The notes beneath the pieces are model-generated. The model worked only from the letters and a program-made list of their open reading frames with translations. It did not search any database and had not been told where the DNA came from. A stretch of DNA of 44,487 nt, taken from the sequence record SRR20825006_443; one strand, written 5' to 3'. Below, one piece after another: positions 1-44,487 of this stretch. Position 1 is the stretch's first letter, and each line of letters begins with the position of its first letter. A program made the translations under genes and the position numbers.

Positions 1-1
1 G

Positions 2-2041
2 GCCTCCAAGCCGGTGATGGAAGGCAAGGCAGTCCTGTTCAAAAAATTCGCCGGTATCGACGTTTTCGATATCGAGATCGACGCGCCCGGCATTGACGAC
101 ATGGTGTCCACAATCAGCGCTCTGGAGCCGACTTTCGGCGGCGTCAATCTGGAAGATATCAAAGCCCCGGAATGCTTCGAAGTCGAGCGTATCCTGCGTG
201 AAAAAATGCAGATCCCGGTTTTCCACGATGATCAGCACGGCACTGCGATCATTGTTGCCGCAGCCATCCTGAACGGGTTGGAACTGGCCGGAAAATCGAT
301 TGAGAACGTCAAGATTGTCGCTTCCGGCGCCGGTGCGGCAGCCCTTGCCTGCCTCAATCTCCTGGTTTCACTTGGCGCAAAGCGTGAGAACATCTGGGTC
401 TTCGATATTGATGGTCTGGTTTATCCCGGTCGAACGACCCACATGGATCAATGGAAGTCGATCTACGCTCAGGATAGCGACAAGCACGTACTCGCCGACC
501 ACATCGAAGGTGCGGACGTTTTCCTTGGCCTTTCGGTTGCAGGTGTCCTGAAGCCCGATCTTCTGAAGCAGATGGCGAGCAAGCCGATGGTCATGGCACT
601 GGCAAACCCCGTTCCGGAGATCATGCCGGATCTGGCACGCGCCGAGCGTGAAGATGCCATGATCTGCACAGGGCGTTCGGATTTCCCGAACCAGGTGAAC
701 AATGTCCTCTGCTTCCCCTATATCTTCCGCGGCGCGCTCGATTGCGGCGCACGCACGATCAACGAGGAAATGAAGATGGCCGCCGTGCGCGCCATTGCCG
801 ACCTTGCCAAGGAAGAAGTGTGGGAAGCTTCCGGAACCGCTGCCAACGGAGAACCGTTGATCTTCGGCCCGGACTACCTGATTCCGTCGCCATTTGACCC
901 ACGCCTGATCCTGCGTATTGCCCCGGCTGTTGCAAGAGCAGCAGAAGAAAGCGGCGTCGCCGAACGCCCGATTGAGGATTATGAAGCCTATTTTGACCAC
1001 CTGAACCGCTTTGCCTTCCGCTCCGGTCTGGTGATGAAGCCGGTCTTTGCCGCCGCAAAGGCAGCCGAACCGAAACGTATCATCTTCTCCGATGGCGAAG
1101 ACGAACGTGTCATGCGAGCTGCTCAGGTTCTCGTGGAAGAAGGCATTTCCAAGCCAACCCTGATTGGCCGCCCCAACGTTCTGGAAACGCGCATGAAGCG
1201 CTATGGCCTCAGAATGCGGCCGCATGAGGATTTCGAAATCATCAACCCGGAAAGCGATTCCCGTTTCCGCGAATATGTCGAGGAATATCTGGCACTGGTT
1301 TCCCGCAAAGGCGTTACGCCGGACCGGGCCCGCACCATCGTGCGTACCAACACCACGGTGATTGGCGCTATCGCCGTCAAGCGCGGCGATGCCGACGCAT
1401 TGCTGTGCGGGGTCGAAGGCCGATTTGAACGGCACCTGCGTGACATCGGCAACATCATCGGCAAGGACAAGAATGTCCGCGATTTTTCGAGCCTTGGCCT
1501 TCTGATTTCAAACCGTGGCGCGACCTTCTTTGCCGATACGCATGTGACCTACAATCCAACTGCGGAAGAAATCGCCGAAACGACCATACAATCGGCCAAT
1601 GCGATCGCCCGCTTCGGTATGACGACGAAGGCGGCACTGGTATCACACTCCAATTTCGGTTCACGCGATTCCGAAAGCGCATCAAAGATGCGCGATGCTC
1701 TGCGCATCATTCGCAGTCGCAAACCGGAACTTGAAGTCGATGGCGAAATGCATGGCGACGCGGCAATTTCGGAAGTCATGCGCAAACGGAACATCATCGA
1801 CAGCACCCTGACCGGAGAAGCCAACCTTCTGGTTTTCCCGTCGCTGGATGCCGCTCACATTACCATGACAGTGGTGCAGCAGATGCTGGATGCACTCCAT
1901 GTCGGGCCGGTCCTTTTGGGCAGCGCCATGCCGGCACACATTCTATCGCCGTCGGTCACATCGCGCGGCATCGTCAACATGGCAACGCTGGCCGTGGTTG
2001 AAGCAAACCGCAGCGATTCAGTGAAGGCAGCGGCCGAGTAA
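2..2041 (+). CDS. dme: Malic enzyme with C-terminal phosphotransacetylase-like domain, DME (NAD-preferring) type; 5' end lies before the window
   Basis: Frame is open from base 2 ([18 protein letters not shown]). Motifs [25 protein letters not shown] and [12 protein letters not shown], plus a PTA-like C-terminal half. FDIDG rather than DSKG/DTKG in the dinucleotide-binding loop resembles rhizobial DME. Confidence 0.9.
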
Positions 2042-2060
2042 TAATAATCTTGCGAACAAC

Positions 2061-2102
2061 AAAAGCCCGCGCCACTCTTCAAGAGGCGGCGCGGGCTTTT
2101 TT
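2061..2102. terminator. Bidirectional intrinsic terminator between convergent dme and putA
   Basis: AAAAGCCCGCGCC...GGCGCGGGCTTTTTT: long GC stem with an A-run on the left and a T-run on the right. Confidence 0.85.
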
Positions 2103-2123
2103 ATCGACAGTCAGAACCTGCGA

Positions 2124-5100
2124 TCAATCGTCGTCCATGGCAATCAGGCTGGCATTTCCACCGGCAGCGGCCGTATTGACCGAAACCACCTGCTCCAGCG
2201 CAAAACGGAGAAGATAAGCCGGACCGCCAGCCTTGAAGCCGGTGCCAGAAAGACCTGAGCCGCCGAATGGCTGGGTTCCGACAACTGCACCGATCATGTT
2301 TCGGTTAACGTAGATATTGCCGGTATTCATGCGCTTGACTACCCGCTCCGCAGTGCCGGAAATGCGACTATGGATACCAAGCGTCAATCCATAGCCGGTT
2401 GCACTGATCTGACCGCAAACCTTGTCCAGTTCACCCGCCTTGTAGCGTACGATATGCAGGATAGGCCCAAACACTTCTTTGGTCAGTGATTCAGGCTTGT
2501 CGAGTTCCACGATATGAGGGGCAAAGAACGTGCCTTTTTCAGGCGTTTTTCCGGCATAGCGCAGTTTCTGGTTCTGTTTCATGTCGGCCACATGGTCGGT
2601 CAGCATCTGCCACTGCTTTTTATCAATGACCGGCCCCATATCGGTATCCGGTTTCGACGGATCGGCCATATTGAGTTCCATCGCCGCACCTTCGATCATC
2701 TCGATCATGCGTTCGGCAATATCTTCCTGTACATAAAGGATCCGAAGTGCCGAGCACCGTTGACCGGCAGACCGGAAGGCCGACATCACCACATCGTCGG
2801 AAACCTGTTCCGGCAGGGCGGTCGCATCCACGATCATCGCGTTCAAGCCGCCGGTTTCGGCAATCAGCGGTATGATCGGGCCATCCTTGGCCGCAAGTGT
2901 ACGGTTGATGGCCCGTGCTGTTCCGGTTGAACCGGTAAAGGCCACGCCACCGAGATCAGGATGTTCTGTGATGGCCGCGCCCAGTTCCGGCCCTCCGGGC
3001 AGAAACAGCAGGGCATTCTCCGGTACACCGGCCTGATGGAGAAGCCTGATCGCCTCAAAAGCGATCAGTGGCGTTTGCGGTGCGGGCTTGGCGATAACAG
3101 CATTGCCGGAAACCAGCGCAGCAGATATCTGTCCCATGAAAATCGCCAAGGGGAAGTTCCACGGCGAGATGCAGGTAAAAACACCACGACCACGCCAGCG
3201 ATAGCTGTCATCCTCACCGGTCGGCCCCGGCATAGCCATCGGATCGGCAAACATCTTGCGTGACTGGACTGCGTAGTAGCGGCAGAAATCAACAGCTTCA
3301 CGAATTTCCGCCAAACCGTCATCCAGTGTCTTGCCCGCTTCGTCTGAAAGCAGCCGCATCAGCCGTGCATGATGTTCTTCCATAAGGTCGGCGGTCTTTT
3401 CCAGCGCGACAGCACGCTCTTCGACAGGACGCCTTGACCATTCGGCAAAGCCCTTCTTCGCCACTTCGAAAGCCGGCGGAACAGCACTCGCTTCAGCCCA
3501 CACAATCGTTCCAACCTGATGGTCGGGGTCAGAGGGCGACATGACAGGCTGCTTGTCGCCCTTCACGTCAAGTCCGGGTATGAGCGGCGCTGCGTCCACC
3601 GCTGCTTTTCCATCGCTCATGCCACGGACCAGCGCATCAAGGCCATCGCGATCGCCGAATTCAATGCCACGGCTGTTTCTGCGATCGGAATAAAGTGCGG
3701 CGGGAAGCGGGATATTACGATTGCGGGCACTGTGACCCTCATTCAGCTTGAGCTTGGTCTGCGGGCGCTCCAGAAGGTGCTCGACTGGAACCTTCTTGTC
3801 GCCGACCATCGAAACAAACGACGAATTTGCACCGTTTTCCAGCAGACGGCGTACAAGATAGGCCAAGAGATCGCGATAGCCACCAACCGGTGCATAAATT
3901 CGGCACGGGACGCTGTTTTCCTGGTTTTCGAGGTAATCATAAAGCGTTTCGCCCATGCCGTGCAGACGTTGCATTTCAAAGCCGGTTCTGTCTTTGCCGG
4001 CAATCGCCAAGACAGATGCAATCGTCAGCGCATTGTGCGTGGCAAATTGCGGATAAAGGCGTGGCCGCTTGTCCAGCAACTTTTTTGCGACATCAAGATA
4101 GGCAACGTCTGTCGCCGGTTTACGGGTCCAGACAGGGTAATCTTCCAGACCGCGCTCCTGCGCGCGCTTGACCTCTGTATCCCAATAGGCGCCCTTGACC
4201 AGGCGCACCATCATACGCCGGTTCAGCTTGGCACAAAGATCATCGATATAGTCGATCACAGCACCGGCCCGCTTCTGATAGCCCTGCACGGCCAGACCGA
4301 ACCCATCCCAGCCTTCAAGCGAGGGATCGGAAAACACCGCTTCGATCACATCCAGCGAAATCTCCAGACGGTCAGCTTCCTCGGCATCAACGGTGAAGTT
4401 GAGTTCATGCTCCTTCGCCATCTGCGCAAGCTTGAGAAGATCGGGCACGAGTTCACGCATGACCTCGTCGCGGTGGGTCGCCAGATAATGCGGATGAATA
4501 GCCGACAGCTTGACCGAAATACCAATCCGATCGGGAAGCTTGCGGTCATTCCCGCTCTTCTTCATGTATTTGCCAAGAGCTTCAATCGCATCGGCATAGG
4601 ATTTGAAATAGCGCCTGGCATCTTCGCGGGTGCGCGCGCCCTCCCCCAGCATATCAAAAGAATGACGATACCCGGCGGCCTCATTTTTCCTCGCCCGGTC
4701 AAGCGCGTTCTTCATGTTTTCGCCAAGCACAAACTGGCGGCCAAGAAAACGCATGGCCTGACGGGTCACAACCCGCATGCTCGGCATGCCAATCCGCTGT
4801 GCCAGACCACGCAGGATGCTATCCGGCATTTCACCGGGCTTGATCACCCGCGAGGCTGTCGCCAGCGCCCAGGCAGAAGATGCAACCAGCCAGCTGTCAC
4901 CATGAGCCTTATGATCCTGCCAGCCGCCCTCTTTCAGTTTGTCTTCAATCAGACGTTCCTGCGTTTCAGAATCAGGGACACGCAGCAGCGCCTCAGCCAT
5001 GACCATCAACGCCAGCCCTTCACGCGTCGATAGCCCGTACTCACGCATGAAATCTTCAACACCGCCAATGCTGGCGTTACTGTCATCACGGATTGCCGAG

Positions 5101-5231
5101 ATCATTCCGCGAACCTGACTGTCGACCTCTGTCTCATCAAGATCAAGTTCCGAGAGCCGCCGGATCATCGCCTTGACCAGCGTGTCATCGTCGCCGGCAT
5201 ATGGGGCGGAAAAAGGAGGGATCGCAGTCAT
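2124..5231 (-). CDS. putA: Bifunctional proline dehydrogenase / glutamate-gamma-semialdehyde (P5C) dehydrogenase, ~1035 aa
   Basis: PRODH motifs [29 protein letters not shown] and [19 protein letters not shown] motifs [23 protein letters not shown] and EVFGP. ATG at 5231 preferred over the TTG at 5264. Confidence 0.96.
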
Positions 5232-5698
5232 AAGTTCGCCTTTCAAAGTTGGGGCACCCAACAACGACTATAACGTGATTTTCCTCAGTATTTATACCTC
5301 TCTGTTCGAGGAAAAGTAGAATCGCATCTTCAATCCTCACATGCGACTGCGCAGCCAGTGAGAAGAGAGACAAATCTATCTATAAACCTTTGTTTTCTCA
5401 TCGACTTCACAGAACAAAAATCCGCTTTTTGAAAGCAGATCAATATAAGAAATGACAAACGAAACATTATCTTAGGTTGCATATAAATTGAATATCAATT
5501 ATAGGATGTGCTTCTGATTTTTGACATGTTTGGCGGCCATGAAAAGTAATTCAAACTAAACTGCATATTACGTAAAGGTACTTTTATGGACTGTGATCCC
5601 ATGGAATTCTGAGGTTTTTAAGAAATAGAGAAGTCGCGTTAAGCGAATCTGTCGGGTGCAACAGGACCAACAATGAGCCAGAAAAAGATGCACAACCC

Positions 5699-6424
5699 AT
5701 GGACTTTTCAACGTATGACAGACAACTCGAACTTCAAAAAGCTGCTTCCGCTTCGAAGACGGTCGAAGAACTCGCCACCGTTATGGAGCGAACTGCAGGA
5801 GCATTCGGATTTCGCGATTATATTGTGATGACCCTGCCCGACTCGTCGAACATTCAACTGACACCGCTAATCAGAATGTCGTCACTTCCGCAGGGTGTCT
5901 TCAACGCCTTCGACCGGCACGGGCTGACACCAAACCCGCTGACACGAAGAACGCTTGAGCGATCCTTTGCGCATACGCAGTGGCATATTGACGATCTGCC
6001 CGGCCCGGAACTTCCAGGTTCGCAAAGATTTCGCCGCCTGATGCGCCGCAAGCGCCTGACAACAGGTGTCGCATTTTCGTTTACGATGACAAGCCGCGAA
6101 AGACTTGGTGTATTTTTCCTGGGCGACAGAGAACTCTTGAATGACAATGAGCAAAACGAGATGTTGCTTATCGCACTGAAGGTCTGCGGATGTTATGAAG
6201 CCATTGACCGCATCGCCACGACTGCACTCTACAAGCTCTCCGCGCGCGAACTGGAGGTTGTCGGCTGGTCGGCCGAAGGCAAGACATCGTCCGAAATCGC
6301 CAGCATCATTGGCCTCTCCGATCACACGGTAAATGCCTATCTGGCCAATGCGATACGCAAGCTCGATTGCGTCAACCGCACCCAGCTAGTGGCCAAGGCC
6401 GTGCGGCTGAAACTCATAGATTGA
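5699..6424 (+). CDS. LuxR-family transcriptional regulator (autoinducer-binding-type N domain + HTH); LuxR solo
   Basis: C-terminal LSARELEVVGWSAEGKTSSEIASIIGLSDHTVNAYLANAIRKL is a LuxR HTH. 241 aa. No luxI in the window. Confidence 0.9.
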   Translation: MDFSTYDRQLELQKAASASKTVEELATVMERTAGAFGFRDYIVMTLPDSSNIQLTPLIRMSSLPQGVFNAFDRHGLTPNPLTRRTLERSFAHTQWHIDDLPGPELPGSQRFRRLMRRKRLTTGVAFSFTMTSRERLGVFFLGDRELLNDNEQNEMLLIALKVCGCYEAIDRIATTALYKLSARELEVVGWSAEGKTSSEIASIIGLSDHTVNAYLANAIRKLDCVNRTQLVAKAVRLKLID

Positions 6425-6433
6425 GCCTCAGAA

Positions 6434-7555
6434 TCAGCGTTCCAGCACAGAACGGACTTCAACAAGATTCGATCTGGCACGCAGCATATAAAACCCGATC
6501 GTTGCCAGATGACTTGGCATGATCCAGCCATCCTCTCGACCGTTGGAAATAATCAATGGCTGGATATTCAGGGCCGAGCGAAACTGTAGCAGCGTTTCAT
6601 CCCACAGCGCCGTCAGATCACGCTGCGCGATAACCTGAGAAAAATCGGCTTCGGCGGCAGCCAGTATGCCATAGTAACCGTACAGCTGCCCATAGGCGAA
6701 CCAGAAACGGTCGTCCGCTCGCGGATCAAACCAGCCACCATTATGATTTTCGGAACGCTCCCTCAGAATGGCAGACGTCGCTCCGAGATCGGCGGCTATG
6801 CGATCAACGAACTGGCTGAGGTTATCGGCGCGCGCATCAAACACGGCAGAGCATGACACCAGTTCGTCGTTAAACCGCCCAAGGCTGCGGATAGCTGAAC
6901 GATAAAAGCTCGGTGTCGGCGTCTTGAAGCCAAAGGGGTTAAGACCAAAATACCAGGAATACTCGTCATATTGCAGGTTGCCGCGGGCATCCTGCAGGTT
7001 TTCGTCAACGCCGGACGTCCCGCGGACCCGGCCAAGCGAGTCAACCAATTCGACGGTAGAACGGCGCACCGCCTGATGCACACCGCGCTGAAATGACGCC
7101 TTATTGTCCAGAAACGGGGTATGGTCCCAGTTAACACCGAAGAAACCGAGCCTATAGGCCAATGTCGAAGACAGCCAGTCATTCTGGTTGACATTCATAT
7201 CGACAAGTCCACCCAGCACTTCAACGATCGCCGATTTTTCACAGACCTGCGGCCCTCCGCTTTCATGGCCCGAAACAGGCGCCCCCGCTGCGGCGTCCCT
7301 TTCTGCAAACTGATAGCGCGCAACATAGTCTGGATCGAAGTCATGCCAGACCTCGGCACGCCAGACAAAAGTGCCGTAAAACAGGGCAATCACACCAACG
7401 ATTGCCAGCGCGCTGCCTTTTATGATCCAGCCACGCCGACCAATGAAACCACCGCCAGCGCGAAACGGCCAGACGATAGCGATCCACAAATATCCAAGTC
7501 CGCGCCAAGCCAGCGCCAATATCCGTCCTGCAAACGATTTTACGCTGTTCAGCAT
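6434..7555 (-). CDS. DUF2333 family membrane-anchored periplasmic protein
   Basis: N-terminal TM segment; motifs LDNKASFQRG, FDARADNL, ADDRFWFAYG and NGREDG..PSHL resemble DUF2333. ATG at 7555. Confidence 0.75.
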   Translation of the reverse strand: MLNSVKSFAGRILALAWRGLGYLWIAIVWPFRAGGGFIGRRGWIIKGSALAIVGVIALFYGTFVWRAEVWHDFDPDYVARYQFAERDAAAGAPVSGHESGGPQVCEKSAIVEVLGGLVDMNVNQNDWLSSTLAYRLGFFGVNWDHTPFLDNKASFQRGVHQAVRRSTVELVDSLGRVRGTSGVDENLQDARGNLQYDEYSWYFGLNPFGFKTPTPSFYRSAIRSLGRFNDELVSCSAVFDARADNLSQFVDRIAADLGATSAILRERSENHNGGWFDPRADDRFWFAYGQLYGYYGILAAAEADFSQVIAQRDLTALWDETLLQFRSALNIQPLIISNGREDGWIMPSHLATIGFYMLRARSNLVEVRSVLER

Positions 7556-7711
7556 ATTATCCGGCCCCCGATTTGCACAGCAGTCTGACAGACCACCAGC
7601 TTCCAAGTCCAGAAAGTAATAGCGAAGCGATCATGCTTCAATCGATACTTGTCCTAAATCGGCTCCCCGGTATTATTGAAGCATAATGCGCCCGCGAAAC
7701 GGCACCTTCGC

Positions 7712-8107
7712 TCACGGTGAGGGCAGACTTTTCAGATAGGCAACCAGATCCGCTGCCGCATCAGGTGCCCGGATCCCTGCATAAGCCATGCGCGTACCTT
7801 TAATCTCCTTGCGCGGGTTCATCAGAAAGGCTGCCATGGCCGTCTCGTCCCAGTCCCCCTGTTTCTTCCCGTAACTGCGCATTGCTTTGGTGTAGTTGTA
7901 ACCGTCAGCAGAGGCGACCGGGCGATCCCATACCCCGGCAAGATAAGGCCCAACTCTGTTTTGGCGCCCTTCAACCGTATGGCAGGCACGGCAAACGCGT
8001 TCGAACAGCGCCTCACCTCTTTGCGCATCACCATTGGCCATGGACGGTTCAGCCATTGCCAAAATCATCATTCCAATTGTGACCGAAAAAAACCAGGCTG
8101 ACTTCAT
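7712..8107 (-). CDS. Class I (c2-like) cytochrome c with signal peptide
   Basis: CRACH haem motif, VGPYLAGV and GTRMAYAG (axial Met), hydrophobic signal ending SMA. Start could be 8143, 8125 or 8107. Confidence 0.88.
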   Translation of the reverse strand: MKSAWFFSVTIGMMILAMAEPSMANGDAQRGEALFERVCRACHTVEGRQNRVGPYLAGVWDRPVASADGYNYTKAMRSYGKKQGDWDETAMAAFLMNPRKEIKGTRMAYAGIRAPDAAADLVAYLKSLPSP

Positions 8108-8146
8108 TCCAGACCGAACCTTCATTCCGAATTTCGAGAACACAAT

Positions 8147-8728
8147 CTAACGCTTACCTGTTTTTTCTTTCCAGTGCTTGCGGCAATAAGACACATACCG
8201 CTCATTGCCTCCGACCTCGATCTGGGGACCATCAAGCAGCGCATTGCCGGCTTCATCCAGACGGGCCACCATGGTGGCCTTTCGTCCGCAATGACAGATC
8301 GTGCGAACCTCACGCACTTCATCAGCCAGAATGAAAAGTTCGCTGGATGCCGGAAACAGCTGACCGCGAAAATCCGATCTCAGACCATAGGCCATGACGG
8401 GAATTTTGAGTTCATCAACAATGCGCGCCAGCTGCCATATGTGTTCACCGGTGGCAAAGTGCGCTTCATCGATAAACAGACAATCGACTGCATCATCTTC
8501 ATGCAGCTTTTGAGCCAGCATAAACAGGTTCGTGTCCGGACCAAAAGTGACCGCTTCAGATGTCAGTCCGATCCGCGAAGACACAGTACCTCTGCCGGCC
8601 CGGTCGTCCAGTTCTGCCAGCAGAATGATCACATGCATTCCGCGTTCGCGATAGTTATAAGCCGCCTGCAGAAGTAAAGTCGACTTGCCCGCGTTCATTG
8701 TCGCGTAATTGAAGTGAAGTTTGGCCAT
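8147..8728 (-). CDS. tdk: Thymidine kinase
   Basis: MAKLHFNYATMNAGKST P-loop, IDEA, YGLRSDF, ICHCG and YVSYCRKHW zinc/lasso motifs. Confidence 0.95.
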   Translation of the reverse strand: MAKLHFNYATMNAGKSTLLLQAAYNYRERGMHVIILLAELDDRAGRGTVSSRIGLTSEAVTFGPDTNLFMLAQKLHEDDAVDCLFIDEAHFATGEHIWQLARIVDELKIPVMAYGLRSDFRGQLFPASSELFILADEVREVRTICHCGRKATMVARLDEAGNALLDGPQIEVGGNERYVSYCRKHWKEKTGKR

Positions 8729-8900
8729 GTGCGATCCCTTTTTCCTCTTCTTGCCGCGCAGCAGAGAGAATAGAAAGCGGGCTTGCAAAATGAACCACAG
8801 AAAATAGACCGTGATTGGTGATTGCAGACCGAAGCGTGAGCGCTATTGTGCGACGCTCACCGGCAATTGAGGTCACCTAAACGGCAACGGAGAAAGCAGG

Positions 8901-9944
8901 ATGACAGCCGCTGTCAGCTTGAACAACATTGATATCGTCTTCGGCAAGACGCCGAAAAAGGCGCTGCCGTTGATCGACAAGGGGTGGGCGCGCGACCAGA
9001 TCAACCGCAAAACAGGCCAGGTCGTCGGCGTGTCAGGCGCATCGCTGGATGTCGAGGACGGCGAGATCGTTGTCCTGATGGGACTTTCAGGTTCGGGAAA
9101 GTCCACACTGCTGCGCGCCGTCAATGCGCTGGCGCCGGTGACACGCGGAACCGTTACGATCCAGACGCCAAACGGTCCGGTAACGCCCTACAAGACGACC
9201 GCCAAAGCCTTGAGAGACCTGCGCCTGCACACGATCTCGATGGTTTTTCAGCAATTCGCCCTTTTGCCCTGGCGCAGTGTTGCCGATAATATTGGCTTTC
9301 CGCTCGAACTGGCGGGGATCAAAGCCGAAGATCGGCGAAATCGTGTTGAAGAGCAACTGGCGCTGGTCAACCTGTCTCAATGGTCACAACACCCCGTCCA
9401 TGCGCTCTCAGGCGGTATGCAGCAGCGTGTAGGTCTTGCCCGTGCGCTTGTAACCGCCGCACCGATTCTCTTGATGGACGAGCCGTTTTCGGCTTTGGAC
9501 CCTCTGATCCGGCTGCATCTTCAAGATGAACTTCTGGCACTTCAGCGAGCGCTTAAAAAAACGATCCTTTTCGTCAGCCACGACCTGGACGAGGCATTCA
9601 GGATCGGAAACCGGATTGCGATCATGGAGGCCGGACGGATCATTCAGATCGGTACGCCGATCGAAATCATCCGCAGACCGGCAAATGCCTACGTGGCCGA
9701 TTTCGTCAGGAACATTAATCCCGCCGACATTCTGACGGCCGCCGATATCATGACGCCCGTCACCTCCCGCCAGCAGTTACAGGCCAGTGTCTCGGGCACG
9801 GTCAAATCAGAAACGTCACTGGCGGAAATTTTGCGGGTGCTGACATCCAGACCCGGAACCATAGGCGTCATTGAACGCGGCCGCGTCATCGGCACAATTG
9901 ACGCGCAGACGGTAATCGCCGTACTTGCCCACAGCCAGCGCTGA
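8901..9944 (+). CDS. choV: Choline/glycine-betaine ABC transporter ATP-binding subunit (ChoV/ProV-like)
   Basis: Walker [10 protein letters not shown], signature LSGGMQQRV, Walker [21 protein letters not shown]-loop. N-terminus IVFG..P..AL.L.D.G..R..I...TG.V.GV is typical of ChoV/ProV. Confidence 0.82.
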
Positions 9945-9967
9945 AACGAGCGAAGACGAGGATAGAC

Positions 9968-10468
9968 ATGACCAGGAATACAAGCATTCTTCAGGAAACC
10001 GATGAAACAGCAATAAAACTGGCCCGCAAGCTGATGGAGGAAGCAGGCTATGGCGCGCTCGCTGTCAACGAAGCCGAGACCGGCTTTCCCTTCGTCAGCC
10101 GCGTCCTGCTGGCAACCGATACAGACGGAGCCCCGCTGATCCTGATTTCCAAACTGGCGACCCACAGTCAGGCGATCGAGAAAGATCCCCGCGTTTCCCT
10201 GCTGACCGGAGACCCCGGGAAAGGCGATCCGCTGGCACATCCCCGATTGACGACCCGGTGTATCGCCGAACGGATCGAGCGCCCCTCAGAGCGTTACAAC
10301 GCTTTGAAAGAACGATTTCTGGAACGCCACAGGAAGGCCGCTCTCTATATTGATTTTCCGGATTTTTTCATCTTCCGGCTTGAGCCGCAGTCAGCAAGCC
10401 TCAACGGCGGATTTGGAAAGGCATACGCGCTCGAACGAAAAGATTTTCTCAGGCAAAATCAAGAATAG
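9968..10468 (+). CDS. Pyridoxamine 5'-phosphate oxidase-like / HugZ-family split-barrel protein
   Basis: GFPFVSRV, LISKLATHSQ, DPRVSLL, GKGDPLAHPRLT, YIDFPDF, LNGGFGKAY. Confidence 0.8.
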   Translation: MTRNTSILQETDETAIKLARKLMEEAGYGALAVNEAETGFPFVSRVLLATDTDGAPLILISKLATHSQAIEKDPRVSLLTGDPGKGDPLAHPRLTTRCIAERIERPSERYNALKERFLERHRKAALYIDFPDFFIFRLEPQSASLNGGFGKAYALERKDFLRQNQE

Positions 10469-10495
10469 TATAAGTTTAAATTTAAATGTACGAAC

Positions 10496-10584
10496 TTTAG
10501 TTCCGATACAAATAATATATATTACAATAATAAAATATTTATAATTAATACCAACTATACAAATACCCTAAATTTAGGAGTATT
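10496..10584. promoter_or_regulatory. AT-rich nolR upstream region with two NolR-consensus matches and a palindrome
   Basis: TTTAG-ttccgatac-AA (+, 10496-10511) and TTTAG-ggtatttgt-AT (-, 10572-10557) fit (A/T)TTAG-N9-A(T/A). Perfect palindrome CCTAAATTTAGG at 10567-10578. Confidence 0.5.
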
Positions 10585-10664
10585 ATTTATTTCACATTCA
10601 GTTATCACTTATTTAAACCGGTTACATGTTAGACCGGCATATTGTGATCTCATGGGGTAGAAAC

Positions 10665-10988
10665 GTGAACGCGAAAAATTTCTCAGAAACGCCCGCAACG
10701 GCTGCCGCTTTGCTCTCAGCGATGGCAAACCCGAAACGGCTTCAAATTCTTTCGGTTCTGATTGATCGGGAAATGCCAGTAGGCGCACTTGCTACGAGAG
10801 TCGGTCTCAGCCAGTCTGCGTTATCGCAGCACCTGTCCAAGCTCAGAGCACAGAACCTCGTCGAAACAAGGCGGGAAGCTCAGACGATCTACTATAGCAC
10901 ACATTCCGAGCCTGTTCTCAAGCTGCTTAATACGCTGGACGAAATTTACGACGACTCCACACCGGAACAGCAGCGCGCCACAGGGTAA
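10665..10988 (+). CDS. nolR: ArsR/SmtB-family regulator, NolR orthologue
   Basis: LSAMANPKRL.IL..L...EM.VGALA..VGLSQSALSQHLSKLRAQNLV.TRR.AQTIYYS closely matches rhizobial NolR. GTG at 10665 follows GGGG; ATG at 10626 is the alternative start. Confidence 0.85.
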   Translation: MNAKNFSETPATAAALLSAMANPKRLQILSVLIDREMPVGALATRVGLSQSALSQHLSKLRAQNLVETRREAQTIYYSTHSEPVLKLLNTLDEIYDDSTPEQQRATG

Positions 10989-11219
10989 GCTGTTTATCCA
11001 GTTCGCGCCGCACCACGGCGGCGCGTGCTCTGACAATCCGTTCGAGACTGGCACTGAAAGTCGTACGTATTCAAAATTGTGATTATGATTCGCCGCATCC
11101 ATCGCAGAATCTTGCGCGTTTACGGCTTGACGACGTGATATCCGCTGATAACCTGCCACATATAAGATAAATGACAATAATGGCCCGGTAACGGGTCACT
11201 TTACTTTGTGGAGCAGTTG

Positions 11220-12548
11220 ATGTCCGACCAACGCAGTGTAGCGCCCAATGATCTTGAGGCGTTCTGGATGCCGTTTACCGCGAACCGCCAGTTCAAGAAG
11301 GCACCGCGCATGTTCGCAAGTGCCAAGGATATGTATTACACGACCACCGACGGGCGCGAGGTTCTGGATGGAACAGCTGGCCTGTGGTGCGTCAATGCCG
11401 GTCACTGCCGTCCCAAAATCACCGAAGCGATCCGTAAACAGGCCGGCGAACTGGACTATGCGCCTGCTTTCCAGCTCGGCCACCCGAAAGCGTTCGAGCT
11501 TGCCAACCGCCTGGCGGCACTCGCACCGGAGGGTATGAACCACGTTTTCTACACAAATTCCGGCTCGGAATCGGTCGATACAGCGCTCAAGATCGCCCTC
11601 GCCTACCATCGTGTCAAAGGCGAAGGTTCACGTTTCCGCCTGGTCGGTCGCGAACGCGGCTATCACGGCATCAATTTTGGCGGCACATCGGTCGGCGGCA
11701 TTGTTTCCAATCGCAAGATGTTCGGTACGCTTTTGACCGGCGTTGACCACATGCCGCATACGCACCTGCCACATAAAAATGCCTTTACGAAGGGCCAGCC
11801 GGAGCATGGTGGCGATCTGGCCGACGAACTGGAGCGCATTGTCACCCTGCATGATGCATCGACGGTTGCTGCCGTTATCGTCGAGCCGCTGGCAGGATCA
11901 ACCGGCGTTCTGGTTCCGCCGAAAGGCTATCTCGAGCGCCTGCGTGAAATTTGCACAAAGCACGGGATCCTGCTCATTTTTGATGAAGTTATTACCGGTT
12001 TCGGTCGCCTTGGCGCACCGTTTGCAGCCGATTATTTCGGCGTAACGCCGGATATCATCACAACGGCGAAAGGCCTTACGAACGGGGTCATTCCCATGGG
12101 GGCTGTTTTCGTGAAGGATGAAATTCATGATGCCTTCATGACCGGCCCGGAACACATGATCGAGTTCATGCATGGCTACACCTATTCTGGCAATCCGATC
12201 GCCTCCGCCGCTGCACTGGCCACACTCGACACGTATGAAGAAGAGGGCCTGTTGACCCGCGCGGGCGCACTTGCCTCATATTTTGAAGAGCAGTTGCACA
12301 GCCTGAAGGCTTGCCCGCATGTCATAGATATCCGCAATATGGGTCTTGTCGGCGCTATTGAACTTGAGCCGATTGCAGGGGAACCAACCAAACGCGCATT
12401 CAATGCGTTTTTGAAGGCTTATGAAGACGGCCTGTTGATCCGCACCACTGGCGACATCATCGCGCTTTCGCCACCGCTGATCATTACGAAGGAGCAGATT
12501 GACGAGCTGTTCGAGAAGCTTCGCAACGTGCTGATGAACAATATCTGA
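11220..12548 (+). CDS. Class III PLP aminotransferase, omega-amino acid (beta-alanine):pyruvate transaminase
   Basis: WMPFTANRQFK, DGTAGLWC, NSGSESVDTALK, FDEVITGFGR and TTAKG (PLP Lys); BauA/AptA-like. Confidence 0.9.
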   Translation: MSDQRSVAPNDLEAFWMPFTANRQFKKAPRMFASAKDMYYTTTDGREVLDGTAGLWCVNAGHCRPKITEAIRKQAGELDYAPAFQLGHPKAFELANRLAALAPEGMNHVFYTNSGSESVDTALKIALAYHRVKGEGSRFRLVGRERGYHGINFGGTSVGGIVSNRKMFGTLLTGVDHMPHTHLPHKNAFTKGQPEHGGDLADELERIVTLHDASTVAAVIVEPLAGSTGVLVPPKGYLERLREICTKHGILLIFDEVITGFGRLGAPFAADYFGVTPDIITTAKGLTNGVIPMGAVFVKDEIHDAFMTGPEHMIEFMHGYTYSGNPIASAAALATLDTYEEEGLLTRAGALASYFEEQLHSLKACPHVIDIRNMGLVGAIELEPIAGEPTKRAFNAFLKAYEDGLLIRTTGDIIALSPPLIITKEQIDELFEKLRNVLMNNI

Positions 12549-12570
12549 TCGCAATCAGAGACCAGGTTTG

Positions 12571-12606
12571 AAGCCGCACCGGAGAAGCTGCCGGTGCGGC
12601 TTTTTT
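12571..12606 (+). terminator. Intrinsic terminator after the aminotransferase
   Basis: GCCGCACCGG-agaagctg-CCGGTGCGGC followed by TTTTTT. Confidence 0.85.
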
Positions 12607-12681
12607 GCTGTTGCACCGCAACCGCCCGACGATACTATATCTTTAACCACCGCCATCCGCTTTTTCAGGGAGCAAACTTCA

Positions 12682-13554
12682 ATGTCCGAGAACATCAGAA
12701 TCGCCAATGACAAACTCGCTGTCACGGTATCCACTCTTGGTGCGGAAACGCAGTCTGTCATGACCAGCGATGGCCGTTCATGGCTCTGGAACGGAAACCC
12801 GGATTTCTGGACCGGACGTTCGCCGATTCTGTTTCCGATCGTTGGCAGGGCACCGGATGATACCGTCACTATTGACGGAAAACCATACACGATGAAGCCG
12901 CATGGATTTGCCCGCCGCTCAACATTCAGGCTGGCAGAGCATTCTGACACAGTCTGCCGCTTCCAACTTGAAGCGGATGCGGAAACAAAAGCCGTCTATC
13001 CGTTTGATTTCCGGCTATCCGTAGCCCATGTTCTGGAAGGTGAAACCCTTAGGGTTGCCTCCACCGTCGCGAATACGGGCGACACACCCATGCCCTTCGG
13101 ATTTGGTTACCATCCGGCGTTCAACTGGCCGATACCGGGCGTGGACAATGGGCATGTCCACCATATTCATCTCGAAAACGCCTCTGAACCGGCATTGGTA
13201 AGGCTACGCGACGGCCTGATTGACCTCACGCCTCTGCCCTCACCGTTTTCAAAAGGCGTGTTGGCACTGGACCACGACTATTTTGTCGAAGATGCCTTGA
13301 TTTTCCCTGAAGGCGCTGGCGATCGGCTGACCTTCAGCGCCGAAAACGGACCGTCACTGCATTTCAGCTTTGAGAACCTGCCAAACCTCGCGCTCTGGAC
13401 CAAACCCGGCGCACCGTACATCTGTGTCGAACCCTGGCACGGCATGGCCGCCGCCCATGGCAAGGGCACTGAACTTGCAGACCGCCCCTCGACCAAAACG
13501 CTCGCCCCCGGTGAAAGCGCCGACTTCGCCTTCTCCGTAACCTTCGACGGTTGA
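12682..13554 (+). CDS. Aldose 1-epimerase family protein (LacX-like)
   Basis: WTGRSPILFPIVG, HGFAR, YPFDF, GYHPAF, YICVEPWHG. SD GGGAG precedes ATG 12682. Confidence 0.88.
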   Translation: MSENIRIANDKLAVTVSTLGAETQSVMTSDGRSWLWNGNPDFWTGRSPILFPIVGRAPDDTVTIDGKPYTMKPHGFARRSTFRLAEHSDTVCRFQLEADAETKAVYPFDFRLSVAHVLEGETLRVASTVANTGDTPMPFGFGYHPAFNWPIPGVDNGHVHHIHLENASEPALVRLRDGLIDLTPLPSPFSKGVLALDHDYFVEDALIFPEGAGDRLTFSAENGPSLHFSFENLPNLALWTKPGAPYICVEPWHGMAAAHGKGTELADRPSTKTLAPGESADFAFSVTFDG

Positions 13555-13684
13555 GAACAGCATTTTAAACCAGCTGGAATCCGGAGCAGCTTCCTGTTGC
13601 TCCGAATGACAGGATACCCGAACCTATGTCGAGGTAGCCCGACACCGCTCGTTGAATGTAAAAGACTTTTATCAACTGTATGTG

Positions 13685-14578
13685 TCAGGGCAGTTTCTTC
13701 TGTTTCGTACCGGTTGGCATGAAGGTCGCCAGAAAAATCAACCCGATACCGGCCCAGACGATCGGTGTCGGCCATTCTCCGAAAACAAACAGTCCGATCA
13801 TCACGGCAATCGGCAATGCGGTGTGAAGGGCTGGCGTCAGCACCACCGCATCGGCCATAGAGAAGGCTTTGATCATGAAGTAATTGCTGCCATTCACCAG
13901 CAGCGCCGATACCATCAGCAGGCCAAAGTCGAACCAGGAAAGCAAACTCCAGCGGAAAAGCGCAGGCACAAAGGCAATGCCTGCCATCAGCGTATACATC
14001 CAGAAAAGAGCCGGAACGATACGTTCATTCATCGCAAGGATTTTGAGGACGATGTTTTTCGAAGCCAGTGCCAGTGCGGCTGCGATGGCAACCAGCCCGG
14101 CAAGCTGGAATGTTTCGCCACCAGGGCGCAGGATCAGCAAGGCACCGGAAAGGCCGAGTGCAACTGCCGCCCAGCGCCGCCAGTCTGCCTTTTCCTTCAA
14201 GAACAGGATGGCCAGTGGAATAACGAAAAACGTCTCAAGCTGGAACAATGACGCCGCGACAGTGAACGGCAGCAGCGAAAGCGAGGTAAAAATAAGCCAG
14301 CTGACCATCACGCCAAGAACCGCACGCAAAACTAGCAACCTCGGATCGCGAATGCGAAATCCTTCCGCCCCCGCCCTGACGGCCAGCGGAAAGATCATCA
14401 TTGCGGCAATGCCCGACTGCAGGAAAACAAGCATGACCGGATCATGCCGCTGTGTGAGTTCCTTGGTAATCGTGTCGACCAGCGTGAAAGCCGTCACACC
14501 GCCGATCATCAGAAAAATCGCGATCATGCGCGAGCCCGGGCGTAACCGGGGCCCGATCGATTGGGTATCGAAGGTCAT
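13685..14578 (-). CDS. EamA/DMT-family transporter (~10 TM)
   Basis: Two EamA-like repeats with LAILFLKE, ILRPG and FVFGEWP. SD GGAGAGGG precedes ATG 14578. Confidence 0.85.
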   Translation of the reverse strand: MTFDTQSIGPRLRPGSRMIAIFLMIGGVTAFTLVDTITKELTQRHDPVMLVFLQSGIAAMMIFPLAVRAGAEGFRIRDPRLLVLRAVLGVMVSWLIFTSLSLLPFTVAASLFQLETFFVIPLAILFLKEKADWRRWAAVALGLSGALLILRPGGETFQLAGLVAIAAALALASKNIVLKILAMNERIVPALFWMYTLMAGIAFVPALFRWSLLSWFDFGLLMVSALLVNGSNYFMIKAFSMADAVVLTPALHTALPIAVMIGLFVFGEWPTPIVWAGIGLIFLATFMPTGTKQKKLP

Positions 14579-14769
14579 GTCCCTCTCCGAAAGCAAATAC
14601 AATTATTATGAATGCTTCCTGGAGGTACCCCCGTCCGCTTGTCAGGAAGAACAGCGCTTCAATGAGAAACGCGGTGGCAACGCGGGACGCGCCCCACCCT
14701 TGCGGAGGCTTCAGGATAGAAAACCTCCCACGAAACGGCAAGTCCTGCATGGCGGCAAGACGAAAAAGT
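14579..14769 (-). promoter_or_regulatory. Highly structured 5' leader of the DMT transporter (candidate cis-regulatory RNA)
   Basis: Four back-to-back hairpins (14704-14728, 14673-14698, 14654-14672, 14615-14649) whose G-U wobbles work only on the minus strand, then a weak SD hairpin. Confidence 0.45.
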
Positions 14770-15801
14770 CTACCGCTCGGTCAGTTTGAACTCAATTCGA
14801 CGGTTCTGAGCACGCGCTTCCACTGAATTGCCCTCGGCAATCGGCTGATATTCGGCAAAACCGGCTGCAACAAGACGCTGCGCAGGAACCCCTTGCGAAA
14901 TCAGATACCGAACAACCGAATTTGCACGCGCCGTCGAAAGCTCCCAGTTATCGGCGAACTGCCCGCCGGATCGGATCGGGACATCATCGGTATGGCCGTC
15001 TACGCGCAGCACCCAGTTGATATCATCGGGAATTTCCGGCGCAATCTCCAGCAGTGCGCTGGCAAGCTTCGACAGTTCTTCCCGACCTGGTTCATTCAGT
15101 TCATCAGACCCGGATTCAAACAGAACCTCAGACTGAAAGACGAAACGGTCTCCAACAATGCGAATATTCTCGCGGTCGGAAAGTATTTGTCTCAAACGCC
15201 CGAAAAAGTCCGAACGATAACGGTTCAGTTCCTGCACCTTCTGAGCCAGCGCAACATTCAGGCGGCGGCCAAGATCGGCAATCCGGGCCTGAGATGCTTC
15301 ATCTTTGGCTTCGGAGACCTCCAGAGCCTCCTCAACGGCAGCAAGCTGCGCGCGCAAGGCCGATATCTGCTGGTTCAAAAGCGCGATCTGGCTTTGCGCA
15401 CGTGACGAAAGCTGCCGCTCCGCTTCAAGATCTTCAGACAACTCGCCAATACGCGCTTCAGCAGCATCGCTCATGCCTGCGCCCTCATCGAGCAAGGTCT
15501 GCAAACGTGACCGTTCAGCAACGGCTGAAGCCAGCGAAGCCTGAAGCGCTGCGATCTGATCGTTTGCGTCCTGACTATTGCTGCGTTCCAGAGCCAGAAG
15601 CTGCGTCAATTCGGCAATCTGGCTGTTGAGGCGGTTCAGCACTTCATCCTTGCCGGAGATTTCACGCGTCAGAATAAACTGGCCGATCACGAATACCGTC
15701 AGCAAAAACATGATAGCCAAAAGCAATGTCGAAAGCGCGTCGACAAAGCCAGGCCAGTAATCAACATTGCGGTTTGTTCGGCGGTTTCGACCAAGCGCCA
15801 T
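14770..15801 (-). CDS. MotB/OmpA-family peptidoglycan-binding protein (single TM, long coiled coil, OmpA-like C domain)
   Basis: YWPGFVDALSTLL TM with conserved Asp, heptad-rich linker, then VDGHTD, NWELSTARA and NRRIE OmpA/MotB motifs. Confidence 0.88.
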   Translation of the reverse strand: MALGRNRRTNRNVDYWPGFVDALSTLLLAIMFLLTVFVIGQFILTREISGKDEVLNRLNSQIAELTQLLALERSNSQDANDQIAALQASLASAVAERSRLQTLLDEGAGMSDAAEARIGELSEDLEAERQLSSRAQSQIALLNQQISALRAQLAAVEEALEVSEAKDEASQARIADLGRRLNVALAQKVQELNRYRSDFFGRLRQILSDRENIRIVGDRFVFQSEVLFESGSDELNEPGREELSKLASALLEIAPEIPDDINWVLRVDGHTDDVPIRSGGQFADNWELSTARANSVVRYLISQGVPAQRLVAAGFAEYQPIAEGNSVEARAQNRRIEFKLTER

Positions 15802-15803
15802 GG

Positions 15804-16832
15804 TCAGCGCCCTTCAAGCTTGTCTGTCAGGCGGTGAAGTGTACGGCGCAGTTCCTGCGATTCTTCCTGCTGCGCTTCAATCCAATCCCGAAGCATCTGC
15901 TGCTCATTACGCATATTTTTCACAACACCCTGAATGCCCTCGGCAAGCTGGGCCATGGCCGCCATGTCGCCCTTCGAAGCACCATTGGCCTCGACGATAC
16001 GGCGAAGCTCCTGTGCAATCACCTCAAACTGTTCGCTTGAACCACTGCCGAAACCTTCTATAGCAGGCGTTAGGTCTGAGGACAGATCGGTCATCGAAGA
16101 AAGCCAGTTCTCAAGCTCCATATAAAACCGGTTCTGCGCACGCCCGGCCTGAAGGTCGAGAAAGCCAAGCACAAGCGATCCTGAGAGGCCCAGCAGCGAC
16201 GACGAAAACGCCGTCCCCATACCTGCCAGTGGACCGGCAAGCCCCTGTTTCAAAGCATTGAGCACATCACCGGAATCGCCGGAATTCGGATCAAGATTCT
16301 GAATAATATCGCCTATCGAACCAATCGTACCCAAAAGCCCCCAGAATGTGCCGAGCAGGCCCAGAAACACCAAAAGTCCGACCAGATAACGCGAGGTATC
16401 ACGCTGCTCGTCAAGACGGGTTCCGATGGAGTCGAGAATGGAACGCAGCGACATCGTTGAAAGCGCCATCGTCTGACGGCTGCCGATCAGCGCACGCAGT
16501 GGCGCCAGAAGCTTGGGGTCTCGGCCAACCCGGTCAGCACTTCCGGCAGCCCGGTAGGAATTGAGCCAGACCACTTCCCGGCGCAATGCCAGAACCTGAC
16601 TGAAAACCATCAGGATACCGATCAGCAAAACACCAAGGATGAGACCGTTCAGCCCCGGATTTGTCATGAAGGCGTCATGCGCCTGCCGGTAAAGAATCGC
16701 GACGCAAAAGCCGATGAGGATCAGGAAAATCACCATCGTCCAGATGAATGTCATCGGGCTCGAGAGTTTCTGGGTGTAATCGCGCCGCGCCGGTTCGCGC
16801 CGATCACCATTTTCGAGTTCGATATCCGACAT
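15804..16832 (-). CDS. MotA/TolQ/ExbB proton-channel family protein
   Basis: LVFLGLLGTFWGL and GMGTAFSSSLLGL TM motifs, helical C-terminal tail. SD GGAGG precedes ATG 16832. 2-bp gap to the MotB-like gene. Confidence 0.85.
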   Translation of the reverse strand: MSDIELENGDRREPARRDYTQKLSSPMTFIWTMVIFLILIGFCVAILYRQAHDAFMTNPGLNGLILGVLLIGILMVFSQVLALRREVVWLNSYRAAGSADRVGRDPKLLAPLRALIGSRQTMALSTMSLRSILDSIGTRLDEQRDTSRYLVGLLVFLGLLGTFWGLLGTIGSIGDIIQNLDPNSGDSGDVLNALKQGLAGPLAGMGTAFSSSLLGLSGSLVLGFLDLQAGRAQNRFYMELENWLSSMTDLSSDLTPAIEGFGSGSSEQFEVIAQELRRIVEANGASKGDMAAMAQLAEGIQGVVKNMRNEQQMLRDWIEAQQEESQELRRTLHRLTDKLEGR

Positions 16833-17041
16833 TCCGTCACAACCTCCGCGCATAGGGACATCTGAGCACACCACTTATGACAGAGACCGGAAGCCTGAAA
16901 AAGCCACCCTGTCCCGTCAAAAAAATGACATGACAAATCACTGCCAGCCCTTCAACAGACCCAGCAAGCTCTAATCGAAAAAGCAGACGAAATGAAGGGT
17001 GCAGCATCGAAAAGCCCAAAAGGCTTTGCGCATGAACGCAA

Positions 17042-17839
17042 TTACTTTTCGAGACGGCGCTGAAGCTGATCGAAAAGTGCGATGCGAACCTGTTCATTTC
17101 CGGCAATCACACCGCCGGTATCCAGCATCTTCTGCCCGCCCTTGGTATCGGACACAAAACCACCGGCTTCACGCACAAGGATAAGACCGGCAGCCATATC
17201 CCAAGCTGACAGACTATCTTCCCAGTAACCGTCAAGACGGCCGGCAGCCACATAAGCCAGATCAAGCGAGGCAGCCCCCATGCGGCGCATACCCGCCACT
17301 TCACCCATTACATGGCGCAATTCCACCAGAAACTTGCCGTGTTGCCCACGCCCAAGATGCGGAACACCGCATCCGATCACACAATCGGAAAGAGTGCGAC
17401 GGGCCGAAACGCGGATACGGCGATCATTGCAAAATGCGCCGCCGCCTTTTTCAGCTACGAAAAGTTCATCCTGAGCGGGGTTGAAAACAACACCGGCGAC
17501 AATTTCGCCGGAGCGCTCCAATGCGATCGAAACAGCAAACTGAGGGATACCGTGCAGAAAGTTGGTTGTGCCATCCAGCGGATCAACGATCCAGCGATGC
17601 TGACCGTCAGAGCCCTGTTCCTCGCCGCCTTCCTCGCCCAGAAAACCATAGGTCGGTCGGGCGCGCATCAGCTCCGAGCGTACAATCTTTTCCGCCTTCA
17701 GGTCAGCCTGAGAGACAAAATCACCGGGCCCCTTGATGGAGACCTGCAAATTCTGCACCTCACCGAAATCGCGTGTAAGCGAACGCCCGGCTTTCAGGGC
17801 GGCCTGTACCATGACATTAAGAAGGGCGGAACGGGCCAT
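17042..17839 (-). CDS. suhB: Inositol monophosphatase family protein SuhB
   Basis: GEE, WIVDPLDGTTNF, RRMGAASLDLAYVAAGR, WDMAAG. Confidence 0.93.
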   Translation of the reverse strand: MARSALLNVMVQAALKAGRSLTRDFGEVQNLQVSIKGPGDFVSQADLKAEKIVRSELMRARPTYGFLGEEGGEEQGSDGQHRWIVDPLDGTTNFLHGIPQFAVSIALERSGEIVAGVVFNPAQDELFVAEKGGGAFCNDRRIRVSARRTLSDCVIGCGVPHLGRGQHGKFLVELRHVMGEVAGMRRMGAASLDLAYVAAGRLDGYWEDSLSAWDMAAGLILVREAGGFVSDTKGGQKMLDTGGVIAGNEQVRIALFDQLQRRLEK

Positions 17840-17938
17840 GAGACGAGTACTTCCTTAGGAAAGGCCGGGCATGTTTCATGCGCGGCAAAGACAAAACAGG
17901 ATCTGTTGCCGGTTCAAGACCACATAACACCGAGAAAT

Positions 17939-19060
17939 TCAAGAGTTAGCGGCGGCAATCGGCGCTTCCGGTCTCATAGTCTCGACCTGCACGCAATTGC
18001 GCCCGGTATTTTTGGCCTTGTACAATGCGCGATCGGCAAAATCCAGAGCCTGGTTCAATCTCATCTGCGGTGCCTGGAACTCGGCAACACCGGCGCTGAT
18101 TGTCACGCTAAAGGACTGTCCTTCGAATTCGAACCGTTCGTCAGCAATCAGTTTGCGGATCTGCTCGGCGATCCGGCTGGCTCCCTCCACCGGCGCATTC
18201 ATCAAAACCACAGCGATTTCCTCTCCGCCGTAGCGAACGACCATATCGGAGCGCCGGACACGACTTAAAATCGTACGGGCAATCGTGAGAAGAACAATAT
18301 CCCCGCGTGGATGGCCAAAACGGTCATTTATCGATTTGAAATGGTCGATATCAAATAGAATGACACAACCTTTGGCCTCTTCCGGGGTTACGGGATTTTC
18401 CATCCGCGCACTCAATTCAGTCAGGGCGTGACGGTTCCAGAGATTGGTCAGCGGATCACGCTCGGCCTTAAACTCAACAGAGCGCAGATAATGATCCGCC
18501 TGACGCGTACTTTCGAGAACATAACCCAGCATGATAACGCCACCGACATTGATCAGCGTTAAGGGCATGACAATGCTTACAAACACAGGCAATGCCGCAT
18601 CGAAACCGAGCAGAAAGATTGAAAACACCATGCACGCCGCAAGTAATCCGAGGACGAACAGGCTTTTCGCCGTTTGTTTTTTCGGCCCGAGCCAATAAAA
18701 TATGAAACCGGCGGCAGCGGCGATCAGAATGCCGGTCATACCGGCCACAGCCCCTTCACCGCCCATCCAGAGACGAAATACACCAGCTGATCCGCCAGTG
18801 GCAAAACCAGCTACAGGGCCTCCGAACGGGACAGAAAGAGCGATGAAAACCGCACGCGCATCAAAAACGATTCCAGGATGGAGCTCTATGGGATTCACCA
18901 TAGCCGCAAGTGCACCACATGAAAAAACGACAGCGCTAGCATAGCTTGCACTCCGCGTTCTTCCGAATTTGCGCAAAACGATGCCGTATCCAATTACAAC
19001 AAGTGCCCCAAGGCCAAGACTTGCAACGAGCTGCCCGATCAAACTGAATTGCAGCAACAC
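17939..19060 (-). CDS. Membrane diguanylate cyclase with LytS/YhcK-type 5TM receptor domain
   Basis: GIVFDAR and GGPVAG in the hydrophobic N-half. DPLTNLWNR, DIDHFKSINDRFGH..GD, RRSD (I-site), RYGGEEI and ADRALYKAK. GTG 19060 follows GGGGAG; ATG 19087 is the alternative start. Confidence 0.88.
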   Translation of the reverse strand: MLLQFSLIGQLVASLGLGALVVIGYGIVLRKFGRTRSASYASAVVFSCGALAAMVNPIELHPGIVFDARAVFIALSVPFGGPVAGFATGGSAGVFRLWMGGEGAVAGMTGILIAAAAGFIFYWLGPKKQTAKSLFVLGLLAACMVFSIFLLGFDAALPVFVSIVMPLTLINVGGVIMLGYVLESTRQADHYLRSVEFKAERDPLTNLWNRHALTELSARMENPVTPEEAKGCVILFDIDHFKSINDRFGHPRGDIVLLTIARTILSRVRRSDMVVRYGGEEIAVVLMNAPVEGASRIAEQIRKLIADERFEFEGQSFSVTISAGVAEFQAPQMRLNQALDFADRALYKAKNTGRNCVQVETMRPEAPIAAANS

Positions 19061-19164
19061 GCTACTCCCCCAAAAAGCATCCCGCATGTCAGAGAATGTG
19101 CCGCGACGACACGAAACCGCTTTTAAAATACAGCAGTTCGCCAAGGCTGAACAGCGAAAAGCAC

Positions 19165-20277
19165 TCAGAATTGATCAACAATGACGTGAGAGCGCATTTC
19201 TGCCTTTGCCAGCTGCTCCGTTGACAGGGTTTCAAGAAAGTTTTCCATCTCAGGCGTGTCGAGACCCGCGCGTTTGGCCCGCAGATAGAACGTCGCGGCG
19301 GCCACCTGATCAACAGGCGTTCCAATACCATTCTTGTAAAGATAAGCGAGCTTGCTTGCAGCTGCCGGATTTCCCTTCAGTGCGGCACGGTGCATCCAGT
19401 CAAAACCGGCACCAAGATCACTGGGCATTCCATCGCCATTGATCAACTTCAGGGCAAGTTCAAGTTGCGCAGTTACATGCTCGTCTTCCGCAGCGCGCTG
19501 AAGCCAGAAAAGCGCTTCGCGCTGATCCTGTTGCGTTGCGCCTTCCAGCGCCGGATAAATCTGCGAGAGCGCATATTCTGCATCCGGAACGGCGGCGACA
19601 GCGGCTTTTTCAAACCATGGCAAGGCGAGCTTCAGCCCTTCCGGACCGGGATTTTGCTGAAGCAGAAGATTGGCATAATTGAACTGAGCTGTCGCATTTC
19701 CAGCTTCGGCCGCTTCCTTGATCAGTCTTTTTCCTTCAGCCACTTTCTCCTCTTCGTCCGAAGACAAAAGAGACATTCCGTAACGATTGACCGCCCATGG
19801 CTGACCGCTGTCGGCCGCCATGCGGTACCACTCAATCGGCTTTCCGGCGCGTTTCTCGGCTATAAAGTCCCTCTCGATCATCTCCGCGATCAACGTATCC
19901 GCAGCGGGATCGCCCTTGTGAGCACGAACCATCGCCGCCTGATAGGCAGCCTCGAAATACCCGCGCTGATAAAGTCCGTAAGCAAGATCGATCGGACCGG
20001 TATATTTTTTTTCAGGCGGCAGATCGGGTAAATCACTGTCAATCGGCCCGGAAAATTCCAGAAAGTACGCCGAGCGGCTCTGCTGAGCAGATTGATCGAT
20101 CTCGTCCGGCGGCACTAACCGCCCGCCTTTTTCAACGTCACTCTGTGACCCGATCAGACTTTCAGAGACCGGCATACGGACATCCGCCTGGGCGAAGGCA
20201 TCCGAGGCGACAGAAGCCGGAACGAAAAGCATGAAGAGCAGCGCGGCGCAGGAAGATCGGGTCATAGGCCTTATCAA
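19165..20277 (-). CDS. Secreted Sel1-repeat (TPR-like) protein
   Basis: Signal peptide ending AFA; repeated WYRMAA, WFEKAA, WLQRAA and WMHRAA Sel1 units. Start TTG 20277 or ATG 20265. Confidence 0.85.
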   Translation of the reverse strand: MIRPMTRSSCAALLFMLFVPASVASDAFAQADVRMPVSESLIGSQSDVEKGGRLVPPDEIDQSAQQSRSAYFLEFSGPIDSDLPDLPPEKKYTGPIDLAYGLYQRGYFEAAYQAAMVRAHKGDPAADTLIAEMIERDFIAEKRAGKPIEWYRMAADSGQPWAVNRYGMSLLSSDEEEKVAEGKRLIKEAAEAGNATAQFNYANLLLQQNPGPEGLKLALPWFEKAAVAAVPDAEYALSQIYPALEGATQQDQREALFWLQRAAEDEHVTAQLELALKLINGDGMPSDLGAGFDWMHRAALKGNPAAASKLAYLYKNGIGTPVDQVAAATFYLRAKRAGLDTPEMENFLETLSTEQLAKAEMRSHVIVDQF

Positions 20278-20927
20278 GATTCAAACCGTGGCGCTTTTTC
20301 GTCAAGCGCCGCATTGATTTGTGCGACCATTGCCGCCGGGCCGTCCGGAGCCTCGAAAACGGCACGTCCAAGCGCAACAAACTCTGCCCATGTCTCAGCC
20401 ACTTCAACGGCACTGGCCGGTTCACTGCCTCCCATGACGATGCAGGGAATCTCAACAATCGACGCCCACCACTCGCCAAGCTCAAGATTTTTCGGATGTG
20501 TGTTGGCGTGGGTGTCACCGTCCAGAAGACCGAAGAACACATAGTCCGGGTTCGCCTCACCAATCTGGAGTGCCTGGTGCCGTTCTTTGGGATGACCACC
20601 GCCGACGATCATGCGCGGATGAAAACGCTCGATGGCATCGACGATTTCCTCTATTCCGCCTTCCACATGGACCCCGTCTGCCTTCACGCGACCGGTAACA
20701 CGCGTATCTCCGGCAATCAGCGCAGCAGCATCATAGTTCTGGATCAATGGTACAATGCGTTCGGCACGATCCTGAAAGGCGTCGAAGGTTTCGCCATACT
20801 GTGGCAGAATAACCGAGGCCACGTCGCCGCCGCGCAGAGCATCACCCAGGAGCTTCTCCTGCGCCTTCACGTCTTCCACCTGCGGTGCGATAAGAACCAG
20901 ACGGCAGCGTTCCTGTTCGGATTCCAT
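20274..20927 (-). CDS. Thiamine-phosphate synthase (ThiE/TenI)-fold protein, degenerate
   Basis: RLVLI, ADGVHV, DYVFFG, EIPCIVMGG and AEFVALGRAVF TIM-barrel pattern. SD GGAGG precedes ATG 20927. Confidence 0.75.
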   Translation of the reverse strand: MESEQERCRLVLIAPQVEDVKAQEKLLGDALRGGDVASVILPQYGETFDAFQDRAERIVPLIQNYDAAALIAGDTRVTGRVKADGVHVEGGIEEIVDAIERFHPRMIVGGGHPKERHQALQIGEANPDYVFFGLLDGDTHANTHPKNLELGEWWASIVEIPCIVMGGSEPASAVEVAETWAEFVALGRAVFEAPDGPAAMVAQINAALDEKAPRFES

Positions 20928-21066
20928 TTGATAGCCTCCCTGTTTTGTGGCGCGAAACGGCAGCCTCGCCATTTCCCGATAAATCCGTTAGAGCGGACTT
21001 TCAACATATGCGTTGATCATCGTTCCCGAGCAACGCATTTCGTCAACTTAACAAACCTGAAACACA

Positions 21067-21825
21067 ATGCTTCCAGACCTGACCTTTTATGCCGCCGCCA
21101 TTCCTGCCGTCATCCTCGTCGGCCTGACAAAGGGCGGCATGGGCGGTGCGCTTGCGCTGCTCGGCGTGCCGATCATGACCTTTGCCGTCGATCCGGCAAC
21201 CGCTGCTGCCATCCTGCTGCCGATCCTTGTCGTCATGGATGGCGTTGCTTTGTGGTCCTGGCGACATAATACACACTGGCCAACACTTCTCTATCTCATG
21301 CCGGGTGCACTGATCGGGACGGCGCTGGGTTGGTATACCTTCTCAACGGTCCCCTTTGATCTGACACGACTTCTCGTCGGTGTCGTGACGGTCGTATTTG
21401 CGGGAAAATATTTCTTCGACATGCTACGGCCCGGGGAGAAGACGGAAAAGCCACCAGCCGGACAACGCCCTGTCGCCGGAACGATCTGGGGCACCGTGGC
21501 CGGTTATACGAGCTTTATCTCGCATTCGGGCGGACCGCCCTATCAGATTTACACATTGCCGCTGAAGCTTGATCCCAGATCTTACACCGGCGCCAGCGTA
21601 CGCTTCTTTGCGATCATCAACGCCATCAAGCTGTTTCCGTATTATCAACTGGGTGAATTGAAGGCGCCGAACCTGATCGCTTCGGCGAGCCTTCTTCCTG
21701 TTGCCATCGTTTCCACAGTGATCGGAGCACTCGTGATCAAGCGAATGCGCATGGATGTATTTTACCCGTTCATGTATGCCATGGCATTTCTGGCGGGCCT
21801 GAAACTGGTCTTCGACGGACTTTGA
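21067..21825 (+). CDS. TauE/SafE (TSUP) sulfite-exporter family membrane protein
   Basis: GLTKGGMGG, LLPIL..MD, SFISHSGGPPYQIY; about 8 TM segments. Confidence 0.85.
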   Translation: MLPDLTFYAAAIPAVILVGLTKGGMGGALALLGVPIMTFAVDPATAAAILLPILVVMDGVALWSWRHNTHWPTLLYLMPGALIGTALGWYTFSTVPFDLTRLLVGVVTVVFAGKYFFDMLRPGEKTEKPPAGQRPVAGTIWGTVAGYTSFISHSGGPPYQIYTLPLKLDPRSYTGASVRFFAIINAIKLFPYYQLGELKAPNLIASASLLPVAIVSTVIGALVIKRMRMDVFYPFMYAMAFLAGLKLVFDGL

Positions 21826-21835
21826 ACGAAGAGGT

Positions 21836-22102
21836 TTATTCTTCGTCCTCGGGTGCGCGAATCATGCCGAGCGCAACCATGTAAGTGTCGAGGATGGCTT
21901 CTTCTTCCATACGCTCCTGTTCGTCCTTCTTGCGCAGTGCGATGATTTTTCTCAAAGCCTTGGTATCGAAACCGGTTGCCTTGGCTTCGCCGTATACGTC
22001 CTTGATGTCGTCGGCGATGGTTTTCTTTTCTTCTTCGAGGCGCTCGACCCGCTCGATGAACGAGCGCAGCTGATCGCGCGCAACGCCGTGTGCGTCAGAC
22101 AT
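21836..22102 (-). CDS. gapR: DUF2312 nucleoid-associated protein GapR
   Basis: [42 protein letters not shown] precedes ATG 22102. Confidence 0.9.
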
Positions 22103-22189
22103 ATTGATCTCCTGTTCAAACGGAAATTTAAGGTGCTCCTGCCTGCCGTGAAGTGCGGCAAAGGTCAAGATCGGTTACGGTTCTATATA

Positions 22190-22495
22190 TCATTCGCGCG
22201 GTTTGTTCACGGCAAATTGGGTTTTCTGGTCGGCATTGGCTTCTTTCTGGTAGCGCGCCTTCCACTCGGAATAATCCATCCCATAGATCACCTGTCGCGA
22301 TTCGTCTTTCGTTATCTGAAAGCCCTGTTCTTCTGCTGCGTCGCGATACCAGTTCGAAAGGCAATTGCGGCAAAAACCTGCAAGGCTCATCATATCGATG
22401 TTCTGAACATCCGTACGGTCGCGCAGATGCGCCACCAGGCGCCTGAAAGCCGCAGCTTCCAGATTACGTTTGTCCTCTTCGTTCAATGCACTCAC
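22190..22495 (-). CDS. DUF1244 family protein
   Basis: EAAAFRRLV.HL, DVQNIDMM.LAGFCRNCLSNWY, YGM.YSEWK. Confidence 0.85.
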   Translation of the reverse strand: MSALNEEDKRNLEAAAFRRLVAHLRDRTDVQNIDMMSLAGFCRNCLSNWYRDAAEEQGFQITKDESRQVIYGMDYSEWKARYQKEANADQKTQFAVNKPRE

Positions 22496-22518
22496 AAGCC
22501 TCTCCCTAACGTAATAAC

Positions 22519-23298
22519 TCAGACTCTGGACGGAAAATACCGGACTTCGTGCAAAGTCTCATCGGCATTCAAGGTGGCGAAAATAGGTTCAATAAGACCA
22601 GCCCAGTGCTCAATACCCTGATCATCGGCCAGAAGATCCTGACGCACCTCCAAAAGAGCATGTGCGACACCCCGCATCATGCAGTGCCGGTTCATCGTAT
22701 CCCCTTTCAATGCGCCGGTGTAGGGTTCGTTCTCACCGACAACCAAGCCATCACATTCTGAAAGTGCCGAAATCAGCGGACGGACAGCGCGCGGGTCACC
22801 ATCCCACAGAACACCGGCATGCCATGGCCGCACCTGATTTTTCCAGACCGGCGTGAATGAATGCAGAGAAAAGACCACAGGGGGCTTTCCGGTGGCTTTG
22901 ACGACTCGTGCAATCGTCTCATCAATCGCATTGTGATAAGGCCGGTGAAAATACTCGATCCTTTTTTTTCTTTCTTGTGGTGAAAGCGGGTGGTTGGCAG
23001 GAATAATCTGACCGTCCGAAATCTTCATGATAAGGGTCGGATCATCCTCTCCACGGTTGGGATCAATCAGGAGACGGGAGAAAGTTGACATGACAGCCGG
23101 ACACTGAAGCCGCGCAGACAATGCACGTGTCAGCTTTTCAATTCCGATATCATAGGCTATGTGACGGTGGAAAACACCGGCATCCAGCCCGAGATCGCCA
23201 TAATTTTCAGGCACATGAGCCATGGCGTGATCACCCAGGAGGACTATACCAGTGTCATATTTTCCGTCTATTATCTCAAAAGCGTTGACGTTCGGCAT
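22519..23298 (-). CDS. N-formylglutamate amidohydrolase family protein
   Basis: DHA, HIAYDIG, FSRLLIDPNR, PYH, SLHSFTP, NEPY, LLEVRQDL. ATG 23298. Confidence 0.85.
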   Translation of the reverse strand: MPNVNAFEIIDGKYDTGIVLLGDHAMAHVPENYGDLGLDAGVFHRHIAYDIGIEKLTRALSARLQCPAVMSTFSRLLIDPNRGEDDPTLIMKISDGQIIPANHPLSPQERKKRIEYFHRPYHNAIDETIARVVKATGKPPVVFSLHSFTPVWKNQVRPWHAGVLWDGDPRAVRPLISALSECDGLVVGENEPYTGALKGDTMNRHCMMRGVAHALLEVRQDLLADDQGIEHWAGLIEPIFATLNADETLHEVRYFPSRV

Positions 23299-23476
23299 GG
23301 ATATCCGTCGCGGAATTAACGATAATGCGGGTGATGACATGGAGTCGGTGTATTCGGCAAGCCGCATTCGTGCCATAAACTCGCCCTTAGCCGGGCGACA
23401 TGATAAGGGGCTTTACAATCAATTGTGCGCACTGACATTCTCCCAAGGGTCAATGCGAACCAAGATAAAGACACCT

Positions 23477-23986
23477 ATGCCTTTGAAGACAGATCGAATC
23501 CTGGTTGACAGCAACCGCCGCATAAAACGCAAAAAGAGCATCCGCGCTGGAACGGCCGGTGCTTTCATTTTATTCGGCGCTGTCATAGTCGCGGGCCTCG
23601 CACCACCACGTCAGGCGCACGCCGAATTTCGCGTCTGCAACGACACGGCCAATCTGGTCGGCGTCGCGGTCGGCTACCGTGATCGTGATGGATGGATTTC
23701 TGAAGGGTGGTGGCAACTGCCGGCCACGACCTGCGCAACGGTCGTCCCCGGCCCCTTGAAATCACGCTATTACTACCTCTACGCCGAAGATGCATCCGGA
23801 AGCGGGCGCTGGACCGGCTACACCAATATGTGCGTTGCCGAAGACGAATTCAAAATCGTTGGCATCGATGACTGCTTCGTACGCGGTTACCAACAGATGG
23901 GTTTTAGCGAATACGACACAGGGCGGGAAGAAAGCTGGACGGTCCAGCTCTCGGACAAGCCCAGCACCCAAGAGAGTCAGAACTGA
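23477..23986 (+). CDS. DUF1036 family exported protein
   Basis: Signal ending AHA followed by FRVCN, WISEGWW, YYLYAED and GFSEYDTG. Start uncertain (23453 or 23477). Confidence 0.78.
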   Translation: MPLKTDRILVDSNRRIKRKKSIRAGTAGAFILFGAVIVAGLAPPRQAHAEFRVCNDTANLVGVAVGYRDRDGWISEGWWQLPATTCATVVPGPLKSRYYYLYAEDASGSGRWTGYTNMCVAEDEFKIVGIDDCFVRGYQQMGFSEYDTGREESWTVQLSDKPSTQESQN

Positions 23987-25425
23987 TGAGACGTTATAGA
24001 AAAGTAAAAATTCTCGCCACACTTGGTCCCGCCTCGTCGGAGGAAGAGCAGATCCAGGCACTCCATGAAGCAGGCGCCGACCTCTTCCGCATTAATATGA
24101 GCCATGCCAGCCACGACGTGATGCGCACGCTGATCAAGCGTATCCGTAATGTCGAAGCGCGTTGTGGACGCCCTATCGGCGTTCTGTGCGATCTTCAGGG
24201 GCCCAAACTTCGGGTCGGCAAGTTTATGGACGGCAAGGTCGAACTTGAGCTTGGCCAGACATTCACGCTTGATGACAACGAAGAACCGGGTAATGAAAAG
24301 CGCGTATTTCTGCCGCACCCGGAAATTCTGCAGTCGGTTCAGCCAGGTCACCGCCTGCTGATCGACGACGGAAAGCTACAATTGCGGGCGGAAAAATGTG
24401 ACGGAAAAAGCATTGAGTGTACTGTTATCGCTGGCACTACGATTTCCGACCGCAAGGGCGTCTCGCTGCCCGATACGCTGCTCGGCGTCGGTGCCTTGAC
24501 GGAAAAGGACCGCGCTGACCTGGATGCTGTCCTGGAAACCGGCGATGCCGACTGGATCGCTCTTTCCTTCGTTCAGCGGCCTGATGACCTTGCTGAAGTC
24601 CGCAAGATTGCCCGCGGTCAGGTTGGCCTTATGTCGAAGATCGAAAAGCCGCAGGCTATCGAACGAATCGACGAAATCATCGAAATGAGTGACGCTTTGA
24701 TGGTCGCCCGTGGTGACCTCGGCGTCGAGATGCCGCTGGAAGCTGTTCCCGGCCTGCAGAAAAAGCTCATCCGCGCCTGCCGTGCCGCAGGCAAGCCGGT
24801 CGTTGTTGCAACGCAGATGCTGGAATCGATGATCACCTCGCCGGTCCCGACCCGTGCCGAAGTTTCCGACGTCGCCACTGCCGTTTTCGAAGGCGCAGAT
24901 GCCGTTATGCTGTCAGCCGAATCGGCTGCCGGTCAGTATCCGGTCGAAGCCGTAAAAACCATGGCCTCGGTTGCCCGCACGATCGAACACGAGAACCTTT
25001 ATCCCAACATCCTCCATGCCCAGCGTCCGCAGCCGGAAGCAACGGGTGCCGACGCCATCTCACTGGCTTCGCGTGAAATCGCCGAAACGCTGAAGCTCTC
25101 CGCCCTGGTCTGCTACACCGCATCCGGTACGACCGGCCTGCGCGCAGCGCGCGAACGCCCGAATGTTCCGATCATCGCGCTTTCGCCCGTTGTAAAGACA
25201 GCGCGCCGTCTTTCCGTGGTCTGGGGGCTGCACTGTGTGGTTGCCGATGAACCGACCGACCTCGACAGCATGGTCGATGGCGCCTGCCGCATCGTTGTTG
25301 ACGAGGAATATGGCAAACCGGGTGACCGGATCATCATTTCCGCCGGTGTTCCTTTGGGCACACCTGGCGCAACCAATATGCTGCGGATTGCCTATATCGG
25401 CATGGATGGCCGCTCCGGCGTCTGA
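23986..25425 (+). CDS. pyk: Pyruvate kinase
   Basis: KILATLGPAS, FRINMSH, DLQGPKLR, KIE, MVARGDLGVE, ATQMLESM, PTRAEVSD, MLSAESA. Confidence 0.97.
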   Translation: MRRYRKVKILATLGPASSEEEQIQALHEAGADLFRINMSHASHDVMRTLIKRIRNVEARCGRPIGVLCDLQGPKLRVGKFMDGKVELELGQTFTLDDNEEPGNEKRVFLPHPEILQSVQPGHRLLIDDGKLQLRAEKCDGKSIECTVIAGTTISDRKGVSLPDTLLGVGALTEKDRADLDAVLETGDADWIALSFVQRPDDLAEVRKIARGQVGLMSKIEKPQAIERIDEIIEMSDALMVARGDLGVEMPLEAVPGLQKKLIRACRAAGKPVVVATQMLESMITSPVPTRAEVSDVATAVFEGADAVMLSAESAAGQYPVEAVKTMASVARTIEHENLYPNILHAQRPQPEATGADAISLASREIAETLKLSALVCYTASGTTGLRAARERPNVPIIALSPVVKTARRLSVVWGLHCVVADEPTDLDSMVDGACRIVVDEEYGKPGDRIIISAGVPLGTPGATNMLRIAYIGMDGRSGV

Positions 25426-25443
25426 TGCAGACAACATATGTTG

Positions 25444-25471
25444 AAAAAGGCGGCCACAGGCCGCCTTTTTT
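25444..25471. terminator. Bidirectional intrinsic terminator between pyk and yhhQ
   Basis: AAAAAGGCGGCC-aca-GGCCGCCTTTTTT. Confidence 0.85.
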
Positions 25472-25544
25472 ATATAAGTCAAAGCCCGGAAAGCATCACC
25501 TGACCGGGCCTTTTCAGTTCTCTCGTGAATGCGACAAGAGCGCT

Positions 25545-26186
25545 TCAGATTGTCCGGTCGACCGGGCGCATCGGCTTCAGAATGCTCATCAGCGCGCCAT
25601 AGGGCAGAAGCATGATCAGGCTGAAGGCCAGCTTCACCGACAGGTCACCAAGCCCCCAGGAGATCCAACGCGGAACGTCCAGCACCGGAAACACACCAAA
25701 AAGCGGTGCAACACCAAGTGCGAACGCATCATTCGGGCCGATAAAAGCAAAGATTGCGGCAAAACTGATCGAAAAGAACAGCACCGTATCCAGAATCGAG
25801 CCACAGAACGAACCGACCAGCGGCGCTTTCCACCAGCTTTGGCGGCGCAGATGATTGAAAAGCGTCACATCGAGCAACTGCCCAACCAGAAAGGCCGTGC
25901 CTGAAGCAATCGCGATTCGCGGCACAGACGCATAGAAGGAAAATGCAACGCCAATCGCAAAGCCAACGAAAACCACTTTGCGGGCCGCAGAAGGTCCAAA
26001 CTGGCGGTTGGTCAGGTCATTGACGAGGAAGGCAAGTGGATAGGTAAAGGCGCCCCATGTCAAAAGATCCGCGAGAGAAACACCATAAAGGCTTCCCTGA
26101 ACAGGATATTGAACAAGAATGTTTGAGGCGAGAACAACACCTGCCATCAGCAGGCTGTAAATGAGAACAGACGATGACTGTCGCAT
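25545..26186 (-). CDS. yhhQ: Queuosine precursor (preQ0/preQ1) transporter, VUT/YhhQ family
   Basis: VLASNILVQ, TWGAFTYPLAFLVNDL, AFLVGQLLDV.LF..LR, DTVLFFSISF and GDLSVK. ATG at 26186. Confidence 0.85.
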   Translation of the reverse strand: MRQSSSVLIYSLLMAGVVLASNILVQYPVQGSLYGVSLADLLTWGAFTYPLAFLVNDLTNRQFGPSAARKVVFVGFAIGVAFSFYASVPRIAIASGTAFLVGQLLDVTLFNHLRRQSWWKAPLVGSFCGSILDTVLFFSISFAAIFAFIGPNDAFALGVAPLFGVFPVLDVPRWISWGLGDLSVKLAFSLIMLLPYGALMSILKPMRPVDRTI

Positions 26187-26212
26187 TTTTTTATCCTGGG
26201 TTATGCCACCAG
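26183..26212 (-). ncRNA. Candidate preQ1 class I-like riboswitch overlapping the yhhQ SD and start codon
   Basis: CUGG-U-GGCAUAA-C-CCAG-GAUAAAAAA-AUGC: short stem, U...AAC loop, A-rich tail, and loop GCAU complementary to AUGC. Directly upstream of a preQ transporter. Confidence 0.55.
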
Positions 26213-26221
26213 CGGCGTTAG

Positions 26222-26257
26222 AAACAGAAAGAGCCATTCCGCAAGGCGGACGGCTCT
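26222..26257 (-). terminator. Intrinsic terminator after rpmB
   Basis: Minus strand AGAGCCGTCCGC-ctt-GCGGAATGGCTCT followed by TTCTGTTT. Confidence 0.7.
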
Positions 26258-26283
26258 CCCAGACGATTTATTTGCCTTGAAAA

Positions 26284-26580
26284 TCAGGCAGCGGCGTTTT
26301 CAGCCGTCTTCTTGATGATTTCCTTGCGCAGGATTCGGGCGCGGGAAGAAAGCTCATTGTCGCTTGCCTTCAGGAGAAAAGCATCAAGTCCACCACGGTG
26401 CTCAACCGAACGCAGCGCAGCTGCAGAAACCCGGAGCTTGTAGCTCAGGCCCGTTACTTCGGACATCAGCGTAACGCGGCAAAGGTTCGGGAGAAACTTG
26501 CGGCGGGTCTTGTTGTTGGCGTGGCTGACATTGTTGCCGGACAGCACGCCCTTACCAGTCAATTCACACGTGCGGGACAT
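26284..26580 (-). CDS. rpmB: 50S ribosomal protein L28
   Basis: [10 protein letters not shown]...[19 protein letters not shown]...GGLDAFL. Confidence 0.97.
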
Positions 26581-26671
26581 GATTTCACCTATTCTCGTCT
26601 TCAGCCAACGGCCCTCAACGGGACAACCAAATCCCGCGATCCAATTGGCAGATAATTGGAAAGTTGCGGTT

Positions 26672-26700
26672 CTATAGTCTCATGCCCGGTGGAGGTCAAG
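26672..26700 (-). promoter_or_regulatory. Sigma70 promoter of rpmB
   Basis: Minus strand CTTGAC-N17-CTATAG, matching the rhizobial RpoD consensus CTTGAC-N17-CTATAT. Confidence 0.75.
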
Positions 26701-26785
26701 GCAAAGGTCCGTTTTTTCGCGAAGCGCATATAAATTCGCGCTGTTTTTTTATTTCCCTGTTAGGGGTACAGTTTAGCAACAATGT

Positions 26786-27589
26786 ATGTTCATGCCGATT
26801 CAGGATAGCCAGATGCGTAAAACCGCCATTTATTGTATGACCGTGCTCTTGATGTATCTGGCCGGAACCTCGGCTGCCAGTGCTGAGGATATCAGCCAGG
26901 AGACGGTCTATACGCTTTCGTTTTCCGGGATACGAATTGCCAATGCCGCTTTCAACACGACCTTGAAGGACGGGAAATATACCATCGCTGCCGATATCAA
27001 GGCCGCCGGGATCGGTAATCTTTTCTCCGATATCGACGTCGATGTGAAAGCCGAAGGCATCTGGAAGAACAACACACCGGAAACCCGGCAGTTCACGCTG
27101 AAATACCGCGATGGCGACTATGCCCGCGATTATGCGGCGACCTTTTCCCGCAATCGCGTCACAAGTACCGAAATCATCCCCGAACGAGGCAGCTATGGTC
27201 CGGACTGGGTCGAGGTCGAATCACGCCACCTGCGCAATGTGATCGATCCGGTTTCCGCACTTCTGCTGCCTGCTTCGGATAATCCCTGCTATGGCTCCAT
27301 CGCGATCTTCGACGGTGAAACCCGGCTTGACCTGCAACTGGCTCCCGTTGGTAGCCGTCCGTTTTCCACCACCGGTTTTTCCGGCCGTGCCATCGGATGT
27401 GCCGTTCGCTTTCAGCCTATCGCCGGATATGAGCGCAAGGATGACGATATTGAATATCTCGCCAACACCCGTGAACTGGTCATCTGGTTTGCGTTAAACG
27501 ACGAACTGAACGTGTTTGCACCCGTTATGGCCAAAATTCCTCTGAAAATCGGGGAGCTGACGATTTACGCCTCGAAGTTCGGCGTTTGA
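26786..27589 (+). CDS. DUF3108 family exported protein
   Basis: Signal ending ASA, IDPVSA, IFDGETR, C.VRFQPIAG and a beta-rich pattern. Start 26786, 26792 or 26813. Confidence 0.7.
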   Translation: MFMPIQDSQMRKTAIYCMTVLLMYLAGTSAASAEDISQETVYTLSFSGIRIANAAFNTTLKDGKYTIAADIKAAGIGNLFSDIDVDVKAEGIWKNNTPETRQFTLKYRDGDYARDYAATFSRNRVTSTEIIPERGSYGPDWVEVESRHLRNVIDPVSALLLPASDNPCYGSIAIFDGETRLDLQLAPVGSRPFSTTGFSGRAIGCAVRFQPIAGYERKDDDIEYLANTRELVIWFALNDELNVFAPVMAKIPLKIGELTIYASKFGV

Positions 27590-27617
27590 TTCGCCCCCTC
27601 CCTTCCAGCAAGCAGAT

Positions 27618-28508
27618 GTGAGGCGAGCCATGGGCGCCACACTAACCGGATTTTCAGCTGTCGTGATGTGGTCGTTTCTGGCGCTGTTTACAGCGGCCTC
27701 CGGTGATGTTCCACCGTTCCAGCTGTCAGCCATCGCCTTTGCCATTGCAAGCTTGCCCGGCGTCGCTGTTCTGATTGCAAAACCTGAACGCCGGCATCTT
27801 TTGCGCCAGCCACCAAAAGTCTGGATCGCCGGCATTGGCGGCCTTTTCGGCTATCACTTTCTTTATTTTACAGCGCTTCGAAACGCACCGGCAGTCGATG
27901 CCGGGCTGATCGCTTATCTCTGGCCCCTGCTGATTGTCGTCGGTTCAGCTCTTTTGCCGGGGGAAAAGCTGCGCGCCCACCATGTTTTCGGTGCACTCGC
28001 TGGCTTTGCCGGAACCGCAATTCTGGTGACCCGTGGCGGTGGGCTGACACTGAGCGGAGAATATAGTCTTGGTTACGCGGCGGCCTTTCTCTGCGCTTTT
28101 ACCTGGTCCGGCTACTCGCTGATTTCACGCTCATTTTCCAGGGTTTCAACGGATGTGGTCACCGGATTCTGCCTTGCCACATCGCTGCTTTCTCTTATTT
28201 GTCATTTACTGCTGGAGACGACCGTCTGGCCCGACAGTGCTGGCGAGTGGCTGGCCATTGCCGGCCTTGGCCTGTTTCCTGTTGGCCTTGCATTCTATGC
28301 ATGGGATTTCGGCGTCAAGAAGGGCAATATTCAGGTGCTTGGTGCGGCAAGCTATGCCGCCCCCCTGCTCTCAACCATCATCCTGATTGCATTTCACTTC
28401 GGGGAGCCGGGCTGGCGCGTGATTGTTGCCTGTCTGCTGATCACCGGCGGCGCAGCGCTCGCCGCCCGTGACATCATCTTCAAAGGACACGCGCGACGAG
28501 AGGAATGA
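27618..28508 (+). CDS. EamA-family transporter, YddG-like
   Basis: ATLTGFSAVVMWS.LA, PPFQL, GLFGYHFLYF.ALR.AP, YLWPLLIV, WDFGVKKG, SYAAPLLST. Confidence 0.85.
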   Translation: MRRAMGATLTGFSAVVMWSFLALFTAASGDVPPFQLSAIAFAIASLPGVAVLIAKPERRHLLRQPPKVWIAGIGGLFGYHFLYFTALRNAPAVDAGLIAYLWPLLIVVGSALLPGEKLRAHHVFGALAGFAGTAILVTRGGGLTLSGEYSLGYAAAFLCAFTWSGYSLISRSFSRVSTDVVTGFCLATSLLSLICHLLLETTVWPDSAGEWLAIAGLGLFPVGLAFYAWDFGVKKGNIQVLGAASYAAPLLSTIILIAFHFGEPGWRVIVACLLITGGAALAARDIIFKGHARREE

Positions 28509-28931
28509 TTATCTGCCCGGAGCCCAATCCGGCGGAGCCAGTTCAAAATCCTCAAAGATAAAACCCGGCGCCACAGTGCAGCCCACCAATGTGAAATCGC
28601 CAAGGGTTTCTGCTGCCTGCCAGCATTTTGCCGGAACCACAGCCTGAGGCCGTTCTCCGGCGACAATATCTGGACCGAGAACCACTGTATCCACAGGCCC
28701 ACCATCAGAGAGATGCAGTTTCAGCGGTGCACCAGCATAATAATGCCAGACCTCAACGGCGGAATGCAGCCGATGCCAGTGAGATCGCTCACCGCGCTTC
28801 AGCAAAAAGTAAATCAGGCTGGAAACACCGCGCTCGGAACCATCGGAAAAATCGCGGTAGGTTTCGGCAAACCAGCCACCTTCGGGATGCCCCTGAAGAC
28901 CAAGCGTTTCAATGATACCTTCGGCGGTCAT
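28509..28931 (-). CDS. Cupin_5 (DUF985) protein
   Basis: [42 protein letters not shown]. Its ATGA overlaps the gloB stop. Confidence 0.88.
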
Positions 28932-29701
28932 CGGAAATGATCCTTGCGGCGACGGATTTCGGAGAGCACTTCGGCATCGCTGGCGTTTTTCATTTCCAGA
29001 CCGGCACGGATTGCCGGGTCCGCAAACCGCAGAAACGGATTGGTCTTCTTCTCCAGCCCGATTGTCGTTGGAATGGTATAATTCCCGGCATCGCGCAGCG
29101 CGGCAACAGCTTCCGCCCTTTCCTTCAGCACCTGATTCTCGCCATCGAGCGAAAGTGCGAACTTCGCATTGGCCAGCGTATATTCGTGGCCAAAATAAAC
29201 TTCCGTTTCATCCGGCAGCACCATCAGCTTTTCAAGTGAGGTGAGCATGACGGCAGCCGGGCGCTCGAACAATCGCCCACATCCCATGGCAAAAAGCGTA
29301 TCAGCGGCAAACAGAAGATTGTCATCAACAAAGTGGTAGCAGATGTGCCCGGCGGTGTGCCCGGGCGTCTCGATAACCTCAACCCGGTGTCCGGCAAAAT
29401 CCAGCGGATCGCCCTCGCCGACGGCCACATCCAGACCGGGGATCACCACGGCTTCTTCTACAGGCCCGACAATCCGGCAGTTAAACCGTTCCTTTAGTGG
29501 CAGGTTGCCATCCACATGATCCTTGTGGTGGTGCGTCGTCAGAATATCGGTCAGCGACCAGCCGCGCTTTTCGGCTTCCGCCGCCACGGCATCGGCGTCA
29601 GGCGCATCGATTGTCGCGGTCCGTCCGGTTTCGGGATCGTGAACGAGCACACCGTAATTGTCAGAACGGCACATGAAGACGGCGATTTCCAAGTCGGTCA
29701 T
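28928..29701 (-). CDS. gloB: Hydroxyacylglutathione hydrolase (glyoxalase II)
   Basis: [46 protein letters not shown] 29701. Confidence 0.94.
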
Positions 29702-29787
29702 CAGATATTTCCTCTGAAACTGTCTGCTTTCCCCAATGTAGTGAATTGGCACTTGAAGTCCAACCGGGCTCGGGATTAACTCTTGCC

Positions 29788-30552
29788 ATGAACACCGATA
29801 TTGTCGACCTTCGCGCTTTCTATCATTCCCGGCTGGGGCGGCTTGCCGCCCAGTCGATTTCGATGGCGCTGACGTCAATCTGGGCCAGAATGCCGGATGA
29901 ACGCCTGCTGGGGCTTGGCTACAGCCTGCCCTATCTCGACCGCTTCGGCTCAGATGCAGAGCGTGTCATGGCATTCATGCCTGCCTCGCAAGGTGCCATC
30001 AACTGGCCCGCTTCCGGTCCATCTGCAACGGCACTGGTCTACAATGAAGACCTGCCCTTGCCGGATGCCTCCATAGACCGTGTTCTTCTGGTCCATGCTC
30101 TGGAGTTTACCGAAAGCCCGGCGGATACGATGCGCGAGATATGGCGGGTTCTGGCGCCTGGTGGTCGCATTGTCATCGTGGCACCCAATCGGCGCGGTGT
30201 CTGGGCACGGCTGGATCATACGCCTTTTGGCAATGGTCGCCCATATTCGAAAAGCCAGATCACTGAACTTCTTCGCCAGACCAACTTCACCCCCGGTGGA
30301 TTTGCAGAAGCCCTGTTTTTTCCGCCATCGAAAAACCGTGCCGTGCTGAAATTCCGCTCAAGCTTCGAGCGTTCGGGCAGAACATTCTGGCCCGCCTTTT
30401 CCGGAGCCATCATTGTCGAAGCGCAAAAACGGCTTTATCAGGGCCTGCCGGTAACTGCGCGTGCGTCCCGAAAAGTTCTGGTGCCTGCGCTTTCTCCGCA
30501 GGGGATTCCCACGACCCGCATCCAGGCCGTTACGCGGTCCCATTCACCTTAA
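29788..30552 (+). CDS. Class I SAM-dependent methyltransferase (YafS-like), divergent from gloB
   Basis: [44 protein letters not shown]. Confidence 0.85.
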
Positions 30553-30650
30553 GATACTGTCCTGCGCCCTCGACAACGACGGTAATCCTGATTATTCCTC
30601 TTCACGTTTCAATCGGGCTTTCAAGCCCCATAATACCTTTGAGGTTTTCG

Positions 30651-31778
30651 ATGCGTAACTCGACGATGAAACCCACCCCGCGTCCAGGTGTCATGGATAT
30701 TGCCGCTTATGTGCCCGGCAAGGATCATGTCGAAGGCGTGGCGAAGGTTTACAAGCTGTCGTCGAACGAAACACCGCTCGGCCCCAGCCCCAAGGCGCTT
30801 GCTGCGATGAAGCAGGCTGGCGAGCATCTTGAACTTTATCCGGACGGTCAGGCATCAAGCCTGCGGAAAGCCATCGCCGGACTATACGGTCTCAATACCG
30901 CCAATATCATATGCGGCAATGGTTCCGACGAACTTCTGGGCCTGATCTGCCACGTTTATCTCGGCGAAGGTGATGAGGCCATCATCACCGAGCACGGATT
31001 TCTGGTTTACAAGATCCAGATCATGGCCAATGGCGCATCGCCGGTAACGGTGAAAGAAAAGGATGCCCGCGTCGATGTCGATGCCATCCTTGCAGCGGTA
31101 ACGGAAAAGACAAAGATCGTTTTTGTCGCCAACCCAGGCAATCCGACCGGCACTTATATCCCGATGTCGGAGATCCGCAGACTTCAGGCCGCCCTTCCAG
31201 CCAATGTACTTTTGGTACTCGATGCCGCCTATGCCGAATATGTGCGCCGCAACGATTATGAAGCCGGGGTCGAACTGGTATCGCAAAGTGACAATGTTGT
31301 CATGACCCGTACCTTCTCCAAGATCTACGGTTTGGCTGCTCTTCGTGTCGGCTGGCTCTACGGTCCGCTGGAGATCGTACAGACGCTGGACCGCGTTCGC
31401 GGACCGTTCAACCTTAATGCACTGGCCATTGCGGCTGCCACAGAAGCGATCCAGGACACGGCCTTTACCGAGGAAGCCATAGCTTTCAACCACACCTGGA
31501 TAAACACGATGACGGAAGAGTTATCCGCGCTTGGCCTGACTGTCACACCGTCTGTCACCAACTTCATCCTGATCCACTTCCCGGATGAAGACGGCAGACG
31601 TGCGCACGATGCCGATCAATACCTGTCTTCGAAAGGCTATGTGCTGCGCACTGTCGGCGGGTACGGTTTCCCGAATGCGCTGCGCATGAGCATTGGCGTC
31701 GAAGAGGCCAATCTCGGTGTTATTGCTGCGCTCAAGGCATTTATGGGTAAAGAGGCAACCACGGGCGCGGCACAATGA
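30651..31778 (+). CDS. hisC: Histidinol-phosphate aminotransferase
   Basis: [50 protein letters not shown]. Start 30651 or 30666. Confidence 0.93.
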
Positions 31779-32704
31779 GTGATGTTCATTTTCAAAGGGT
31801 CACATTGATCGGCATCGGGCTTATCGGCTCGTCTATTGCCCGCGACATTCGTGCAAAAGGCCTTGCCGATGAAATCGTTATATCCACCCGTTCGGCAGAA
31901 ACCCTGCGTCGTGCGGAGGAATTGCATCTGGGTGACCGCTACACAACGGACGCTCGCGATGCAGCGCGAGGCGCCGACCTGGTAATCGTGTCAGTACCCG
32001 TTGGCGCATCAGGTGCGATAGCCGAAACGATTGCCCCTTCGCTGAAGGCCGGGGCGATCCTCACCGATGTCGGCTCGACCAAAAAATCGGTTATCGAGCA
32101 GATATCGCCGCATGTACCGGACGGTGTTCACTTCATCGCCGGGCACCCGATTGCAGGAACAGAAAGTTCCGGGCCGGATGCCGGTTTCGAAGGCTTGTTC
32201 AAGGATCGCTGGTGCATCCTGACGCCGGAAGACAGCACGGACCCGGATGCACTCGACACACTGACATGCTTCTGGCAGGCACTCGGTTCCATGGTCGATC
32301 AGATGGACCCGGCACATCATGACAAGGTTCTGGCGATTGTTTCGCATCTGCCGCATATCATCGCCTACAACATCGTTGGCACAGCCGATGACCTTGAAAA
32401 CGTGACAGAAGGCGAAGTGATCAAATATTCAGCTTCCGGTTTTCGTGACTTCACACGGCTGGCGGCATCGGATCCAACGATGTGGCGTGATGTGTGCCTG
32501 CATAACAAGGATGCCATTCTCGAAATGCTGGCGCGTTTTTCCGAAGATCTTGCCTACCTTCAGCGCGCCATACGCTGGGGCGAAGGTGACAAGCTTTTCG
32601 ATCTGTTTTCACGCACCCGCGCCATTCGCCGCTCGATCATTGAAGCTGGTCAGGACGTCGATGCACCTGACTTCGGCCGTCACAGCCTTGACCGGAAAGA
32701 ATAG
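31775..32704 (+). CDS. tyrC: Prephenate/arogenate (cyclohexadienyl) dehydrogenase
   Basis: [52 protein letters not shown] overlap with hisC. Confidence 0.92.
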
Positions 32705-32713
32705 GTCTCCCGC

Positions 32714-33709
32714 TCAGATCGGCGGCAATCTACCGAGCGGGACGAAGCCCATCGAAGCTCTGCCGCCATCAACTTTTACCGTCACCGACAGGCTTTTCTG
32801 GCCTGAAGCAAGAGCGTTTACCAGCCCGGCAACAGTATTGGCAGCATCAGCCGCATCGGGAACTGCTACGCCGATTGCCTTGGCAAGAATATCAATACCG
32901 GCCAGTTCGACTTTGAATTGACCGCTAAGATAGCCTTGTGGATCAAAAGTGTAAGGGCCGGAGAGCGCGATATGCGAATCGTTGGTGCCAACGACCAGTG
33001 TAGCCTGGTCCAATACGCCACTTTTACCACGCAGGGCTTCCAGCCGGACAGGCTCTCCCAGCATCGGGGCACCGTTATCAACCGTTGCAACCAGATTAAT
33101 TGATACAGGATCAAGCGCATCCGCTTTATTTTGAGGACGCAGGACTGCATTGCTGATGGAAAAGGCAACGTCGAGATCGCCCTCCTGATCATGCAACAGG
33201 CCGTTCCCGGCCTCAATCGTCAGGGTGCCTTCCCGGTCGTCGGTATTGGAAAAGCGCGTGACCATTTCTTCAAAGCTGAACGCCAGAAAGCGCGGTGCAT
33301 CATCACCATAAATCATCTTTCCGCCAAGCGCACTCCACTCAGAGCGCACCATGGCACCATTGCCACCATCGATCGTCAACGGACCTTCCAGCGTCGTTTC
33401 AACCGCCCATGGTGAATAAACCGGGGCAAGTGCCTGCAGACCCGGCATATCAAGCGTCGTATTGGCAGTTCTGTCTCGCACATGCAGATTGCTGCAGGAG
33501 AAACCGAAATTCACAGGAAAGCCGTGATACCCAAGATCGGAGCAATGAACGATCACATCCTGCCCATTCGTGCCTTCCAGAAGCGCAAAAATCCGGGCCT
33601 TGACGCTACGCGCAACGAAAAACCACCCTGCAGCGTAGACAACCGCCAGAATGACGATAATGACAATCGTCCATTTCAGAAGTTTCCCCGTCCGGCTTGA
33701 CCTCGCCAT
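32714..33709 (-). CDS. DUF2125 family membrane-anchored protein
   Basis: N-terminal TM ending Y.AGWF, C....GFP..F..C, A..Y.P and C-terminal G..PLG.LPP. Confidence 0.72.
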   Translation of the reverse strand: MARSSRTGKLLKWTIVIIVILAVVYAAGWFFVARSVKARIFALLEGTNGQDVIVHCSDLGYHGFPVNFGFSCSNLHVRDRTANTTLDMPGLQALAPVYSPWAVETTLEGPLTIDGGNGAMVRSEWSALGGKMIYGDDAPRFLAFSFEEMVTRFSNTDDREGTLTIEAGNGLLHDQEGDLDVAFSISNAVLRPQNKADALDPVSINLVATVDNGAPMLGEPVRLEALRGKSGVLDQATLVVGTNDSHIALSGPYTFDPQGYLSGQFKVELAGIDILAKAIGVAVPDAADAANTVAGLVNALASGQKSLSVTVKVDGGRASMGFVPLGRLPPI

Positions 33710-33761
33710 CGCGCTTCTCCACTTTCTCTGGGTTCGACAAAATAGCGTCAGGCAACAGCAT

Positions 33762-34307
33762 ATGGACGAATTCTGGGTATTTGGCTACGCCTCATTGATG
33801 TGGAATCCAGGTTTTGAAAGCCTCAGACACATGCGCGGGCGACTTTCAGGCTATCACCGCAGCCTTTGCATCTCGTCGCACATTTATCGCGGCACACGCG
33901 AAACACCGGGTCTTGTGATGGGGCTGGATCGCGGTAGCGCCTGTGAGGGCGTCGCCTTTGCCGTCAGCGCGGAAAAAGAACGCGAGGTCATGCAGTATCT
34001 GCGCGCCCGTGAACTCGTCACCAATGCTTATCGCGAACTGATCCTGCCGGTTACACTGGCAGATGAGCGCACAGTACCCGCCATCTGCTACGTGGTTGAT
34101 CCGGCCCACGAACAGTATACGGGCAAACTAAGCCTTGACCGGCAGGCGGAGATGGTGCGCCATGCACGCGGTCAGGCGGGTGCCAACATTGATTATGTTC
34201 TGAGCACGGTTGAGCATTTGCGGAAAATGTCGATCAGGGACGGAGACCTGGAACTGGTGGCGGGTTTCCTGGAACGCGAAACTGCACGTGGCGAGGCAGA
34301 CCGGTAA
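33762..34307 (+). CDS. ChaC-like glutathione-specific gamma-glutamylcyclotransferase
   Basis: WVFGYASLMWNPGF, YRGT.E.PGLV.GL, LRARE, G..G.N.DY. ATG 33762. Confidence 0.88.
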   Translation: MDEFWVFGYASLMWNPGFESLRHMRGRLSGYHRSLCISSHIYRGTRETPGLVMGLDRGSACEGVAFAVSAEKEREVMQYLRARELVTNAYRELILPVTLADERTVPAICYVVDPAHEQYTGKLSLDRQAEMVRHARGQAGANIDYVLSTVEHLRKMSIRDGDLELVAGFLERETARGEADR

Positions 34308-35108
34308 TCAAGCCGGGTTCTTGTCTGCTTTTTTTAACACGCCAATACGCTGCCGGGTTACATCCGGAAGCGGCAAATGTGGATTGGCCGACACCGTTTC
34401 CAGCAGCAGCCGGTCACTTTCCCGCTCCATGGTTTCGACGAGGTGCGGAAAAAAGGCTTTGGGGTCCATGCCCGGTGCAATCGGCGCCAGCACCCGCACT
34501 TTGAAATGCCCGCCATAACGCCAGAACTGACCACGCGGCCAGAACAGGCCGGGATGCATGACCACCGGAACGACAGGAACGTCAAGGCTCCCGTAAAGCT
34601 TCTGGATGCCACGCTTGTATTCCGGCTCCGCCCCCGGCGGGCGCCGCGTCCCCTCGGGAAAAATGATGAGCTGACGGCCGGTTTCAAGCTCCGCCTTCGT
34701 ACGAATGATCACATCAGCCATGTTCTTTCCGGTCGCGGAGCGATCGACAGCGATCTGACGCTGTTTTTTAAGATACCAGCCAAAGAGCGGCATCTCGATC
34801 AGTTCACGCTTCAGCATGAAAACCGAATCCGGGATCCACGGCAGAAGCAGGATTGTGTCCCACGCCGATTGATGTTTCGGCACAATGATGCATGGCCCGT
34901 CCGGCAGATGTTCAAGTCCTTCGATTTCGAACGTCGCTCCGGCCCACCACCGCATCTGCCGGTTAACAAAACGTCCCCACCCCTGCACCACCACACGATA
35001 ACCACGCTCACGCGACACGCTGAAGTAAAACGGCGACAGAAAAATCATCCGAAGCGCTGTGCCGACATAAAATACGCAATTGAATATAAGAGACCGCAGA
35101 ACCGTCAT
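34308..35108 (-). CDS. plsC: 1-acyl-sn-glycerol-3-phosphate acyltransferase
   Basis: KHQSAWDT (HX4D), KREL..PLFGW, IFPEGTR. Confidence 0.88.
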   Translation of the reverse strand: MTVLRSLIFNCVFYVGTALRMIFLSPFYFSVSRERGYRVVVQGWGRFVNRQMRWWAGATFEIEGLEHLPDGPCIIVPKHQSAWDTILLLPWIPDSVFMLKRELIEMPLFGWYLKKQRQIAVDRSATGKNMADVIIRTKAELETGRQLIIFPEGTRRPPGAEPEYKRGIQKLYGSLDVPVVPVVMHPGLFWPRGQFWRYGGHFKVRVLAPIAPGMDPKAFFPHLVETMERESDRLLLETVSANPHLPLPDVTRQRIGVLKKADKNPA

Positions 35109-35908
35109 ACGGCCCCCCTCTGCTCAGGAAGATTGGCAGCTTCACTTTGCAGACCTGTTCCGGATAGTTTTTCCAGCCCGGTATAGGCACGAACATGTGC
35201 CCCGATAAACTTCAGATACTCGGCACCAACGATCTTCAGGGTTTTAAACTTCTCTGCAAGACCGGCATTGTCGCTCAGGCTGGCGACCGGGTATCCAATA
35301 AACGTGGTATCGGGGTCGATTGAACGAAGTTCGAACAAACTGCGTGGAAGATGATAGCCGCTGGTTACGACGATGACACGCTCATAATCATGATCGGCAA
35401 GCCATTGCCGTGTCTCGGCGGCATTGCCCTGTGTAGTCAACGCCTCGTAACCAATGTCGACGCAACAATCAAAAAGGGCGCTGTCGCCGCCGGTCAGCTT
35501 TCGAATGCTCTCACCGCTGGTGGAAGGGTTTACGCCCGAAATCAACAGCCGCTCCCCCGCGCCTTCTTCCAGCAAACGAAGCGCTGCATCAATACGCCTC
35601 GGACCACCTGTCAGCACCACAATAGCATCGCCACGCAGGTTCTCAGGCGCTTTCGCAAGCAGGAGGTTACCACAAAACCACACAAAACCGCCCGCAAACG
35701 CAACCGCAAAAACCGCGACCGCAGCCAGCACGACAGAAAACGACGAAAACCGCTTTGCGGTTTTTTCCCGGTCGCCTGCTGCGCTGGCAGCGTTCTCACG
35801 CGATTGACGGTCTTGTTCAGGCATAAGCGGCACGCTCACTTCACTCACGGCCTGCGGGCCTGTTGCGGGTTTGCCGATCCGGGGCAGTGCGAAGGCCCGT
35901 CGAATCAA
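35105..35908 (-). CDS. YdcF/ElyC (DUF218) family protein
   Basis: TM followed by DAIVVLTGG..RI, LLISGV, T.GNA.E, VVTS.YHLPRS and EYLK. Start uncertain (TTG 35908 or ATG 35824). Confidence 0.85.
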   Translation of the reverse strand: MIRRAFALPRIGKPATGPQAVSEVSVPLMPEQDRQSRENAASAAGDREKTAKRFSSFSVVLAAVAVFAVAFAGGFVWFCGNLLLAKAPENLRGDAIVVLTGGPRRIDAALRLLEEGAGERLLISGVNPSTSGESIRKLTGGDSALFDCCVDIGYEALTTQGNAAETRQWLADHDYERVIVVTSGYHLPRSLFELRSIDPDTTFIGYPVASLSDNAGLAEKFKTLKIVGAEYLKFIGAHVRAYTGLEKLSGTGLQSEAANLPEQRGAV

Positions 35909-36016
35909 AAGTGTTTGGCTTTCTATACATCAAGAAATTTGTGGCTGAAATTCAGTCTCCCGATAAAGCGCCGAAAACAAACCACAAACCGGGGGGCAGG
36001 CCTCTGAAAAGAGGTA

Positions 36017-37144
36017 TCAGATCTGGTTGGGTTGCTCGGGATCAGAGCGGATATGATCAATCTCATTGATGGTGCGAATGACGGTCAGGCGCGCGGTCAG
36101 TGTCGTCAAAGCGGCGACAATCAGGACTGTCAGCAAAATACCGGCAAAGGCCCCCCACCCGACAGCAATCGAACCAAACAGAGCGGTCGCCTGATCTGCA
36201 CCGGGTGTCGCCAGAAAACGGCTCTGCCATATCCTGGCCGCGGCAAAGAACAGACAAGCCAGAAAACCGCCAAGAAATGCTCCTTTCAGTGCCACATTGA
36301 AGAAATGGCGTTGAAATTGAGCCGCTACAAATGAGCGCTCGGCGCCGACAAAATGCAGCACTTCGACGATTGACCGGCTGCCCGCCAGCGCGCCGCGCGT
36401 GGCAAAAATAACAGTCAGTATCATCGCGAAGAACACCAGCATCATAATCGACAGGCCAATAGAAGTCATGGCATCGGCCATCGAAGAAAGCCGGTTCACC
36501 CAGGCACGGTGGTCATCCAGATAGGCGCCGGGCACCTGCTCCTGCAAAGCACTGGCCATAGCTGAAAAATCGGGGGGATTGCGCTCATCAATGGTAATGA
36601 TCACCAGCCTTGGCACCGGCAGTTCGTCAAAATCAAGCCCGGTGCCCAGCCATGGCTCCAGCAGCCGCTCAGTTGCCGCCTCGTCGACAATGCGACCATC
36701 CATCGTACCGACAAACTGAAGTGCCACATCACGGGCGCGCAGCAACGCCGCATTCATGTCCCGCCCTTCCTGAGGTTTGATCTGGATGGTCACCTCACGG
36801 GATATCCCGCCCTGCCAGCTTGCCGCTGTCGCACGGATCATCGACACGCCGCCAAGTGTCAGGCAGGCCAGAAACGCCATGATCGCGATAACCGCCATCA
36901 GTGCGCGCGACTGCACATTGCCGGGCGGAACAATCGGTGTCGGTTTACGCCGAGCGGAAAATGAAAGCCTTGGCGGGCGTGATGGCTTCCCCCCCTTCGC
37001 CGGGTCGGGACCCGGATGGCCGGGTTTCAAAGCCCCGGCACGTCGTGGCGGCTTGCCACGCACAGGCGGCTGCCCGGAAACGCCCGATGCCGAAGCCGGG
37101 TCACCACGCCTGGGATCTCGGATCGAACGCGGCGGCCTATTCAT
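36017..37144 (-). CDS. ftsX: Cell-division permease FtsX
   Basis: 4-TM layout, TIQI, LLEPWLG, LPVPRL, DDH..W, IVEVLH.VGA..F. ATG overlaps the ftsE end (ATGAATAG). Confidence 0.85.
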   Translation of the reverse strand: MNRPPRSIRDPRRGDPASASGVSGQPPVRGKPPRRAGALKPGHPGPDPAKGGKPSRPPRLSFSARRKPTPIVPPGNVQSRALMAVIAIMAFLACLTLGGVSMIRATAASWQGGISREVTIQIKPQEGRDMNAALLRARDVALQFVGTMDGRIVDEAATERLLEPWLGTGLDFDELPVPRLVIITIDERNPPDFSAMASALQEQVPGAYLDDHRAWVNRLSSMADAMTSIGLSIMMLVFFAMILTVIFATRGALAGSRSIVEVLHFVGAERSFVAAQFQRHFFNVALKGAFLGGFLACLFFAAARIWQSRFLATPGADQATALFGSIAVGWGAFAGILLTVLIVAALTTLTARLTVIRTINEIDHIRSDPEQPNQI

Positions 37145-37802
37145 AGATCTCAAGCCTTCCATCCGAGAGAATCATCCGGCGGGCATTATACCGATCCATC
37201 AATGCGATATCATGCGTGGCAATCACGACAGCCGTGCCAAGCCGGTTCAGTTCCACAAACAGGCTTAAAAGCCGCCGGGCCATCGGCGGATCAACATTGC
37301 CGGTGGGCTCATCGGCCAGCAGTACCTCCGGCTGGTCGATCAGCGCACGGGCAATCGCGGCACGCTGTTTCTCGCCACCTGAAAGCACTGCCGGATGCAC
37401 ATGCAGACGCTCACCAAGGCCGACCCACTTCAAAAGTTCGATAACATCATTGCGGTAGGTCACTTCCTCCTTGCCGCGCACCCGCAGAGGCAGCGCCACA
37501 TTCTCATAGGTCGTCATATGATCAAGCAAACGGAAATCCTGGAAGACGATGCCGACGCGACGGCGCAGCATCGGCATCTCGCGATGCGGAATAACAGCCA
37601 CATCACGATCAAACAGGCGAATAAGACCGCGTGTCGGCTTTAGTGCCATCAGCATCAGCCTGAGCAAAGTCGTCTTACCTGCCCCCGAAGGGCCGGTCAG
37701 AAACTGAAATGAGTGCTTCGGCACATCGAATGTAAGATCCCTAAGCACCTCCGGCCCCATTCCGTAACGCAGGCCGACATTTTCGAACTGAATGAGAGCC
37801 AT
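37137..37802 (-). CDS. ftsE: Cell-division ATP-binding protein FtsE
   Basis: IQFENVGLRYG, GPSGAGKTT, VFQDFRLL, LSGGEKQRAAIARA, ADEPTGNVD, ATHD. Confidence 0.93.
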   Translation of the reverse strand: MALIQFENVGLRYGMGPEVLRDLTFDVPKHSFQFLTGPSGAGKTTLLRLMLMALKPTRGLIRLFDRDVAVIPHREMPMLRRRVGIVFQDFRLLDHMTTYENVALPLRVRGKEEVTYRNDVIELLKWVGLGERLHVHPAVLSGGEKQRAAIARALIDQPEVLLADEPTGNVDPPMARRLLSLFVELNRLGTAVVIATHDIALMDRYNARRMILSDGRLEIYE

Positions 37803-38109
37803 ACTCAACCCAAGATTACAAAATGACGAAATTTCAAAAACATCAATACCAGCTAAGGTGCGCACCGCAAACCCGATGACGAATACCAGACAGGCCGTTT
37901 TGAGACCAATTTACGACAATATCCACGATGTTTTATCCGCGAGTGGCTACCAATAAACGCCTTTGCATTGCCGTTTCCACCACAACGCTCTAAAAGCCGA
38001 GGCATATTTTGACCAGAGCCATCGGCATTCACGGTTTCGTGCGGTGGTTCACGCCCCGTTTTTGCGCATCGTTTTCCATGATCAATGCGCCAGCCCAAGG
38101 AGTCTGCCG

Positions 38110-38652
38110 ATGCCAGTTGTGCGCGGTAAGAACATCGAGGAACTGTTTAGCTCCGAGGAAATCGCCCTCCGCAACGAAGAGCTGGCGCGCCAGATCGCTG
38201 ACGGCCCTTCGAAAGATCTGCTGGTGATCGCCATCCTCAAAGGATCCTTTGTGTTTGCAGCCGATCTCATCCGCGCCCTGCACAAGACGGGCCTGGCACC
38301 CGAAGTCGAGTTCATGACGCTTTCAAGCTATGGAACCGGTACGGTCAGCCGCGGTGTCAGACTGGTCAAGGATATCGACAGCAACGTTCACGGCCGCGAC
38401 GTTTTGCTGATCGATGACATTCTCGAATCCGGTCGCACACTCGAATACGCCAAAAAACTGATGTTTGAGCGCGGCGCTGCCAATGTTTCGGTTGCCGTTC
38501 TACTGGATAAACACGACAAACGCGAAGCCACGATGGAAGCAGACTATGCCGGTTTCCGCTGCCCGGACAAATTCGTGGTCGGCTATGGCATGGATGTCGC
38601 CTATGCCTTCCGCGAACTGCCATTTGTAGGCGTCATTACCGGTGATGCTTAA
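38110..38652 (+). CDS. hpt: Hypoxanthine phosphoribosyltransferase
   Basis: ILKGSFVF.ADL, SSYG, VLLIDDILESGRTL, LLDK, FVVGYGMD. Confidence 0.95.
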   Translation: MPVVRGKNIEELFSSEEIALRNEELARQIADGPSKDLLVIAILKGSFVFAADLIRALHKTGLAPEVEFMTLSSYGTGTVSRGVRLVKDIDSNVHGRDVLLIDDILESGRTLEYAKKLMFERGAANVSVAVLLDKHDKREATMEADYAGFRCPDKFVVGYGMDVAYAFRELPFVGVITGDA

Positions 38653-38812
38653 TCAAAGCTGAACACGTTCAAAACAGCTTGTTAACTACAGAATCGAGCA
38701 AATTCGCATGTTTACCTCTCGCTAGGGAAATTCTGGTGAAGTCCGTTTCAACAAAGCCTGGGACAACAGGCAGGAATAACGGGTTTTGAGCAGACAGAGA
38801 GCTTGTAAAGAC

Positions 38813-39172
38813 ATGGCTAGGATTTTGATCACTGAAGATGAAGCTTCGCTGCGTGCCTTCGTTGCGCGCGCGCTTCGTCTGGACGGTCACGAAACCGTTG
38901 AAGCATCAGACGGAGCAGAGGGACTGGAGCGGCTCTCAGAAGGAGATTACGACCTTCTGCTTTCAGACGTTCGTATGCCGATCATGGACGGAATCGCTCT
39001 GGCGCACGCCGCCTCGTGTGATCATCCGGGTATGAAAATCCTTCTGATGACCGGCTTTGCCGAGCAGCGCGAACGCGCCGATGACCTGATGGAAAAGATT
39101 ATCGATGTCGTGCCCAAGCCGTTTGCGCTTCCCGATATCCGCAAAGCTGTAGCCCGCGCACTGGCCGCCTGA
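38813..39172 (+). CDS. Single-domain response regulator, CpdR-like (probable CpdR2 paralogue)
   Basis: ILITEDE, LLSDVRMP (phospho-Asp), MTGFA, KPF. 119 aa, between hpt and TIGR02302. Confidence 0.8.
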   Translation: MARILITEDEASLRAFVARALRLDGHETVEASDGAEGLERLSEGDYDLLLSDVRMPIMDGIALAHAASCDHPGMKILLMTGFAEQRERADDLMEKIIDVVPKPFALPDIRKAVARALAA

Positions 39173-39202
39173 AGGCTTCTATCCGAAAGAACCATGAAAA
39201 TC

Positions 39203-39234
39203 GCCGCAGCCCGGAACCGGACTGCGGCTTTTTT
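39203..39234 (+). terminator. Intrinsic terminator after the response regulator
   Basis: GCCGCAG.CCGG-aa-CCGG.CTGCGGC followed by TTTTTT. Confidence 0.75.
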
Positions 39235-39281
39235 GATCAATACGGTCTGTCGGCACCGGTCAACGTGATAGCCACTGCCGG

Positions 39282-41825
39282 TCAGTTTTGCGATTGCGGA
39301 TCAAGCAATCTCTCAAGATAGGGCTTTTCCAGTGGGATCGGTGGTTCGGCATCATTCAGGCGGTCACGGATCGCATCCAGAATCTCACGCGCACGCTGCA
39401 CTGTAATCTCATCGGGAATGTCGACATTCTCACCGAAATCAAGGCCATCCGATCCCGGCTCGCGCCCAAGCGGATCGCGCCCGGCCTGATTGCCCCACCC
39501 CATCTGTCCGTTGGGACCACGTCCCTGCCCCTCGCCTTCACCGGCCATAAGACTATTCATCATCTGCTGCGCCCCCTGCCGCAGCGCCTCAAGAGCCTGC
39601 CCCTGCCCATCGACGGCGGCAGAGCCTTCGCCCTCACCAAGCGATTCGGCGGCACCATCCATCGCCTCCCCGGCTTTGCCGAAGCCTTCCGAGGGCGGCA
39701 TCCCGAGTTCAGACAACTTGTCCTGAAGCTGCTGCAATTCATCCGAAAGCGTCTGCTGACGCTCCTGCAACTGCCTCAACGCCTCGCGCAACTCTTCAGC
39801 CGTCATATCACGCGGTGCTTTTTCGCCTTCGGTGCCTGCTTGCGGGCTTTCATCCTGGCGCGGCGGCGGATCACCCCACTGTTCGCGGTCGCGAAGCTGC
39901 TGATCATACTCAAACGTCTCATTCATCAGTCGCTGCTGCTCCTGGATAAGCTCGCCGAGCCTGTCCACCTGCTGACGCATCTCCGAATTTTGCTGCCCAC
40001 CCTGATTTTGCGCGAAAGAAGACGGCGGTTGCAGATTGTTCATCATCCGCTGCAATTGCGACAGGAGCTGTTGCGCGGCGTCCCGATCACCGGAGCGTGC
40101 CAGATTTTCCAACTGGTTTAGCAAATTCTCCAAATCGTTCTGGCGGAGAACTTCCGCATTTTCAGACATGTTGGGCTGCATATTCTGCATCTGCGCTGCC
40201 ATCTCGGACATATATTGTTGCATGGCCTCACGCAGTTCCTGCATCAGCTTCGCAATTTCGGCGTCGCTGGCGCCTTCTTCCAGAGCGCGGCTCAAGGCAT
40301 CCTGCGCTTCACGCAGGCGACGCTCGGCATCAGACAGCGCTCCATCTTCAATTCCGGTGGCGATATCCCACATATAGTCCGCCGTATCGCGATAGGTTTC
40401 GGGGTCATCCGCCAGCGTCATGCGGGTCTGGGCTGTCTTTATCAGCAGATAGCGTGTCGGGTCGGCAATCGTTTCGGAAGGGCGCAGTGTAATAGCGCGG
40501 CTATAGTCTATGGCCTTCGGCATATCGCGGGCATCGAGCGCGAAAATCTGCCGCTGCTCGGCAACCGCGCCGGCCAGAAGATTGAAGAATGACCGCGATG
40601 GCATCACCATTTCCAGCGGTTCGCTTTCACTCACATGTCCGCTGGCATCCTCGGCATAGAGAGTGATTTTGACCGGTTTTCCCGAAAGCGGATGCTCGGT
40701 AAGGTTCCGGCTGGTCATGGCCGACTTATCTTCGCTTGAACGCCTCGGCAGATTCAATGGAAAAGACGGTGGCGGATAGACCGGCTCAGCATCCGCATCC
40801 ACATTTCCGGCAGATTCGATCTCGGCATATGCAGATGTAACGCCATAATCATCACCGACAGTATAGGCCAACTCCAATGAACCGTTTGCAGCCGCACTCG
40901 GCTTGCCATCAAACGCAATAACGGGAGGTGCATCGGCGACAACCTCTATCGGCCAGTTCTCGTTTGCAGCCGTCAAGATGCCACTTTGATCGAGTGTGAA
41001 ACTTGCGCTTTTCGCCATCTCGCTGCTGGTCAGCGTGTCGGGTTCAAGCGCACGGCCATCTTCACCTTCATAACTGATATCACCATCAACGCCGCGACCG
41101 GAAAGACGAACAGTGACCACAGATCCGGCAGGAACATCAGTCACCGGCTCCGCCATGTCGTGCCTGAGATAGACCGGCGCCCTGCCGGTATAGGAGGGCG
41201 GGGAAATCCAGGCGTCAAATCGCAATGCAAGCTGTGTATCAGCATCATCCGCCGGAGAGATAAGAACATCGGTTATACGACCGGAACCGCTGGCACCTGC
41301 ATAAAAAAATGCGACGAACAGCAACAAAACCGGAAAAGCCCTGAGGCCATATGGATCCACCGGGGTAAAATCAGGCGAGGGAAAACCAATGTCGAGATGG
41401 CGAACTTTTTCCGCCATGCGGCGCTGATGCGCCCGCCAGAGCGCCACGGCCTCCGGAGCCCCACCGGCAGGCCGGTCAGAACGCACGCCAATGGCCTGAT
41501 GGGCCAGCGCATTTTGCGCTTCGAGGCGACGCTCGGCGGCTGCTCTTGAGGGAAAGCGGATATGCCGCAGCGGATGCAGGCTGAGTGCGAACGCAATCGC
41601 CAGGACGATACCGAGCGCAACACGCAGAACAAACGGCAATGCGTAGAAAAGTCCGAGCCAGGAAAATGATAAAAAGAGCGCGATAATACAAACCGGCCAC
41701 AACAGGCGCGGCAACAGCGTTTCGAGAAACAGGTTGCCCCGCGCAAGCCAGCGTTTACATGCGATCCGGCGCATCATCGCCGCATCCGATGTCGGGTTTT
41801 CTGCTTCTTTGCGATCAACCATCAA
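39282..41825 (-). CDS. TIGR02302 (DUF4175) family membrane protein with long Gln-rich coiled coil
   Basis: N-terminal TMs, ALW.AH..R, DPY.LR, DAW..PP.YTG, DDYGV, GRDPLGR, QRAR.IL, YLERLL. Confidence 0.85.
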   Translation of the reverse strand: MMVDRKEAENPTSDAAMMRRIACKRWLARGNLFLETLLPRLLWPVCIIALFLSFSWLGLFYALPFVLRVALGIVLAIAFALSLHPLRHIRFPSRAAAERRLEAQNALAHQAIGVRSDRPAGGAPEAVALWRAHQRRMAEKVRHLDIGFPSPDFTPVDPYGLRAFPVLLLFVAFFYAGASGSGRITDVLISPADDADTQLALRFDAWISPPSYTGRAPVYLRHDMAEPVTDVPAGSVVTVRLSGRGVDGDISYEGEDGRALEPDTLTSSEMAKSASFTLDQSGILTAANENWPIEVVADAPPVIAFDGKPSAAANGSLELAYTVGDDYGVTSAYAEIESAGNVDADAEPVYPPPSFPLNLPRRSSEDKSAMTSRNLTEHPLSGKPVKITLYAEDASGHVSESEPLEMVMPSRSFFNLLAGAVAEQRQIFALDARDMPKAIDYSRAITLRPSETIADPTRYLLIKTAQTRMTLADDPETYRDTADYMWDIATGIEDGALSDAERRLREAQDALSRALEEGASDAEIAKLMQELREAMQQYMSEMAAQMQNMQPNMSENAEVLRQNDLENLLNQLENLARSGDRDAAQQLLSQLQRMMNNLQPPSSFAQNQGGQQNSEMRQQVDRLGELIQEQQRLMNETFEYDQQLRDREQWGDPPPRQDESPQAGTEGEKAPRDMTAEELREALRQLQERQQTLSDELQQLQDKLSELGMPPSEGFGKAGEAMDGAAESLGEGEGSAAVDGQGQALEALRQGAQQMMNSLMAGEGEGQGRGPNGQMGWGNQAGRDPLGREPGSDGLDFGENVDIPDEITVQRAREILDAIRDRLNDAEPPIPLEKPYLERLLDPQSQN

Positions 41826-41958
41826 TCCCTGCTGGTCTGCCGGACGGAACCGGCATGTTCTCGAGCCACCTCAGGAAAACCATAACACGCATTGTGTCCA
41901 GAGCGAGGAGGCAAGCACATCTCATGCCGGGCGCAAGGTTCACAACTTGGAGAGCGCC

Positions 41959-43224
41959 TCAGGCGAGCCACTCTGGAAGGCTGTCCAGCCCGATCAGCTC
42001 ATCATATGAACCGCGTGGACGGATGACATGAAATTCTTCGCCGTCCACGAGCACTTCCGGCACAAGCAGCCGCGTATTATAGGTTCCCGCCTGCACAGCA
42101 CCATAGGCACCGGCGGTAAAAACCGCCATAAGGTCGCCCGGTTCAGGCCGCGGCAGATCACGGTCAAGCGCCAGATAGTCGCCGGTTTCACAGACCGGGC
42201 CGACAACATCGGCCTTCATGCGTTCCGCCTCCGGTTTTAAAACAACGGGGCGGATATCATGATGTGCCTCATAAAGCGTCGGGCGGATCAGATCATTCAT
42301 CGCACCATCAACGATGATGAAGTTCTTGTTCTCCGCATCTTTGACATAGATGACTTCGGTGACAAAAATCCCGGCATTGCCTGCAACCATGCGACCCGGT
42401 TCGGCTACGATCTTGCAGTCTAACCCCGCCAGCTCTTCGCGGATCACAGCGGCATATGCCGTCGGTTCAGGCGGTGGATCATTGTCGAAATGATAGGGAA
42501 TGCCAAGCCCGCCGCCGACATCGACGTGATCAATCTCATGACCGGAAGCACGCAGTTCCTCCACCAGCTTGCGCATCAGCCGGAAAGCATCGCGGAACGG
42601 CACAAGATCAGTGATCTGGCTACCGATATGCATATCGATACCGGAAACACGAATGCCGGGAAGACTGGCCGCACGGGCATAAATTTCATGCGCACGCTCA
42701 AAGGAAATACCGAACTTGTTTTCCTTCTTGCCGGTCGAAATCTTCGCATGTGTTCTGGCGTCCACATCCGGATTAATGCGGAAAGAAACCGGTGCCTGAA
42801 GACCTTTCGCCAAAGCTCTTGCGTTTAAAACGTCAAGCTCAGGCTCGGATTCCACATTGAAGCAGTAAATACCGGAATCCAGGGCAAAATCGATCTCCCG
42901 AACGGTTTTGCCGACACCGGAAAACACGATCTTTTCAGCCGGCACCCCTGCGGCAAGCGCCCGGCGCAACTCCCCTTCGGAAACCACATCCATGCCTGCA
43001 CCAAGCCTGGCCAGCATGGTCAAGATTGCCTGGTTGGAATTGGCCTTTACCGCATAGCAGACAAGCGCATCATCGCCCTTGAAGGCTTCGGAAAAAACCT
43101 TGAAATGCCGCGTGAAAGTGGCTGTTGAGTAGACATAGAAGGGTGTTCCGACGGCACTCGCAATCGCCGGAACGGAGACGCCTTCGGCGAAAAGAACGCC
43201 ATCGGAATACTGAAAATGATTCAA
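41959..43224 (-). CDS. lysA: Diaminopimelate decarboxylase
   Basis: YAVKANSN, DVVSEGE, HIGSQ, GGGLG, EPGR, GPVCETGD, GAYG. TTG start. Confidence 0.96.
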   Translation of the reverse strand: MNHFQYSDGVLFAEGVSVPAIASAVGTPFYVYSTATFTRHFKVFSEAFKGDDALVCYAVKANSNQAILTMLARLGAGMDVVSEGELRRALAAGVPAEKIVFSGVGKTVREIDFALDSGIYCFNVESEPELDVLNARALAKGLQAPVSFRINPDVDARTHAKISTGKKENKFGISFERAHEIYARAASLPGIRVSGIDMHIGSQITDLVPFRDAFRLMRKLVEELRASGHEIDHVDVGGGLGIPYHFDNDPPPEPTAYAAVIREELAGLDCKIVAEPGRMVAGNAGIFVTEVIYVKDAENKNFIIVDGAMNDLIRPTLYEAHHDIRPVVLKPEAERMKADVVGPVCETGDYLALDRDLPRPEPGDLMAVFTAGAYGAVQAGTYNTRLLVPEVLVDGEEFHVIRPRGSYDELIGLDSLPEWLA

Positions 43225-43233
43225 GGGAAATAC

Positions 43234-43509
43234 CTAGTCCAGCAAACGGTCGAGAATAAATTGATTGCCATCCGAAGAGGCTGTCGGCCCGGTATCGAGC
43301 ATATCGCCGGATCCATCGAATACGACCGGCTTGTCATTCGGCGCAATCTGAATGTTCTGCTCGGCAGAAGACGCCTTCTGTTTTTCGGCCTGAGCGCTCT
43401 GTGTCTGCGGATTGGCAGGCGGCGCTTCAAGAGGGCCCTTGCGTCCGCAGGAAGAAAGCGCCAACGCACTCATTAACAATGCCGCCGTGGCAATGGTGAT
43501 CTTTCGCAT
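43234..43509 (-). CDS. lptM: Small lipoprotein, LptM/YifL (LppL) family
   Basis: Lipobox LSSC followed by GRKGPLE.P; located immediately upstream of lysA. Confidence 0.75.
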   Translation of the reverse strand: MRKITIATAALLMSALALSSCGRKGPLEAPPANPQTQSAQAEKQKASSAEQNIQIAPNDKPVVFDGSGDMLDTGPTASSDGNQFILDRLLD

Positions 43510-43618
43510 GGCCTGCCCTGTCGAAAACGTGGCGACCCCGAAACGGGGTCAGTGAGTAATCATCGGTAACCTAAATAGCGGATACGCAATGGCTTGTGCA
43601 CCCTCTATCTTGGATGAT

Positions 43619-44487
43619 TTAAACCTGCTCGCGCCACCAGGCGATCTGCTGGCGCACGCCATCGGGTGAAGTTCCGCCAAAACTGATGCGGCTTGCAACA
43701 GAGGCTTCCACGGTCAACACATTGAAAATGCCGTTGGTAATCGCCGGGTTGATAGACTGGAACTCTTCCAGTGACAGCTCGGCAAGGTCGCAGCCCTTCT
43801 TTTCCGCCAGAGCCACAGCATGGCCGGTTGCATGATGGGCATCGCGGAAGGGAAGCCCCGCCTCACGCACCAGCCAGTCCGCCAGATCCGTCGCAGTCGA
43901 AAAGCCCGAACCGGCAGCTATCTTCATCGCTGCCGCATTCACCGCCAGATCACCAACCATTCCGGTCATCGCCGCAATGGCGAGATCAAGGTTTTTTGCT
44001 GCATCGAAAACCTGTTCCTTGTCTTCCTGCATGTCCTTAGAATAGGCTAGCGGCAGACCCTTCATCACCGTCAGAAGCGCAATCAACGCTCCGTTGATAC
44101 GACCGGTTTTGGCACGCACCAGTTCGGCAGCATCCGGGTTTTTCTTTTGCGGCATAATCGAAGAGCCGGTGGAAAAGCTATCCGACAGGCGCACGAAATT
44201 GAACTGCGGCGTCGACCAGATGACGATTTCCTCCGCCAGCCGGGAAAGGTGCGTGGCGCAAATCGAAGCAAGCGACAGGAATTCCAGCGCGAAATCGCGG
44301 TCCGATACCGTGTCGATGGAATTGCGCGTCGGACCACCGGAAAAACCGAGTGTTTCCGCCGTCATATGGCGGTCTATGGCAAAGCCGGTGCCTGCAAGGG
44401 CAGCCGCGCCAATCGGACTCTCGTCTAGATGTTCGATGGCATGACGGACACGCTTGCGGTCACGGCCGAACATCTCGACATAGGCCA
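43619..44487 (-). CDS. argH: Argininosuccinate lyase; 5' part beyond the window
   Basis: [51 protein letters not shown]. Confidence 0.96.

Follow-up and report, generated by a model that had tools for sequence, protein, structure and literature searches.

We identified a compact RNA element that ends in the start codon of yhhQ, a putative queuosine-precursor transporter gene, and that is likely to be a ligand-responsive switch of the class I preQ1 type. The element lies on the minus strand of the window, which is the whole 44,487-nt (44.5-kb) stretch of DNA analyzed here. We also lean, by a little, toward regarding it as an undescribed fourth subtype of class I that is confined to the rhizobial family. 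In this putative subtype the start codon would serve as a strand of the pseudoknot, the Shine-Dalgarno sequence (SD) would be split between the stem P1 and the tail L3, and a strand reading AUGGA would act as an SD in some orthologs and as a start codon in others. The ligand, the fold and the direction of regulation are those that we infer from sequence and from comparison with solved aptamers.

The element and its distribution

Positions 26212 to 26183, read 5' to 3' on the minus strand directly from the letters of the window, are CTGGTGGCATAACCCAGGATAAAAAAATGC, which is exactly the arrangement of stem, loop, tail and AUG-C that the first-pass annotation had described. The two strands of P1, CUGG (26209..26212) and CCAG (26196..26199), would form a 4-bp stem around the loop UGGCAUAAC, and the last G of the 5' strand would give the G-C pair that we propose as the floor of the ligand pocket. 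The loop opens with a single L1 uridine (26208), the equivalent of U6, which would read the edge of the ligand if it plays the role given to that residue in PMC11625349. It continues with GGCAU (26203..26207), made up of G7 and the P2 5' strand G8-C9-A10-U11, and closes with the L2 segment AAC (26200..26202), in which C26200 is a candidate for the specificity base and would pair with preQ1. The L3 tail GAUAAAAAA (26187..26195) contains six adenines that would line the minor groove of P1, the last of them reading the ligand. The P2 3' strand, AUGC (26183..26186), combines the start codon of yhhQ with the base that opens codon 2. The sole SD-like word ahead of that AUG is AGGA (26194..26197), located 7 nt 5' of it and divided equally between P1 and L3; the overlap of this word with the 3' strand of P1, also claimed earlier, is present at 26197..26194.

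The candidate regulated gene, yhhQ (25545..26186, minus strand), is an ORF of 213 aa opened by the AUG at 26186..26184. Its assignment as a putative preQ0/preQ1 transporter agrees with the earlier claim that a preQ transporter lies downstream: the product scores 88.9 bits against the NCBIfam model TIGR00697 ('queuosine precursor transporter'; cut-off 50.95) and also passes the Pfam model Vut_1 (PF02592). The N-termini of YhhQ proteins from relatives align from this same AUG. A longer in-frame ORF, starting at 26237, would run through the element; the residues it adds are not conserved in relatives. The 5' neighbor on the same strand is rpmB, encoding ribosomal protein L28 (26284..26580, minus strand; PF00830). 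A strong, terminator-like hairpin with a U-rich tail (26221..26258, minus strand) follows rpmB and ends 9 nt before the aptamer; it is present, at approximately 26258..26221, in the minimum free energy (MFE) fold of 26290..26160, and a simple terminator scan made no call at this position. Two rows of a relaxed Rfam scan, mir-46 and RsaE, were discarded as chance matches to this hairpin. When the MFE fold is computed over the wider region, an upstream UCUGGG pairs with the P1 3' strand of the window copy. A scan for sigma-70 promoter-like sites returned none between 25400 and 26800, and a sigma-54 reading was set aside because no -12 element could be seen by eye. With up to three mismatches allowed, a degenerate pattern describing the element has one occurrence in the 44.5-kb window, and it is absent from all of 100 dinucleotide-preserving shuffles.

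We collected 80 yhhQ loci related to that of the window, all from named genomes, the closest being from Martelella mangrovi with 87% protein identity. By regular-expression scan, the window and 62 of these loci have the element directly at the start of yhhQ, with ATG as its last bases. At one locus (L079) the element region is cut by a contig end, and at 17 loci the element is absent; these belong to Roseibium, Pannonibacter, Stappiaceae, Kaistia, Prosthecomicrobium, Pseudoxanthobacter, Breoghania, Cohaesibacter and some metagenome-assembled genomes. Among 60 gap-free instances, the element, 29 nt long, has a mean pairwise identity of 92.6%, compared with 30.9% for the 29 nt on its 5' side, 38.9% for the opening 29 nt of the coding sequence, and 57.6% for a stretch coding for transmembrane sequence. 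The 29-nt element is a sharp phylogenetic footprint. At 77 of 81 loci rpmB lies directly 5' of yhhQ on the same strand, and the distance from the rpmB stop codon to the element ranges from 27 to 167 nt, with a median of 88.

To follow the element more widely we used a covariance model, R1, built from 63 sequences with only the P1 pairing encoded. In a sample of 151 genomes from the GTDB family to which the Martelella genome belongs, R1 had matches in 134 at E<=0.01, with essentially one match in each; this tally includes one unpublished genome (G231). Two of the family matches are partial, at 25.5 bits, and one of these, which is the only match in its genome (G216), resembles a false positive in coding sequence. 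In an order-wide sample, strong matches were found in only 4 of 151 genomes. Matches below approximately 26 bits in that sample are false, an example being L093, located inside a coding sequence that reads GGITQHIG. Seventeen family genomes had no R1 match. Six of these are no larger than 1.5 Mb, one (G223) fell outside the search that followed, and the ten larger ones were searched with the YhhQ protein. Four of the ten carry divergent copies of the element that R1 had missed (L141, L142, L145, L147), in two the yhhQ gene lacks the element (L144, L146), and in the remaining four no yhhQ was found with the query used.

The class I pocket positions (the closing G-C pair, U6, the specificity C and the A-run) are invariant in an alignment of 86 sequences, from which L142 was omitted on account of an insert and in which the P2 columns of L019 and L118 are displaced by one. 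All 86 have the L1 uridine and a cytosine immediately 5' of the P1 3' strand, and the CAU of the loop is likewise invariant. Of 83 instances, 67 have AC ahead of the P1 3' strand, 10 have UC and 6 have CC, and 64 of the 83 have GAUAAAAAA as their tail. A run of four to nine adenines directly precedes the P2 3' strand in 87 of 87 instances. A plain strong ribosome-binding site, too, would be expected to conserve the AUG, AGGA and A-run. The first-pass annotation had proposed aligning relatives and looking for covariation; the alignment shows stem, U, C, A-tail and loop-CAU/AUG conserved across the family, and compensatory changes appear both in P1 and in the pair between the loop and position +4.

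Relation to known preQ1 riboswitches

At the gathering threshold, Rfam gave no match in the whole window. The preQ1-I model, RF00522, had been suggested for use at a relaxed threshold, and this check divided: the window copy had no match at E<=10 in scans of 221 nt or 53 nt, and the Mesorhizobium ortholog was aligned end to end at 19.6 bits, the best RF00522 match in its genome. In a 71-nt scan the ortholog was the sole Rfam match (E 0.021), with UGGUUC, the specificity C, CCCA and UAAAAAA falling on conserved positions of the model. Over five related genomes RF00522 found the element in only one (G003); its matches in G001 and G002 (L083, L084) and a second match in G004 (L085) were rejected as unrelated A-rich sites. 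Because these scores are below the RF00522 gathering threshold of 39 bits, the element is no member of the family by Rfam's operational test. By its architecture, as read from sequence, the element would be a divergent class I preQ1 aptamer, and it would expose a blind spot in the RF00522 threshold.

Type III, for which McCown et al. 2014 is reportedly the source of the definition, resembles the element in many respects. Both stand before the same gene, yhhQ, and the predicted H-type pseudoknot of the element would share with type III a short G-C-rich P1, a single-nucleotide L1 (U6), a 3-nt L2 ending in AC, and a U11-A ceiling over the pocket. Four to six conserved adenines precede P2, and the L3 linker is variable, as seen in L142 and L145.

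The features common to all class I types are a specificity C just 5' of the P1 3' strand, which pairs Watson-Crick with preQ1, U6 in L1, the last adenine of L3, the closing G-C pair of P1 as floor, contacts of L3 adenine amino groups in the P1 groove, and the P2 pseudoknot (PMC11625349). The Escherichia coli type III aptamer (PDB 8fza; PMC11625349) controls yhhQ and has a 1-nt L1 (U6) and a 3-nt L2 (PMC10622847). Its P2 pairs are U11-A28, C10-G29 and C9-G30, and it forms the triples U7-A27-preQ1 and C8-A28-U11, in it, A13 contacts U11 and C14 is the specificity base; 4-5 conserved adenines stand before P2, a linker of variable length joins them to P1, and the first P1 pair is unformed in the crystal (PMC10622847). 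Given the U-A ceiling, 1-nt L1 and 3-nt L2 of this solved structure, two of the caveats first attached to the window copy, namely a loop one nucleotide short and a pocket lacking the usual G-C cap, fall away. The loop of the Mesorhizobium ortholog, UUCCAUUAC, follows the nine-position layout of the E. coli type III loop, including U7, C8, A13 and C14, in a mapping deduced from the residue numbers of the paper. Its P2 would comprise U11-A, A10-U and C9-G, compared with C10 and an AGG strand in E. coli, which amounts to a compensated difference at the middle pair.

The element also departs from type III. Its P2 3' strand is AUG(N) rather than AGG(A), with A10 in the loop in place of C10; the AUG strand is the start codon in the window and in most relatives, and the SD lies at the junction of P1 and L3. 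The window type has G7-G8 in place of U7-C8, together with a predicted 4-bp Watson-Crick P2, and its G at position 7 sets it apart from type I as well, where the base is U as in type III. Among the sequence marks of type III, the AC before the P1 3' strand is present in the window (AAC). The UU after the P1 5' strand and the pyrimidine-rich loop are absent there (UG, UGGCAUAAC), as is an AAGG(A) SD serving as P2 3' strand (AUGC); the UU is found in 40 of 87 instances, those with a UCCAU-type loop. Finally, type III has been described almost solely from Gammaproteobacteria (PMC10622847), and the element is alphaproteobacterial.

Type II (Thermoanaerobacter tengcongensis, Bacillus subtilis queC; RF00522) has, like the element, AC before the P1 3' strand and an A-rich L3, and the two would also have in common a single ligand site, to judge from the architecture, and control of translation through P2 (PMC11625349). 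In type II, however, P1 has 5 bp, the ceiling pair is G-C, both L1 and L2 are longer, and no more than the first two bases of the SD are buried. The rhizobial family does contain a type II-like copy, located before a queC-like gene of Aureimonas (L082, 18.4 bits), and it is clearly distinct from the yhhQ element. The preQ1-II, SAM/SAH and NAD+-II riboswitches, whose ligand-bound core likewise includes bases of the ribosome-binding site, are similar in that aptamer and expression platform form one short RNA (PMC10622847, PMC11625349), but the part that they bury is the SD. The words 'start codon' occur nowhere in the texts of PMC10622847 and PMC11625349, and the available portions of both contain no description of a start codon as a pseudoknot strand. 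According to Barrick and Breaker (2007, PMC2258182), preQ1 riboswitches are found in few groups only and sporadically in gamma-Proteobacteria. The literature inspected on preQ1 in Alphaproteobacteria, Rhizobiales or meliloti, or together with yhhQ, did not yield the element, and that on preQ1 riboswitches with a start codon and a pseudoknot yielded only an unrelated review of viral RNA structure; the data of McCown et al. 2014 may include a few alphaproteobacterial sequences.

The same fold and OFF logic could serve another physiological ligand, either preQ0 (7-cyano-7-deazaguanine) or some other 7-deazaguanine, and the gene content of relatives bears directly on this. All five related genomes contain queF and tgt, and only two, Mesorhizobium and Aureimonas, contain a full-length queC; in the genomes of Martelella (the closest relative), Pseudorhizobium and Rhizobium, QueC was seen only as N-terminal matches of ~25 bits within larger proteins. 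With no full-length queC, these three would depend on an imported precursor, and, as they keep queF, the expected import is preQ0. YhhQ has indeed been reported to import preQ0 over preQ1 (PMC10622847 citing Zallot 2017; PMC5372724), and both the G at position 7 and the P2 strand are unlike those of every solved aptamer. However, every ligand-reading position of the solved class I aptamers is kept, the E. coli type III aptamer before yhhQ prefers preQ1 ~138-fold (PMC10622847), and an RNA that senses preQ1, which QueF produces, would still reflect how much precursor is imported. We regard a ligand other than preQ1 as unlikely.

Sensing of preQ1, the reading that we prefer, agrees with the usual logic of preQ1 switches on transporters, in which an importer is repressed by its product (PMC11625349). 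Queuosine matters for symbiosis in Sinorhizobium meliloti, and queC and queF mutants of this species are rescued by 300 nM preQ1 (PMC3568095), which shows that uptake exists in the rhizobial family. In relatives without queC, the switch may set the queuosine supply.

Pairing, covariation and the AUG strand

The 86-sequence alignment contains 81 distinct rows; P1 (CUGG/CCAG) is paired in 100% of them, with an invariant closing G-C. Two rows (L119, L147) have C-G as the second pair in place of the U-A of the other 79, a compensatory change. At the fourth P2 pair, between loop position 8 and base +4, 32 rows have G:C and 11 have C:G, one of these 11 being an artefact of the misaligned L118, and in the other 38 rows the bases do not pair. 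We also counted loop types directly on 87 instances. All 37 GGCAU-type loops have C at +4 and their AUG in the yhhQ frame. All 10 GCCAU-type loops have G at +4, and in 7 of them the AUG is out of the yhhQ frame. The 40 UCCAU-type loops, whose AUG is always in frame, have at +4 A (25), U (8), C (6) or G (1), so that the fourth P2 pair is unpaired in 39 of the 40. These counts indicate that G7 always accompanies a Watson-Crick 8:+4 pair and U7 a free C8, which resembles the triple of E. coli type III. Within the GGCAU class, the C at +4 is kept across 10 different second codons (Gln, Pro, Arg, Leu). The covariation exceeds that in all 500 column shuffles and in all slid registers, a shuffle control that ignores relatedness. 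CAU and AUG are complementary in all instances, and six of the eight pairs (three of four in P1 and three of four in P2) never vary, so the covariation rests on two pairs; the number of independent events, judging from the alignment, is probably few.

Of the 87 instances, 79 have their AUG in the yhhQ frame, and in 78 of these L3 contributes a purine-rich SD, L117 being the exception. L3 begins with G in 77 of the 78, and in the other one (L141) it reads AGGAAAAAA, with AGGA as the SD; the outcome is an AGG(A) SD at the junction of P1 and L3. In eight GCCAU-type instances L3 starts with C and there is no SD at the junction. These eight include all seven instances with an out-of-frame AUG (L062, L063, L116, L121, L133, L142, L145), where the start in the yhhQ frame was located by eye 6-10 nt 3' of the GGA in AUGGA. 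In these seven, an Aureimonas-like subgroup, the GGA would be a normally spaced SD sequestered in P2, like the SD of type III; the AUGGA strand appears to act as an SD in 7-8 of 87 relatives. In L116 and L133 the AUG opens a frame of just two codons (AUG GAA UGA). Since the AUG strand is retained even when it is out of frame, it is conserved as RNA. These comparisons support the earlier reading, with one extension to its proposal that the pseudoknot pairs with the AUG itself: the strand is kept throughout, but it is not the start codon in the 7 of 87 instances where the AUG is out of frame and GGA would serve as the SD.

These data also bear on the idea of an initiation region that works without any ligand, in which a hairpin protects or positions an A-rich SD leader and gives a fixed, perhaps low, level of yhhQ translation from the rpmB transcript. 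An SD, an A-run and an AUG are ordinary features of ribosome binding, most of the pairs are invariant and hence silent on structure, and the window copy has no Rfam match. However, such a region leaves unexplained the invariance of U6, of C9-A10-U11 and of the C before the P1 3' strand, and it does not predict that base +4 would track loop position 8 across 10 second codons, that AUGGA would be kept where the AUG is out of frame, that a change in P1 would be compensated, or that RF00522 would align the Mesorhizobium copy from end to end. We consider this reading highly improbable. That a transcription factor uses CTGG-N9-CCAG as a DNA operator, or that a small RNA or protein targets the RNA, as a short, single-copy palindrome at the start of a gene might suggest, is scarcely credible given half-sites of only 4 bp, conservation that runs asymmetrically through the loop and A-tail to the AUG, a covarying base inside the coding region, no promoter-like site in 25400-26800, and rpmB-element gaps of 27-41 nt in some relatives, which leave little room for a repressible promoter.

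A proposed translational switch

The reading that we favor is a translational OFF riboswitch with the class I preQ1 fold, an H-type pseudoknot, controlling the importer YhhQ. The ligand, preQ1 and possibly also preQ0, would be stacked in the pocket, with the G-C pair that closes P1 on one side and the U11-A pair that starts P2 on the other, where it would be read by C26200 through Watson-Crick pairing, by U26208, and by the last A of the tail. Binding would lock GCAU of the loop to AUGC, which comprises the start codon and the base after it. The AGGA SD would be half inside P1, its remainder opening the tail that lies in the groove of P1. With AUGC and AGGA both engaged, the ribosome landing site would be buried between about -13 and +4. 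When no ligand is bound, the A-rich leader and the weak hairpin would leave the site open to the ribosome. The switch probably acts within the rpmB-yhhQ transcript, at translation, because the spacers between rpmB and the aptamer are as short as 27, 32 and 41 nt in some relatives.

If a fourth subtype is indeed represented here, its 29-30 nt, start codon included, would make it the most compact natural riboswitch, and it would show that the start codon, instead of the SD, can be the expression platform of a tiny aptamer. AUGGA would then be an SD in the Aureimonas-like types and a start codon in the Rhizobium, Agrobacterium, Mesorhizobium, Hoeflea and Martelella types, and the orthologous series would record a ribosome-binding site migrating through an aptamer with the switch kept. 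The element would also extend preQ1 sensing by riboswitch to a major family of Alphaproteobacteria that includes plant symbionts and soil bacteria, in which the Rfam model finds none at its curated cut-off.

Two further features of the copies concern their dimensions. P1 has only 4 bp in most of them. The linker part of L3 tolerates changes in length: L142 has an insert of 31 nt and L145 an L3 of 13 nt, and in both the additional sequence lies 5' of the A-run.

Two class I forms in one family

Besides the preQ1-I-like element before yhhQ, the gene for the queuosine-precursor transporter, Aureimonas altamirensis carries a second, type II-like element at positions 1501-1540 of locus L082, the same place as locus L137 and just before the L137 match at 1501. 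Its sequence, CCGGUCGCAGCCUACCCGGACAAAACAAGGA, resembles the type II aptamer of T. tengcongensis, and an ORF of the QueC family (186 bits) starts 7 nt after it. With the Rfam preQ1-I model, RF00522, this element scores 18.4 bits, so that it too falls below the 39-bit cut-off; therefore, two distinct sub-threshold class I forms are found within the family.

The core of the yhhQ element, CTGGTGGCATTACCCAG (26201-26215 in the window), can also encode GGITQ, and a spurious upstream ORF of the window runs through the element as AAGGITQDKK. The weak matches of our RNA model, built from the family's yhhQ elements, were rejected: at about 24-25 bits (for example, L093), they lie inside coding sequence reading GGITQHIG, presumably that of translation factor IF2. 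We take the GGITQ shared by the element core and this coding sequence to be a coincidence.

Variation and alternative pairing at the yhhQ element

At two loci, L116 and L133, the AUG of the pseudoknot opens a two-codon frame, AUG GAA UGA, within the 14 nt that follow the A-run. The UGA stop overlaps an AUG in the yhhQ frame, and another AUG in that frame lies 6 nt past the GGA. Judged from sequence, the short frame could be a mini-uORF, or it could simply be the strand that bears the SD. A third locus, L142 (1300-1425), has a 31-nt insert in L3, between the 3' strand of P1 and the A-run.

When the wider region is folded to its minimum free energy, UCUGGG immediately 5' of the rpmB hairpin pairs with CCCAGG of the P1 3' strand (26258-26262 with 26196-26200), and this predicted pairing could be a competing helix for that strand.

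Gene neighborhood and precursor supply

The genes rpmB and yhhQ are adjacent on one strand in 77 of 81 loci (25545-26580 in the window). This conserved adjacency reaches well outside the element-bearing clade, for instance to Roseibium and Stappiaceae, where almost no sequence separates the two genes.

In the genomes of three rhizobial relatives (G001, G002 and G005), a search for queC found no full-length gene, just N-terminal matches of about 25 bits within longer proteins; queF and tgt are both present in all three. The gene content suggests that these relatives live on salvaged preQ0 or preQ1.

Downstream, a 479-aa ORF on the plus strand (23986-25425), which from its sequence we take to be pyruvate kinase, converges on yhhQ. 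Between the two lies a hairpin (about 25445-25475) that is rich in GC, has A- and T-runs on its flanks, and could terminate both.
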